From assembly GCA_039815185.1 (NCBI GenBank), contig JBCBZT010000011.1, forward strand, positions 1 to 64,000: DNA of 64,000 nt, in the 5' to 3' direction. Made by a program: the position numbers and the translations under genes. Below are positions 1 to 64,000 of the stretch, piece by piece (the stretch's first letter is position 1; the number at the start of each line of letters is the position of its first letter). The notes below the pieces were generated by a model that worked only from the letters and a program-made list of their open reading frames with translations, had not been told where the DNA came from and did not search any database. Source of the DNA: Cyanobacteria bacterium P01_A01_bin.123. GTDB lineage: Bacteria; Cyanobacteriota; Cyanobacteriia; Phormidesmidales; Phormidesmidaceae.

Positions 1-139
1 GGGACTAGGACGACGGTACATCGGCAAGACAAGTGCAAGGGATTGAACCAATTATCGGCTTTTTCCTTGCACTTGAATCTCGCTTTTGATTCCCTAAAGC
101 TTTGTGCTGAAACTGTTACAGCTTTTTTCAGCAAACCCT
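1..139 (-). mobile_element. Left end of a probable IS5-family insertion sequence; transposase start at 21..1, truncated by the window edge
   Basis: Minus-strand ATG at 21 reads MYRRPSP, resembling the N-terminus of cyanobacterial IS5-type transposases. Terminal-IR-like AGGGTTTGCTGAAAAAAGC at 139..121. Perfect 11-bp inverted repeat at 30-40/65-75. Confidence 0.65.
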
Positions 140-223
140 AAATAAGGATTGGGATAATGGCATCCTATTTTAACCGTTGTGCCTAAAGCTAAAATAGGAT
201 GCTTGTTTCTACGTCTTAAGGCA

Positions 224-808
224 ATGGCCAAAGTCTTCGATTCAATTACCCCAGAGCTGCAAAGCTTTATCCAGCAGCAGCATCTTTTCTTCGTCGCTAG
301 TGCGCCTTTAACCCTTGACGGACATATTAACGTTTCACCCAAAGGGTTAGAAACCCTGCGTATCTTGTCGCCCCAACGGGTGGCCTACCTTGATCTGACA
401 GGCAGCGGCAATGAAACGTCGGCTCACCTGGCAGAAAATGGCCGCGTCACTCTCATGTTTTGTTCCTTTGAGGCCAAGCCGTGCATTTTGCGGCTCTATG
501 GCAAAGGACAAACCGTCTTACCTCACCACAAAGATTGGGACGCTCTGATAGCGCATTTTGAGGTTGAACCGGGTATGCGCCAAATTATTGTGACAGAGGT
601 TCATCGAGTACAAACTTCCTGTGGATTTGGGGTACCGCTATTTGACTATCAAGGCCAGCGAGATACATTGATTGACTGGGCCGAAAAAAAGGGAACTGTG
701 GGGTTGGAGGCGTATCGTCAAACTAAGAATTTGATCAGCATTGATGGATTTAAAACGCCTTTGGCACAAGACCAGGTGACTGATGAACGACTGCTTACTG
801 ACAAATAG
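224..808 (+). CDS. Pyridoxamine 5'-phosphate oxidase-related FMN-binding protein
   Basis: FFVASAP..GHINVSPKG, YLDLTGSGNETSAHLAENGRVTLMFCSF and VQTSCGFGVP motifs. ATG at 224 preferred to GTG at 179. Confidence 0.85.
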   Translation: MAKVFDSITPELQSFIQQQHLFFVASAPLTLDGHINVSPKGLETLRILSPQRVAYLDLTGSGNETSAHLAENGRVTLMFCSFEAKPCILRLYGKGQTVLPHHKDWDALIAHFEVEPGMRQIIVTEVHRVQTSCGFGVPLFDYQGQRDTLIDWAEKKGTVGLEAYRQTKNLISIDGFKTPLAQDQVTDERLLTDK

Positions 809-2603
809 TGTAGTAGCTGGGTAAGTCAATTTCATCTTGGGCTTCTGGGTCGATTTTGTTGGTGATCCAGACAGATTGATAGGGATGCAGCGTATAGGAA
901 GCTTGGATGTCGTCGAAGCGATCGCCGCTGATTAAGTCATGCCAAGTATCTGTACCCACTAGATTAAGATCGGCTAGCCGCAGTTCTTGGGGTTGATCGC
1001 TTAAGTTATGGATTGAGAAAATGCTTTGGTCGCGGGTAATACTTTGCCGCCAAAAAGCAAATAAAGCTCTATTCAGGGGATGCAGGGTGTACTGGGTTGC
1101 ATTGGGATGAAAGGCTCCTTGAAGGCGGCGAATCCGAATCAACCGATTCAGTTCAGTAAGTACGATTGATTGAGCCGATTTGGGATCAGTTAGTCTTTTC
1201 TCCAAGTCTGCGTAGTCCCAGCGGTGGCGATTGATTGAGCGGTTGCGCCCCGTTTTTGCCAGGTTGTCCAAGTCATTCGGGGTAGCCAGTAGGCTATGAA
1301 TATAAAATGCAGGAATCCCCTCTAAGGACATCATGATGGTCTGAGAGCAAATAAACCGCTCAACTTGCCACCGATCCTTGCCCTTAACCGTCCCGCTTAA
1401 GGCATCAAATAAGGAAATATTGATTTCGTAAGGGCTTTCGCTACCGTCCGAGCGCTTGCGCATACTAATGCGCCCGCCGAACTTTTTCATGGTTTCAAGC
1501 AAGTCAATATACTCATTTTCGGTGAGTAGACCTTCTGCAGGCCGCAACCCGATGCCGTCGTGGGAGGCAGTGAAATTAAAATAAGCACACCCCATAGGCG
1601 CTGGGGGCATGCTCATCATCCAAGTTTTAAGGTGATCGGAGCGACCCTGTAGCAGGGCATTTAACAACAGCGGGGGCAAGCTGAAGTTGTAGATCATATG
1701 TGCTTCGTTGCGATTGCCAAAGTAACTCAGGTTTTCGCGGTTGGGCACATTGGTCTCAGTAATTAAGGCAATGCCGGGATCAATGAGCTGCAAAATTTCA
1801 CGGAAGACGCGAATCAAGGCATGGGTTTCGCGGAGATGAATGCAGGGGGTACCGATTTTTTTCCACAGAAACCCAACCGCATCTAAGCGTACATATCTGG
1901 CCCCGGCGTTAACGTAGAACAGTAAAATCTTGATGTATTCAATTAAGACATCAGGATTGGCAAAGTTAACGTCAACTTGGTCTTCGCTAAACGTCGCCCA
2001 AACCTGTTTTTCACCATTAACCGTATCGACTTTGACCAGCAGTGGGCTGCTGCGGGGGCGCACAACCTGAGCCAGCGCTTCTGAAGTCTCTGCTTCAATG
2101 AAGTAATCACAACCGGGTTTGGTGCCTGCTTTGTAGTCTTGAAACCAGCGACTTTGACTAGAAATATGATTAACCACAAAGTCAACCATGAGGTTAAACT
2201 TTGTCGCGATCGCTTTAACATCATCCCAAATCCCCAATTCTGGATTGACTTCAAGATAGTCAATCACAGCAAACCCATCGTCTGAGCTATAGGGAAAGAA
2301 GGGTAGAATATGAACCCCTGTAATCGACTCCATTAGATAGGTGGATAGAAATTTTTCTAGGGTTGCCAGAGGCGACTCGCCTGACTCCGCACTGCTGCAA
2401 ATACTGTCACCATAGGTGATGAGCAAGATATTATCTTGACTCCATTTGCCGAGATCTTCTTCACCATGATCACCCACATAAGGTTCCAACAGCAGCAGTA
2501 ACTCTTGGGTCAGGTAGGTTGCTGTTTCTGCCCCATACACAAGGGTTAACAAGGGCTCAACTCGATCATCGAATTTGGTCGTTAGCTTGCTTGATGTCAA
2601 CAT
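795..2603 (-). CDS. GH13_18 sugar phosphorylase, probably glucosylglycerate phosphorylase
   Basis: LITYGD, HILPFFPYSSDDGF, nucleophile RLDAVGF, ITETNV, ASHDGIG. The YEIN and TETN residues favour glucosylglycerate over sucrose specificity. Confidence 0.8.
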   Translation of the reverse strand: MLTSSKLTTKFDDRVEPLLTLVYGAETATYLTQELLLLLEPYVGDHGEEDLGKWSQDNILLITYGDSICSSAESGESPLATLEKFLSTYLMESITGVHILPFFPYSSDDGFAVIDYLEVNPELGIWDDVKAIATKFNLMVDFVVNHISSQSRWFQDYKAGTKPGCDYFIEAETSEALAQVVRPRSSPLLVKVDTVNGEKQVWATFSEDQVDVNFANPDVLIEYIKILLFYVNAGARYVRLDAVGFLWKKIGTPCIHLRETHALIRVFREILQLIDPGIALITETNVPNRENLSYFGNRNEAHMIYNFSLPPLLLNALLQGRSDHLKTWMMSMPPAPMGCAYFNFTASHDGIGLRPAEGLLTENEYIDLLETMKKFGGRISMRKRSDGSESPYEINISLFDALSGTVKGKDRWQVERFICSQTIMMSLEGIPAFYIHSLLATPNDLDNLAKTGRNRSINRHRWDYADLEKRLTDPKSAQSIVLTELNRLIRIRRLQGAFHPNATQYTLHPLNRALFAFWRQSITRDQSIFSIHNLSDQPQELRLADLNLVGTDTWHDLISGDRFDDIQASYTLHPYQSVWITNKIDPEAQDEIDLPSYYTICQ

Positions 2604-3087
2604 AATCAGTTTGAATTCAGCAACGGTCTCAACGTGCCAATGGCATAGCTTTGGGTATGCATCCCAGGTTTTAACTGTTCGCTAGAAGCCAGGATGCACA
2701 CAAAGGGGAGTCAGGGATGCACGCTTTGAGGTCAGCCAGGATAGTCAGCTATAGCGTTGTTTAGGCTGCGATAGCTGGATTTAGAATAGAGGCTGTGGTT
2801 TGTCGAAAAAGTATTGTGATTTTCATTTAGAATGACGCGGAGCCGAAAAAAGACAAAGTTCGACTACCCTAACGCTGAGTCAGCGCAGGGCTGCGTTTAT
2901 TTACCTAAGCTTAAGTTTGTAGCGCGAATAGATGCATAGCATTCAGCCATGCTGACAAGGCGATCGCTCACCTTCATAACCCCTGAATTTTTGGAACCTA
3001 CAAGGATTGATTTTGTTCCAAGCAGAGGTTAATGCGCGAAAAACCTTGTAAGTTATTAGGAGTCGAAACTCTCGAACTCTGCAATCC

Positions 3088-3735
3088 CTAGCGGAGGTGG
3101 GCAAACCGCCGTTGGGGTGAAGGCTGGGGTAGTCTCAGAATTAGGTGGCGCTGATCAGTCATGAGCCAACCTTCATCTTTAAAGTCTTTCAGCAGACGCG
3201 TCACGGTCACTCGTGTGGTGCCAATGGCGGTAGCCAACTGATGATGAGTCAGCCGCACAGAAATCCGTATGCCTCGATCTTCCTGCTGTCCAAACTCTTC
3301 AGCAATTAGCATCAACAGGTGTCTGAGCCGATCGGTAACCAGGCGCTTGCCAGCCAACGCTAGCCACGCTTCCGCCTGCTGGAGCCTGAGGGTCAAGTTG
3401 CGAAACAACCCTGCCGTCAGCACGGGTGAAGACTCTATCTCTGCCAGGGAAAGGGGAAGCACATCCACATCGGTCAAGGCTTGGGCCCAGTAAGGCTCTA
3501 CAGTCGTCAAACTTAAACCAATGGGAGCTGATGGCCCAGCCAGACCCAGCAATGTTTCGCTGCCATCGGGTTGAATCGTAAAAAGCTGCACTACCCCTCG
3601 GCATACTACCACCACCTCTTCTGAGCGCAACGAAATCGAACGCCCTGCCAGGTAAGGGGTCAAGGTACGCTCTCGATAGAGCTGCTCCAGTACCTCAACA
3701 AACTCCCTGCGCGCATGGGTCTGGGTGGATAGCAT
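3088..3735 (-). CDS. Crp/Fnr-family transcriptional regulator (possibly PtrA-like)
   Basis: N-terminal cNMP-binding-like barrel; C-terminal HTH LTHHQLATAIGTTRVTVTRLL. Confidence 0.88.
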   Translation of the reverse strand: MLSTQTHARREFVEVLEQLYRERTLTPYLAGRSISLRSEEVVVVCRGVVQLFTIQPDGSETLLGLAGPSAPIGLSLTTVEPYWAQALTDVDVLPLSLAEIESSPVLTAGLFRNLTLRLQQAEAWLALAGKRLVTDRLRHLLMLIAEEFGQQEDRGIRISVRLTHHQLATAIGTTRVTVTRLLKDFKDEGWLMTDQRHLILRLPQPSPQRRFAHLR

Positions 3736-3778
3736 AGCTTTTTAGTATTGCTGCATTCACTGCTATCATCATCGGTTG

Positions 3779-3819
3779 CGATTAAGGTCTCAGAATGAAA
3801 AGGTTAAATCTTGATAAAG
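3779..3819 (-). promoter_or_regulatory. Putative Pho box (SphR/PhoB) array
   Basis: Minus-strand octamers at an 11-bp period: CTTTATCA, TTTAACCT, CATTCTGA (poor), CTTAATCG. Consensus is YTTAAYY(T/A). Confidence 0.5.
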
Positions 3820-3882
3820 GATTGCCATCTACGATTCATTCTATGGGTGTTTCTAGCCTGTCATCAACATTAACACCCACCA

Positions 3883-5634
3883 TTAGTTGGCTGATGAATG
3901 CTGATCATGCAGCCAGCGCCAGCAGGGAATAAAGTAGGTGGCCAACACATCATCAACTTGCCAAAACTCGGCGTAACTGTCGAGGCAGCAATAACTGCTG
4001 ATAAACACGATGAGCAAATCTTGGAAAGGGAACGGCCCTGGCCGAGCTAACTCTGGGTCGGTATAGAGACAGTTGATCACATTTTGCAGCTGCAGCAGAT
4101 TGCTGGCAATTTGGGTAAATAGCCCGGACTGGTTGGAAATGGTTGGTAGATAAAGGGCTTGATATTCTGTCAAAAAAAGTTGATAGAGTTGCGCGATCGC
4201 ACCCTTTAGTCCAGTCTGCAATGTCAACGCATCAACGGGAGCACCCTGAGTTTGCCAATGGGCCAGCACGTCGGTTTCTAGAGGGCACGGTTCTATCACC
4301 GACAAATTGAGCGCCAACAGCGGTTGCAACACGCGTAAAAACAGGAAATCTAGATCGCCTAAGCTCAGATCAAAATTAGTGGGATGTTGCTTAAATAGTG
4401 AAGACCCTGGTAGCGCTTTTGCATTATCAGGATTAGTCCAAATGAACTTAAATTCAGCCACATCTGCCACAATTTCGCCAATCAGGTGAGTAAACAGCAA
4501 CCCTAAGCGCTGACGAACCTCCGCATGGAAAAATTGGCGGGCTTTGGCTTCGTCTAAGCGCACCTGGGACAGATCAGGGGCAACCAACTCAAACAGATCG
4601 AAGCAGGTGAGCGGCCCGGCAGCCGTGTAAGCCGTTTCGCCAGCGCGGAGGGGCTCATGGCAGTCAGCTAAGATGGCGTAGTCCCCTTCAAATTGGGTTA
4701 ATACTAATTGCCAATAATGCCCCCAAATATCGTGGAGTAGAAAGGCTTCAGCATCGGCGACAGGTAATACACCGACAGTTTGTGCCATTGCCTGCACAAC
4801 CTGGGTGGAGGAACAGTTAGCTTTTTGCCCAATTCTGTTAGCCCAGGCTGAATCAATATGGACGGGGTTACAGGGGCCAAAGGTAGGGAATCGACGGAAT
4901 TTGGCGAAGCTAAAATTGCTAAGGCTGTTTTGCAATGCCCTTAACTTCTCTAGATTGTCGGCGTCGACGCCGTCCCAACCCTGACTCGGGTCATCAATCG
5001 CTGGGGGAAAATCGAGGCAAAAGTAAAACTGGAGGGGTGTATAGATACAGTGGATTTTGTCAACCGGAATCTGAATCTCAAACAACGCCTGGAATAAGAC
5101 CGCGATCGCGGTCTTTGATAAAGCCCCAGTCCCATCTCCAGCATCAGCATCAGCCAAAATCGCTTGCATAATCGCACGCTGTTGCCGCAGACGCTCGTCT
5201 ACGGTTGTCAGTAGTTGGGTTAAACTCGCTTCAAACTCAGCGCCTAATTGAAACTGCTGGTTCCATTGAGCGATCGCGCCCGGTTCTTTCCAACCCTCTG
5301 GAATCGGATCAGGATGATAGTTACTTAGCGTCGGGGAGGCCAAAGTGCCCTGCCAGCCGACACCCCCAGCCTGGTGATAGCGGGTCACCAACAGCACCGC
5401 CCGCACAAAGGCTTGACGCACCGTCAGGGGAATTTGCTCAAGCGGCAGGCGATCGCGACAGATGGGATGCGTAAACGACTCTAACGCCACTTGAATTTGT
5501 CGCAGGCGATCGCGCCGCCGCTCAATCACCGAGGCTTCAGTGTGGGAACGGTTGCCAAACACCAGGCAGCGAGCCAAATCCAATGCCTCAGCGAGTAAGT
5601 TGCACTGCTGTTGAGTTGGGGTTGGGATGGACAT
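3883..5634 (-). CDS. Hypothetical protein with a possible metal-binding HDIWGH motif
   Basis: Long ORF. ATG at 5634 overlaps the upstream TGA (TGATG coupling). Confidence 0.75.
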   Translation of the reverse strand: MSIPTPTQQQCNLLAEALDLARCLVFGNRSHTEASVIERRRDRLRQIQVALESFTHPICRDRLPLEQIPLTVRQAFVRAVLLVTRYHQAGGVGWQGTLASPTLSNYHPDPIPEGWKEPGAIAQWNQQFQLGAEFEASLTQLLTTVDERLRQQRAIMQAILADADAGDGTGALSKTAIAVLFQALFEIQIPVDKIHCIYTPLQFYFCLDFPPAIDDPSQGWDGVDADNLEKLRALQNSLSNFSFAKFRRFPTFGPCNPVHIDSAWANRIGQKANCSSTQVVQAMAQTVGVLPVADAEAFLLHDIWGHYWQLVLTQFEGDYAILADCHEPLRAGETAYTAAGPLTCFDLFELVAPDLSQVRLDEAKARQFFHAEVRQRLGLLFTHLIGEIVADVAEFKFIWTNPDNAKALPGSSLFKQHPTNFDLSLGDLDFLFLRVLQPLLALNLSVIEPCPLETDVLAHWQTQGAPVDALTLQTGLKGAIAQLYQLFLTEYQALYLPTISNQSGLFTQIASNLLQLQNVINCLYTDPELARPGPFPFQDLLIVFISSYCCLDSYAEFWQVDDVLATYFIPCWRWLHDQHSSAN

Positions 5635-7214
5635 CAATTAACCCGTACTAATCGAATTTCGGTGCGCTGGTTTTGGGCATCCTGGGGGGCAATGCCGGGT
5701 AACGGTTCGCTGAAGCCTTTGCCCTCTGCCACGATGTTGTGTTGAATGCCTTTGCTGCGCAGGTAATCGACCACTACCTGGGCGCGGTTTTGGCTGAGCT
5801 GTTGATTTAAGGCCGCACCGCCCGTTTGTGAGGTGTGACCGATCACGCGTACAGCGACGGTTTGGGGGTTAAATTCTTGAATTTCTGCAGCTAACGCGTC
5901 GAGGGTTTGTTGTCCGGCGGCGGTCAGTTGAGCCGAGCCAGTCCCAAAGTCCACTTGTCCTTTGACATCGAGATTGCCAATGTCTGGAGCAGCCTGCACT
6001 TGCTCGGCGCTAACCTCAGGAATCGCAATAGTTTGGGCGTTGTTGCCAGAGAGTCGATCGGCCAGTTCAGGGTTGTCTGCTCGCACCAATTCAATCAGGG
6101 TGTTGGTATTGGTGGCTGCTTTGGTGAGGTAATCGGCAGTGTACAACTCTTCTGGATTTGAGGGGATGCTGTTCATCCGACCGGAGAGGACTAAAACTGC
6201 CGCGATCGCCTCGATGCGCGTTTTGAGGGTGCCATCCTGCATCCAATCTTTGGCTTCGGTCGCAGTAAAGAAATCAATTCCCTGTAATACAGCGCCGGCA
6301 TCCGTGGGCGACAAGCCCCCGTCTTCGGCAATCTGGGTCTGCAATTGTGATGAATCGCGGACATTAGCATCAATGCGGCGATAGTAAGCTTCCAAAAGTT
6401 CGGAAACCTGCTCGGGTTTGGACTGAAGCAGGCGATCGCTGGCCACAACAACATCCACAATTGAACCTGGCGCATCTTGACTGGAGAGCACTACCGTATG
6501 GCCTTGCTGTTTGGCCTGGGTAATGAAGGGTTCCCAAAGCACCGCGATCGCCACATTATTCGCCGGATCTTGCATCAGTGTCCAGGCTTCTGAGGCATCG
6601 GCAACTTTGACCACTTCAAAATCTGACAGATTGAAGGCTTCAAATTTGGTGTCTAATACTAGCGCTAAATATTCGCTGGGGGTATCTCCGGCATAGACTA
6701 CCTTTAGGGATTGCCCTTGAGCCTGAGCCTGCTGCAGCAACGTACTGACATCTTGCAGTGATTTCAGATCGCCATATTGCTTGGTATTGAGCACCACTGC
6801 ATCAGCCCCAATAGTGCGGTCAATCAAACCAACAATTTTACCTTGGGGCTGCTGTTGGAGAAACTGATCAAGGGTGGTCACCATCAGGTCCGCTTCTCCC
6901 TGACTCAGCTTCTGGGCTCGTACCGCCTGGTCAAATTCATCTTCGTATTGCAGACCCAGGCCAAATTCCGCCAACACTTCCTGAAATTCTGAGCTGCGAA
7001 AAGTGCTATAGCCGCTAAACGTGTCACCCAATAGGGTCAGCTGGGTTGAGGATCTCGGCGTTGTGCCACCGCTATTGTTGGGCTGCTGCCCCGTGATCCC
7101 ACTGACAATGCCAGGCGAAGTCTTATTCAGATACCATACGCCACCCCCAACCAAGCCTGAGGTGATCAATAACGTCAACAGTAGGGCTGGAGTACTATTT
7201 TTTGATTTGCTCAT
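5634..7214 (-). CDS. Membrane-anchored substrate-binding domain fused to an OmpA-like peptidoglycan-binding domain
   Basis: N-terminal TM helix; SBP motifs DTFSGY, DRTIGADA, VLWEP; OmpA-C motifs VIGHT..NQQLSQNRA..NQRTEI. Start at ATG 7214. Confidence 0.85.
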   Translation of the reverse strand: MSKSKNSTPALLLTLLITSGLVGGGVWYLNKTSPGIVSGITGQQPNNSGGTTPRSSTQLTLLGDTFSGYSTFRSSEFQEVLAEFGLGLQYEDEFDQAVRAQKLSQGEADLMVTTLDQFLQQQPQGKIVGLIDRTIGADAVVLNTKQYGDLKSLQDVSTLLQQAQAQGQSLKVVYAGDTPSEYLALVLDTKFEAFNLSDFEVVKVADASEAWTLMQDPANNVAIAVLWEPFITQAKQQGHTVVLSSQDAPGSIVDVVVASDRLLQSKPEQVSELLEAYYRRIDANVRDSSQLQTQIAEDGGLSPTDAGAVLQGIDFFTATEAKDWMQDGTLKTRIEAIAAVLVLSGRMNSIPSNPEELYTADYLTKAATNTNTLIELVRADNPELADRLSGNNAQTIAIPEVSAEQVQAAPDIGNLDVKGQVDFGTGSAQLTAAGQQTLDALAAEIQEFNPQTVAVRVIGHTSQTGGAALNQQLSQNRAQVVVDYLRSKGIQHNIVAEGKGFSEPLPGIAPQDAQNQRTEIRLVRVN

Positions 7215-7583
7215 TGATAGAGAGAAACAATATTGAGGATTGCTACAACCGACCGACATCCAATTCCTGAAAACAGCGGTCAATACTTGACTCTGTCATA
7301 CCTGGCTCTAATATGCCCCAACCCCCAGGTCACCAAGCGTTAAGTCAGCGGTTATTTGACAAATGAGTCAGATCCCTGACAGCACAAGGAAAACACAGAG
7401 GACTCGTAAATCTTCATCAAAGCTCAAAAACACCCCAGGGGTTTCGCCCGATCTCACAACATTACGCAACAATCTAGCAATTTTTAGATTATTCTCTCTC
7501 GAAGGATTGCAATTCGTTCAAAAAAAGGTTGTTTTTATTAACTTTGTCTAATCAAACTTAAGCGGATGATGAATCACTCTCTA

Positions 7584-7670
7584 TACTGAAATCAATTCAA
7601 AGCAAATACTGCTTGCGAGCGTGAATCCGACAATTAGTGAGTAATGGATCGCTTGCTACTGAAATCAATT
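7584..7670 (+). repeat. 14-bp direct repeat TACTGAAATCAATT (7584 and 7657)
   Basis: Exact copies 73 bp apart in a divergent intergenic region. Confidence 0.7.
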
Positions 7671-7783
7671 TAAGCCGAATTAAAGTCAATTAAAGCAACG
7701 TGTGGGAGTAAACCTGAAATCGGTGCGTTTTTGCTGATCCCAAGCTATAAACGCTGCGTATCCCCAATATTTAGGAGAATTCT

Positions 7784-8173
7784 ATGTTAGTTACACAATC
7801 GCAAAAGTTGAATAAGTTTGCAATTTTATCAACCATTAAGAGTTTTTTGATTTGGGCGATTCTCTTAGAGGTTTGCTTCTTGGTTGTGGGATTCCCCTTA
7901 GTTACTTTGATTATTGCAACAGCAGCAATCGTCGCGATCGCCCTGCAATCAGTCATGACCGCAAGCGCAGTTTTATGGGTCGTTTCCATCGTTATTGGGG
8001 CTAATCTATTGGCCGTGTTACTGACTGCTGCTAGCTTGAGTTTGAAAGGGATCCATCCCCATGAAGTGAGTTGGCTCGGCTGGTTGACCCAAGACGATGC
8101 AGACCAGCTTATCCCTCGCTATCCAGCTTGCCCTTTGACCTGTGCTCTAACCCCTGTGCGGGTTAACGCTTAG
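7784..8173 (+). CDS. Small membrane protein of unknown function
   Basis: RBS AGGAG; two to three hydrophobic segments; C-terminal YPACPLTC. Confidence 0.75.
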   Translation: MLVTQSQKLNKFAILSTIKSFLIWAILLEVCFLVVGFPLVTLIIATAAIVAIALQSVMTASAVLWVVSIVIGANLLAVLLTAASLSLKGIHPHEVSWLGWLTQDDADQLIPRYPACPLTCALTPVRVNA

Positions 8174-8220
8174 GCCAACCCCGCTCCAATACCTCTAAAT
8201 TGATCCTAGATGCCTTACAT

Positions 8221-8250
8221 GAGCCCGTCAGCGATCGCTGGCGGGCTTTT
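8221..8250 (+). terminator. Intrinsic terminator centred on HIP1
   Basis: GAGCCCGTCA-GCGATCGC-TGGCGGGCTTTT. Confidence 0.7.
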
Positions 8251-8469
8251 CATTGCGGTCTAAAACAGCTGATATCGCGATCGCCAATTGCGTTAGCACA
8301 GACTTGAACTATCATTCCCCCTTCGGATAAGAACTGAGGCGGAAGTTCGGGCAATCCGTAGACTATCCGGGAGGATTCACACTGAGAATCACGGACAAAA
8401 TTGTAATCGGTTTGACAAAATCCATCTGTATCCCCCCACCACTGTGCTACTCTGGAAGAGTTGTCTAAA

Positions 8470-8540
8470 TTCGCACATCCAGGATTTCGGGTGTTTCTTA
8501 ACTTTAGAAATCCGCCTGGGTGGAGGCTAAACCCGAAAAA
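8470..8540 (+). ncRNA. rpsB (S2) autoregulatory leader, t44-like
   Basis: CACA...TGGAGG frame with complementary TTTCGGGT (8485) and ACCCGAAA (8531), directly upstream of the rpsB RBS. Confidence 0.7.
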
Positions 8541-8550
8541 GGAGAAATTC

Positions 8551-9420
8551 ATGCCTGTTGTTCAATTGGCTCAATTACTTGAGTCAGGAGTTCACTTTGG
8601 CCACCAGACTCGACGCTGGAACCCAAAGATGGAATCCTACATCTTTACCGCTCGTAATGGCGTTCACATTATCGACCTAGTGCAAACCGCCAGGTTGGTT
8701 GACGAGGCTTATCACTACATTCGTAGCGCCTCTGAAAAAGGTCAGAAGTTTTTGTTTGTCGGCACCAAGCGCCAAGCAGCAGGGATTGTGGCTCAAGAGG
8801 CTGCTCGCTGCGGGGCTTATTATATTAATCAGCGCTGGCTGGGTGGCATGTTGACCAACTGGGCCACCATTAAGACCCGTGTTGATCGGCTTAAAGATTT
8901 AGAGCGGATGCGCGACACAGGTGCCCTAGCACTCCGCCCCAAGAAAGAGGCTGCTGTGCTTCGCCGGGAACTTGAAAAACTCGACAAGTACCTTGGTGGC
9001 ATCAAGTTAATGCGCCGCATTCCTGATGCAGTTGTGATTGTTGACCTCCGCCGGGAATATAACGCCGTTCAAGAGTGTCAAAAGCTCGGCTTGCCAATTA
9101 TCTCGCTGCTGGATACCAACTGCGACCCTGATGTCGTGGATATTCCGATTCCCGCCAATGACGACGCGATTCGCTCGATTAAACTAATCTTGGGCAAGTT
9201 GGCTGACGCTATCTATGAAGGCTCCCACGGTCAGCTTGCAGATGACGAAGACATCTATGATGATTACGAGGGCGCTGAAGCAGAATACGATTACGATGAT
9301 GAAGATGTGCCAGACGCATCTGAAGATAGTGACAGCGATAGCAGCGACAGCGGTAGCGACAGCAGCGATAGCGATAGCGACAGCAGCAACAGCGATAGCG
9401 ATAGCGGTACCGAAAACTGA
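8551..9420 (+). CDS. rpsB: 30S ribosomal protein S2 with an acidic Ser/Asp tail
   Basis: [42 protein letters not shown] before ATG 8551. Confidence 0.98.
9325..9405 (+). repeat. Coding low-complexity GAYAGC repeat (Ser-Asp tract)
   Basis: Encodes [27 protein letters not shown]. Confidence 0.9.
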
Positions 9421-9436
9421 GCCAAGTTTTAATTGA

Positions 9437-9472
9437 GGATCATCGATTTCTCTAAAGAGAAATCGATGATCC
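9437..9472. other. Perfect 16-bp hairpin between rpsB and tsf
   Basis: GGATCATCGATTTCTC-TAAA-GAGAAATCGATGATCC. Confidence 0.8.
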
Positions 9473-9547
9473 AAAAACTGGGGCAAAGTTTCAGCCTCCC
9501 TGAATACTGACGTTAGCAAGGTAATTAGCATTAGGACCTAGGGCACT

Positions 9548-10207
9548 ATGGCGGAAATTTCTGCAAAGCTCGTCAAAGAACTGCGCGACAAGACCGGCGC
9601 AGGCATGATGGATTGTAAAAAAGCACTCAAAGAAAACGACGGTGATATGACCAAAGCCGCTGAATGGTTGCGGCAGAAAGGCATCACCTCGGCGGCTAAG
9701 AAAGAGGGTCGGGTTGCGGCTGAAGGGTTAGTTCATAGCTATATTCACACGGGCGGTCGTGTTGGCGTTCTGGTCGAAGTGAACTGTGAAACAGACTTTG
9801 TAGCCCGGCGTGACGAATTTAAGGCTTTGGCTCAAGACGTTGCGATGCAAATCGCAGCTTGTCCTAACGTTGAATATGTCAAAACTGACGATATTCCGAC
9901 CACCATGATCGAAACCGAAAAAGCGATCGAGATGGGGCGGGATGATTTAGCTAAAAAGCCTGAAAATATTCGTGAGAAGATCGTTCAAGGCCGCATCGAC
10001 AAACGGTTGAAAGAACTATCCCTACTCGACCAACCCTTCATTAAAGACCAAAACATTACCGTTGAAGAGCTAGTTAAGCAGAGCGTGGCTAAACTGGGTG
10101 AAAATATTCAAATTCGCCGCTTTTCGCGATTTGTCTTGGGTGAAGGCATTGAGAAAGAAGAGTCTAATTTTGCCGACGAAGTAGCTGCACAAGCGGGGCT
10201 TAAATAA
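9548..10207 (+). CDS. tsf: Elongation factor Ts
   Basis: [29 protein letters not shown]; directly follows rpsB. Confidence 0.98.
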
Positions 10208-10296
10208 GGGTATCTGACTGAAGTCAGCCTCTCTTCTTCCCAGATAGATTCCAAACGTAATCCATCTCAAACATCGCCCGATAGCCTCATTTCCCG

Positions 10297-10330
10297 GAAT
10301 CCCCCTTTTGCAAATGCAAAAGGGGGATTC
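10297..10330. terminator. Hairpin terminator between convergent tsf and the aminotransferase
   Basis: GAATCCCCCTTTTGC...GCAAAAGGGGGATTC. Confidence 0.7.
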
Positions 10331-10356
10331 TATGTCGCCTCTTGTAAACCTCGCCC

Positions 10357-11565
10357 TTACCCAGCGATGGGGCAAATCGGGTTGGATAGGCAAACCTTGG
10401 CCAATTTCTCTAGATCATGGACTGATACCCCGACATATATAGGAAGATAAAGCAACTGCTCGAAGACTTGTTCCGCCTCCACGGCCCGCATTTCAGGCCG
10501 AGCCACAGGTGGGGGGATGACGTAAAGGCTGGAGCCGCCTTGGGTTGCATCAAATCCCTGCTCCCACACATACGCCATCAACTGCTCTGGATGTTCATGC
10601 AGAATGGGAAATACCCAGTAGGTATGTTCACAGGCGCGATCGCCCGGTCGCCTTAGTGATGGCATCAGCGCGATCGCCTGCTCTGCCAGTGCCTTGCGCT
10701 CAGAAATTTTGGCCTGATCAAACCGTCGAAGCCGACGCTCTAGCAGCGCTAACACGGCAGATGAAGGTCTTTGGCGAATCTTGGCAAAAAAGCGATCGCC
10801 CGAAAATCCGCGAACGCTACTGGCAATAATTTGATCGTGATTCACGTTTAACAGCCGACACACCGCAATGAAGATGCTGTAGGTAACACGATAGGAAAGC
10901 AGCACCAGCACAGCATACTTGCAAATCCGGACAAGAAAAAGCAGGCGGTTTGAGATAGGCCACTGATCCTGATATCGGCGCACAGCATTGCGAAGTGACG
11001 GATCGCGAAAGCAGAGAAATCCCCCTGCCAGGGCCGTGGCAGTCTTAATGGGGCCAAAACTAAACAGGCTAATATCACTTTGGGGATGGCCATGGTAGCG
11101 ATCGCCGACATAGGCCTGAGCACAGTCTTCCATCACCACAAGGCTATGCGCCTGAGCAAACCGCAGAATCGGCTCCATCGGCATCCGACTACCAAACAAA
11201 TGCGCCACCAGAATTGCTCTCGTGCGTGTCGTTATCCCTTTTGCCATAGATTCAGGGCGTACTTCAAGACGAGTGAAATCTAAGTCAATTGGAATCGGAA
11301 CCAGACCGTGTGCTTCTATAACCCGTATCATGCCTCGAATCGTTACGGCTGAGACCAAGATCTCGGTTCCTGCTGGGAAGTTGAGCGTGTGCAGCAATGC
11401 ATCAAAGCCACTCCGCACCGACAAACAGACCAAACTGGCATCTTTTTCGGACCATAGCTGCTCAAGTCTTGTCTCAATTGCTTTACGGCTCTGTGGCCAT
11501 AGACAATGCTTGATTCCGTATAGGAGATCTGTCCAACCAATATCAAGACGTTTGCGAGGGATCAC
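10357..11565 (-). CDS. DegT/DnrJ/EryC1/StrS-family PLP-dependent aminotransferase
   Basis: VAHLFG, EDCAQA, FSFGPIKT (PLP lysine). Confidence 0.85.
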   Translation of the reverse strand: MIPRKRLDIGWTDLLYGIKHCLWPQSRKAIETRLEQLWSEKDASLVCLSVRSGFDALLHTLNFPAGTEILVSAVTIRGMIRVIEAHGLVPIPIDLDFTRLEVRPESMAKGITTRTRAILVAHLFGSRMPMEPILRFAQAHSLVVMEDCAQAYVGDRYHGHPQSDISLFSFGPIKTATALAGGFLCFRDPSLRNAVRRYQDQWPISNRLLFLVRICKYAVLVLLSYRVTYSIFIAVCRLLNVNHDQIIASSVRGFSGDRFFAKIRQRPSSAVLALLERRLRRFDQAKISERKALAEQAIALMPSLRRPGDRACEHTYWVFPILHEHPEQLMAYVWEQGFDATQGGSSLYVIPPPVARPEMRAVEAEQVFEQLLYLPIYVGVSVHDLEKLAKVCLSNPICPIAG

Positions 11566-11670
11566 AGGCTAGTCATCAATAACTACAAATTTTGCGTCGC
11601 CCCCAACCGGGATGATCAATTGCCTTCTGTACATCAATAATGATCAGAGCAGCATTAAATGGTAAGTGCT

Positions 11671-12408
11671 TCAATTAACTCGTCCTGTGTTAATCCAATC
11701 TGCCCAGTCTTCTCGACCCTGCTGCTGTGCTTGATCAACAGCTAGGTGAACCTGATAGGGAATCTTTAACAATTCAACCTGCCAAGTCTTGTTTTCTTGT
11801 TCAAGGATTGCATAAGAGGCAAGGGGCGAGTAGTTTTGCATCTTATGATAATTTGGCAGATCGTCATCATATGCGGGTACGCCTACACTACCAGGGTTAA
11901 TGACCAACTGTTCTGAAGCGAGTTGAACGACCCTTGGAATATGGCTATGTCCGCACAAAATTATCGGATAATTAATCCCTTCAAGATAATCGAGGATGGC
12001 CGCTTCATCCCTTACAGTCGGCAACCCACTGGAAACGTCTTCTAGCAAGTAAATACAATCACTTTTAGGGATACCGTGGCAGGCAAATATTTCATCACCG
12101 ATAACTGCTGTTTTGGGTAACGATTTCAGCCAATGAATCGGATCGCTACCCAATTCGTTGATCATATAAGTCAATGTGGCATGATCTTCACTCGGATGAA
12201 ACTCATAAACCTCTCGATCCTCATTGCCCTGAATCGTCACCGCATTGATTGATTGAAGCAGCTTGTAAGTTTCCATCGGCTTAAGCGGCCCATACAACAC
12301 ATCGCCAAGGTTGATAAACTGATCAATTCCTCGACGTCTCGCATCTTCAAGAACTGCGGTTAGCGCCCATAGATTGCCATGAATATCTGATAAAACTGCA
12401 AATTTCAA
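11671..12408 (-). CDS. Calcineurin-like metallophosphoesterase
   Basis: DIHGN, LGD, GNED, CHG, GHSH, NPGSVG. Confidence 0.9.
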   Translation of the reverse strand: MKFAVLSDIHGNLWALTAVLEDARRRGIDQFINLGDVLYGPLKPMETYKLLQSINAVTIQGNEDREVYEFHPSEDHATLTYMINELGSDPIHWLKSLPKTAVIGDEIFACHGIPKSDCIYLLEDVSSGLPTVRDEAAILDYLEGINYPIILCGHSHIPRVVQLASEQLVINPGSVGVPAYDDDLPNYHKMQNYSPLASYAILEQENKTWQVELLKIPYQVHLAVDQAQQQGREDWADWINTGRVN

Positions 12409-12410
12409 TT

Positions 12411-13226
12411 TTATTTCTCCATCGATTGCGCATCATCAGCCAATCTAATCGGGTGCATGAGTTTATCAACCTGCACCTCCTCACCAAGCGTTATCCCAAA
12501 GTGAGTCCGCATCAAAGCTCGGTACTCCGCTTCATCCTCCACTAACCGCTCTTCACGCTGCTCTCCGATCGTTACGATTAGACGGTTATTTGACAGGGTG
12601 ATGCGCCCCTTTGGTGTGGCCAATGAGCACACTGCTTTCCGCGTAAAATTAGAGTCGGGTGAAGTCTGCTGATAATGACACATATCGCTAAAGTCTTCCA
12701 GGCGGTGGGGTATCAGTGAAACAAAATATTGTGGCTCCCAGTCCGAAGTTTGTCGCCGCTGAAGCACCTTCCCAGTATTCGACTTGATAAAGCGGTAGAG
12801 ACTACCCTGCTGCATATCCGCTTCCTCGGTGTCTAACCGCAGCGGTTCCAAGAATAAATTTCCAAATCCAACGTCTGCGATCCAACGCTCTTCTAGCTCA
12901 ATCAGCAGCACTAGATGATCGAACTCAGGCCCCGGCTGAGCACCGTCAAATACCCGCGATGACAATAGGCTCACCGAAAAACCAAGCTGTTCCAGGAGCC
13001 ACCCAAACAAGCCATTGAGTTCGTAGCAAAATCCTCCACGTCGTCGTCGCACGACCTTGTCATAGAAAGCCGGGCGGGAGATGACAATGCGATGACCTAG
13101 CGGAATGTCGAGATTTTCAAAGGGAACGGTAAACAGATGCGCCCGGTGCAGTTGCCGCAGCGTCTTGCCTGTGGGTTGACGCGATCCTTCGTATCCAATG
13201 CGCTTTAGATATGCATCGACATCCAT
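12411..13226 (-). CDS. Arylamine N-acetyltransferase
   Basis: VPFENL, RGGFCYELN (catalytic Cys), His in DHLVL, ADVGFG (Asp). Confidence 0.92.
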   Translation of the reverse strand: MDVDAYLKRIGYEGSRQPTGKTLRQLHRAHLFTVPFENLDIPLGHRIVISRPAFYDKVVRRRRGGFCYELNGLFGWLLEQLGFSVSLLSSRVFDGAQPGPEFDHLVLLIELEERWIADVGFGNLFLEPLRLDTEEADMQQGSLYRFIKSNTGKVLQRRQTSDWEPQYFVSLIPHRLEDFSDMCHYQQTSPDSNFTRKAVCSLATPKGRITLSNNRLIVTIGEQREERLVEDEAEYRALMRTHFGITLGEEVQVDKLMHPIRLADDAQSMEK

Positions 13227-13321
13227 AGAGAGAAATTGTGCAGCATGGACTTCTAATTTAGATGGGTTTGCCTAGGATTTGGGGCAGCTATGCGGATTCT
13301 CTGTTTCCTGAATGACGATGG

Positions 13322-14053
13322 GTGAGATCAGATCGGATGCTTGTAACCCCTGACCGAGGCAGCTATCTTGAACGGCTAATTGCTGCCGCAGAGCTGCCCA
13401 CACTTCCTAAGCCGCCTTATCAAAAGGCATACCCTTGTTTGCTGCCGGATGGCGATTATTTAGAATTGCCGTTTTTGCCGTTGCCGCCTGACTTTGAAAC
13501 GGCGATCGCGTTTCTTTGCGCTAACCAAACCTCATTTGCTGTAGAAGATCGCTTGTCAACCCACATGACTGCTCTGGCCCAGGCACTCGATCCAGAGGTG
13601 GTCGTGGGGATGCCAACTTTGGGCATGGTTTATGCGGCATCAGTTGCTCAAAAGCTGGGCCATGAACGCTATGTTCCCCTGGGATACTCTCGCAAATTTT
13701 GGTACGACGAGGCGCTTTCTGTGCCGGTGCGTTCAATTACCAGTCCCATTAAACCCAAGACGGTTTACATCGATCCCCGACTGCTGGAGCGGCTCAACGG
13801 CAAACGCGTGCTCTTGGTGGAAGATGTGATCAGCACAGGGGGGACGGTTTCGGCAGAACTCCAACTGATGGAAAAGATTGGGGCCAATGTTATCGGCATT
13901 ATCACAGCTGTGAAAGAAACGAATGCCTGGGTTAAGAAACTAGGTGCGATCGCACCCCACTGGCCTAGCCAGGTTCATGCCCCGATTAAGTGTCCTCTGT
14001 TCCAGAAGGGGGATGGCGGTTGGATGCCTTTAGACGGGACGTATCCGCCTTAG
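13322..14053 (+). CDS. Type I phosphoribosyltransferase (APRT-like)
   Basis: PRPP-binding VLLVEDVISTGGT; MPTLG, SRK. The real start may be ATG 13337. Confidence 0.85.
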   Translation: MRSDRMLVTPDRGSYLERLIAAAELPTLPKPPYQKAYPCLLPDGDYLELPFLPLPPDFETAIAFLCANQTSFAVEDRLSTHMTALAQALDPEVVVGMPTLGMVYAASVAQKLGHERYVPLGYSRKFWYDEALSVPVRSITSPIKPKTVYIDPRLLERLNGKRVLLVEDVISTGGTVSAELQLMEKIGANVIGIITAVKETNAWVKKLGAIAPHWPSQVHAPIKCPLFQKGDGGWMPLDGTYPP

Positions 14054-14070
14054 TTTCAGCATGGCCTAGC

Positions 14071-14700
14071 TTATTCAACGAAATAAGTGCCCTGCATGAT
14101 GTACGTATCTTGATCCGCAGCGGCTTCTGTTTCGTAGAAATACGCCTCGACTTCTTGAGACCCTGACTCAGGCACAAGCTTGAGATAGGGATTGGGAGTG
14201 TCATAAAAGCTGGGAACAGCCGTTAGTTTAAGCACATAGCTACCTCCAGAACTGCTGACCACCTCGTAGGCGCTAGTTTGCCCATCATCCCAGCGGATTT
14301 CGGTGGGGGTAATGGTCATGGGGCCAAAGCCATACAGTACCGAACTCAGCGGTTCCCAGGTCTTGACCAACGCATCAGGCAGGGCAGCTTGGGACGGTAT
14401 CGCTGATTCACTGGCGTTAGCCGGTGGGTTAGGGGGTTGGGGCGTTGGAGACGACGACTCAGGCGGTGGGACAGCTTCTTCTGATGGGGCAGTCTGTGGG
14501 GAATTGTCTGCGGGGGGCTCTGGCGTCGCAGGGACAATGTCGGTAGCCGGGACACTATCTACCGGGACACTATCTGCCGGGACACTATCTGTAGGAGCAG
14601 ACACAGCGGTTTGGTCAGCACGCTGACAACTCGCGACCATGACAAGACCCAGCAGGCCAGCTGTCAGCACAATGTTTCGCAGCGGGAAGATGACTTTCAC
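14071..14700 (-). CDS. Lipoprotein with a Pro-rich linker
   Basis: Lipobox VASC; DSVP repeats; small C-terminal domain. Confidence 0.75.
   Translation of the reverse strand: MKVIFPLRNIVLTAGLLGLVMVASCQRADQTAVSAPTDSVPADSVPVDSVPATDIVPATPEPPADNSPQTAPSEEAVPPPESSSPTPQPPNPPANASESAIPSQAALPDALVKTWEPLSSVLYGFGPMTITPTEIRWDDGQTSAYEVVSSSGGSYVLKLTAVPSFYDTPNPYLKLVPESGSQEVEAYFYETEAAADQDTYIMQGTYFVE
14547..14590. repeat. 15-bp-period tandem repeat x3 (CCGGGACACTATCT) encoding DSVPx
   Basis: Copies at 14547, 14562, 14577. Confidence 0.9.
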
Positions 14701-14898
14701 GGGGGCTCATGCCTCCTTGTCGAAAAGACCTAACTATTGTGGCGCGGGTTTGGGTCACTGACACCTTGCTTAAGGGCAGTTCAACAATTGACATGCAGTG
14801 GCAATATTAGAATGCCGAGGAATCCTGAGTGTCCATTAACATAAGGGCATTCAGTTCCCTGTTGTTTGGTTTCCTTAAAGGGATCGCAGTATCTACCC

Positions 14899-15768
14899 AT
14901 GAGAATAACAACCCAGTTTGTGCCGATGATTGCGATCGCAGGCACCCTGTTTGTCTTTAACCTATGGGATTCACCGATTCCCGCTCCAGATTCAACGACG
15001 CCTGAATCAACCCTTACTCCCGCCAGCACTCAACCCAATGTCGTGAGTGCCGCCCCCACGGCGATGGCACTCAAAGACCAACCTAGCTCCCCTGCAGCGG
15101 CTACGCCAACGACCATCGCGGCCCATTCAGCTTCAGCTTCATCAACAGCTTCTGCCATTTTTCCCGATGTCCAAGCTGACCCCTACGCCACCGATATTGA
15201 TGCGGCCTACCAACTGGGCATTGTTGCCGGGTTCGACGATGGTTCGTTTCAGCCCCAAGCCCGAGTCACCCGCGAAGGGGCAATCACCTTAGTGGTGAAC
15301 CTGTTGACCCAGGAGTTCCCAACTCCCCCCCTGGCAGCAGTCAGTTCAAATTCGGCGCAACTCTCTCCAACCCCGTTTCCTGATGTGGCTCGCGATCGCT
15401 GGAGTGTCTCGACCATTGATACCGCCCAAGCTATGGCACTCGTGCAAGGCGATGACCTAGGCCAGTTTCGCCCCACCGCCACGGTCACTCGGGCTGAACT
15501 GATGGCCATGCTCCAGGGGGCGATCGCCTATGCCCACCAAACCACCGGACGTCCCCTGCCATCAGCCCAAGCCTCTGCCATCTTCGAAGATGTTGATGGA
15601 CACTGGGTTGCCCCCATCCTCGGAAATTTGGCGGTATTTTGTCCGGCAATCGCCAATCCCTTGAGTGACGACAACCGCACCTTTGATCCCGACGCACCAG
15701 CGCTACGCAACTACACCGCTAGCGCCGCAGTCCAAACCTATGACTGTCTTAATGCGATCGCCCCTTAA
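14899..15768 (+). CDS. S-layer homology (SLH) domain protein
   Basis: Three SLH-like repeats (FPDV..GIVAGFDDGSFQP..VTR; FPDV..GQFRP..VTRAE; FEDV..HW..FDPD..R). Confidence 0.85.
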   Translation: MRITTQFVPMIAIAGTLFVFNLWDSPIPAPDSTTPESTLTPASTQPNVVSAAPTAMALKDQPSSPAAATPTTIAAHSASASSTASAIFPDVQADPYATDIDAAYQLGIVAGFDDGSFQPQARVTREGAITLVVNLLTQEFPTPPLAAVSSNSAQLSPTPFPDVARDRWSVSTIDTAQAMALVQGDDLGQFRPTATVTRAELMAMLQGAIAYAHQTTGRPLPSAQASAIFEDVDGHWVAPILGNLAVFCPAIANPLSDDNRTFDPDAPALRNYTASAAVQTYDCLNAIAP

Positions 15769-15830
15769 TGGCTATCCGGCCCGTCCCCCTTGTGCGTACA
15801 ATGGCGATATCGTTCTGCTGAAATTGAGTA

Positions 15831-16625
15831 ATGCAACCCGACGCGATCGCCCTGTCCCCTGCCTTAGAGCCGTATCGCGCCCGTATCGAAGCCAGCTTAC
15901 ACCCCTTTATTCAAATCGATGCTAGCCCGAGCGACACCACCCTTCCGTGGGAAAGTAAATTGGGTGGGACTCCCTATCTCCCCAAAGATAGCGACTATCC
16001 CAAATCCAGTCATGGTAGCTACCTCCATCTCCTAGCACAACTCAACTTTGCTGAGATCCCCCACCTTGATCCTTTTCCAGAAACTGGAATTCTCCAGATT
16101 TTCATTGACGCCAGCGACGATCTCTACGGGCTCAATTTTGATCGCTCCACCGACCAATCCCGATTTCGCGTCTGCTATTTTCCTGAAGTCAACACCGCCA
16201 TCGAGAAACTCGTCACCCGCTTCGATTTCTTACCCCAAGCCGAATATCACCCCGTCAATGGCGTCTACAGCCTTAGCTTCACCCACCATCAAGCCCCCAT
16301 TAGCCCTAGTGACTATCGCTTCGCGACTCTCATGGGTGAGGATTTTGATGAACTCTTAGATGATGAAACCCTTTACGACGAATATTGGGATGTAAGTCGC
16401 TGTGAAGGTCACAAACTCGGAGGCTATCCTAGCTTTACCCAATCTGATCCACGCGCTGTTTTACCCAGCGAAGACAGCCCAGACGTATTGCTATTACAGA
16501 TTGACACCGACGAAATCCACGACATCATGTGGGGCGATGCTGGCGTGGGCAATTTTTTCATTCGCGCAGTGGACTTAGAAAAGCTTGATTTCTCAAACGT
16601 GCTCTACAACTGGGACTGTGCTTAA
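15831..16625 (+). CDS. YwqG / DUF1963-family protein
   Basis: SKLGGTPYLP, LLAQLNF, HKLGGYPSFTQ.DPR, LLLQID, MWGDAGVGNFFI, YNWDC. Confidence 0.88.
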   Translation: MQPDAIALSPALEPYRARIEASLHPFIQIDASPSDTTLPWESKLGGTPYLPKDSDYPKSSHGSYLHLLAQLNFAEIPHLDPFPETGILQIFIDASDDLYGLNFDRSTDQSRFRVCYFPEVNTAIEKLVTRFDFLPQAEYHPVNGVYSLSFTHHQAPISPSDYRFATLMGEDFDELLDDETLYDEYWDVSRCEGHKLGGYPSFTQSDPRAVLPSEDSPDVLLLQIDTDEIHDIMWGDAGVGNFFIRAVDLEKLDFSNVLYNWDCA

Positions 16626-16751
16626 CAGTCAATATCGTGCTGGTGGTAAAACCGAACCTCATGCCTCCAGAACTCTTTGTAAAGATCAGTTACGATCATC
16701 AACAGCACATTGCTGATAACAATCGCCTTTTGACATCTACGAGGTTTAAGC

Positions 16752-17150
16752 ATGGTTGAAAAAGTTAAAAAGACTGACGCCGAATGGCAGCAGCAGCTTA
16801 CCCCTGAGCAGTTTGAGGTGACGCGCAAAAAGGGGACTGAACGTGCCTTTACAGGTGACTACCACGATAACAAGGCATCGGGTACCTACAAGTGCATTTG
16901 CTGTGGTGTGCCATTATTTAGTTCAGAAACAAAGTATGAGTCTGGCACGGGCTGGCCTAGCTTTTGGCAACCGATCAATGCCGAAAACGTAGAGGACAAA
17001 CTTGACCTCAGCCACTTTATGATTCGCACAGAGGTCGTTTGTGCTATATGTGATGCCCATTTGGGTCACGTATTTCCCGATGGCCCTAAGCCAACAGGGA
17101 AACGCTACTGCTTAAACTCTGCTGCGCTCGATTTTGAGCAGCAGACCTAA
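16752..17150 (+). CDS. msrB: Peptide-methionine (R)-S-oxide reductase
   Basis: [30 protein letters not shown]; two CxxC motifs. Confidence 0.97.
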
Positions 17151-17453
17151 AGCAATCACTCGGCATTACTGAGTTCAGGTTGCCGACAACCTGAACTCAA
17201 TAAGGCTCATTTGGTTTCCTTGAACCATGCATCTCAAATTCAACTGTGATCGGGCAAATCTCGGCAAGTCATTTAGTTCGTTTGAACTATAATAAAGTTG
17301 GGATTTTTCCAATTTACACAGGGTGATGTGAACCTGGATGTTGGTTTCAGCGTCTATGCTAAGGATTGAGTTACACAGAAGTCTGCCAAAGGCTACCCGA
17401 TTCAATCGGAGTCTAGAGCTGTGCAGGCAAAGACACTACACTTCTAAGCTTGG

Positions 17454-18194
17454 GTGCAGTTTACTTTTTGGGATGGAGACTACACTATGCGCTCTGACAG
17501 TGCCTACACTTCTCAGTCGAGTTCCTTCACGATGATCAAGAACCTCCTCGCCATGCTCTCTGGAGGCATTTTTGTCGTTGCTTTGCTAGCAACGTTTGGC
17601 ATTTGGCGATCGGGAGGACGCTTCTTCGAAGGCTTGATGATGATGGTGCAACCGCCCCCACCCACTCAAGAAGTTGACATTCGCTCAGTCGTGGTGCAGC
17701 AAATTCGCGGTGCCAGTGAGTTGACTACAGCGATTTTTGCTATGGAAGCAGTCGTACCTAGCACCAGCGATCGCACTTTGGGCGGCTACGTCATTGGCAA
17801 AACCAATCTGCTATACATTGCCTATGGTGAAGTTAGAGCTGGGGTAGACCTCAGCGAACTAACCTCAGACGCAGTGATCACCACTGAAGACAGCATCCAA
17901 GTCACATTGCCTCCTCCCCGCATTTTAGACAGCAAAATCGATGTCAATCGCTCCAGTGTCTACGACTACGATCGCGGCTTTTTAGGTCTCGGCCCAGATC
18001 AAGGCCCTCAGCTGCAAGATTTTGCCCAAGAACAAGCCTTGAACAAAGTGGTTCAATCTGCCTGTGCTGAAGGTATTTTACAAGAGGCTAACCAGCGCGC
18101 TGAACAGGCGGTCAGCCAACTACTCACCACCGCAGGCTATCAGGACTTCACCGTCAACCTCCAACCCCCATCGGGAGAAGCATGCCCAAGCTAA
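17454..18194 (+). CDS. DUF4230-like membrane-anchored protein
   Basis: TM helix; GEVRAGVDLS, VTLPPPRI, GILQEANQRA. Start uncertain (probably an internal ATG). Confidence 0.75.
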   Translation: MQFTFWDGDYTMRSDSAYTSQSSSFTMIKNLLAMLSGGIFVVALLATFGIWRSGGRFFEGLMMMVQPPPPTQEVDIRSVVVQQIRGASELTTAIFAMEAVVPSTSDRTLGGYVIGKTNLLYIAYGEVRAGVDLSELTSDAVITTEDSIQVTLPPPRILDSKIDVNRSSVYDYDRGFLGLGPDQGPQLQDFAQEQALNKVVQSACAEGILQEANQRAEQAVSQLLTTAGYQDFTVNLQPPSGEACPS

Positions 18195-18208
18195 TCCATT
18201 GAGCATGC

Positions 18209-18877
18209 CTAGGTCAGAACGAGCGATTCAGCTTGGGTTTCAGCTGGCGATCGCAACGCTGCGATAATATCGCTCAATCCTGCAGAATTGAGCCGATAGC
18301 TCAGGGGATGGGCAATTAACCGAGCTGTACTTTGATATAGCACTTCCAACTCAATCAAGTTATTTTCTCGAAGCGTGCGTCCGGTTGAGACCAAATCCAC
18401 AATGGCTTCTGACATGCCTGTAATCGGGCCTAACTCAACCGAACCATACAGGGGAATAATTTCTACAGGTAAATCAATACTTTGAAAATAGTCGCGGGCG
18501 CAGTTGACAAACTTAGAGGCAACGCGGCTATGGGGCGCAAGATCTAGCGCTGAGCGATAGGGGCTAGTGGATTTAACTGCAACCGACATGCGACAGCTGC
18601 CAAAAGCTAAATCAGCTAGATGGGCCACTTTGGGTTGCTTTTCCTTAAGCACGTCATAGCCGACAATCCCCAGTTGGGCTTGACCGTATTCCACATAGAC
18701 AGGCACATCTTGTGCCCGCACCAGCAAGGCTTTGGCTCGCCCCGTCGGATCGCTTATTTGGAGCTGACGATTCGACTTATCTAAAAACAGGCTGAAGTCA
18801 AAGCCGATTGCTTTGAAGCGTTCAATACTGTCTTCTAAAAGCGCCCCTTTGGGCAAGGCAACGGTAAGCATGGGCAC
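18209..18877 (-). CDS. hisG: ATP phosphoribosyltransferase, short form
   Basis: [39 protein letters not shown]. Confidence 0.96.
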
Positions 18878-19112
18878 AGATATTCAGATATTAAGGGTAT
18901 GAAAGCTGTCTTGCCATTCTATCAATCTATGGTGGCCAGCCTTAAAAGGTAGCAACGCTTCAATTCGATTGCATCACCAGTTGCCTTGCTTTTGCTAAGG
19001 TTGCTTGCGTGCTAAGGTGATAATCAGTCAAGAGCGAGGTGGCATGTGGTTAGCCTGAGCGCAAGGGGCATGCTACCAGAGCGGTTGCCTGCGCTTTCAC
19101 ACAAGGTAACCA

Positions 19113-19304
19113 ATGGATAACAGTCCTTCCGACTTTGAACTTACTGTCTCTGCTTATCAGGAAAGTTGCGATCGCAATAATCTCACTTTCTATCCGCCCA
19201 TCGAAGAACACTCCCAACAGATTAATGATGTCATCTATTTGCGGACAGGTTCGACAGGCTATGTCGCAAGATATGACACTCGACGACGGCAAATGCTGGC
19301 TTAA
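19113..19304 (+). CDS. Small hypothetical protein (63 aa)
   Basis: Standalone ATG ORF after AAGGT; protein-like composition. Confidence 0.55.
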   Translation: MDNSPSDFELTVSAYQESCDRNNLTFYPPIEEHSQQINDVIYLRTGSTGYVARYDTRRRQMLA

Positions 19305-19523
19305 GCTCATACCTATCCAGACCCATTTTTTCCCGTGCATGAGAACGCAAGCGCTTGCGTTCATGCACAAACCTTTAAATCGGTTGGGGGGCAGGGGACT
19401 GCCCGATTTCTCCGTCCTTATAAGAGACAGTAAGTTACGTTCTACTCCACCTAAGCGCAGCATTCACGATCGAGTTCCTAACAAATCCATTACTGAGTTT
19501 CTAATAAGATGCCTATCAAACCC

Positions 19524-19829
19524 ATGTATGCGAAAGAGCTGTTGAGCCGATATGCAGCAGGCCAACGGGATTTTCGAAACCTAAATCTGATTGCAGCCAA
19601 TTTACGGAACCTCAATTTAAGCGGTTCAAATTTGTCGGGTGCCAACCTGGCTAAGGCCAATTTGTCGGGTGCCAATCTCAGCCAAGCTAATCTTACAGAT
19701 ACGGTTCTGATTGGGGCAATCTTGACCAATACCAACTTAAGCCGAGCTAACTTAACCAACGTAGATTTGAGTGGCGTTGATTTGAGCAATGCAGTTCTCC
19801 GGGGTGCGATCCTTCCTCAAGCTTCATAG
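19524..19829 (+). CDS. Pentapeptide-repeat protein
   Basis: ELLSRYAAGQRDF followed by A(N/D)LSG repeats. Confidence 0.92.
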   Translation: MYAKELLSRYAAGQRDFRNLNLIAANLRNLNLSGSNLSGANLAKANLSGANLSQANLTDTVLIGAILTNTNLSRANLTNVDLSGVDLSNAVLRGAILPQAS

Positions 19830-19911
19830 GCGTAGAAAATAGCGATGAAAAGATCAATTTAACCGTCGCCTTCAGAATGTTCAACATTAATATTTCTGCT
19901 AAATCTCACAC

Positions 19912-20466
19912 ATGACTCCAGAAGCTATTCGGACAGTTGGACAAGTTAGGCAAGAATTCCATACATTATTCTCGGCAGCTATTGGGATGCCAGTTAATAT
20001 CACCAAGGGCAATCCTCAATCGGGTAATGCCCCCAAGATTTCCTGGACAGATCAAGACCAAAGGTTGAACTATGTTTGTCTTTATGCACATATAGCACCT
20101 GATGTCATGCTACCCAATCGTCCCCTCATTCTCCGCTTAGGCGTCAATAAGGGGCTGGGACTTGAGTCTGCAAAACGCCTCAAAGCAAGTCAACCCGCCA
20201 GTCAAAAATTACTACGCCTTGAATTAACGCTATTGCCTAGCGAAGTTCTGCCGTTTGTCCCCTGGATAGTGAGCTTGTTGCAGTCTGATGACCTAGATTC
20301 TGACAGGGTAGTATCGCCACCAAGTCCACTCAATTTCGATACGCTGGATCAACTCTTAAGGCATGGCGCATGGACTCAAAAAGCAACCCGTTGCCTGGCC
20401 CAGGAGGATACGTCTCAAGGCACTGAGAGCATCACAGTCTTAAGTGGCGCAGAAAACACTGACTAA
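19912..20466 (+). CDS. Hypothetical protein
   Basis: 184-aa ORF with no competing frame. Confidence 0.6.
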   Translation: MTPEAIRTVGQVRQEFHTLFSAAIGMPVNITKGNPQSGNAPKISWTDQDQRLNYVCLYAHIAPDVMLPNRPLILRLGVNKGLGLESAKRLKASQPASQKLLRLELTLLPSEVLPFVPWIVSLLQSDDLDSDRVVSPPSPLNFDTLDQLLRHGAWTQKATRCLAQEDTSQGTESITVLSGAENTD

Positions 20467-20632
20467 ATAATTTTCAACTGGGGAGGAAGCCCAGTGGTTA
20501 ACCACTGATTGGCGCAAGCAGGCGTCTCGGTACCGCATTACGAATAGGACTGATGTCCAAAATATACCACTAGCGATCGCGCCTTTGCCGAGTCCGAACC
20601 ATACGATGTCAAGTTCAATGCTGCAAAAAAAC

Positions 20633-20662
20633 AGCAGAGGCACCGAATTCGGTGCCTCTGCT
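20633..20662 (-). terminator. Terminator of the first PhoX gene (perfect 30-bp palindrome)
   Basis: AGCAGAGGCACCGAATTCGGTGCCTCTGCT with an A-run on the left (U-tract on the minus strand). Confidence 0.8.
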
Positions 20663-20698
20663 ACCTTAGTTATCTTGATCTAGCTAGCATCTGGAACA

Positions 20699-22105
20699 CT
20701 AAACAACAATGGGCTGACCATCTGCTCGATAGAGCATGAAAGTAATACCAGGCGTCTGGATATTAAAAAACATCTTGGTTCCATCAGCAGAAAAACATCC
20801 CCCCGCAAATTCAGAGGTATTGAGATTGTTACGGACTAGCTTGAACAAACCACCCTGAGGCGTAACACCCACAATGAACTGCTCACCACCACCGTCTTCC
20901 ATCAGGTAAAGGCTGCCATCGGAAGCAATTGTGATGTTGTCAGGGTTATCTAGTTCAGTTTCGACAGTGGACTCAACAAACAGCGTCACAGCCTCGGTGA
21001 CATCGTCGTAGCACCAAACCTGACCATTGCCTTGATCACCGCCGCTAGTGCAGACCCAATAGATTTTACCGTTACCGGCCCAGGCACCTTCACCACGCGC
21101 GAAGATAGCACCTCCCAATTCCTGAGCATCAAACCGGAGAGTATCTTCATCAGGATTGATATTGACACCGTTTTGAATGAGGCTAACCCACTTCACTTGC
21201 AAAGGCTGATTTAGCAAAGGCAACACACCCGTACGGGTATCCTGAGGGCCGTCAACCAGGGTTAGCACCTCTAGTTCACCACCAGCAGCCAGATTACCAG
21301 GCTGGGTAGGTTTGTAACGGTAGATGCAACTGTCCCCACGATCTTCGGTCTCATAGACATAGCCAGTTGCAGGGTCAACTGCAACGGCTTCGTGGTTGAA
21401 ACGCCCCATCTCGATCAAGGCTACAGGATCAACAAGGCCACCCCGAGCCGGAACCTCAAAATTAAAGCCATGCTTTTGAGTCACAGCCGGGTTATCAGCC
21501 GGAACAGTAACATTCTCTTCACAGCTAATCCAGCTGCCCCAAGGCGTCGGGCCACCTGCGCAGTTGCGAATCGTCCCTGCGAGGGAGACGTAGTCACGAA
21601 TAACACGACCGTTGCGGTCTACGATAATGGTTGAGGTACCCCCTGCACCGATGCCCGGGCCACCATCACCATTGAACGGATCATAAGCTTTCTGCAAGCC
21701 AGTCCCCCCCGTGAAACCAGATCCGTCATCCTCACCGGGGCTGAGTTCATGGTTTTGAACCAGGATATAGGTACCCCGAGGCCCTGCGAAGCAAGCCATC
21801 CCATCATGGTCACTGGGGCAGGTTTTGCCATCGCTCATATTCATGCCACTCACGTGGAACGCACAATATTCGAAGCCAGCGGGAACCTCCAGCAAGGGGC
21901 CACCATCAGCAAGGTCAAATACGGCAGAAAACCGGGGGTCAATATTTGCAGGAAGCTTGGGAGCAATCGGCCCAAAAGGATCAGCTGCAGAGTTTTGTCC
22001 CAGAGCTTTACGAGCTAAAAATGCCTGTAGGGGAGACACAGCAACGGCACCAGCGGCGCTAGCGCCCATCATGCCAAAAAACTTACGACGAGATAGCGAA
22101 ACCAC
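20699..22105 (-). CDS. Tat-exported PhoX/DUF839-family phosphatase, short type
   Basis: SRRKFF Tat signal; HDG, NHE, NCAGGPTPWG..SCEE, MGRFNHEA, RGEG, NPDN, EDG, EFAG. Confidence 0.88.
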   Translation of the reverse strand: MVSLSRRKFFGMMGASAAGAVAVSPLQAFLARKALGQNSAADPFGPIAPKLPANIDPRFSAVFDLADGGPLLEVPAGFEYCAFHVSGMNMSDGKTCPSDHDGMACFAGPRGTYILVQNHELSPGEDDGSGFTGGTGLQKAYDPFNGDGGPGIGAGGTSTIIVDRNGRVIRDYVSLAGTIRNCAGGPTPWGSWISCEENVTVPADNPAVTQKHGFNFEVPARGGLVDPVALIEMGRFNHEAVAVDPATGYVYETEDRGDSCIYRYKPTQPGNLAAGGELEVLTLVDGPQDTRTGVLPLLNQPLQVKWVSLIQNGVNINPDEDTLRFDAQELGGAIFARGEGAWAGNGKIYWVCTSGGDQGNGQVWCYDDVTEAVTLFVESTVETELDNPDNITIASDGSLYLMEDGGGEQFIVGVTPQGGLFKLVRNNLNTSEFAGGCFSADGTKMFFNIQTPGITFMLYRADGQPIVV

Positions 22106-22636
22106 AGTCTATTCTCCTTCTCAGTAGAAAGTCAGAAACAAGCGCATCGTCTTCAAAAAAATCAAGCACGTCAGGGATTCAGCCTTGAAGAACTCGCCTT
22201 CTTGGAAACTGTCTCAAAGACATCAATCGACGACACCAATCGACACGACGGAAAATATGAAAGTTAATGGAGGAAAAATCCAGGAAGGCAAGATCACAAG
22301 CGTTTAAAGCACCTGTACCAAGACTTTCCCGTCAATAGTCATTCCGTATAGGAACATACCAGGCAAACTTGAACAGAGCGTTATCTCCAGGTAAAGAGGT
22401 CAGTAACTACACGGTCAAAAAGGCGAAAAAGCTTTCCCTGCCATGCTTTGACCCTTCAGAAAACCTAATGACTAAGTCTGGCTGCCCCAGATGAAAAATA
22501 AGTTTCTCGCAATCTTGTGGCGCTTTAATGATCTGAATTTTCATTGAAGATAAGACGTTGTCGACTGAAAGACTTGACTCAAAAGGGATTGAATCATCCA
22601 TAAGTCTTGTGTTGAAAACAGTCCATTATTTGAACC

Positions 22637-22848
22637 CTTAATCTAGGCGGTAAAATCCAGCAATAGATTACCTTTTGAAATACATAATCTTGGCTTAATC
22701 TCTAATTAAGCTATGCAGTGCCGGCTTAATATCATAGATATTCTATTTTCTCTCTTAAATTCTCAAAAGCTTTACCTATCAAGAGTTTCTGGATAGATCA
22801 ATACATAATCAACTCCTGTTCTTCCTTAATCTAACTATAATTTAATCT
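22637..22848 (+). promoter_or_regulatory. Cluster of Pho-box-like YTTAATCT octamers upstream of a PEP-CTERM gene
   Basis: CATAATCT/CTTAATCT/ATTAAGCT at 22683/22694/22705 (11-bp period); also CTTAATCT at 22637 and 22825, TTTAATCT at 22841. Confidence 0.45.
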
Positions 22849-23050
22849 TCCCCTTTGCTTATGAAAACCATGGGATATTCATGGGGCTACTTAGTGGTGC
22901 ATTATTAATTTTATGCATAAACTTTCTATGAATTTTCGGAAAGTTATATAGCCTCTGATAGTCAGATTTTCGTAATATTTCACTGGTGATTCCCGTCGTG
23001 GATTTACACCATCCAAGAGATTAATTCTTCCATTTTTAGGAGAACGCTAA

Positions 23051-23605
23051 ATGCATATGCTTGTCCATAGGCTTTCAGTGTCTGCAGCGATTGTAGGTTT
23101 ATCTGTAATTGCTGCTGGCAGTGCTGAAGCTGCTGATGTCACTCGCAACTTCTTAGTTGATATTCAAACGGGTGGTCTAGCTGACGAATTCTTCTTCGGT
23201 AGCGTTACGCTTGATGAGTCTCTCTTAGTACCGGCAGAAGGCGAGAAGACTGTTATCCTGTCTGCAGATCTATTCTCCCTAGAGTTTGACTTCCTAGATA
23301 CCATTTTTACCGAAGAGAATGACTTTTTCGGTTTTGCGGCCTTGGAAATTACTCAGTACGGCAATGTTGTGGGTCTAGGCTACACAGTTGATTCTCTAGA
23401 AGATCCCAATGCTTTCTTTGGTTTCTTGCCTACTGATGACAGCATTGGCGATGAGTTTTTCTATGATCAATTTGATGCAGCTGGTGCTGTTGTAGACTCT
23501 GGTGGAGGCATTTTAAAGGCAGTTCCGGAGCCCGGCTTTGCGATTGCTTTGGGCATCCTGGGTATGTTTGGGTGGGTTGGTCGAAAATCTCGCCAGACTG
23601 CCTAG
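23051..23605 (+). CDS. Acidic PEP-CTERM sorting-domain protein
   Basis: Signal peptide (AEA), D/E/F-rich body, VPEPG + TM + RKSR; RBS AGGAG. Confidence 0.88.
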   Translation: MHMLVHRLSVSAAIVGLSVIAAGSAEAADVTRNFLVDIQTGGLADEFFFGSVTLDESLLVPAEGEKTVILSADLFSLEFDFLDTIFTEENDFFGFAALEITQYGNVVGLGYTVDSLEDPNAFFGFLPTDDSIGDEFFYDQFDAAGAVVDSGGGILKAVPEPGFAIALGILGMFGWVGRKSRQTA

Positions 23606-23666
23606 TCTAAGATCCTTAGATTTAGCTTCTAAAGGATGTATTTCTCCAAATGAAATATTTGCTTAC

Positions 23667-23701
23667 AAGCTCTCTCTCAAGAGTCGAGGGAGAGCTTTTT
23701 T
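23667..23701 (+). terminator. Intrinsic terminator
   Basis: AAGCTCTCTCTC...GAGGGAGAGCTTTTT. Confidence 0.7.
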
Positions 23702-23733
23702 GAACGTTAGGACTACAAGAATAGCAGGCCTAT

Positions 23734-24216
23734 TTAATCTAAAGCATCCTCTAGTTCGATCTGCTCCTGTGAGCTTGGCAACGCAGCAGAATTAGGAGAT
23801 TGGGGAGACTCAACGGATCTTGAGTCGGGGGCTTGAGCAACAACCGTCACGTAGCTCAGTAGCCCCTCCGCAGTGTCGAGATATCTTATCCAGTCAGTCA
23901 CCTGACCATCCTCCTGCCAATCATCAAGAGACACCTCAGTTGTCATCAACGGCACAACCGTGCCGTTGCGTTCAGCCAAAATCTGTACAGACAGACTGGT
24001 AATGCTGGGATCAGCTGTTAACGTTTGGGAAATGCGCTGCAACGCCAAGGCCTCAGCTTCAGCCACAAGCTGTGAAAAAAACGGCATCTCATCAGCATTA
24101 ATGAGGATGCTTAACTGATCGGGTCGAGCCCAGCCAATCTCGGGGGAGAGTCCGAAGGTTCCTAGGGCAACAAAAACACTTGCACTTACATTTTTTAAGA
24201 CGTTGATGCATCTCAT
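23734..24216 (-). CDS. Secreted hypothetical protein, paralog of 29415..29912
   Basis: Signal peptide; ILAERNGTVVPLMTTEVSLDDWQ. Confidence 0.75.
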   Translation of the reverse strand: MRCINVLKNVSASVFVALGTFGLSPEIGWARPDQLSILINADEMPFFSQLVAEAEALALQRISQTLTADPSITSLSVQILAERNGTVVPLMTTEVSLDDWQEDGQVTDWIRYLDTAEGLLSYVTVVAQAPDSRSVESPQSPNSAALPSSQEQIELEDALD

Positions 24217-24358
24217 GGATCTATCAATCTTCCCAGATTAATATTTTTTCTCTTTGAAAAGCATGCTTTCAACTTTCAGCTGCTCTCTTATTAGAACAGT
24301 TGAAAGTTAAGGTTAGTCAAAGAAATATCCTATGCCGAATGTCAGTTTTCTAGTCTGG

Positions 24359-25441
24359 CTATCTTAAGAAAAAAGTAATTAATACATAGCGACTCCCACG
24401 GGTAACCGGGGTGACTTCATGCAAATGAGAACACGAAAAGACTAGCGCCTCTCCTTGCGCTGGACGATAAAGATCCGGACCATATTCTGAGAAGCGGAGG
24501 GCTCCCCCTTGGTAGCTATCAGGAACATTGAGGTTCAGCGTTAGGGCAAATCGTCGTCTGGCGACTTCCTGAGTATTATTATCCCGGTGAGGCCCAAAAA
24601 ATCCGTTATCTTTACCGTCGTAACGAACAATCTTTAGCGCTTCAAAGCTGCTAGGTTCAAAGTGGAAGGCCTTTTTCATTTCGGGTAAAAGGCGGCGTGC
24701 TAGCAAATCTGTAATGGTTTGAGTAATACCGGGATTTTCTACGAGGTGATCAACGCGTCGCTTGGTATCTGCCTGTTGCATCATTTGTCGCTTACCGTCA
24801 ATTTGCCTAACCATCCCTGAAGCGAATGTTTTGCCTTGGGCGTGGGCTTTTATGAGCCGTTTGCACAGCTGCATATCTAGAACATCCGGGACTAATAAAA
24901 CAGGGGCTAGGGTTTGGACTTGACGGGGGGGGTGTTCAAATCGCAGTGAGGTAATGGTGGTTTCAACAGCACTGCAGATAATATCTGGAGAAGCCTTAAC
25001 TTTTTGATTGGGAAAAGTGTTGCGGATACGTAAATTTGCATCTAAGACTAGAATCCGAAAGTTGGATTGGGAAGGCCCCTGCGTTAAAGCCATAGAAACC
25101 GTGCCATCGTCTGACCAAATTGGAAACTGTAAATCTAATTCAGTTTTTAGCTCAGCATTTGCCGCTACAGTTTGAGGCATCAGGGCTAAGACGCAGACAT
25201 CTTCAACCGCACTAAACTGAGCTGATAAGGCTTGCAACGTTGCTAAAGAACTGGGCTTAGCTGGGAGGTTGCTTGCTACCGCAAGGATCACGATCTTACC
25301 TTTCGGATATTCGTAAAACGCCTGGGGCTGACCGGTTTGATCAGGACGTAAAAAATCTAAAAGGCGATCGCCCGGTTCAAAGCCAGTTGAGGGTTGAGTC
25401 AGATCAGCAGCATTGGCAGAGTTCAGGGCAGATTTACTCAT
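24359..25441 (-). CDS. Redoxin-like domain fused to a 2OG-Fe(II) oxygenase
   Basis: N-terminal GD.LLDF..FPIWSD..LVLDANLRI; C-terminal HRD...HEVTPVTRGSRY. Confidence 0.85.
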   Translation of the reverse strand: MSKSALNSANAADLTQPSTGFEPGDRLLDFLRPDQTGQPQAFYEYPKGKIVILAVASNLPAKPSSLATLQALSAQFSAVEDVCVLALMPQTVAANAELKTELDLQFPIWSDDGTVSMALTQGPSQSNFRILVLDANLRIRNTFPNQKVKASPDIICSAVETTITSLRFEHPPRQVQTLAPVLLVPDVLDMQLCKRLIKAHAQGKTFASGMVRQIDGKRQMMQQADTKRRVDHLVENPGITQTITDLLARRLLPEMKKAFHFEPSSFEALKIVRYDGKDNGFFGPHRDNNTQEVARRRFALTLNLNVPDSYQGGALRFSEYGPDLYRPAQGEALVFSCSHLHEVTPVTRGSRYVLITFFLR

Positions 25442-25491
25442 AGTCGGCTCTTATTGGGGTATATCAACCCTTCAACTCAGATACAAAAACA

Positions 25492-25519
25492 TGGTGGCAT
25501 GCTTGAGCATGCCACCATA
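25492..25519 (-). terminator. Terminator of the second PhoX gene
   Basis: ATGGTGGCATGCT/AGCATGCCACCAT stem with an A-run on the left. Confidence 0.75.
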
Positions 25520-25566
25520 CCGAATGAGGGCTGGCCAACCGCAAACGACTGGCCAGTCCATCATCC

Positions 25567-27963
25567 CTAGCCTTTGGGCTTAATCCCAATCACACAAGGG
25601 CGAGGCGGGCCGAAGGCAGTGCTAGCCCCCCCATCAGCCGTCGGAACGTTGCTGGGGAAGTTACTACCCAGCGGTACGGTACGGTTCTGAGTGAACAGCG
25701 TGCCATCCAGATTCAACATCTCGATATCTTGATTCAAGGGCGCTTGACCTGGAGCGCCGATAGGTACATCTTCACCGGGGTGTTGTACTGCCAGCACCAG
25801 AGTGTCGTTCAAGAAGGTAGGACCTGTCATTTCGCACCGCGGGGGACCGTAGGCGAAAGGAACCACCTCTCCAGCATTAGGGCCAGACGTAGGGATGTAG
25901 AACAGCCAGTTGTTACCAAACACGCCCACTAAAGCATCCGTTCCGCCTGTGTCTGCGTGGTCGATAGTACGAGGTTCAGGTGCGGCACCCGTGCGGAAGC
26001 CATTCTGGCGACTGGTGGACATGTCGGTTACACCCCAAACGTTGCCGCTGGTGTCGAAGGCCAGGTTGTCTACGTTCGCGAAACCTGCACCGTTGTCGGC
26101 GCCTGCTTCACCAGCCTGGGTGAAGGCCGTCCAGCGGAAGGTTGTACCGGCACCATTGGGGCTGTCTTCACTAATCTTGTAAAGCGCACCACTGGGCTGC
26201 TGAGCATCCACGTCTGCGCTGAGCTTACCTGTGCGGAAGATGCGCGAATCAGGATAGCCATCACCCCCGGCAATGTGGTCAGTGTAAGCAATGAAAACAT
26301 CATTAGTAACCGGCTGAACCTCTAAGTCTTCAGGACGAGAGGAAGGAGTCGCCCCAATTAGGTTTGCGGCTAAGAAGGCGTCACACAAGACAGCTCCTTG
26401 GCTCGTATAGAAGTCAGCCAGTGTCTTACCTTGGTAGCCAGGCAAGATCGCAGCTTCATTAGTCGTGGTCACAACAATGGAGCCGCCATCCTCAGTTGCA
26501 ACAATGGGGGCACCCGTATCGTCAATCCCAGCCACTAAACCAGCACGCTGGGGCAGACGATTGCCAGCATCTCTTTGGGCTTCACCCAGTGCCGAAATTT
26601 CTGCGGAACCCAACACGGAAGGCGGCGTAGGATTAGTGAGTGCGCTGAGCTCCAGCGGCAGCCACGTCCCAGTACCGTTGGCGCTGAACTTCGCAACATA
26701 CAGCGTGCCATTTTCAAACAGAGCACTGTTGCTCTTGTCGCTGAGGTTGCCCAGCGTGCCTTCACTGACGTACTTCCAAGTATGGCCACCCCGACGATCA
26801 TCACCCATGTAAGCAACCAGCGGTTCACCAGGCTTCAGGCGGAAAGTAATATTTTCATGACGGAAGCGCCCCATAGCCGTATGCTTCTCAGCACGACTAC
26901 TGGCGTCTGCTACATCAATTTCGACCATCCAACCGTACTTCTCACCGACTAGACCAAAGGTTTCGCCAGTAGTGCCTTCGGTGTAGCCCGTTTGAGTCCC
27001 GTTAGGCAGCAAACCTTCGGTAACCCCAACGAAGAAAGTCGAACTCCCTTGGAAATTCTCTTCTGCCGTTAGGATCGTGCCCCAAGGGGTAGTGCCACCA
27101 GAGCAGTTGTAGGCCGTGCCAATAATCCTGTTGCCCAGACCGTCAGAACTCCGCGGGAATACGTCAGTTGAAGCAGGGCCAGTGCCTACCAAATAATTGC
27201 TGTCACCGCTTTGGTAACTGCGAGGGCCCCAAGCGGAAGGAAATTCAGAACGACCACTATTTAGCCCTAAACCAGACAAACCATGGATGCGGCGGTTAGT
27301 GGGGTCTGCCTGAACAGCGTAGCGACCATTGGCACCTTTTGTGATGCGGATGATAGAACCACCCAGGTTATAGAGAGCCTCACCGCGAAACTCGACGCTG
27401 GTGCCATCAGTAGAGAGTTCAAAGCCAATGACGGATGCAAAACTTGAGGGAGACTCAGCCAAATCTGAAGGAGCACCCGGTGAAGCAGGAGAGAAGGGGA
27501 AGGAAGTGTACTCGTGGTTGATCCACAAGTAGCCATCGTCCAAGTTGCTAGACCCGCGTCGATCACCACCAGAGTTCAGCGGCACAAAACCCGTGTAGTC
27601 GTTGTTGTAACCAACATACTCTTCACTGTTGGCAAAGACGCGATCGCCCCACTTAACAATGACATAGCGCTCATATTCTGGGGGAACGATAACGTCGTCA
27701 ACGATATTATAGGCACTCAACCTCGTATCAGCAGAGGCTGACATCACATCACCTTGACCACCAGGGCCAGTGGGCATAAAACTCTGTTGATTTTGATAGA
27801 TAGGCAGCGGGTGGGGCAAACGTACAGGAGTAACGGGCACACCCTGGGCAAATGCAACACTACGGCGACCCAATAAACGCGCGGGCAGCATAGGGGCTAC
27901 GACGGTAGTTGCTGCACTTGCACCGAAAAAGACAAGTAGTTGCCTACGAGAAATCTTAGACAC
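25567..27963 (-). CDS. phoX: Tat-exported PhoX-family alkaline phosphatase, long type
   Basis: SRRQLL Tat signal; GYNNDY, WINHEY, NCSGGTTPWGT.LTAEEN, GRFRHE, YMGDD, GTLYVAKF, RPED, NVDN, EMTGP, VQHPGE. Confidence 0.92.
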   Translation of the reverse strand: MSKISRRQLLVFFGASAATTVVAPMLPARLLGRRSVAFAQGVPVTPVRLPHPLPIYQNQQSFMPTGPGGQGDVMSASADTRLSAYNIVDDVIVPPEYERYVIVKWGDRVFANSEEYVGYNNDYTGFVPLNSGGDRRGSSNLDDGYLWINHEYTSFPFSPASPGAPSDLAESPSSFASVIGFELSTDGTSVEFRGEALYNLGGSIIRITKGANGRYAVQADPTNRRIHGLSGLGLNSGRSEFPSAWGPRSYQSGDSNYLVGTGPASTDVFPRSSDGLGNRIIGTAYNCSGGTTPWGTILTAEENFQGSSTFFVGVTEGLLPNGTQTGYTEGTTGETFGLVGEKYGWMVEIDVADASSRAEKHTAMGRFRHENITFRLKPGEPLVAYMGDDRRGGHTWKYVSEGTLGNLSDKSNSALFENGTLYVAKFSANGTGTWLPLELSALTNPTPPSVLGSAEISALGEAQRDAGNRLPQRAGLVAGIDDTGAPIVATEDGGSIVVTTTNEAAILPGYQGKTLADFYTSQGAVLCDAFLAANLIGATPSSRPEDLEVQPVTNDVFIAYTDHIAGGDGYPDSRIFRTGKLSADVDAQQPSGALYKISEDSPNGAGTTFRWTAFTQAGEAGADNGAGFANVDNLAFDTSGNVWGVTDMSTSRQNGFRTGAAPEPRTIDHADTGGTDALVGVFGNNWLFYIPTSGPNAGEVVPFAYGPPRCEMTGPTFLNDTLVLAVQHPGEDVPIGAPGQAPLNQDIEMLNLDGTLFTQNRTVPLGSNFPSNVPTADGGASTAFGPPRPCVIGIKPKG

Positions 27964-28283
27964 AGAAACCTTCCTTGCACTGAAAAGTCAGACTCACAAC
28001 CAGACAAACAATCTCAAGCTAGGAAGACCACGATCTACAACTGCCCGAACAAAATTCACGAGACACAAATCTATCAACTGGTGAGACAGCGAACCCATGA
28101 TTAGCATGCGTGAATGCAGCCAAAATTATCGAAAACATCCACGCCGATTGCAGAATAAAGTGGCCCCAGCATGCGAACCAAAAAAACACAGCGATAGCCG
28201 CGAAAACTACCACTGCACTCCCCTACTACAGCTAGTTAGGATGTACGCTTTCACACTTTCCAATAGTGGATGGTACGAGGCTA

Positions 28284-28314
28284 AGGTTAAGACAAGGCTA
28301 TTTAAAGGATTAAA
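28284..28314 (-). promoter_or_regulatory. Putative Pho box upstream of phoX
   Basis: Consensus CTTAACCT (28291-28284) with weaker AATAGCCT and TTTAATCC at 11-12 bp steps. Confidence 0.45.
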
Positions 28315-28427
28315 TATAGGTAATTCCTGGGACGATGTGTAGCTAATAGGTTGTCGCTCCCTGGGGATTTCAACGATTTTTGGAAACTTTTGAGACGTCT
28401 TAAAAAAAAGTTCAAGTTAACCACAAT

Positions 28428-28463
28428 ATTGATTTCACTTGATCTAAATCATTGATTTCACTT
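28428..28463. repeat. 13-bp direct repeat ATTGATTTCACTT
   Basis: Exact copies at 28428 and 28451. Confidence 0.75.
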
Positions 28464-28712
28464 AAGTCTTGTCAGTAACTCATCTAAAGTTTCTATGAAG
28501 TTTCAGTGGAAACGCTACATTTGCGTACGATGTTTGTTTAACTACGGGGTGTTTGTACGCGAAGCTTTCCTCAATTACCCCCCAAGCGCCGACCTTGTAT
28601 CGTCGGTAATCTCCCCTGCTGCTAAAGTCCGGTTTACTTAGCGCTTTGGTTTTTCTCAGAAAAGATCTTCTGAGGAACCATTGTGGATAATTCACAGAGG
28701 AGATAAGCGAAA

Positions 28713-29276
28713 ATGTTTGGATTGTCTCAGAAGTTTGCGGCTGTTGCTGCGGGTTCTCTAGTCGCTGTTGGGGCTATTGGTGTTAACTCAGCACAGGCGG
28801 TCACCTTCTTCTCATTCGAAGTTGAATTGACAGATGTATCGGGTGATACCGATCCTGCCATCGGTGATGCCTTCGAAGGTACTTTTAGTTTTGAGGAAAC
28901 AGCAGGTTTGGTTGCTGGCGGTATTGAAACTTTTGACCTGACCGCTTTCGAGTTTGATTTTCTGGGCAGTTCTTTTGATTTGGGTTCTGACTCCAGAGTG
29001 GCGAGTCTCTCTGGATTTCCCAAGGTTGCATTTGATGTTGCTAGCGGCGATATCTTAGGGTTGGACTTCTTCACCGAGTCTTTCCTACCAGCTACCAACA
29101 TTGATTTGCTTGACAACGAATTTGAATTCTCGACCGCAACGGGTGTTTCTGGTAGTGGTCTCGTCTCTTATTCGCCTATCGATGATCCAGGGGCTTCTGT
29201 TCCTGAACCAGCGACTATACTTGGCCTAATTGTGATTGGCGCGGGTAGCTTGGTTGTGCGTAAACAGCAGGCTTAA
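28713..29276 (+). CDS. Acidic PEP-CTERM sorting-domain protein
   Basis: Signal peptide (AQA), D/E/F-rich body, VPEPAT + TM + RKQQ; RBS GAGGAG. Confidence 0.9.
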   Translation: MFGLSQKFAAVAAGSLVAVGAIGVNSAQAVTFFSFEVELTDVSGDTDPAIGDAFEGTFSFEETAGLVAGGIETFDLTAFEFDFLGSSFDLGSDSRVASLSGFPKVAFDVASGDILGLDFFTESFLPATNIDLLDNEFEFSTATGVSGSGLVSYSPIDDPGASVPEPATILGLIVIGAGSLVVRKQQA

Positions 29277-29310
29277 GTCGGGCTAGTAAAATGTTTTGAT
29301 TGAATTCCAA

Positions 29311-29339
29311 AGCGGTGATGCATTCAGTGTGTCACCGCT
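29311..29339. terminator. Hairpin between convergent genes
   Basis: AGCGGTGATGCA...TGTGTCACCGCT. Confidence 0.6.
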
Positions 29340-29414
29340 CTGGTTTACCAGGGTTTTACAGTTGCCTGTGCATCCTATTAGCTGTTTTGCGAGGCAAGAT
29401 TGATTCCTGGCAAC

Positions 29415-29912
29415 TTAATCATCTCTAAAAGCCGGATCGTTTTCGATTGGGTCTATCGAATCTACGGGAGCCGTGCGTTGGGGCCTGGGATTTGCAGCCG
29501 GGGGCCGATCTGGTATTGAGACGCCTATGGCAAGCAGTGTCTCAGAGCTAAAGGAGGGTGCAGCCCAAGCTATCCAACGAGCTAGGTTAGATTGAACCTG
29601 CCATTCGCTGCGGGGAACGTTGAGGGAAACCAGCGGGACAATCCGACCGTTGCGATCAGCCATAATCACGAGTACAACTTCCGAAACGTTAGCATCTTGG
29701 GCAAATGTCGCGTCGATAGCCTGTCTGGCTAAGCCTTCGGCTTCCTGCCAAATTGATTCATAGGTCACTTCACCATAGACGTCAAACGTGAATTCAACGC
29801 GCTCAGAATCGGCCTTGGCGGATGGTGGAAATATGATGAATAAGCTTGCTAATGCTGTTGCCAATATTGCTGGCCACCAGCAACGATGTCTAGGCAAAAT
29901 CATAGGTTTCAA
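29415..29912 (-). CDS. Secreted hypothetical protein, paralog of 23734..24216
   Basis: Signal peptide (AKA); IMADRNGRIVPLVSLNVPRSEWQ. Confidence 0.75.
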   Translation of the reverse strand: MKPMILPRHRCWWPAILATALASLFIIFPPSAKADSERVEFTFDVYGEVTYESIWQEAEGLARQAIDATFAQDANVSEVVLVIMADRNGRIVPLVSLNVPRSEWQVQSNLARWIAWAAPSFSSETLLAIGVSIPDRPPAANPRPQRTAPVDSIDPIENDPAFRDD

Positions 29913-30253
29913 GTAATTTCAAGAACGCGATTTCAGGGGTTATTTCTAGCAGGTTGATCAAAAAAATATCTGCTATATAAGGTGCGGCAACAAAAATCTA
30001 GCTGCATTCTATAGATCATCTCATAAACTTCAACCCTGATGTCTATTAATGCTATTTTTTATCCGCTGTTTTGGATTATCTGTAATATCCGTAAAAGTGC
30101 CATGGGATTTATAGCAATCACCACTTTAAAAGTAGGATATTTTATGGATTACCTGGATTTCCATCCTGGTTCTTGACTAAAGCGGGAATAACGGTCGAAG
30201 AATGTCCTCGATCAATTGGCGATCGCTGTATTTCTGTTTTTCGCTACTTTCTG

Positions 30254-31570
30254 CTAGTCTTCATTGTCGTAGTTCACGGCTTCTAACACCATCTGTGCTA
30301 GCTTGCCAGCCGCACCGGGTTCACCCCGCACCGCACGCAAATCTTGGCGCATCCGTTCAAGTTTTTCGGGATGTTCGAGATAGTCAATCACAGTTTGGCC
30401 CAAATATTCTCCCGTCAGGGGGCCTAAGAATTCAGGGACGATCTCTCGCTTGGCCCATAGGTTGGGCCAGGCAAAGCGCTTACCTGTTTTTTCAATCAGG
30501 CGAATAGCAAGGCGATTAACCAGTTTAGTCAACGGAATGCCGATACCGGGGAGGTTAACGATCATGCCCAGTAAGCCATCCCAGGAGCGCATGGCCGTGA
30601 GCTGTTGGGTGGGCAGCAGTACTAGCATGGGCACGCCCAAGGCACCGAGTTCAGCCGTGTTGGCACCGATAGTGGTGAGGCAAAGCTGGCACTGGGTCAG
30701 GACTTCATAAGCCGGAAAGGGTTGCCAAAGATAGAGTTTTGCTCCTGACTTGGTTTTCAGGTAAGGCAAAGCTTGGGGACCATCGGGCACCACCAGCGTA
30801 ACTGGGGGCCCACCCATCAGATCAACCGCAGGGTTATGTTCAGGGTCGGTAAAGCGGGTCAGGCTGGTTAAATCTAGGCTCGGCGCAACGGGGATGATAC
30901 AGCAAACGCTGGGGCGATGGCGATAGAGATAGTCGGCGATCGCGCAAATCAACGGCACCCCAGGTTTAAGTTTGTTAGGTTTTGACCCTGGCATCAGGGC
31001 GAGGAGTTCGGTCTTGGGCGTTAGGGAAAGCTGATGGGCAACCATTTCACCCTGGCCATCCAAGGTATTGGGGACATCGCACATCAAATCGCCAACGACA
31101 GTCAGTTTATGGCGGTACTGGGTAGACACTTTAGTTTGCACCGTGGCGTTCATTACACCGTAGCGATCGCCCCAGGGGAGCCACCGCGCGTCCCATTCGG
31201 CATAGATCACCGTTTTGTAGCCCAGATGTTTGCCGACTACGAGCGGATAGACCTGATCGCCACCCAGGAAAACCACCACACCGCGATCGCGCCAGTCCCA
31301 ATCAGCCGCCGTCTTACCCCGCAATAGAAACGGCCAAAAGTCCCCGGCACCCTGCACCCGATCCACTTCGGGATAGCGTTGCACAATCTCGGCTTCTTGA
31401 CCGCTGGCGTGGGGACAGGGGGAAAGGACGACTGAAATCCGCATGCGATCGTGCTTTGGCGCGAGCTGCCTCAATGTTCTAACCACGGGTTTTACCCAGG
31501 TCATCACTTCCCCAGGGCCATTGGACAGGATCACAATGTCAATCGGCTCCACACCCGTTATCCTCATCAC
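30254..31570 (-). CDS. Lipid-A-disaccharide synthase (LpxB)-like GT-B glycosyltransferase
   Basis: ILSNGPGE, FLGGDQ, LMPGSK, TTIGANTAE, AWPNLWA.REIVPE. Confidence 0.75.
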   Translation of the reverse strand: MMRITGVEPIDIVILSNGPGEVMTWVKPVVRTLRQLAPKHDRMRISVVLSPCPHASGQEAEIVQRYPEVDRVQGAGDFWPFLLRGKTAADWDWRDRGVVVFLGGDQVYPLVVGKHLGYKTVIYAEWDARWLPWGDRYGVMNATVQTKVSTQYRHKLTVVGDLMCDVPNTLDGQGEMVAHQLSLTPKTELLALMPGSKPNKLKPGVPLICAIADYLYRHRPSVCCIIPVAPSLDLTSLTRFTDPEHNPAVDLMGGPPVTLVVPDGPQALPYLKTKSGAKLYLWQPFPAYEVLTQCQLCLTTIGANTAELGALGVPMLVLLPTQQLTAMRSWDGLLGMIVNLPGIGIPLTKLVNRLAIRLIEKTGKRFAWPNLWAKREIVPEFLGPLTGEYLGQTVIDYLEHPEKLERMRQDLRAVRGEPGAAGKLAQMVLEAVNYDNED

Positions 31571-32047
31571 GTCAAAGCTGTTTTCAGCATGCTGTTTTCA
31601 GCATATCGTTCGTATTGAGCTGTGTTGGTTTATCCAACTTACTTAAGTAGGCTTAAATCTTCCACGGCAAAGAATCAACAAATGTAAAGCAAAGACGAAG
31701 AAAAGTAGCAATCTCTCAGACAATTGATGTACATCGAAGCTGGAATATGCAGACTAAGCGTAGATTTTTACGTATTTTCTCGCATTTGCTGCTGTCATTC
31801 CCTTCAGATTTCCTTCCCTGGAAAACTTTAGGTACACACGCATAGGCCCTGTATCTAAAGTTCCGTCACTCAACGTTGTCCTGAATGTGTCCCGTGATTG
31901 CTGGCGATTAATGCAACGGCGTTTTAAGCCCTACTGACTTGATTCAGGGAGACACATCATCTTCAACAATTCGCGTCCTGAACTGACTTACAGTGCAGTT
32001 CAGGGTAATTAGGCTAGAGTCTAGAGTTCTCGATACAGGTACACGCT

Positions 32048-33043
32048 ATGGTTGCAAGTGCATCGCTTCGTCAAGTTCCCGCTGAAAAATCGGTTCAATC
32101 GCTTCACTCTTTCTCAAAAACCTGGGCCCAACGATATGTGAGGCAGGTCAACGATCGACGCATCCTTGAATCTGCCCTGTATCAAGCTCCTCTATCCCGT
32201 GAGAGGCTGGCCGAGCAAATGATTCAGTCGCTTAGACCGATTAGCGCTAGGGCTTGGTCGAAGACAGAAGCCTTGCTTGCTAAAGAGATCGTGAATCATC
32301 AACTGAGTCAGGATTTGATTGATCCCTGGGCGATCGCGGAAGATGTGTATCACGTTTATGTTCAAGCTTTGACTAGCTATGCTAAAGCATTGCCCTCTGA
32401 ACGCTTTGCCATTGAAATCGCCCAGCAGCTAGGCCGCATCCGACAAAAATATACGGCTGTTGATCCGCGCGTAATTGCTTTTGTCAGTATGCAGTTTCAC
32501 TACACCGGGCAGCTGCTCTTGGAGACCCTATCTTCCCCCCATCGGGCCCGGCTGCAACTGTTTTTTAAGGCGATTGATGATCATTTGTACATGCCTTTAC
32601 ACCGTGCCTATGATGCGGCAGCTAACTACGATTACCGCGATATGGAGCTGCAAAGCGTTCGTTGTCTCCTCCCTGAAAGTAGCCGCATTGCCAAACAGAT
32701 CGTCAATCAGGTGCATCAGGCTTTTCACAACCATCGTTGCTATAGTGGCCCCCTCAATGATTTAACCGTGCAAGCCGCGAGCATTCGTGATGTAGAGATG
32801 TTTCAGGCCTACTTATGGGTTTGCATTTTAGAGCGAAATATTCACTCAGTGCAGCAAGAATTGTTTCCGCTATGCGTGATGCTCTATCCCACGCTTAATG
32901 TGTCCTGGTCAATGGTGCGACAAATGTTAACTCACCTTGATAGCAGTATCCATCGCTTGCTAACGCCTGAGCAATGGCAGGTTTGTGTACCTTACTTGGG
33001 AGCGATGCATCAAATCTTTTCCCGCGAGGTTTTTGATTCATAG
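32048..33043 (+). CDS. Hypothetical protein, predicted mostly helical
   Basis: 331-aa ORF with family-like blocks DPRVIAFVSMQFHYTG, IDDHLYMPL.RAY, RDVEMFQAYLW. Confidence 0.75.
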   Translation: MVASASLRQVPAEKSVQSLHSFSKTWAQRYVRQVNDRRILESALYQAPLSRERLAEQMIQSLRPISARAWSKTEALLAKEIVNHQLSQDLIDPWAIAEDVYHVYVQALTSYAKALPSERFAIEIAQQLGRIRQKYTAVDPRVIAFVSMQFHYTGQLLLETLSSPHRARLQLFFKAIDDHLYMPLHRAYDAAANYDYRDMELQSVRCLLPESSRIAKQIVNQVHQAFHNHRCYSGPLNDLTVQAASIRDVEMFQAYLWVCILERNIHSVQQELFPLCVMLYPTLNVSWSMVRQMLTHLDSSIHRLLTPEQWQVCVPYLGAMHQIFSREVFDS

Positions 33044-33143
33044 GGAATCTCGCTATTTGGGGTGAAGGGTTTGGCTTACGAATACTCAAGAAAACGCTAG
33101 CCTAGATCGAGTCATCGTGATTCCGTTTTTTTGAGAGCATCTT

Positions 33144-33992
33144 GTGACTCAGCCCGAAGTTTTACGCAACCTGCTGGATGCCGTGGCCCAAGGACAGGTC
33201 AGTCCTGAATCGGCCTACACCAAGCTCCAGCACCTCGACTATGAAGCTATTGAAGACTTTGCCAAAATCGATCACCACCGTGCCCTACGAACTGGCTTTC
33301 CAGAAGTGATTTGGGGGCCAGGAAAAACCGCATCGCAAATCGTGGCGATTATGCGCGCCATGCGCGATCGCAACTCAGTGGTAATGGCAACTCGTATTGA
33401 GCCGGAAGTGTATGAAACGCTGCGATCGCAGTTGCCAGACTTGATTTACTACGCAGCAGCCCGCATTTGCGCCTTGGGTGCGCTCAACTCAGCCCCAACG
33501 CAACCGGGAATCATGAGCATAATTACCGCCGGGACGGCTGATTTACCTGTAGCTGAAGAAGCGGCGATTACGGCTGAACTCTCAGGCTTTCAGGTGCGGC
33601 GATTGTGGGACGTGGGGGTTGCCGGCATCCATCGCCTGCTCAGCAATCGCCACGTGATTGATCAAGCCGATGTGTTGGTTGTTGTAGCAGGTATGGAGGG
33701 GGCACTCCCCAGCGTGGTCGCGGGGATGGCCAATTGTCCTGTAATTGCGGTTCCCACCAGTGTCGGCTATGGGGCCAATTTCGGTGGACTCGCCCCATTG
33801 TTAACCATGCTCAATTCTTGCGCAGCGGGTATTGGTGTGGTGAACATTGACAACGGCTTTGGAGCAGCCGTGCTAGCAGGACAAATTTTACGTACTGCGG
33901 CCCGGCTTGGCTCAAGCGAAAGAACCAAAGGAAGCCAAGAGGAGGGTATATATTTACGGGAGCTAGGCACCAGAATTCGGGCATCAGAATAG
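33144..33992 (+). CDS. larB: LarB / CpmA (PurE-like) protein
   Basis: FAKIDHHR..RTGFPEVI, AGTADLPVAEEA, DVGVAGIHRL, AGMEGALPSV, VNIDNGFGAA. Confidence 0.9.
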   Translation: MTQPEVLRNLLDAVAQGQVSPESAYTKLQHLDYEAIEDFAKIDHHRALRTGFPEVIWGPGKTASQIVAIMRAMRDRNSVVMATRIEPEVYETLRSQLPDLIYYAAARICALGALNSAPTQPGIMSIITAGTADLPVAEEAAITAELSGFQVRRLWDVGVAGIHRLLSNRHVIDQADVLVVVAGMEGALPSVVAGMANCPVIAVPTSVGYGANFGGLAPLLTMLNSCAAGIGVVNIDNGFGAAVLAGQILRTAARLGSSERTKGSQEEGIYLRELGTRIRASE

Positions 33993-34075
33993 TTTTCTTC
34001 TGCCAACTCGATAACCCTCTACCCACTGAATACTCAGGGGATAAACGGCAATACTCCCAATGCTGACTGCTCTGG

Positions 34076-34465
34076 CTACAAAGTTTCCAGATACTGCAGC
34101 AGATCAGCCATTACCTCGGCTTCAGGTTGAAACTGAGGCATGGGTGGGGTTTTACCGCCAATCACCTGTTCGATCAACCCAACTTCTGACTTACGTTCAG
34201 AAATGCCTTGTAAGCTAGGGCCGACCTCACCAGAAGCTTCTAACCCATGACAGGTGGCACAGTTCATCTGAAATATCAATCGTCCATGGGCAGCATCGCC
34301 GTTGAGAGATAACACTTCTAGTATGTAAGGATCAGACACCTTGAAGTGCTGGATCCCAATGACGACGAGCACGATCAACACAACAGCCGCAACCAGCGCG
34401 GCTACCAATCTCTGAGGGCCACGAGCTGCCGGATTAACTTTGGTTTCAAAAGTCTCTTGTGTCAA
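34076..34465 (-). CDS. cytM: Cytochrome cM
   Basis: TM anchor, CATCH heme motif, VGPSL, GKTPPMPQFQP; divergent from petG. Confidence 0.85.
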   Translation of the reverse strand: MTQETFETKVNPAARGPQRLVAALVAAVVLIVLVVIGIQHFKVSDPYILEVLSLNGDAAHGRLIFQMNCATCHGLEASGEVGPSLQGISERKSEVGLIEQVIGGKTPPMPQFQPEAEVMADLLQYLETL

Positions 34466-34817
34466 GGGTAACGTGTTGATTCGTTAAAACTATGATGTCT
34501 TATGATTACATAGCTTAAAGTTTTCTCATCAACCCAGGCAAGGGGAACAGTACAAAAAACATCTTGGAAACTCAGTTTTTCCTCAAAATTATTGGGATGA
34601 AGGCGCTTTAGAGGGGCACAGTCGCAGTTCAAGTCCTTGGAAAGGCGTTGCAGTTTTTAACAATGGGTGGCAATTCCTATTACTATAAGTGAAGGTGATT
34701 ACATCAGACGCTCTGTCACATTGCTGCTTGGGTAAAGCGATTCAGCAACACTCAGCATATTCAGCAATGTGGTTCAAGCTATATTTAACGTGCCGTTATC
34801 GATGAAGGAGAATTGAC

Positions 34818-34931
34818 GTGGTTGAGCCTCTGCTGAGTGGAATTGTGTTGGGTTTGATTCCTGTAACGTTGGCAGGCCTATTTTTTGCGGCCTATATGCA
34901 ATACCGCCGGGGCAATCAGTTTGATCTGTAG
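34818..34931 (+). CDS. petG: Cytochrome b6f subunit V (37 aa; not in the ORF track)
   Basis: GTG start after [43 protein letters not shown]. Confidence 0.97.
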
Positions 34932-35003
34932 CTTCAGTTCCGGTTATGGCTCAGAGTTGGGGGTTGATTCATCCCGATGGCGCTTCATCCCTATCACTCG
35001 TTG

Positions 35004-35027
35004 AAAGCCCGCGATCGCGGGCTTTTT
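35004..35027 (+). terminator. petG terminator centred on HIP1
   Basis: AAAGCCC-GCGATCGC-GGGCTTTTT. Confidence 0.8.
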
Positions 35028-35033
35028 GCATAT

Positions 35034-35138
35034 TATGGCGCTGGCCAGATGGCTTAATGCACCGAGTATCACTGGGATGCTGAGTCCACAAGCAATCTGG
35101 CTCGCCGTAGCGCACAAAGCTTTGTGGCTACCGTTAAT
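35034..35138 (+). repeat. 105-bp dispersed structured repeat, copy 1
   Basis: Aligns without gaps to 43918-44022(-) and 61655-61759(+). Confidence 0.9.
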
Positions 35139-35154
35139 AGCTCCGTTCAAGCCC

Positions 35155-37587
35155 CTATAGCTGAGCCAGTAATCCAGGTAGCAGGGCTGAAGGGACTTGG
35201 GCTAGCGCTTCTTGCTGCCCCGCCAACCCGAGCAATTGATAGTGGGCCCGAATGGTTTGAGCTAAAGTTGTCAGGGCTGGATCAGAAACGGACAACACTG
35301 TGTGGCTAGCGACTGCGATCGCGGCTAAAGCATGGGTCAGCGCTCTAGCGAGGTGTAACGATTGCGTTTGACCAGCTAACTCCTGGTTTTCTGCCAACTG
35401 CCGATAGAGTACCGCCAGGCTATGGTGGGTCGTTTTGGGATCAAAGCTCAGTAGCGAAGTCCCACCCTGCTGAGTTTGTAACCGCTGCACCGCCTTCAGT
35501 GCCGATTGGTAAGCTGCGATCGCCCGTCGCCATAGTTTCCGTTGTCGATGGGCAGACTCACTTTGTAGTTTGGCCAATTCCCAATAGGCCGTACCCAGAT
35601 TGTTTTGAGTGGAGGCACAACCGATTGGGTCAACGGCTAAGGTGCGATAGGCCAGGGCGCTGTGGTAGGCCGCGATCGCTTGTTTGAGCATCAACCCAGG
35701 CTGCTGGAACTGGGACAGACTCCAGTAGGCAATCCCCAGGTTGTTTTGGATCATGGCATAACAGCCCGGATCTTGATGGGGTTGGCAATGGTGGCGAGCT
35801 TCGAGATAGGCCGTAATGGCGTGGTCGAGGTAAGGTCGGGCCGTACCATACTGTGCAAGCCGCCAGTAAATAGCTCCCAAACTGTTTTGCAGCGAGGCAT
35901 ATTCTAACGGCGCAGCCTCCGCCTGCAGATGCTGGAGTGCTTTATGATAAGCCGCGATCGCTTGCTTAAGATAATGCTCTGGCTGGTCGTGGTTAGCCAA
36001 AACGCTGCAGACCGCTGCCAAGTTACTGTGGAGACGACTGAGAGCATCCGGATCTGCTGCTGCATACTGAGTGCCCTTTTGATAAGTTACCAGCGCCTTT
36101 TGGAGCAGTGATAGGGCTTCAGTAGGCACCTCAATTTGTTGAGCTTGCAGCCAATAGAGACTGCCTAAATCATTCAGTAAATCGCTTTGCCCTGGGGCGG
36201 TGATAGGTAATTCCTGATGAGCGCCTTCATAAGCGGCAATCGCAGCGTTAATCAAGTGTGCGTGGCTTTCTCCTGCGGTCAAGCGATCGCGATAATGTTG
36301 CCCCAACGCCCAATAAGTGTTGGCTAACACGACTGTATCAGTACCCTGTTGGGTGAGTTGTTCAATCCGTTGAAACAGCGTTATTTCTAGAGGCATTTGC
36401 TGGGGAGCAGCCCGACGCAAGGCTACCAAACTATCCGAGTCAGGCCTCCTCTCCGTGAGGGGAGCCTCGATCAAGGAAGGGAGCGGTGGAGAAGGGGGAG
36501 TTGCAGGTTGGCGATTTAAAGACGCGATCGCTAAAGCTGGCGGCACAACTCCTGTTTCCTTCCCAGCTTCTTCATGAAGGGTTGCCTGGGGCTGAATGGG
36601 GTGCGGTTCATCCCGATCGGGAGCCGACTTAGCAGACTGGGCGGGATAAATGATTGGATTGGGCCGTTCACCACCAGTCCCCGTCTCTGTAAGGGCTGAC
36701 TTTGAGGCCAGATCGCCCCAGAGTTGCGACCGATGAGCCTGCAAGGGTTGCTGCTGAGTGCGCTTGATCCGGCGGGATGGCGCCAAATCCTTTTGGCGAA
36801 TCGACAAGGGGCGGGGGCGTAATCCAAGATTCTCCTCATCCTGCGGATGCTCACGGCGATCCGCTGTCTGGATTTGGGGAGATTGGGGGGCTGGCTGCAT
36901 AAAGGTCAGAGCCGGGGGCGGAGTTCCTGTCGAGAGCCATTGGCCATCGGGCAACGGCTCTGTTTCCATCGGCGTCGGTTCGCCCGCGAATTCGAACACG
37001 CCTGTTCGACAGTGCCAAAACTCGGGAGCAGCCTGCTGAATCGAACGAAACCAGGGCCACGGTAACCAAATCAATAGGCTACAGTCTAATTGATTAACCA
37101 GCGTTTCAATCGATTGCAACGAATTTAAAAATTGCCGCTGTTGCGCCCCAGACTGACGAGTCAGATGTTCGACCCCTACAATTTGCAAACACCACTCCTG
37201 AGCGGTTGGGTTGGGGATAGTCTGGCGCGATCGCTGTAAAGTGCTCCACACCTGCCGTCTTAGACCTGGCCCATGGACATCTAACCCCAGTGTGACGACC
37301 TGTGGCGCTCCGGGTTGAACGGGAAACGTACTCCCTCGGCTATCCAAACTATCCGTTAGCGATTTTGCCGAATCGTCCCCCCTCATCGCCCCCTTTTTTC
37401 GGGAGCAATTATCTTGGGAGAAATCATCGGCGAGTTGCGCGATCAAACGGTTCCGCAAATTCAGATCATCACAGACCGCAATCAAGATTTGGTGCCTTAA
37501 CTTTAGGGTCAACGCGAGTTTTAACCGCTCATAGGTGCGGTGATTTAACCCTAAAACGCGGCGAGATGGCAGCTCAGACACAACCAT
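35155..37587 (-). CDS. TPR-repeat protein with a degenerate NTPase-like N-terminal domain
   Basis: Repeated QN(N/S)LG..YW TPRs; N-terminal LLIWLP..AAPEFW block; Pro-rich linker. Confidence 0.82.
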   Translation of the reverse strand: MVVSELPSRRVLGLNHRTYERLKLALTLKLRHQILIAVCDDLNLRNRLIAQLADDFSQDNCSRKKGAMRGDDSAKSLTDSLDSRGSTFPVQPGAPQVVTLGLDVHGPGLRRQVWSTLQRSRQTIPNPTAQEWCLQIVGVEHLTRQSGAQQRQFLNSLQSIETLVNQLDCSLLIWLPWPWFRSIQQAAPEFWHCRTGVFEFAGEPTPMETEPLPDGQWLSTGTPPPALTFMQPAPQSPQIQTADRREHPQDEENLGLRPRPLSIRQKDLAPSRRIKRTQQQPLQAHRSQLWGDLASKSALTETGTGGERPNPIIYPAQSAKSAPDRDEPHPIQPQATLHEEAGKETGVVPPALAIASLNRQPATPPSPPLPSLIEAPLTERRPDSDSLVALRRAAPQQMPLEITLFQRIEQLTQQGTDTVVLANTYWALGQHYRDRLTAGESHAHLINAAIAAYEGAHQELPITAPGQSDLLNDLGSLYWLQAQQIEVPTEALSLLQKALVTYQKGTQYAAADPDALSRLHSNLAAVCSVLANHDQPEHYLKQAIAAYHKALQHLQAEAAPLEYASLQNSLGAIYWRLAQYGTARPYLDHAITAYLEARHHCQPHQDPGCYAMIQNNLGIAYWSLSQFQQPGLMLKQAIAAYHSALAYRTLAVDPIGCASTQNNLGTAYWELAKLQSESAHRQRKLWRRAIAAYQSALKAVQRLQTQQGGTSLLSFDPKTTHHSLAVLYRQLAENQELAGQTQSLHLARALTHALAAIAVASHTVLSVSDPALTTLAQTIRAHYQLLGLAGQQEALAQVPSALLPGLLAQL

Positions 37588-38070
37588 GTGTAATGACGGA
37601 AAGCAGGAAAACGCAAGTGATGCATCAATCTTCCTAGAATCCCAGGGTCAGTCAGGAATAACCTCGCGGCTGAATTGTGTCTGCAGATCCTAGATGTGCT
37701 TCAGTCAATTTGGCTCCACTGAATAATCCATCGAGTACCGCTGAACCGTTTTACCCGCGCAGCGACGGGCACGCACAACCCGACCGGACGAAAACTCAAG
37801 AAACAGATTGTGGCGCTTGCCATGGCTGGGCATTGCGATCTGCCTCTTTTAATATGAATATAAACAAATCGTTACAAAAACGTGGTTTACTTTGGTTCTG
37901 GCTCCAGTAGGATGGCCTTCTAATACCCATCACACGCTCAGGCGTTGCAAAATCGAGTTGTATATGATGATTAAACCTGTGTGAGCTTATAGCTAGCTTG
38001 CCTGAGGTTAACTGGTAGCATAAAAGACATTTGTGGCGAAATTTTCTCAAAGAGAGTCAGGAGGCAATCC

Positions 38071-38697
38071 GTGCAGCAATGTGGATTTGGGACAGTATTG
38101 GCAGATAAACCACAACCTAAGGCCGCCACGGGCAGTCTGATTATCTTTACTGGCCCCAGTGGTGTCGGCAAAGGGACCTTGCTTAAAGCACTCGTGAAGC
38201 GTCATCCTCATCTTTATGTTTCGATATCAGCGACAACTCGCAGCCCTCGTCCAGGGGAAGTACATGGTCAGCACTATTACTTTGTCAGCCGTGAGCACTT
38301 CCAGCACATGATGATGACCGGAGAGCTATTGGAATGGGCCGAGTTTGCAGGTAATTTTTACGGCACGCCTAAACAGGCCGTCATCGATCAAGTTCACGCA
38401 GGCCAGTCTGTAGTCTTAGAGATTGAACTAGAGGGAGCACGCCAGATACATCGCGCGTTTCCGAATGCTTGCCGGATTTTTATCTTGCCGCCGTCTATTG
38501 ACGAGTTAGAACATCGGATTCGCCTACGGGGACAAGACGATGACAGTGCGATCGCTCAGCGTCTAGAGCATGCTCGGAGAGAGATTGAAGCCGCCGCTGA
38601 ATTCGACGTCCAAATTGTCAATGATGATTTGGAACAAGCCCTACAACAGCTTGAACAAGTCTTGTTTTCGGAAGTGTCTATCTCACCTGCCAATTGA
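38071..38697 (+). CDS. gmk: Guanylate kinase
   Basis: GPSGVGKGT, SATTRSPRPGE, YGTP. Start may be slightly downstream. Confidence 0.96.
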   Translation: MQQCGFGTVLADKPQPKAATGSLIIFTGPSGVGKGTLLKALVKRHPHLYVSISATTRSPRPGEVHGQHYYFVSREHFQHMMMTGELLEWAEFAGNFYGTPKQAVIDQVHAGQSVVLEIELEGARQIHRAFPNACRIFILPPSIDELEHRIRLRGQDDDSAIAQRLEHARREIEAAAEFDVQIVNDDLEQALQQLEQVLFSEVSISPAN

Positions 38698-38787
38698 GTT
38701 GCAGGCTAACGGTTAATCGTCCCTCCAGGCCTGACAGTCAAGAAGCTTGCAGTCCTTAAGGGGCTGAAACTTTCGCAGCGAAGTTGT

Positions 38788-38828
38788 TTATGGCAACCCC
38801 CACAAAGCTTTGTGCCGTAACGGCCTAT
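38788..38828 (-). repeat. Partial, diverged copy of the 105-bp repeat (3' hairpin only)
   Basis: Core palindrome CACAAAGCTTTGTG at 38801-38814 with a GCCGT flank on the minus strand. Confidence 0.6.
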
Positions 38829-38856
38829 CAGCTCCCGATTAGTCAACTATCCATCA

Positions 38857-40680
38857 CTAACTGGGCGTGGGCGGAATGCCTTCTATGCTGACAAGCGACT
38901 CAATCATCGTTTTGACAATCGGTGCAGCAACCGTTGATCCGTAGGCGTCGTCACCCTTGGGGCTATCAACAACAGCCAAGATCACGTAGCGGGGGGTTTC
39001 AACTGGCAAGATACCCACAAAGCTAGTGATTCGTTCTCGCGTGTAGTAGCCATTGAGCGCTTTTTGAGCAGTTCCAGTTTTGCCACCAATGCGGTAGCCC
39101 GACACTTGAGCTGGTTCACCCGTCCCGTCTTGGACGACGGCTTCCATCATCTTCAGCACTTCAGTGGTGGTCTGGGGCGAAAAGACCTGTACGGCGTCTG
39201 ACATTTCTGGCTGCCACTGAGCCTCCCCTTGCGAATCAATTAATCCTTTGACCACGTGGGGCGTGACCAAACGCCCGCCGTTCGCCAGGCTGGCCTGCAA
39301 TTGGAGCATCTGCAGCGGTGTCATCGCAAACCCTTGGCCAAAAGCAGTAGTGGCAGGTTCAATCCGACTGCGCATAAATTGCGCCTGGTTCTTGAGTTGA
39401 GCCGTGGCTTCTGCAGGTAGATCAATCCCGGTGGGTTGACCTAAGCCTAGCTTGACTAACCAATTAAAGTAGCGTTCGGGTTCTAATTGAGCCATCAGGT
39501 GCACCATACCCACATTGCTAGAATGCTGGAGTACCTGGGCTAGCGTTAAGGTGCCGCGCCCCCCGGCTGAGGCATAATCAGCATTTTTGATTTCCCACTT
39601 ACCAATTTTTATGTGGCCCTGATCGTAAACAGTGGCATCAGCAGCAACTCCTTCTTCTAGAGCGATCGCGACGTTAATCGGCTTAAAGGTAGATCCGGGT
39701 TCATAGAGATCGCTGACGGCCCAGTTTTTAATCCATTCCAAATCAGCATCAAAATACGTGTTGGGGTCAAAGGAGGGTTCAGTCACCATCGACAAAAGCG
39801 ATCCATCTTTTGCATCCATCACCAGCACGGTGCCTCGTTCTGCCCCATACTTCTGGATCTGTTGGCGCAAGCTGATTTGAGCGACCCGTTGTAACCGGCT
39901 ATCTAGGGTGAGTTGCAGCTGGAGATCATCACTAGATAGAGCCTGATCTGTTGGATCCAGGACAAATCGCTGGGATGAATTGGCCTCAGCCCTTTGCCCT
40001 AACGGGGTCAATAGCTCCTCTCGATTGGTGTATTCCAACCCGGCTTGGGCATTACCTTCTAGGTCGACGTAGCCAACAACCTCGGAGAATAAATCTTGTT
40101 GCGGGTAGAACCGCCTCAGATAAGGAATTAGCTCTAGGCCATCCTGTCTCAAATTATGGATTTTGCGGGCGACCTCTTCGGATAGATCTTTGGCAACGGT
40201 GATCCCAGTTTGTTGTTGGCCAAAGGTTTCTACTAATGAAGCCGGGGGTTGATTGAGCATTGGCCCCAGAACATCAGCAATGACTTGCCCCGATTGCTTA
40301 AATAAGAGGGGGTGTGCATAGAGGGTAAACCTGGCCTGATCGATGGCCAGTACGTTCCCCTGGCGATCCACAATTGGGCGGCGTTCCGCAGGTGGATTGA
40401 GGCCATAGAACTGTTGCTGCTGGTGAGCCATGCCTGCTAGGGCTGGCCCTTGTAACAGTTGCAGTTGGGCAAGCCGACCGAGCAGCCCAACCATCGCCAA
40501 CATCAGCACAAGCCAAACAAATAAAGCTCGGAGTTTTAGTGCAGGTGGGCGATAGCGACGGGCCCGTCTAGAAGATTTGGCGGAACGGCGACGGCGATGG
40601 CCTGCTGGGGCCGATCTTTGTCTTTGACCATCGCGACGGGTTAGGAGAGCAGGGGAAGCCATGAACAGCAGGTCAGCCAA
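38857..40680 (-). CDS. ftsI: Class B penicillin-binding protein (FtsI/PBP3-like)
   Basis: YEPGSTFK (SxxK), SSN, GKTGTA; downstream of an FtsL-like gene. Confidence 0.88.
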   Translation of the reverse strand: MADLLFMASPALLTRRDGQRQRSAPAGHRRRRSAKSSRRARRYRPPALKLRALFVWLVLMLAMVGLLGRLAQLQLLQGPALAGMAHQQQQFYGLNPPAERRPIVDRQGNVLAIDQARFTLYAHPLLFKQSGQVIADVLGPMLNQPPASLVETFGQQQTGITVAKDLSEEVARKIHNLRQDGLELIPYLRRFYPQQDLFSEVVGYVDLEGNAQAGLEYTNREELLTPLGQRAEANSSQRFVLDPTDQALSSDDLQLQLTLDSRLQRVAQISLRQQIQKYGAERGTVLVMDAKDGSLLSMVTEPSFDPNTYFDADLEWIKNWAVSDLYEPGSTFKPINVAIALEEGVAADATVYDQGHIKIGKWEIKNADYASAGGRGTLTLAQVLQHSSNVGMVHLMAQLEPERYFNWLVKLGLGQPTGIDLPAEATAQLKNQAQFMRSRIEPATTAFGQGFAMTPLQMLQLQASLANGGRLVTPHVVKGLIDSQGEAQWQPEMSDAVQVFSPQTTTEVLKMMEAVVQDGTGEPAQVSGYRIGGKTGTAQKALNGYYTRERITSFVGILPVETPRYVILAVVDSPKGDDAYGSTVAAPIVKTMIESLVSIEGIPPTPS

Positions 40681-40685
40681 TAAAA

Positions 40686-41285
40686 TCAGTAGCCTAAGGG
40701 TTGAATAAAGGGGCGTTGCCCTAGGGTAGTAGGAATGGTGTTCGCGGAGGGAATCGGGTCTGGCTGCTGGTGGGTTGTTTCAGCAGTTGGAGATGAGGAA
40801 TTCAGAAACAGCATGCCATTTGGTCGTGGGGTATGAAGCCCAGCACCAGGGGCCTTAGCTTGTTCTGCCATATGGTGCTTTAAGACTTCATTAGCGGTGG
40901 TTAACTGTTGGCGATCGCGCTGTAACCCCGATAGTCGCTGCACCCCATGACTCACTTGACCATTGAGCGATACCGTACTGCTATAGAGGGCCAAGACAGA
41001 TACGAGCAAGGTACCTGTGATCACGGTGGTGCCTTGCTGACACCGCAACAATAGCTTTAGCCACAGGGGCCGAGGGGGCGGCCCGGGCAAAGGGACGACA
41101 GGAGTCAGATGGCGAGCTGTGGAAGAGGTTGACCGCAATTGCGGTCTATCTTTTTGAGCCAGAAACGCCACTGTTTGAGGGGGCTGGGGCCGGGGCGCTG
41201 TTCGCCCCTGGGAATAGCGATCTTTCTTGATCTGTGTTGAATGATCGCCAGATCGAACAGAATGGGACTTTAAGGCCGCAACCAT
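40686..41285 (-). CDS. FtsL-like bitopic coiled-coil protein
   Basis: Single TM plus heptad LQRDRQQLTTANEVLK; directly upstream of ftsI. Confidence 0.65.
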   Translation of the reverse strand: MVAALKSHSVRSGDHSTQIKKDRYSQGRTAPRPQPPQTVAFLAQKDRPQLRSTSSTARHLTPVVPLPGPPPRPLWLKLLLRCQQGTTVITGTLLVSVLALYSSTVSLNGQVSHGVQRLSGLQRDRQQLTTANEVLKHHMAEQAKAPGAGLHTPRPNGMLFLNSSSPTAETTHQQPDPIPSANTIPTTLGQRPFIQPLGY

Positions 41286-41622
41286 GCATCAACTCCTGAA
41301 TAAATAACGGTGACTATCCTTAAAAAGCACCAACCTTAAAACGTCGTCTCCTAGAGACAAGTCGCCATAAAATCAGTGGGTCACCGCGCAACCCTGCCTT
41401 GCTTTACCAATCGGCGCAAGTTAAGGGCAATGCTACCGTGCACAGCGGATAACAGCAATACTTTAACGACCAAAATCAGATATTGACCGAGAGTCGTATT
41501 ACATTTTCCAAAGACGCAACTTAGATCTCATCAAAAAGTCTGTGGTTTCTTAGAGATTGAAATTCTCTACGGTGAGTTATTGACACTAACTTATACCCAA
41601 TTAATCAATCATCTACGCTAAG

Positions 41623-41649
41623 AAAAAAGCCGCCATATGCGGCGGCTTT
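41623..41649 (-). terminator. ilvB terminator
   Basis: AAAAAAGCCGCC-ATATGC-GGCGGCTTT. Confidence 0.8.
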
Positions 41650-41682
41650 AGCAACAATATCTGGACCCTGTAAAGTCTATGG

Positions 41683-43533
41683 CTATAGCTTTGTACCGCA
41701 ATCGGGACAGAAGGTATTGATAGAGGGATTCTTAGAGCCACAGCTACTGCAGGTGATCACCTCAATTCCTTGGGATTGCGGGGGCTGCTTTGGCAAGCCG
41801 ATCATCTGGGCATTGCTCTTGCCAGGGGCCACCATGGGATAACAGTTTTCATCGCGGCGCACCCGCACATCCATCAGCACCGGGCCGTCATGGGCTAACA
41901 TCTCTTCGATGCCTTGGTCTAACTCAGCGCGATCGTGAATCACCATACCTCGCACACCGAAGGCCCTTGCCAGCAGTTCAAAATCAGGCATGCCCACTTC
42001 CATATTGGACGAGGAATAGCGTTCACCATAAAAAGTCTGTTGCCACTGACGCACCATTCCCTGCCAGCCGTTGTTAATAATCACGGTCTTCACGGCAATA
42101 CCGTATTGGGCGAGAGTAGCCAGTTCTTGCAGGTTCATTTGAAAGCTAGCATCGCCACTAATACAAATCACCTGCTCATCCGGCATCGCCACTTTGACGC
42201 CCATCGCAGCAGGCATACCAAAGCCCATGGTGCCCAAGCCAGCACTGGAAACCCAGCGACGGGGACCGTTCTTAAGGAACTGCGCTGCCCACATCTGGTG
42301 TTGTCCCACATCCGTGGTGTAATACGCCTCTGGCGCCCGCTGACTCAGGGCGACAATCACTTCTTGAGGAGATAAAGCATGGTCATAGCTGGGCACCTGC
42401 AAGGGATAATCTTGACGCCACTGATCAATGCGATCGCGCCAAGACCGGGTGCGCTGGGGTACAACCTCAACCTGATCTGCCTCTAAACGCCTGAGCAAGT
42501 CTTGCAGCACCCGGCGCACATCACCCACTATGGGCACCTTGGGTGCCCGATTCTTACCCACCTCAGCAGGGTCAATGTCAATATGAATCACCTTAGCGTG
42601 GGAAGCAAATTCATCCAGTTTGCCGGTCACGCGGTCATCAAAGCGGGCGCCAACGGCGATCAGCAAATCACATTCACTAACGGCAAAGTTAGCATAGGCC
42701 GTCCCGTGCATACCCAACATGCCAACAGAGAGGGGATGGTGCTCATCAAAAGCGCCCTTACCCATCAGGGTTGTGGTCACTGGAATATTGAAATATTCGG
42801 CCAGCCTGTGAATTTCGTGATGGGCTCCAGCTGTGATTGCCCCGCCCCCCACATACATCAGCGGCTGCTCAGCCGCCTGGATCAGGTTAATGGCATGACT
42901 GATCTGACGAGGATTGCCCTTAACCGTAGGTTTGTAACCGGGCAATCGCACTGCTCCAGGCTCCACAGGGCGATAGTCACACATGGCGAGCCCGATATCC
43001 TTAGGAACATCGATCAGCACTGGTCCTGGACGTCCCGTTGCCGCAATGTAAAACGCTTCAGAGACAATCCGCGCCATTTGTGCGGGATCGCGCACAACAT
43101 AGGAATGCTTCACGATCGGCAGGGTAATCCCGTAAATATCCGTCTCTTGGAAAGCATCACTGCCAATCGCGTTGCTCGGCACCTGCCCAGTAACCACCAC
43201 CATAGGGATGGAGTCCATCTGAGCCGTGGCTATCCCAGTTACCAGGTTAGTGGCCCCAGGCCCAGACGTACCAAAGCAGACACCAACTTCTCCCGTAGCC
43301 CGGGCATATCCATCAGCCGCATGGGAAGCCCCTTGCTCATGGCGCACCAAAATATGCTGCAACTTGCCATCAGCCTCAGCCCGATAGAGCTCGTCATAAA
43401 TGGGCAAAATCGCGCCCCCCGGATACCCAAAAATATGCTTAACGCCGTGGCGCACTAGGCTGTCAATCAAGGCAAAAGCACCCGTCGCCCGAGTCACAGC
43501 GACGTTCTGAACCTGCACGGGAGAGATCGTCAT
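41683..43533 (-). CDS. ilvB: Acetolactate synthase large subunit with a C-terminal Zn ribbon
   Basis: [42 protein letters not shown]; tail CSSC..CPDC. ATG 43533 preferred. Confidence 0.96.
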
Positions 43534-43917
43534 ACCGAATCGCTTATCTGTGATAAAAGTTTTCACGCAACTATCTTGTCTCGAGACAAGACAATCTTGG
43601 TTAGCTTTTATCCTATCTTTTCGTTCTTGATTTTGATGAGGGGATTGGGAAAAAGATCCGTAATTCCACGGCTTGAAAACCAGGCTAGACCATCCTCCAA
43701 TCCTATGTTTCGTAGTCCAAGATACACTTCAGCCACCGCAATTTTTGTCATCTAGTTTTAATACATTTGATACAAAACTTCAGCAAAGGACTGCTTTAGA
43801 GGAAGATGTCAGGTGTCAGGCGCGCACACGTTAGAGACAACCCATCTCCCCCTTTATGCCAATAGACTGAGTCCGTTTACCGCTTCACCAGAGGCTATGG
43901 GGCAGAAATGAGGTGTC

Positions 43918-44022
43918 AACAGCCGTAGCCACAAAGCTTTGTGCGCTACGGCGAGCTAGATTGCCTGTGTGTTAAGCATCCCAGCGATACTAGGTGCATT
44001 AAGCAATCTGGCCAGCACTATA
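43918..44022 (-). repeat. 105-bp dispersed structured repeat, copy 2
   Basis: Reverse complement aligns without gaps to the other two copies. Confidence 0.9.
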
Positions 44023-44023
44023 A

Positions 44024-44062
44024 ATTAAGCGTGGTAAGGGAATAACCAATACCACGCTTAAT
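44024..44062 (-). terminator. rpsN terminator hairpin
   Basis: ATTAAGCGTGGTA...TACCACGCTTAAT. Confidence 0.7.
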
Positions 44063-44131
44063 ATGACCGACTAAATCCACAGTGAGCCTTGCGGGCTGAG
44101 CTGTAAGTTCTAGCTGTAATGCCCCACTGGA

Positions 44132-44434
44132 CTACCAGCTAGACTTCACCACACCGGGCAATAGCCCATTGTGAGCCATGTCTCGCAAGGCATTGCGGCA
44201 CAAGCCAAAATCACGATAAACGCCACGAGGGCGACCTGTGAGCCAGCAGCGATTACGCACTCGTGTCGGTGCACTGTTGCGAGGAAGCTGCTGAATCTTA
44301 CGATGAATTTCTAGCTTCTGCTGCTGGTTGCCAGCATTGGCAAATTCTTCCATCAATGCTTGGCGCTTCGCGGCATATTTTTCAACGATCTTTTTGCGCT
44401 TAACGTCACGCGCAATCATGCTTTTCTTAGCCAT
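44132..44434 (-). CDS. rpsN: 30S ribosomal protein S14
   Basis: [10 protein letters not shown]...[12 protein letters not shown]...LPGVVKSSW. Confidence 0.98.
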
Positions 44435-44608
44435 GCAGCTTTACTCAGTCACTTTTGAATGAACAATACACATTACTCTGCCAGAAAACCAATTCAGCGA
44501 TACCTTAGGCACCTTCAGCAATGTGATCCGGGCAATATACCTTTTTATAAAGGCAGAGTCTAATATTATAAGCCAAAGCTATGTTCAAGCCAAGGGGAAA
44601 GTGAGTAT

Positions 44609-45316
44609 TTACTTCCCTGGCGTACTGTTCATCGGCTTTTTGCGGGATTTAGGCGCAGGCGGAGGGGATTGAACGCTGGGGCACAGATCGGCGAGTTGAC
44701 AGCGATCGCAGGCAGGATTTCGCGCCATACATACTGCTCGACCATGATAAATCAAGCGGATTGACCAGTTTTCCCAGTCGGGCTGGGGCAGCAGCTTCAT
44801 CAAATCTCGTTCGATTTTGGTGGGGTCAGTTTGCTTCGTTAACCCCAAGCGCTGGCTCAGCCGCTTCACGTGGGTATCTACTGTAACCCCAGCATTGATG
44901 TTGAAGGCGTGGGCCAACACAACGTTTGCAGTTTTTCGCGCCACCCCAGGCAGTGATGTCAACTCCTCCATGCGCTGCGGCACTTGCCCATCGAAGTCGG
45001 CCATGATTTTTTGGCTGGCAGCGCGGATATTTTTGGCTTTGTTGCGATAAAAGCCCGTCGACTTTACCAGTTCTTCAAGTTCTTCTAGCTCGGCACCCGC
45101 TAGAGCAGGGGCATCGGGGAAACGTTTAAACAGGGCTGGTGTCACCTTATTGACCCGTTCATCGGTACACTGAGCCGACAAAATAGTCGCTACCATTAGC
45201 TGCACCGGGGTTTCATAGGTCAAAGAACAGGTGGCATCCGGGTAAAGTCGCTTGAGGCGTACCAGGATTTCTAGAGCCCGCTGTTGCGTTTTAGAAGCGT
45301 GACGTTGAGGACTCAC
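44609..45316 (-). CDS. nth: Endonuclease III
   Basis: LSAQCTD, HhH LPGVARKTANVV, VDTHV, Fe-S motif CMARNPACDRCQLADLC. Confidence 0.96.
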   Translation of the reverse strand: MSPQRHASKTQQRALEILVRLKRLYPDATCSLTYETPVQLMVATILSAQCTDERVNKVTPALFKRFPDAPALAGAELEELEELVKSTGFYRNKAKNIRAASQKIMADFDGQVPQRMEELTSLPGVARKTANVVLAHAFNINAGVTVDTHVKRLSQRLGLTKQTDPTKIERDLMKLLPQPDWENWSIRLIYHGRAVCMARNPACDRCQLADLCPSVQSPPPAPKSRKKPMNSTPGK

Positions 45317-46398
45317 TGGCGTAGATTTTGAAAAATTTCAAGTTGGGTCGTGTCTCGGACGATGAGAAAAACGCCCAACCCTAACAACAGTACTAATCCG
45401 GTTTGCATGACGTTGTCTTGTACTCGCTGAGGCAGAGGCTTACCCCGCAGAGCCTCAACAATCAGAAACGCCAGTTGACCGCCATCCAATGCAGGTAGCG
45501 GCAAAATATTAATGATGGCTAAGTTGATACTGATGATGGCTGTAAACGGAAATAGGCTAGCGGCATTTTCTTGAGCCAGGTTAGATCCTTGCTCCACAAT
45601 TCTGACCGGGCCACCCACCTGGCTTGCCATTTCAGAAAAATTCGTAGCGAGTGAGACAAACCCTTGCACCGTCCGCAGGAACATCCCCTGAAACTCTTGA
45701 GCAGCAGTAGTGAATATTTCAATGGGATTGCTGGGCCGACGATACTCAACCGTACCGTTGGGATAAAGCTGAACCCCAATCACTGCTCTACCGTCGTTCA
45801 GCTCTGGCGTGACGGTGATGGGGAGTTCGCGATCGCCCCGCTGTATCGTTAAATCGATGGGTTGGTTGGGGCTGCTTTGAATCAGATCGATTAGGTTAGG
45901 GATTGTCTCTTCGGTGGCGGTCAGAGTCTGGCCTTCTGCTGCAATGATCAAATCCCCATTCTGGAGGCCGGCCTGAGCTGCGGGAGAATCTTGGGAGATG
46001 ATCTCAGGGATCAAAACTCCCGGTTGTAAATCGAAGTCAGGGATGCCTACCCCAGTAAACTGGACGACAAAGACAAAATAGGCAAACAGTAAATTCGCGA
46101 TCACCCCAGCACTAATCACAATGGCGCGATCAAGGATGGGGCGATTTCTCAGCAGGTTGGGATCATTCGGAGGAATTTCACTGTCCGGATCATCATCGGG
46201 AAAGCCGACAAATCCACCCAGGGGAATGGCTCGCACCGCATACTCGGTTTGAGAACCCTGGATTTTCCAAAGAATGGGGCCAAAGCCAATCGAAAACCGA
46301 TTGACGTGAATCCCTTGAAGCCGGGCGGCTAAAAAATGCCCCAGCTCATGAACCACAATGAGAATAGCGAGAACGGCGATCGCTGCCAATACGGACAT
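45313..46398 (-). CDS. rseP: RIP metalloprotease RseP
   Basis: HELGH, PDZ domain, NILPLPALDGG. Confidence 0.95.
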   Translation of the reverse strand: MSVLAAIAVLAILIVVHELGHFLAARLQGIHVNRFSIGFGPILWKIQGSQTEYAVRAIPLGGFVGFPDDDPDSEIPPNDPNLLRNRPILDRAIVISAGVIANLLFAYFVFVVQFTGVGIPDFDLQPGVLIPEIISQDSPAAQAGLQNGDLIIAAEGQTLTATEETIPNLIDLIQSSPNQPIDLTIQRGDRELPITVTPELNDGRAVIGVQLYPNGTVEYRRPSNPIEIFTTAAQEFQGMFLRTVQGFVSLATNFSEMASQVGGPVRIVEQGSNLAQENAASLFPFTAIISINLAIINILPLPALDGGQLAFLIVEALRGKPLPQRVQDNVMQTGLVLLLGLGVFLIVRDTTQLEIFQNLRQ

Positions 46399-46455
46399 AA
46401 ATAATAGTCGGATGGGGTTTAACTCAAGCGCTTTACTATTCTAGCGTTGCAGCCT

Positions 46456-47787
<1,332 letters not shown>

Positions 47788-47895
47788 TCAGAATATCAGG
47801 AAAAGCTAACCCTCTAAACCGTCTAACCCAAAAGGTTCAGCCGACTTAGAGGGCGATGGTGGATCGAGGCTTGATCACCCCGTTGAGGTCTCGGG

Positions 47896-48135
47896 TTAGG
47901 CGACCTGTTCAACCTCAGCGATTTCAGGAATGAATTCCCGAAGACGACGCTCAATCCCCATTCTTAGAGTCATCGCAGAGCTGGGACAAGAGCCGCAAGC
48001 CCCTTGCAACCGCAACTTGACCACAGGACCATCAAGCTCAACGAGTTCAACGTTACCGCCATCGGCCATCAAGTAGGGACGCAAATCATCAAGCACTTTT
48101 TCAACATTGTTGGAGGTTAATGCCAAAGTTTCCAT
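47896..48135 (-). CDS. NifU C-terminal / Nfu Fe-S scaffold
   Basis: [21 protein letters not shown]. Confidence 0.93.
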
Positions 48136-48181
48136 AGGTTACCTTTAGTGAATCTTTATGGGCTTGATTCCATTGTACGGA

Positions 48182-48766
48182 TTAGATCGCTTGAAGTTCA
48201 TCCAAACGGGCTAGCACTTCTTGGCTGTGAATGGGTGGACGGACGCCCAAGAAGCGATCGCGCATAATGCCGTCTGGATCAATCAAATAGGTATGGCGTA
48301 ACGAGCGATAACCCAACCAGGAACCATAGGCTTTACTGACGCTGCCGTTGATATCTGAGAGCAACGGAAAGTCGAGCCCTTCAGCATCACAAAACTGCTC
48401 GTGGGAGACAACGTCGTCTGCGCTGACTCCCAGGATCTGAGCATTGCGGCTCTGGTACTCGGCAAAGTCTTGTTGGAAACGCTTGGCTTCGAGGGTGCAA
48501 CCCGAGGTAAAGTCCTGGGGATAAAAATAAAGTACGACCCATTGCCCTCGATAGTCCGCCAAGGCAATATCTCCGTCTCCTACATTTGTCGGCAATGTAA
48601 AGTTAGGCGCGGGTTCGTCTAGGGGGAGCTGAGGGCCACCCATTGCAATTGCAGGCCCACTCACTTGCAGCCAAAGCAACAGCGCCAGCACACAAGCAGC
48701 CGCCGCACGGGAAAACAGATGACGTCTAGAAAACATAGATTTTGAACCCACAGTTGTTCTTAACAA
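48182..48766 (-). CDS. Peroxiredoxin Q / BCP with a Tat-like signal
   Basis: YFYPQDFTSGCT; SRRHLF signal. Likely start at MFSRR. Confidence 0.92.
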   Translation of the reverse strand: MLRTTVGSKSMFSRRHLFSRAAAACVLALLLWLQVSGPAIAMGGPQLPLDEPAPNFTLPTNVGDGDIALADYRGQWVVLYFYPQDFTSGCTLEAKRFQQDFAEYQSRNAQILGVSADDVVSHEQFCDAEGLDFPLLSDINGSVSKAYGSWLGYRSLRHTYLIDPDGIMRDRFLGVRPPIHSQEVLARLDELQAI

Positions 48767-48793
48767 GAGTTTACAACTTGTGTCCGTTCTATG

Positions 48794-49003
48794 TCAGACA
48801 TTCCTGTCGAGCATGCGAGTTCGATGGGGTTGCCGGGCCCTAAAGTATTGCGGCCAGCGGGCAGCGGATACGACGGTAATCCACTGACCCGTATTTGGAT
48901 CGCGATAGGTTTGGAAGGGATTGGTTTTGACTAATTTGCTTTCAGCGGTTGCGGTAGTTTGAGGTTGCTGATCGAAAAACGACTTATCAGACAGTGACTT
49001 CAT
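48794..49003 (-). CDS. Small hypothetical protein
   Basis: Standalone ORF with NPFQTYRDPNTGQWITV; AGGA upstream. Confidence 0.6.
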   Translation of the reverse strand: MKSLSDKSFFDQQPQTTATAESKLVKTNPFQTYRDPNTGQWITVVSAARWPQYFRARQPHRTRMLDRNV

Positions 49004-49369
49004 ATCGAATCAAAATCCTGCTGTTGTTACCCTGATGATCCACCCAGTTCATAACTGAGTGGTATAGCTCCATAGTGCACATCTGAATCGATGTCTTACA
49101 TCAGATAAAGTGCGCAACTTCGAGACATTGAATCTCTAGGAAATAAACAGTTCTCCGTAATCTCAAGCAATGCCAAAGGCAATACTTGAGTCCAACACGA
49201 GCGTCTCCATCGTTGGAGGAAAGGCGGTTGTAGATGCATAGCGGTTAAGCGTTGAGTAACTGTAACTATCCAGACAAACCTACGCAGTGAGATTTCAGGA
49301 ATCTAGGTCATACGAAGGTGGATTTACTCCCGTCATCAAGACCCTAGCCATCAGTCAACCGTTCCCCAG

Positions 49370-50821
49370 CTACTCCTTAAACAGGTGAAGCTGAACCTCT
49401 GGATTGACCCGCATGATGATGAGCGTCATATCATCTTCGTTCTGATTTTCTGAGCCAATGAATTTTTGCAGAAGCTCAAAAAGGTAATTGAGGACGTCAT
49501 CTGAGCGCTCTAGATTGTTGCAGGCCCACTGAAACGCCATAGATAAGTTTTCTTCGTCAAATCGCTCCCCTTTAGGATTAGCCGCATCGGTAAAACCGTC
49601 GGTATAGTACATTACCGTATCCCCTGGATGGAGCTCAATTTGATCTTCGTAATAGCGAGTTTCCATATCGAGGCCAAGCAGCATACCAACGGTGTCAAGG
49701 CGTTTAATCGTATTGGTTGCGGCTTGCCAAAGCAAGGGCGGATTATGAGCGGCATTACCGTAGGATAGGATGCGCGTTTTAGGGTTGTACTCAGAATAGA
49801 ACAGGGTGACAAACCGATTAGAATTTTCTAAATCGGAGTGCATCACATTGTTGAGGTGCTGAAGAATGCGCGCTGGGGAATGACCGTTTAGCACTTCTGC
49901 CCGCAGCATCCCCCGCAGCATCGTCATGATTAATCCGGCGGGAACCCCTTTGCCCATCACATCCCCAATGGCCAGACTCCAAACGCCAACGGAGGGTTGC
50001 TTCGGGTTGGCGAGCCTCAACTGCTCATAACTGGTAGGAATAAAGTCGTAGTAGTCGCCGCCAACCTTGTTGGCGGTATTACACTGGGCCGCGATGTCCA
50101 TACCTTCGATGGTGGGACAGTGTCGGGGTAACAGTTGTAATTGAATCTCAGCACCAATTTCGAGCTCCCGATCAAGACGTTCTCGCTTCCGTAGTGCGAT
50201 GGTCAGTTCGCTATTCTCAATCGCGACGGCGGTTTGATCAGCTACCAATCGAACCAGTTTTTGTCGGGTTTCTGTCCAGCTGTAGTCTGAATCGCGGCTA
50301 AAGACGTAGAGGCGACCCCGTTCAACATTTTTGACGATGATTGGGGTGCCAAAGATCTTGATGTCATCATCGAGATAACGGTGCACATAGCGATCCAGCG
50401 TCAGCATGGCATTGCGGGCCATGGTGATAGCGCTGCCTGAAATAGACGTAAAGGATTCCGCGACTTTGCGGGTAGCGGCTTCCAAGGCTCGCCGGACATC
50501 TTGACAGTGATGGCTCCCTTGGCAGTGCAATCGCTCAAGACGCACCTGTCCGTTGGGTCGAAAAAGGACTAAAGCCCCTCCAGTTGCGTCGGTGACGCGG
50601 CTAGCAATCATGGGAATCAGTTCGAGGAACTGATTGAGATTGTTGAGGCTGCGTAGGGCAAATCCCAGTGAGCTGAGTAAATCTTGAATTTTGTATTGTT
50701 CGCGCTGGAGCCGTCCGACTAACTCCTTGAGCGCAAAGGCGGGAGCCGCCTCAGAGATGGGGCTCCCGCTGGGTGGCTCAAAAGAAGGATTGGAAGAGGA
50801 TGACATTGGGGTAGCGGTCAT
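49370..50821 (-). CDS. GAF + SpoIIE/PP2C Ser/Thr phosphatase (RsbU-like)
   Basis: VGGDYYD, GDVMGKG, NAAHNPP, YTDG, EDDMT. Confidence 0.93.
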   Translation of the reverse strand: MTATPMSSSSNPSFEPPSGSPISEAAPAFALKELVGRLQREQYKIQDLLSSLGFALRSLNNLNQFLELIPMIASRVTDATGGALVLFRPNGQVRLERLHCQGSHHCQDVRRALEAATRKVAESFTSISGSAITMARNAMLTLDRYVHRYLDDDIKIFGTPIIVKNVERGRLYVFSRDSDYSWTETRQKLVRLVADQTAVAIENSELTIALRKRERLDRELEIGAEIQLQLLPRHCPTIEGMDIAAQCNTANKVGGDYYDFIPTSYEQLRLANPKQPSVGVWSLAIGDVMGKGVPAGLIMTMLRGMLRAEVLNGHSPARILQHLNNVMHSDLENSNRFVTLFYSEYNPKTRILSYGNAAHNPPLLWQAATNTIKRLDTVGMLLGLDMETRYYEDQIELHPGDTVMYYTDGFTDAANPKGERFDEENLSMAFQWACNNLERSDDVLNYLFELLQKFIGSENQNEDDMTLIIMRVNPEVQLHLFKE

Positions 50822-51072
50822 TCAGGCAGCGAACAGGGGACAAAGAACAGCTCAGAATCAGGGCTTTACCGAATCTTGAATTAAGACAGTTGGGCCAAAG
50901 GTACCTCAGAGCCCTCAATGGGAAAGGCAGGAATTGATTGACAAGGATAGCACCCTCGTCACGATTTCGATCGATTTTTTTTTTGCCTAATGCTGCAAAG
51001 CTTTGAGCACAACAGATACCCCTGGGATAGAACATCGCCCAATCTTAACGGATGGTCTCTCATTCGCCCACG

Positions 51073-51903
51073 TTATTTTGGTTGATTTTGGCCAAGCTGT
51101 TGGTGGCAAAAGGCGATCGCGGTCTGTAAATCCTCAGTCTGACAGGGATAAGCCAAATCAGGACGCGCTAAAATCCAAAGCCGAATGCCCAACTGCTGGG
51201 CCAGCGATCGCTTCACGACTTCTCCCCCCGGTGCACCGGAGGCTTTCGTAATCACCTGGGTAATTTGCCACTGTTGCCACAGGGCAGATTCAAGTTCAAT
51301 TGAGATGGGCGGTCGCAGGGCAATCAGCCGAGTTGGGTCAAACCCTGCCGCTAAGGCGGCACGCAATGCCGTGAACGTCGGTAAAATGCGGGCAAACAGG
51401 CTAGCCCGATTATGCCAGGGTTGAAACCGATAGAGATGCCGGGAACCCAACGTCAGAAGCACCCGTTCGCCAGCTAAAACCGCATCGGTCAAAATCTCGT
51501 CGTAGCTAGCTATGGTTTGAACCAGCGCAGTGTTCACCCCTGACACATCTGGTTGCGGGGTTGCCTGGGGTCTTTCATAACGGAGGTATGGCAATGGGTG
51601 GTGAGTACAGGCTGCGATCGCGGTTTGGGAAATCTCCACAGCAAACGGATGGGACGCGTCCAACACCGCAGCAATATTATAAGTGGTGAAAAAGTGGGTT
51701 AAGGCCTCTGGGGCGATCGCGCCAACCTGCACCTGGCACCAAGGGGAGGGGGCATAGAGCCCAGCCGCCTCCGGGGTAACCACGGTAATGACATGGGGAA
51801 TTTGCGCCGCCGCTAAAGCCGTCGCCAATTGCCGACTCTCTTGGGTGCCACCAATCAGCCAAAGTTGACGAGGCAATGTCTCAACACCATCGACATCTAC
51901 CAC
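51073..51903 (-). CDS. cobK: Precorrin-6A / cobalt-precorrin-6A reductase
   Basis: LIGGTQE, DASHPFA..IS, YLRYER, ITKASG..GG..K. Confidence 0.92.
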   Translation of the reverse strand: MVDVDGVETLPRQLWLIGGTQESRQLATALAAAQIPHVITVVTPEAAGLYAPSPWCQVQVGAIAPEALTHFFTTYNIAAVLDASHPFAVEISQTAIAACTHHPLPYLRYERPQATPQPDVSGVNTALVQTIASYDEILTDAVLAGERVLLTLGSRHLYRFQPWHNRASLFARILPTFTALRAALAAGFDPTRLIALRPPISIELESALWQQWQITQVITKASGAPGGEVVKRSLAQQLGIRLWILARPDLAYPCQTEDLQTAIAFCHQQLGQNQPK

Positions 51904-52559
51904 TTCACCTTAAACAACTGGAAGATATCGCCTGCTTGCTGCTTAACGATGCGGGCTTGACAGTCCTTGATCAATTTAGCCCAGTCTGCCATCGATTCCA
52001 GCAGTACTTCCGCGCCTAAATAAGTTTCTAAGATAGCCCAACTCTCAGCCAAAGGCTGCGCCTCGTTCACCACATCAAACACGAATACCCCGTCAGGCTT
52101 CAGCACCTTGCGGACAGCGGTCATAATTCGTTCCCAGTAGTCGAGCGGATAGTAGCAGCTAAACCCGGTGGCAATCACAATGTCGAATTTGACAGTGTCG
52201 TAATCTAGCCGATGGGCAGGCGCTAGGCGTACCCCCTTAAACAATTTTGAATTGAGCTGCGGCCCCCGAGCATTGATGATCCCTTGGGCGACGGGACTAA
52301 TCTCTTGGCCGTAAAAAAAGGCGTTCCACTCACGCCAGGGATAAATTAAGAAGCTGACGCCACAACCCAAATCCAGGCAAGCCTGGTTTTTCTTGGGTTT
52401 AGCCAACTCCCAAAATGGAGAGGCTAACTTAGCCGCCAACGCACCGGAGGCCCGCTCTCGAAAAATATCCATGGCTTCAACTTCGGGCGGCAGTTCCACC
52501 GCATCGCCGCGATAGTCTTGGTCGTAACGTTGCGCGATCGCAGTAAACAGATCATCCAA
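51897..52559 (-). CDS. Class I SAM-dependent methyltransferase
   Basis: LDLGCG motif I; LKPDGVFVF. Confidence 0.85.
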   Translation of the reverse strand: MDDLFTAIAQRYDQDYRGDAVELPPEVEAMDIFRERASGALAAKLASPFWELAKPKKNQACLDLGCGVSFLIYPWREWNAFFYGQEISPVAQGIINARGPQLNSKLFKGVRLAPAHRLDYDTVKFDIVIATGFSCYYPLDYWERIMTAVRKVLKPDGVFVFDVVNEAQPLAESWAILETYLGAEVLLESMADWAKLIKDCQARIVKQQAGDIFQLFKVKW

Positions 52560-52596
52560 AGTTTTTACGGATATGCAGGGTTGTAAAGCTTAGCCC

Positions 52597-52748
52597 CATC
52601 CAGATCCATAAGTCTCCTTAAGCCCAACACTCAAGGGAGTAAATTAGGATGTGGTTTAGGGCAAGTCGTGTTGCCCATCTTAACCTCGTCAACATCTAGA
52701 TCCAACTTTATTCCTTAAGTTCAACACTCAAGGAATAAAGTTGGATAT
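52597..52748. repeat. Tandem pair of related hairpins (96-bp period)
   Basis: Both units read CATCYAGATCC...CCTTAAG..CAACACTCAAGG...GGAT. The second has a perfect 17-bp stem (52700-52746). Confidence 0.7.
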
Positions 52749-52752
52749 CGTT

Positions 52753-52938
52753 TTACTGCCCTTTCAAGGCTCTAGAGAAGTTTTTGCGATAGGACTTATT
52801 GGTCAGCAAAAACATCGGCCACAGCAGCGTCAGGTAAAGCCGTCCCTGGCTAAAGTTCGTGCGGTGAAACCCCCGCCAAAACCGCCAAGCGCCATAGCCA
52901 TAACCCACTACCAGCACCAAAACCAACAAAAATTTCAT
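52753..52938 (-). CDS. Small membrane protein (61 aa)
   Basis: MKFLLVLVLVVGYGYGAWRFW..LLWP..YRKNF; ATG 52938. Confidence 0.7.
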   Translation of the reverse strand: MKFLLVLVLVVGYGYGAWRFWRGFHRTNFSQGRLYLTLLWPMFLLTNKSYRKNFSRALKGQ

Positions 52939-53272
52939 TAGCGTATTCTCTTCTCGACAACAGGTCTCGTCTCCCAAAAGGGAGCCATTAAACTCTGTAG
53001 GGCTATGCCCTGCTCGCAGAGTATTCCTCCTCAACCAATCTTTTCATCATCAGCTAGGCCATGCTGCCCCCATTGATCATAGCTAAATCTGTTAAATCCG
53101 CTCTAGTGAAACGACAGAACTGATGCTGTGGAATCCCGGCCAAACATAGATTCGAGGACGCTGATTAGAAATAAATATGCCAATTTCAGGACGAAGGGTT
53201 TCCCAAAGCCCTATAGAATCGGTGTAGACAGACCGCACCGATTAGCGAAATCGATACCATCAAGGAGGGTTT

Positions 53273-55801
53273 ATGCGTGCAGTATTGATGGCCGGAGGCT
53301 CTGGAACTCGATTACGGCCACTCACCTGCGACCTGCCAAAACCGATGGTTCCTATATTGAACCGTCCTATTGCAGAACATATTGTTAATCTCCTGAAGCG
53401 TCACGATATTAAAGAAATTATTGCTACCCTGTTCTATTTGCCCGATGTCATGCGGGACTATTTTCAAGATGGCAAAGATTTTGGGGTTCAAATGACCTAT
53501 GCGGTCGAAGAAGATCAGCCCCTCGGGACAGCCGGTTGCGTCAAGAATATTTCAGAGTTACTCGACGATACATTCGTTGTCATCAGCGGCGACAGCGTCG
53601 CCGACTTTGATCTCACAGCGGCCATCAAGTTTCATAAAGAGAAAGGCTCTAAAGCAACGTTGGTGCTGGCCCACGTTCCCAATCCGATTGAGTTTGGGGT
53701 AGTGATTACCGACCAGGAAAACCGCATCAAGCGATTTTTAGAAAAACCCTCCACGAGTGAAATTTTCTCCGATACGGTGAATACAGGCACCTACATTCTC
53801 GAACCTGAGGTTTTAGAGTATTTGCCTACGGGTCAAGAGAGTGATTTTTCGAAGGATCTGTTTCCCTTACTGCTGGGAAAAGACGAACCTATGTTCGGGT
53901 ACGTCTCCGATAGCTACTGGTGTGATGTGGGCCACTTAGATGCCTATCGTGAGTCCCAGTACGATGCCCTTGAGCAAAAGGTGTTGGTAGACTACGCCTA
54001 TGAGCAGCGATCGCCGGGATTATGGATTGGCAAGAACACTTACATCGACCCTGATGCCAAGCTCAAACCCCCTGTTTTAATCGGCAACAACTGTCGGATT
54101 GGCTCCCGCGTCGTGATTGAATCCGGCACTGTGATTGGCGATAACGTCACTATCGGTAACGACGCCGACTTGAAGCGCCCAATTATTTGGAATGGGGCCA
54201 TCATCGGTGAAGAAACCCACCTGCGAGCTTGCGTCATTGCTCGAGGTACCCGCGCCGACCGCCGCGCCCATGTACTTGAAGGCGCTGTGGTGGGATCTCT
54301 ATCAACGGTGGGTGAAGAAGCCCAAATTAGCCCAGGGGTGAGGGTCTGGCCTAGCAAGAAAATTGAGTCTGGGGCAACCCTTAATATCAACCTGATTTGG
54401 GGCAATACGGCTCAGCGCAACCTGTTTGGTCAGCGCGGAGTGGCCGGGCTTGCCAACATCGACATTACGCCTGAGTTTGCGGTGAAGCTAGGTGCCGCTT
54501 ACGGTTCAACACTCAAGTCTGGGTCGAACGTGACGGTATCCCGCGACCAGCGGAGCATCTCGCGGATGGTGTCGCGCTCCCTAATTGCCGGACTTATGGG
54601 TGTTGGGGTCAATGTCCAAAACCTGGAGGCAACGGCGATTCCTGTCGCCCGCGCATTACTGCCCACCTTAGGCGTCATTGGCGGCATCCATGTCCGCCTA
54701 CATCCGGATCGCCCTGATCAGATTTTGATTGAGTTTTTCGACAAAAAGGGCATCGATATTCCCAAAGGCAAAGAAAAGAAAATCGAAGGGGCCTACTTTA
54801 AAGAAGATTTGCGCCGCGCCCAAATCCATGAAATTGGCAGCGTTTCCTACCCGACTCGGGTGGTGGATATTTATTCCAAGGCCTTTGAAGAACGACTCAA
54901 TATTGAAGCGATTCGGACTAGCAAGTCTAAGGTTGTGATCGATTACGCCTACGCAGTATCCGGGGCGGTATTGCCCCAACTGCTGACAAAATTTGGTTGC
55001 GACGCAGTGGTGCTCAACGCCAGCCTTAGTCAAAATGCCCCTTCTGCTGCTGAGCGAGAGGTGTTATTGGGCCAATTGGGTCATGTGGTGGAGGCGTTGC
55101 AGGCCAACATTGGTGTACAGGTGGCAGCCAACGGCGAGCAAATGGTGTTGGTCGATGAAGTCGGTGCGCCGATTCGGGGAGAAATGCTGACGGCATTGAT
55201 GACCCATATGATTTTGACGGCTCAACCCCGAGGGACAGTGGTCGTACCCGTCCATGCCTCAGGAGCGGTAGAGCAAATTGCCCGTCGCCACGATGGACGA
55301 GTGGTGCGAACCAAGGCCAACCCCACGGCGTTGATGGAAGCTTGCCAGGCTAGCGACAATGTCGTGCTGGGGGGAAGCGGCGAAATGGGCTTTATCTTTC
55401 CCCAATTGCACCCCGGTTTTGATGCCATGTTCTGCATTGCAAAGTTAATTGAAATGCTGACGATTCAAGAGCTATCTTTAGGGCAAGTCTGGGGTGAACT
55501 GCCGCGGATTTCCCATCGCTCTCAAACGGTGCGGTGTCCTTGGACGGTGAAGGGGGCGCTGATGCGTCATTTAGTTGAGACTCATCCGCCTGAATCCCTA
55601 GAGCTGATTGATGGGGTGAAAATTGTCGATCGCCAGCGTGACAGCTGGGTGTTGATTTTGCCCGATGCTGGAGAACCCCTAGTTCACATCTTCGCCAACA
55701 GTGAAGAGCGGGAATGGACGGATGAAAACTTGCGGCAGTATCGAGCACAGGTTCAAGATTTTATTGGCAAAGAACAGGGACTTGAAGAGGTAGTGGTATG
55801 A
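53273..55801 (+). CDS. Mannose-1-phosphate guanylyltransferase / phosphohexomutase fusion
   Basis: MAGGSGTRLRPLT..PKP, LGTAG, hexapeptide repeats, then a mutase domain from LFGQRGV; RBS AGGAGG. Confidence 0.9.
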   Translation: MRAVLMAGGSGTRLRPLTCDLPKPMVPILNRPIAEHIVNLLKRHDIKEIIATLFYLPDVMRDYFQDGKDFGVQMTYAVEEDQPLGTAGCVKNISELLDDTFVVISGDSVADFDLTAAIKFHKEKGSKATLVLAHVPNPIEFGVVITDQENRIKRFLEKPSTSEIFSDTVNTGTYILEPEVLEYLPTGQESDFSKDLFPLLLGKDEPMFGYVSDSYWCDVGHLDAYRESQYDALEQKVLVDYAYEQRSPGLWIGKNTYIDPDAKLKPPVLIGNNCRIGSRVVIESGTVIGDNVTIGNDADLKRPIIWNGAIIGEETHLRACVIARGTRADRRAHVLEGAVVGSLSTVGEEAQISPGVRVWPSKKIESGATLNINLIWGNTAQRNLFGQRGVAGLANIDITPEFAVKLGAAYGSTLKSGSNVTVSRDQRSISRMVSRSLIAGLMGVGVNVQNLEATAIPVARALLPTLGVIGGIHVRLHPDRPDQILIEFFDKKGIDIPKGKEKKIEGAYFKEDLRRAQIHEIGSVSYPTRVVDIYSKAFEERLNIEAIRTSKSKVVIDYAYAVSGAVLPQLLTKFGCDAVVLNASLSQNAPSAAEREVLLGQLGHVVEALQANIGVQVAANGEQMVLVDEVGAPIRGEMLTALMTHMILTAQPRGTVVVPVHASGAVEQIARRHDGRVVRTKANPTALMEACQASDNVVLGGSGEMGFIFPQLHPGFDAMFCIAKLIEMLTIQELSLGQVWGELPRISHRSQTVRCPWTVKGALMRHLVETHPPESLELIDGVKIVDRQRDSWVLILPDAGEPLVHIFANSEEREWTDENLRQYRAQVQDFIGKEQGLEEVVV

Positions 55802-56298
55802 ACAACTGCATCTTAATGGCTGAAATCATTCAATCGCCCCAATTGCGATATACCTCCGACAATCAAACAGCGCTGTCGGAGTTCACGGTACAGTTTCCTG
55901 CGACTAGGGCGACTGATCCGCCATCTCAGATGAAGGTGGTGGGTTGGGGTAATTTGGCCCAAGAGATTCAGGAGCGCTACAAAGAGGGCGATCGCGTGTT
56001 GTTGATTGGCCGCATTAATATCAACACGATTGATCGGCCTGAGGGGTTCAAAGAAAAGCGGGCAGAAATGACCGCTCAGCGTATCCAAGCCCTGGATGCA
56101 GCCAGTTTGAATGAGGCATTTACAGCTTCACCAGAGACCCCTATGGCGCCTCCGATGTCGGCGTCGGCTCCAGCAGCGGCAGCCTCAGCACCCCCCAGCC
56201 GCCCAACACCGTCGCCTACGGCCCCCGTTACGCCTACAACACCGGTTACTCCTGCGGCCCCGGCTGAAGAACCCGATTATGATGATATTCCGTTCTAA
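55798..56298 (+). CDS. Single-stranded DNA-binding (SSB-like) protein
   Basis: OB-fold pattern LRYT..VVGWG.LA; acidic tail DDIPF. Confidence 0.88.
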   Translation: MNNCILMAEIIQSPQLRYTSDNQTALSEFTVQFPATRATDPPSQMKVVGWGNLAQEIQERYKEGDRVLLIGRININTIDRPEGFKEKRAEMTAQRIQALDAASLNEAFTASPETPMAPPMSASAPAAAASAPPSRPTPSPTAPVTPTTPVTPAAPAEEPDYDDIPF

Positions 56299-56335
56299 GG
56301 CCCAGTTCAGGATCAGGCCTAATGGTTTCGATGGG

Positions 56336-56439
56336 AAATCTTCTGTAACCGATGGGTCGGTTACAGAAGATTTGTTTGAATTCGACAGGGCAGAATCGAG
56401 CTAAATGCGACTGCTTGCTAATCATTCGCATTTAGCTCG
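56336..56439. terminator. Two adjacent hairpins between convergent genes
   Basis: AAATCTTCTGTAACCGA/TCGGTTACAGAAGATTT and GAGCTAAATGCGA/TCGCATTTAGCTC. Confidence 0.75.
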
Positions 56440-56463
56440 TTGATTGAGTCGGCAAAGTGTCCA

Positions 56464-58737
56464 TTATCCTGGGGTGACCGAAACTGCCTTGACCCCCACA
56501 TCACGCGTCAGGACACGAGGCTTCATCAAGATACGCAGCAGCAGCCAAAGGGATTTGAGTTCTCCAGGGGAGTTCCAGCGCTTCCATTGACCGGGGCGGC
56601 AAAATAGCAGTTCGACTAGCTTGCGTCGCTGATCTAAAGTGACGTTAACAAACTGGACACGTACGGCGGTAAAGTCGTCCAGGCAGCGGGTGGCAAGCAC
56701 TTCTGCTTCTAAGATCAGAGCTTCATCGGCAATTTCTAGCTCAACTGGGATCATCTGATCTGCGGTAAGCCGGGGAAAGCCCCGATGATTCAGCGTAATT
56801 TCTGCCCCCACTTCAGACATCATTGTGGTGACACCCCACCAACTGCGATCGCCTAAATTTTCATCCCCCTGAATCTTCAGTCGTGCTACCCGTCTCAAGT
56901 CAAACCAAGGGTTGATATCTGGGAGCGGCACATCCAGCAAAATCAGCAGGGCAATGCCAATCATCACCAAGTTATAGGCGCTCCAAATCCACCCCAACCC
57001 TAACCCCTTGAGTTCTTCAGATGACCAACCAGCGGCCAGACATTGTCCCAAGTTGTGCCAAAGACTGTAGGCTGTCACGATAAATAGCAAAACCAGGGGC
57101 CAAGCTAGCTTCCAATTAAAGTTAAAGCGATCTTGGGTAGTACCCTTGGGTGTGACCTTAAAGCCCTTCGAAAAAGGATTGAGCATGGCCTGAATGACCG
57201 TAGCTGCCAGCGGAAACACCAACACTAGAGAATAAATATCAGACAGCAGCGCCGAACGAGAACGGTTATTTAACCAGGCAAATACGGTTAACTGCACCAA
57301 GTAATAGGGCAGGAAGAAAAACAGCACTTCCTCACTGTTGGCTCGAATCGGAATGATGGTCAGGAATGAATAGGTCAGGGGCATCAACAAAAAATAGATG
57401 CGCGGAATGCTGCTAAACCAGTGGAGTAGCCCTTCCAAATGGCCCAAGCGCTGCACCCAGGTTAGCCCCCGAATGGTGAGGGGATTAGACTCAATAAAGA
57501 AGGCTTGTAGGGTACCTCTGGCCCAGCGGAGTCGCTGAGTTGCATGGGCTGAGATGGATTCTGCAGCCAGACCTGCACTGAGTTTTTCATCGATGTAGAC
57601 CACCTGGTGGCCGCGGGCGGCAAGCTGCACAGACGTGAAATAGTCTTCACTTAAGGAATCGGTGACAAATCCACCTGTATCTTCCAAGGCAGTGCGGCGT
57701 AGTACAAACGAGGTACCTGAGCAGACCACACTCCCTGACCCATCGCGCATGGGCTGAATCTGACGATAGAACACCTCTTCTTCAGGGGTAAGGATTTCTT
57801 CGAGTCCCAGGTTGCGCGCAATAGGGTCAGAGTTATAGAAGGTTTGGGGGGTCTGCACCAGACCGACGGCTGGATCTTGAAAGAAGCCCACGGTGCGACG
57901 CAAAAAGTTGCGGGTGGGGACAAAATCGGCATCAAAGGAGGCAATTAGCTCACCTTGGGTATGGGCGATCGCGTGGTTGAGATTTCCGGCTTTGGCATGA
58001 CTGTTGTCAAGGCGCGTCATGTAGTGGCATCCCAGTGCTTCAGCCATGGCCCGAATCTCGGGGCGGCGGGTGTCATCTAACAGGTAGACCTGCTTATTGG
58101 GATAATCGAGTGCCTGACAACCAATCACGGTGCGCCGCAGAATAAACTCTGGCTCATCGTAGGTGGGAATGAACACATCCACCGACGGTAGATAGGCGCC
58201 ATCATCTACCATAGCTTGCAGTTGATCGGCTTGACGCTTGCGATCGCGCACCCGCAGCAGCAAAAACAGCTGAATGATACTGCCCACCAGGCCAATTATT
58301 TCCATGATGAACAGCCCCAGGCTAAACACCCCATCCAGTGGCGTATCTAGGTTCAGCGTTGAAAGCGATCGCCAGAATAAATAGCGTCCCACTAAAACGA
58401 GCAAGATGCTGATCACTAACCATCGTGACCAAGGCCGCGGTTCGGGAGACACCCGCGTAATCACAAGGGCGACTAGCAAAAGTGCAACCGTTGGTGCCGC
58501 CAAATATTGGCCCGTAACCATAGGCACTTCGGCCCACATGGGCGGATTTTGCTGGAGTGCATTAAGCTGTTCAAAAATATCGCTGATTAGCTCAACGCCA
58601 GTAAACCAAGCCACTGCGACTGCCGCACAAACTAGCACGATAGCGATCATCGTCAACGTTGCCCAGCGCACCCGGAGATCTGAGCGGATGGTGGCTGAGG
58701 CAGTTTGGATGGGATGAACTCTTTGCATGAATGACAT
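56464..58737 (-). CDS. Cellulose-synthase-like processive GT2 with a PilZ-like C-terminus
   Basis: DD, HAKAGN, DADF, QTPQ, SED, QRLRW; multiple TM helices. Confidence 0.9.
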   Translation of the reverse strand: MSFMQRVHPIQTASATIRSDLRVRWATLTMIAIVLVCAAVAVAWFTGVELISDIFEQLNALQQNPPMWAEVPMVTGQYLAAPTVALLLVALVITRVSPEPRPWSRWLVISILLVLVGRYLFWRSLSTLNLDTPLDGVFSLGLFIMEIIGLVGSIIQLFLLLRVRDRKRQADQLQAMVDDGAYLPSVDVFIPTYDEPEFILRRTVIGCQALDYPNKQVYLLDDTRRPEIRAMAEALGCHYMTRLDNSHAKAGNLNHAIAHTQGELIASFDADFVPTRNFLRRTVGFFQDPAVGLVQTPQTFYNSDPIARNLGLEEILTPEEEVFYRQIQPMRDGSGSVVCSGTSFVLRRTALEDTGGFVTDSLSEDYFTSVQLAARGHQVVYIDEKLSAGLAAESISAHATQRLRWARGTLQAFFIESNPLTIRGLTWVQRLGHLEGLLHWFSSIPRIYFLLMPLTYSFLTIIPIRANSEEVLFFFLPYYLVQLTVFAWLNNRSRSALLSDIYSLVLVFPLAATVIQAMLNPFSKGFKVTPKGTTQDRFNFNWKLAWPLVLLFIVTAYSLWHNLGQCLAAGWSSEELKGLGLGWIWSAYNLVMIGIALLILLDVPLPDINPWFDLRRVARLKIQGDENLGDRSWWGVTTMMSEVGAEITLNHRGFPRLTADQMIPVELEIADEALILEAEVLATRCLDDFTAVRVQFVNVTLDQRRKLVELLFCRPGQWKRWNSPGELKSLWLLLRILMKPRVLTRDVGVKAVSVTPG

Positions 58738-59282
58738 AGACTCCTAGCACATTGCTGCTCGAACACAACCAATCAACAAAGCGAATCCAAAGGATACACT
58801 CAAACAACTATTAAGGTTTGCGGATAAGGTTTTGCGGATGGCCCCAAGTAGCGAGATACCGCTGCAACCGCGCAAGGCACTGTAATGGCCGCTACAAGTG
58901 CCTTCAACCTAGGCGATAACTATTCCCTATGCTGCCTTAAAGACAACAATTTCCACGGGGCAATAACCGAGTTAAACCGCTGAGCCAAACAATTTTATGT
59001 AGGAAGATTGATTTGAGCAATTATATGCAAAAACATTAGAGGACTTAATCAGTACAGCTAAAGTCACGAATTGGATTTATTGACCCACAGCACGCGACGC
59101 CTCCCATGACCTTAGCAAGCACGCCAAGCCCATACTGACGGCGTTGTGCCCAGCTGGCTTGAAGGACAACTGAGAATTAGCTGAATCAGGTTGCAGAATA
59201 TTTTATTTCCCTATCAGCTCGGCTGACCCAGTGCCGCTTAAACTAGGTATCAAATTCTGCTGTCTCCGGAATAGGTTCTGCG

Positions 59283-60032
59283 ATGAATACGGTTGATGTC
59301 TTGAGGTTGCTCCATCCTGCGATCGCGGTTGCGGTTGTTTTTCCATTAATTGGTATCGTGACTTACTTTTCTTTGCAAACTCGTCAGCGACGGCTAAAAG
59401 CCGCTGCTAAAGAGAAGACAAAAATTGCCCCGACCGTTGGGTTAGAGCATGTCCAGGTAGGCCGATGGCTAGCGGGTTCTGTCGTCGGAATTGCCCTGTT
59501 GGGCTTAGTTCACCCGATCTCTAAGACCCTGATCGCTAAAAATGCCTGGGCTGAAGATCGCTTTCAGGTCATTTTTATCGTGTTGATGTTTGTCGCGACC
59601 ATTGCCTCTCTTGTCCTGCTATATCGGGCAAAGAAACCGCTATGGCGTGGCATCTTTGCCTGGTTAAGTAGCATGGGCCTAATCATTCTGGGGTGCCAGG
59701 AAGGCGTCTTCCGGCGCGGCTATGAGTGGTTTGTGTCGCACTATTACTACGGCATGATCGCTGCCGTTTTGATGGTGATTTCGGTGGCGGTTTTGCCTGA
59801 AATCTACAAATCAAAACCCTGGCGACGGGCCCACGTTTTCCTCAACTGCGTTGCCCTACTGTTTTTCTTAGGCCAAGGCATCACGGGTACCCGCGATCTG
59901 CTCGAAATCCCCTTGGTATGGCAAGAACCCGCCGTCTACCAGTGTGATTTTGTTAACCTAGTTTGTCCCCAAGCGGAACAAAGCCATGAGTTACAGGAAG
60001 GTCTGCAAGTGGGATTGAAGTTAGGGGACTAA
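59283..60032 (+). CDS. DUF4079-like membrane protein
   Basis: LLHP, several TM helices with His residues (EHV, SHYY, AHV), GITGTRDLLEIP. Confidence 0.75.
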   Translation: MNTVDVLRLLHPAIAVAVVFPLIGIVTYFSLQTRQRRLKAAAKEKTKIAPTVGLEHVQVGRWLAGSVVGIALLGLVHPISKTLIAKNAWAEDRFQVIFIVLMFVATIASLVLLYRAKKPLWRGIFAWLSSMGLIILGCQEGVFRRGYEWFVSHYYYGMIAAVLMVISVAVLPEIYKSKPWRRAHVFLNCVALLFFLGQGITGTRDLLEIPLVWQEPAVYQCDFVNLVCPQAEQSHELQEGLQVGLKLGD

Positions 60033-60727
60033 GCGATCGCAGCCAATTGAGTCACCAAGCTTTTGAACAGCGCTAAGCCATCTGTGCTACCCAGCAGTAC
60101 ATCGGACGCCCGCTCAGGGTGGGGCATCATGCCCAACACATTACCTTGGCAGTTACAGATGCCTGCAACATTGTTCAGCGACCCATTGGGGTTGCTGGAT
60201 TCAGTCGCTGTTCCTGTCGCGTCACAATAGCGAAATACAACCTGATTGCTATCTTCTAGGGCTTTCAGCGTGTCGCCATCGGCGTAATAGCAGCCTTCCC
60301 CATGGGCGATGGGGAGGGTAATCACCTGCTGGGCTTTGTAGTGGTGAGTCCAAGGTAAGGTGGTGCGCTCAACGGTCATCGAGACGCGATCGCAGATGAA
60401 GTGTAAATCTCGATTGCGGACCAGTGCTCCCGGCAACAACCCCGCTTCGGTCAACACCTGAAAGCCGTTACAAACCCCCAGCAACAATTTGCCTTGGTTG
60501 GCATGGTCAATGGCCGAGCGCATGGCGGCAGAAAATCGCGCGATCGCCCCGCAGCGGAGATAATCGCCATAGCTAAACCCGCCCGGTATGACCACTACAT
60601 CAATATCCGACAAGTCGCTATCTTCATGCCACACCATCCGTGTCGGCATTTTTAGAATGTCGCGGGTGACATAGGCCACATCGCGATCGCAGTTTGAACC
60701 TGGAAATACAAGAACACCAAATTTCAT
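60029..60727 (-). CDS. purQ: Phosphoribosylformylglycinamidine synthase subunit PurQ
   Basis: FPGSNCD, PGGFSYGDYLR, GVCNGFQ, MMPHPER. Confidence 0.97.
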   Translation of the reverse strand: MKFGVLVFPGSNCDRDVAYVTRDILKMPTRMVWHEDSDLSDIDVVVIPGGFSYGDYLRCGAIARFSAAMRSAIDHANQGKLLLGVCNGFQVLTEAGLLPGALVRNRDLHFICDRVSMTVERTTLPWTHHYKAQQVITLPIAHGEGCYYADGDTLKALEDSNQVVFRYCDATGTATESSNPNGSLNNVAGICNCQGNVLGMMPHPERASDVLLGSTDGLALFKSLVTQLAAIA

Positions 60728-60728
60728 A

Positions 60729-60998
60729 TCAAGCGACTACCCCCACGGGCTCCAAATCGAAGCGATATTTCTCAATGACTGGATTTGCCAAAAGCTGATC
60801 ACAGAGGCGATCGAGTTGTTGTTTGGCCGCGTCTTCACTGTCAGCGGTGAGGGTGACCTCAACGTACTTACCGATACGTAGGCGCTCGACGTTGTCGTAC
60901 CCCAGGTGCTGAAGACTAGATTGTACTGCCGTTCCCGCCGGATCGAGCACGGAAGGCCGGAGGGTGACATAAATCTGAGCCTGATACGTTTGCGCCAT
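60729..60998 (-). CDS. purS: Phosphoribosylformylglycinamidine synthase subunit PurS
   Basis: VLDPAG, RIGK, LLANPVIE; adjacent to purQ. Confidence 0.96.
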   Translation of the reverse strand: MAQTYQAQIYVTLRPSVLDPAGTAVQSSLQHLGYDNVERLRIGKYVEVTLTADSEDAAKQQLDRLCDQLLANPVIEKYRFDLEPVGVVA

Positions 60999-61249
60999 AC
61001 TAAAGCTGCCACTCTACAAAACCATTAAACCCCTAGCTCGCCTAAAGCTCCACCCCCCCATTGCTGATCCCAAATCTTAGAAGTTTGGCTATAGAGCTAT
61101 AGATTGTAAGGATCCCCCGCTGTCGCTGCCCCTTTGCAAAGGGGGCTATCCCAATGGGGATAGGACTTGCTTCCCTCCACCCTCCCCCTCGATCTCACTC
61201 TGTGCCAGGCTATTCTGGCAGAATAAAGAAAATGCCTATCTATCTGCAA

Positions 61250-61651
61250 ATGCCCACCAAACGAACCCGTAGCCAAAACCAGGTGTTTATAGCGCTGCAA
61301 AGCTTGAATCAAGCGATCTCGGCACAAGATCTCCACATGGAGTTGAGGAAGCATCACCGAATTGGCTTGGCGACGGTGTATCGGTCTTTGGATGTTCTTA
61401 AGTTGGAGGGGGTTGTGCAAGTCCGCACATTGCCCAGTGGGGAATCGCTCTACAGCTTGGTTAAAGAAGATCGGCACCACCTGACTTGTTTGCAGTGTGG
61501 CAATTCGATCGCGATCGCGGAGTGCCCCGTCCACGATTTAGAGCATCATCTCAATCAATCGCATCAATTCAAAATCTTTTATCACACCCTTGAATTCTTT
61601 GGCCTTTGCCCCCAGTGTCAAGAAAAAAGTGCGCTAGAACCGACCGCTTGA
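61250..61651 (+). CDS. Fur-family regulator (Zur-like)
   Basis: GLATVYRSL, HHLTCLQC, FFGLCPQC; ATG 61250 preferred. Confidence 0.9.
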   Translation: MPTKRTRSQNQVFIALQSLNQAISAQDLHMELRKHHRIGLATVYRSLDVLKLEGVVQVRTLPSGESLYSLVKEDRHHLTCLQCGNSIAIAECPVHDLEHHLNQSHQFKIFYHTLEFFGLCPQCQEKSALEPTA

Positions 61652-61654
61652 TTA

Positions 61655-61759
61655 TATAGCGCTGGCCAGATTGCTTGATGCACCTAGTGTCGCTGGGATG
61701 CTCAACACACAGGCAAATTGGCTCACCGTAGCACACAAAGCTTTGTGACTACGGCTATA
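61655..61759 (+). repeat. 105-bp dispersed structured repeat, copy 3 (intact TATAGC/GCTATA ends)
   Basis: Begins 3 bp after the stop of the Fur-family gene. Confidence 0.9.
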
Positions 61760-61815
61760 GAATCTTGCGGCGTTCAGCTTCTGTCTCGAAAGCTTCTTGG
61801 TGAAAAGTCTCACGC

Positions 61816-61844
61816 TCCAAAATCGTAAATCCAAAATCCAAAAT
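61816..61844. repeat. STRR-like heptamer tandem (TCCAAAA x4, one degenerate)
   Basis: TCCAAAA TCGTAAA TCCAAAA TCCAAAA T. Confidence 0.7.
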
Positions 61845-61857
61845 TTGCAGCAGCAGT

Positions 61858-62004
61858 GAGCCGGAAAACTCTTCGGAAACCCTACCAAGCTATCCGGCTC
61901 TGGTTTATTTTCGGAGGTCGTTGCCTTCCTCGCCGGAACAGATTGGACTCCCCAGTGTACGCTCGACCGAATCCCTCCGAGCAATTCTGGCAAGTTGGGA
62001 GTAC
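61858..62004 (-). ncRNA. Multi-helix element directly 3' of the putative DGR variable region
   Basis: Nested stems ACTCCC/GGGAGT and GCTCG/CGAGC, then GAGG/CCTC, then GAGCCGGA/TCCGGCTC. Confidence 0.5.
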
Positions 62005-63585
62005 TCACGCCAAACCGCAAACCACCCGAAAACCAACATCGTCGCAGCAATCGCCGGGATCGTTGTAGTAGCGAAAAGCAGACCGACAACCCGCCGGATT
62101 GAAGAGCCACGAACCACCGCGCAGCACACGAAGTTCACTATTTCCGCCCCTAATCCAGGCACTGCTATCACGGGGCGCACCCTGGTAATTTTCATGCCAA
62201 TGATCGGCACACCATTCCCAAACGTTGCCATGCATGTCGTGTAAGCCGAAGTCATTGGGCGAGAAACTGCCGACCTTGATCGTTTCTTCTCGATATCTAC
62301 CCTTAGCCCCAGCACCGTAGATGTAATTTCCGTGGTAGTTGGCTTGCTCGGGGGTGATCGTCTCGCCAACGTAAAACGGCGTTGTCGTGCCAGCCCGACA
62401 GACATATTCCCATTCGGCTTCGCTGGGCAGTCGATAGCGCTTATTGGTTTTGTGCGACAGGCGATCGCAAAACTCAACCGCATCATGCCAAGAAACCTGC
62501 TCAACGGGGCGATGATTTCCTTTAAAGTGAGACGGATCTGGATCCAGATCCGTCTCGATTTTGGACAGTTTTGTGGCCACACTCCACCATTGCGCTTGGG
62601 TGACCGCAAACTTCCCCATGAAAAAAGACTGAATTTCTACCCGATGCTGGGGGCCTTCGCGATCCTCGCGTTCAACCTCTTTGGCAGGGGAGCCCATGAT
62701 GAACAGATCACCGGGAATAGCCACCATGTCGAGTGTTCGGCCACTGCCTAAATCCTCCTGAAAATTCTGGTGATGGCTGGGCGGCTGCGTGGGCACAGAC
62801 CGTTTCACCGATGCGGGCTGTTTCAATGGGGGTGCCGATGGCGACAACACCTGCACCTTAGACAAGATCTCAAAGGCAAACGCACTGGCATGACGAGCCG
62901 CAATTTCTTGAGAGCCCTGTTGATCAGACGCTGTTTTGTGGTCAATCAGGTCAGAAATACCCCGAATCACCAACGCAGCCACCTGCTGATTCGCATGGAC
63001 AGCATCCAGAAAGCCAAAGCCTTCCATTTCAACCGCCAGGGCATCGCCATAGTACGATCGCAAAAACTGGAAGACCTCAGATTTTGTTGACGCCACCACT
63101 TTTTCGCCTGCCGCGATCGGCCCGACAAATGCTCTTGGTTGAGCAGACGGTTGAGACGTTAATCTCCTCAACCAATCCGATTTCCTGGCTTCGGCTTTAG
63201 CGCGTTGTTCCAGACGATAGGCACTAAGCCCCAGGGTAGGTCTAGGTCTGAATGTCTCCCCCGCTTTCCCCGATTCATAGCCATAAATTTTGGTGGAAGC
63301 GACCACATCCCCCAGCCGCACATCCTTAATGCCGCCAGCCACCCCGACGAAGAGAATAACATCGGGCTTGAAATGAGCGATTGCCCTTTCGGCTTCGGCT
63401 GCTGCCCCCGCATTGCCCGCTCCCACTTCAGCAATGCCCACATTCCAGGTCTGTCCATTGGCAGCAAACGTTCCCCGCTCGTAAATGGTTCCCTGGGGAT
63501 GGGTCTCTTCCTGGAGTGCATCCAGATGTATCCGCACGGCCAAGTATTCAACCTGTAGGGCAGTCAAGATTACGGCACGCGGCAT
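62005..63585 (-). CDS. PNP/Pfs (MTA/SAH nucleosidase-like) domain fused to an FGE-sulfatase (C-type lectin fold) domain; probable DGR target
   Basis: N-terminal ILTAL.VE, GAGN, FVGVAGG, GDVV, AVEMEG, IRGISD; C-terminal [41 protein letters not shown]. Confidence 0.9.
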
Positions 63586-63749
63586 GGGCTAATCTTCGAG
63601 CAGTGTAAATATCCACTATTGTGGCGATTCAAGGCCGATTTGCCCAGCATCTAGAGAACCGTCATAGCTTGCAGAAATTGGTTTGTCGCTCAGTTACCCC
63701 GCCACTCAGCCACAATGAAAATAGGTTCTCTAAATGTCTAGCCCTAATC

Positions 63750-64000
63750 ATGAGCGATAAAGACTCAACCCTCGAAATCCTGCTCGCCGAATACAACTGC
63801 CTCAAGTCAGAACAAGCCCAGCGGATTGGCTTTCGAGATAACCTCCTGTACGTCACCCTCGGCGTCTTTGGGGCCGTGGTCTCATTCGCCGTCTCCGATC
63901 CCGCCCACTACTACGCGCTGCTCGTGATCCCCTGGGTCTGCCTGATCCTCGGTTGGACCTACGTCGTCAACGACGAAAAGATTTCATCCATCGGTAGGTA
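63750..64000 (+). CDS. Integral membrane protein, truncated by the window end
   Basis: Open frame MSDKDSTLEILLAEYNCLKSEQAQRIGFRDNLLYVTLG...LGWTYVVNDEKISSIGR. Confidence 0.75.
   Translation, partial: MSDKDSTLEILLAEYNCLKSEQAQRIGFRDNLLYVTLGVFGAVVSFAVSDPAHYYALLVIPWVCLILGWTYVVNDEKISSIGR

Follow-up and report, generated by a model that had tools for sequence, protein, structure and literature searches.

A Probably Frozen DGR Target With an Immune-Clade Nucleosidase Domain and an Unannotated Membrane-Protein Partner in a Cyanobacterium

Introduction

The closest described counterparts of the locus presented here are the cyanobacterial DGR targets of the FGE/CLec type (clade 5E, Dore et al. 2024, PMC10907252; PMC7517822; PMC7159879; PMC8195603), which carry the same C-terminal CLec domain with a variable region (VR) of the RGGSW...GFRVVC type as well as an N-terminal effector domain. 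Orphan targets devoid of an RT, such as all3226, are on record, and RT-less targets as well as inactivated DGRs have been described (PMC7517822, PMC4143802, PMC5758913). In the main texts of PMC10907252 and PMC7517822, neither "PNP" nor "phosphorylase" appears (0 occurrences). Dore et al. 2024 (PMC10907252) state that none of the cellular CLec sensors of multicellular bacteria had been characterized experimentally. With respect to the mutagenic machinery, the spacer 3' of the template repeat (TR) in BPP-1 is folded, brings in RT-Avd and acts as primer for cDNA synthesis (PMC12875486).

A second group of relatives comprises the nucleosidases of the Cap17 clade, known from CBASS (Cap17), Detocs (DtcC), Avs and pAgo systems, of which Cap17 and DtcC cleave ATP (Rousset et al., bioRxiv 10.1101/2023.01.24.525353). 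Since FGE-S is named among the domains of example cassettes in the legend of Fig. 2B, the clade figure of this preprint, an association of PNP and FGE is not wholly new, while a linked four-helix membrane protein goes unmentioned in the accessible parts of the same work. Further points of comparison are the housekeeping MtnN/Pfs enzymes and the small helical membrane proteins of the 8xMP (PF24838) or DUF2270-like type.

The window, i.e., the whole stretch of DNA that was analyzed, covers 64,000 nucleotides of a cyanobacterial draft assembly (positions 1 to 64,000 of contig JBCBZT010000011.1, termed C6 below). Close to its end lies a gene that resembles the FGE/CLec targets in its C-terminal domain and VR, but has a PNP domain as effector with no NTPase or vWA domain in between; its DGR cassette is gone and the VR is joined to a TR spacer. 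With the Cap17-clade proteins it shares the Pfam domain, the tree group and the catalytic Asp, yet it lacks a cyclase, kinase or STAND module, its sensor being a DGR-written lectin fold. MtnN/Pfs enzymes are alike in fold and catalytic residues, from which the PNP domain differs in staying under the curated cut-offs, in falling outside the MtnN tree group and in being fused to a sensor. The neighboring gene encodes a small helical membrane protein as 8xMP genes do, but is itself without a Pfam or PADLOC match or a clear structural match. The locus is a genuine DGR target, very probably frozen by now, that combines an immune-clade nucleosidase with a membrane partner lacking annotation; the DGR target class itself is known, whereas the recurrent freezing by VR-spacer junctions and the linkage of PNP and membrane protein appear to be undescribed. 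The overall best explanation, to which we assign a rough probability of 0.65, is a sensor-effector module with a DGR-diversified, now frozen tip. Because a CLec sensor and an assayable enzyme are combined in one chain, ligand-dependent activation is directly testable.

The Fusion Protein and Its Nucleosidase Domain

The fusion gene and its parts are located as follows.
62005..63585, minus strand: PNP-FGE/CLec fusion gene, 526 aa (ORF call, Pfam and AF2 model)
62863..63576, minus strand: PNP (nucleosidase) domain placed in the immune clade, aa 4-241 (Pfam and tree)
62020..62730, minus strand: FGE-sulfatase/C-type-lectin-fold domain, aa 286-522 (Pfam, Foldseek)
62035..62121, minus strand: DGR variable region (VR), RGGSW...DDV (comparison with TRs and with an orthologue)

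Within the 526-aa ORF, Pfam recognizes two domains, PNP_UDP_1 (aa 4-241, E 5.5e-26) and FGE-sulfatase (aa 286-522, E 1.1e-54). The AlphaFold2 model (mean pLDDT 84.6) consists of two domains connected by a disordered linker (aa 248-271), and no transmembrane segment is predicted for the protein, whose hydropathy reaches 1.45 at most. In Foldseek searches, the lectin-fold domain is matched best by PvdO and by 2y3c, a DGR target of T. denticola, and also by FGE, while the PNP domain matches MTA/SAH nucleosidases. A preliminary description of the window had reported the ORF (62005..63585) along with individual codons, all of which reappear exactly upon re-reading of the sequence, and had proposed a sensor and an effector built into one chain; this build appears sound, PNP and FGE/CLec sharing one ORF and the PNP domain grouping with Cap17/DtcC-like sequences instead of MtnN. 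The combination constitutes a protein family, with about 30 full-length members among the best 120 matches listed, the named ones being cyanobacterial; queries with the PNP domain, the partner and the spacer had no match in a genome of the same genus (G001, 85% complete).

In a small tree of 25 PNP rows, from which DeoD, Udp and XapA were left out, the domain groups with CBASS TPALS-PNP-like, Detocs-like response-regulator-PNP and SAVED-PNP rows (support 100/98), apart from seven MtnN rows and one MTAP row, the Cap17-like and DtcC-like rows having been picked by gene context, not by identity to tested proteins, and both forming long branches. Residues E13, E186-M187-E188, R208, S211 and D212 align with active-site positions of E. 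coli MtnN; the catalytic residues E13, E188, R208 and D212 are kept. In addition, the domain carries substitutions common to the immune rows, M9 to L and F151 to V. HMM scores alone do not separate the immune and MtnN classes: the PADLOC CBASS effector profile yields 70.3 bits, the MtnN profile PRK05584 77.7 bits at a cut-off of 169, and a further curated MtnN profile 41.2 bits versus a cut-off of 73.8. The NCBIfam equivalog cut-offs for MtnN/Pfs are not reached by the domain, nor does it group with MtnN. Taken together, the sequence comparisons support its assignment to the immune, Cap17/DtcC-like nucleosidases and not to housekeeping MtnN.

Alternatively, the protein might be an enzyme of signaling or salvage that has a ligand-binding domain but plays no part in defense, its partner serving as transporter or export route for the released base. 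The best solved-sequence relatives are indeed MTA/SAH nucleosidases, the neighborhood is of a housekeeping kind, PNPase domains may generate a second messenger (Kaur et al. 2020, PMC7159879), and cyanobacterial DGR targets have been read as regulatory (Vallota-Eastman et al., PMC7517822). We nevertheless consider this reading unlikely in view of the position of the domain outside the MtnN rows together with its immune-row substitutions, the fusion of close homologues to TIR, SEFIR, NB-ARC/AAA, STAND, TPR, SAVED and SIR2-like domains (GUN4 also occurs), and the patchy distribution of this PNP clade, which is found in 24 of 173 family genomes. By analogy with the immune nucleosidases, a defense role of the module, probably against phages, is likely. 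Family membership suggests that a ligand of the CLec tip, probably a phage product, would switch on the PNP domain, which would then cleave adenine from ATP, dATP or a related nucleotide; that ATP is the actual substrate has, by the same analogy, an even chance.

PNP-fusion genes often stand in tandem with a second PNP copy of about 50% identity (L042:4553-6595, L047:9394-13566 and similar loci). The copy in L042, the one that was checked, is missing the catalytic residues. Such second copies may act as homotypic adaptors or inhibitors.

Past Writing of the Variable Region

The last codons of the gene had been taken for a DGR variable-region signature. With 11 TRs from relatives as reference for both the codon and the mismatch tests, nine of nine fusion-gene codons at conserved AAC/AAT positions of the TRs end in C or T, compared with 52% in the rest of the gene (binomial p=0.003). 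Of the A positions, 16 of 25 deviate from the TR consensus, versus 14 of 83 non-A positions (Fisher p=1.4e-5). The A content amounts to 9% in the VR and 23% in the remaining gene. A single variable codon, GCG, ends in G, and the TRs have codons of the GAG/AGG/GGG type at this position. These tests do not separate cleanly: the paralogues C108 (6/9 in the codon test, p=5e-4) and C124 (8/9, p=0.03) likewise score, the latter showing no sign of DGR flanks, while C39 lacks a signal in the codon and mismatch test and the EgtB-like FGE paralogue at C97:78264-79454, a negative control, has no VR signature (4/9 codons of the NNY type). Since the codon test also responds to protein constraint, as the scores of C124 and C108 illustrate, the codon pattern alone is only suggestive.

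Stronger evidence than the codons is provided by the spacer junction described below, by the divergence of an orthologue and by a homologue with a matching TR. P0002, the closest relative of the fusion protein (88% identical), differs at 16 of 24 VR residues versus 45 of 502 residues elsewhere when compared as protein (p=6e-11). In genome G002 (locus L225), a PNP-FGE gene directly behind a TR has a VR that departs from this TR at 12 of 28 A and 0 of 86 non-A positions, and because of this exact TR-VR pair, PNP-FGE fusions are genuine DGR targets. The L225 contig starts just before the TR, leaving the RT outside the view, and the active site of its PNP domain is degenerate.

That the codons ending in C or T merely reflect chance plus protein constraint in a gene that never was a DGR target could be argued from paralogue C124 with its 8/9 in the same test. 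Such a view conflicts with the concentration of the P0002 divergence in the VR, with the TR-VR pair of the homologous fusion in L225 and with the TR spacer fused to the stop codon, which scores 142.5 bits in a model that includes this very sequence and is 82% identical to an independent spacer; it is refuted by the spacer homology and left with next to no probability. The tip of the fusion gene, judged by these comparisons, is almost certainly a genuine DGR variable region written by past adenine-specific mutagenesis, as the preliminary description had recognized. An adenine-specific footprint and a DGR-derived flank, the two marks of a relic target, are both present at the locus, and the C-terminal CLec fold with VR that characterizes active targets is present in the fusion gene.

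Apparent Absence of the DGR Machinery

As reported previously, the window contains no RT, avd or template, and the same holds for all 133 contigs of the assembly (8.09 Mb in total; completeness 99.99%, contamination 5.99%). Neither BLAST nor an adenine-tolerant scan of all 133 contigs of the draft retrieved a TR, so that the template expected next to an RT and avd elsewhere in the genome did not appear; the best non-self match of the scan was the VR of a paralogue, which has 25 non-A mismatches over 104 nt. A DGR-class RT is likewise missing from the assembly: PF00078 detects three RTs, which relatives' DGR RTs match at only 24-25% identity. All three were rejected as DGR RT, one being a stop-interrupted group II intron-like enzyme and two being long non-DGR RTs, class labels that we presume from reading their sequences. 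The group II intron-like RT lies at C8:528-1850, where a TAG stop interrupts it. Genome-wide, no Avd exceeds the cut-off, the only Avd-like match reaching 26.5 bits versus a cut-off of 80, while a true Avd from the intact relative L028 scores 136 bits with the same profile. This sole candidate, at C6:115 kb, was discarded, as it scores as a TIGR02436 four-helix-bundle protein and resides in an acyl-CoA dehydrogenase/thiolase-like context. Given the fragmentation (133 contigs) and contamination (5.99%) of the draft, a DGR might have escaped assembly.

A TR Spacer Fused to the Stop Codon

Two elements meet at the 3' end of the fusion gene.
62005..62034, minus strand: constant 3' block common to VR and TR (IMH/IMH*-like), probable crossover zone (alignment; crossover position deduced)
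61854..62004, minus strand: orphan DGR-RNA 3' spacer, fused to the stop codon (homology, covariance model and structure)

The 150 nt past the stop codon are similar to relatives' TR spacers (identity up to 82%, the highest value being to an independent TR spacer). Seventeen such spacers have a common structure in which 27 of 40 pairs show compensatory change and 93% of the cells are paired, versus 28-46% in slid controls, the structure having been derived from the same 17-sequence alignment that scored it. By analogy, the element at 61854-62004 is taken to be the cyanobacterial counterpart of the BPP-1 spacer. The Rfam family RT-14 matches 61858-62003 with 34.7 bits, under its gathering score of 48.1; it was not adopted as a name for the spacer, as no gathering-level match was obtained in 11 loci including intact DGRs.

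The covariance model, whose training set included both spacers of this genome, finds exactly two spacers genome-wide (142.5 bits for the window copy), each fused to the VR of an FGE gene. The second one is joined to the VR of a vWA-FGE gene in a trypsin/MoxR/vWA locus on contig C130 (C130:19625-27700, L036), where Trypsin-like, MoxR-like and SAV_2336-vWA-FGE genes are followed by two FGE-only genes. Three genes of this locus bear VR signatures (9/9 NNY), the first VR being the spacer-fused one, and no avd, RT or TR lies between them within C130:19625-27700. Among the 27 variable positions of the three VRs, 19 fall into the 29 template-A columns and 8 outside, which is consistent with drift after loss. 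In the intact relatives L028 and L029, the order is target-avd-RT-TR-spacer-target.

A spacer survey of 150 family genomes, 68 of which hold a spacer, was based on the best 90 of 114 listed places and yielded 91 rows, of which 17 without a recognizable repeat end were dropped. The remaining 74 classifiable rows comprise 52 with TR and spacer plus a DGR RT in the fetched stretch, 15 with TR and spacer but no RT in the fetched stretch, and seven in which a mutated VR of an FGE gene is joined to the spacer (the window locus and six relatives). None of these seven junctions (0/7) has an RT or avd within flanks of 1.3-3 kb. Three further VR-spacer junctions occur among the named genomes (L055, L061 and L111). 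Moreover, a pyrimidine-rich flank with a GCGCGNAGCG-type motif follows all four ordinary targets examined (4/4), whereas both spacer-fused genes lack this flank (0/2), with the TR spacer in its place; the motif may represent a functional 3' cis element of targets.

Homology indicates that the ancestral locus was arranged as target(VR)-avd-RT-TR-spacer, with the RT rewriting the VR at template adenines. A crossover between the direct repeats VR and TR, within their common 3' block of about 30 nt, would subsequently have excised, as a loop, the flank belonging to the target together with avd, RT and TR, leaving the last VR variant joined to the TR spacer and the binder fixed. The crossover is placed in this constant block, as mutations in the VR reach its last AAY codon, and given the order target-avd-RT-TR-spacer in relatives, the machinery was probably lost through VR x TR recombination; the collapse is reconstructed from other loci, as the ancestral state of this exact locus was not recovered. 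Overall, loss of the machinery by this recombination is quite likely on sequence grounds.

A different origin of the junction would be the integration of an over-long RNA/cDNA or gene conversion from the TR, combined with a separate loss of the RT. DGR cDNA is covalently joined to spacer RNA in BPP-1 (PMC12875486), and loss of the RT with the TR kept is common (15/74 rows). However, all 16 of 16 conserved adenines are intact in the VR-joined spacer, in contrast to true VRs, where 13-19 of 25-27, i.e., about half or more, are lost; it is therefore not a product of mutagenic cDNA synthesis, which argues against cDNA read-through. RT or avd genes, moreover, are near none of the seven junction loci as opposed to 52 of 67 TR-borne spacers, and conversion should leave a donor TR-spacer, none of which was found in the genome. 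We consider an origin of this kind quite improbable compared with the VR x TR crossover.

The VR-spacer junction would be a specific, recurrent way of freezing a DGR target, of which no description surfaced in the literature searched (few subscription papers, no supplements). It provides a simple sequence mark of frozen DGR targets, loci that RT-anchored surveys miss, and the frozen VR variants are candidate selected binders. The preliminary description had mentioned neither the spacer remnant past the stop codon nor the membrane-protein gene at the edge of the window.

Several other loci (L025 on G037:C14, L027, L030, L199, L202 and L203) hold a TR with spacer and no RT or avd in the fetched stretch; L025 also has no target nearby. 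In L215 (G063:C40), an RT-bearing cassette, the 3' half of the TR looks mutagenized and five AAY codons remain, a picture that would fit conversion of the template by a VR.

The Probably Frozen State of the Binding Tip

Sequencing runs allow the present state of the junction to be viewed. Run X1, which may be the source of the assembly, contains a single 570-nt contig across VR and spacer that agrees with the window throughout (0 differences; depth 36.8, equal to that of the flanks). A 292-nt contig of run X2, which belongs to another study, extends over the spacer and into the VR, of which it includes the 3' 75 nt; it shows 1 difference at a depth of 3.4. Runs X3 and X4 have no listed piece over the VR. 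A-site-specific variation was not seen in the X1 and X2 contigs, the X2 depth being low and its VR cover partial. Because contigs drop rare variants, and because intact and deleted DGR variants coexist in one population (Dore et al., PMC10907252), this invariance is supportive, not final.

The VR had initially been thought to be diversified in trans, which would require a DGR missing from the assembly or confined to a sub-population. In cyanobacteria, DGRs are known to serve remote targets (PMC7517822, PMC4143802). In addition, the assembly is a draft, intact and deleted variants can coexist (PMC10907252), and the strong difference of the P0002 VR implies recent diversification. On the other hand, no TR, DGR RT or Avd was found in the assembly, and two different TRs would have to be missing, since the VRs on C6 and C130 differ at at least 25 non-A sites. 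The target-type 3' flank is gone, replaced by the spacer, the X1 contig is unbroken with 0 differences at depth 36.8, and the X2 contig of the second study is nearly unchanged (1/292 nt). Ongoing diversification in trans is thus not supported and appears very unlikely, and we regard it as highly probable that the binding tip is now frozen.

The Membrane-Protein Partner

Upstream of the fusion gene, the window ends within a second, divergent gene.
63586..63749, unstranded: short stretch between the head-to-head genes, containing conserved blocks (aligned to 12 homologous intergenic regions)
63750..64000, plus strand, continuing to C6:64301: 5' part of the partner gene, encoding a 183-aa four-helix membrane protein (model; no Pfam or PADLOC family)

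The partner gene (C6:63750-64301) starts 164 bp upstream of the fusion gene, and the region in between (63586..63749) is probably a shared divergent promoter. Its product has no Pfam or PADLOC match and is modeled as a four-helix bundle with hydrophobic segments (pLDDT 94), for which Foldseek gives no match at E<=0.001 and VIA-align yields matches up to Z 12 that are generic helical bundles. The family counts 845 representatives at 50% clustering and E<=0.001. Weak matches to PF24838 (best E 1.8e-4) occur in four of 108 partner homologues, and among named ESM Atlas clusters 8xMP comes nearest (0.80), kinship with which is a lead only.

The genomic linkage of the partner to PNP genes is tight. 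In the genome scan it accompanies 23 of 37 PNP-carrying loci and 0 of the FGE-only loci, and of the 24 family genomes with this PNP clade 23 hold it, compared with 40 of 173 family genomes overall. Both genes stand head-to-head within 400 bp in 14 of the 24 genomes and within 5 kb in 18, and in genomes without a close PNP homologue several partner genes adjoin a more distant PNP gene. Among 80 metagenome loci found by distant partner homologues, 55 contain an immune-clade PNP, a share that rises to 45 of the 48 loci of at least 5 kb versus 0/41 and 0/36 in two sets of control loci with the same minimum length (0/77), the 48 and 80 including redundant and related loci and thus not being independent counts. 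On plasmids, 7 of 8 partner matches lie within 5 kb of a PNP match, one of them in Streptomyces. As counter-cases, L044 and L225 have a PNP-FGE gene without a partner in the fetched stretch.

These data make a shared pathway of partner and PNP likely, and a functional partnership very probable. The linkage itself being observed, the four-helix membrane protein would act in the same pathway, most likely as downstream membrane effector or regulator; candidate roles are a pore, an immunity factor or a transporter. The arrangement suggests, at the level of sequence, that fusion gene and membrane partner form a two-gene defense module. More tentatively, the module could be a widespread one in which the nucleosidase product (adenine/ribose-triphosphate) or an oligomer gates the four-helix effector, while DGR self-excision locks a selected binder; if this were true, self-excision would be a bacterial counterpart of fixing a matured receptor and not random decay. 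A pair of PNP and membrane protein was not described in the literature searched (few subscription papers, no supplements), and the partner stands for a large unannotated family tightly linked to immune PNPs, a concrete new system.

On the Streptomyces plasmid NZ_CP059899.1 (L282:1019-5525), NUDIX, PNP, an unknown gene and a partner homologue are co-directional, extending the pairing outside cyanobacteria. In L141-L144 and L137, distant partner homologues lie directly upstream of PNP genes that carry a SIR2-like domain, in an apparent operon.

Genomic Neighborhood and a Dispersed Repeat

The locus lies outside any defense island, with fur among its neighbors; further neighbors are presumably purS/purQ and SPFH/NfeD-like genes. 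Some homologues elsewhere adjoin CBASS, BREX, AbiE or STAND genes, none of which occurs at this locus. One additional feature precedes the spacer.
61653..61759, unstranded: copy of a dispersed, MITE-like repeat of about 107 bp (BLAST; probably incidental)

An inverted copy, 89% alike, is found past the partner gene at C6:64507-64613, and the two copies bracket exactly the two-gene cassette. A composite transposon built from these inverted repeats was not adopted as an explanation because the repeat is dispersed genome-wide, the left-hand query giving 221 BLAST rows across the genome; the two copies are probably independent insertions.
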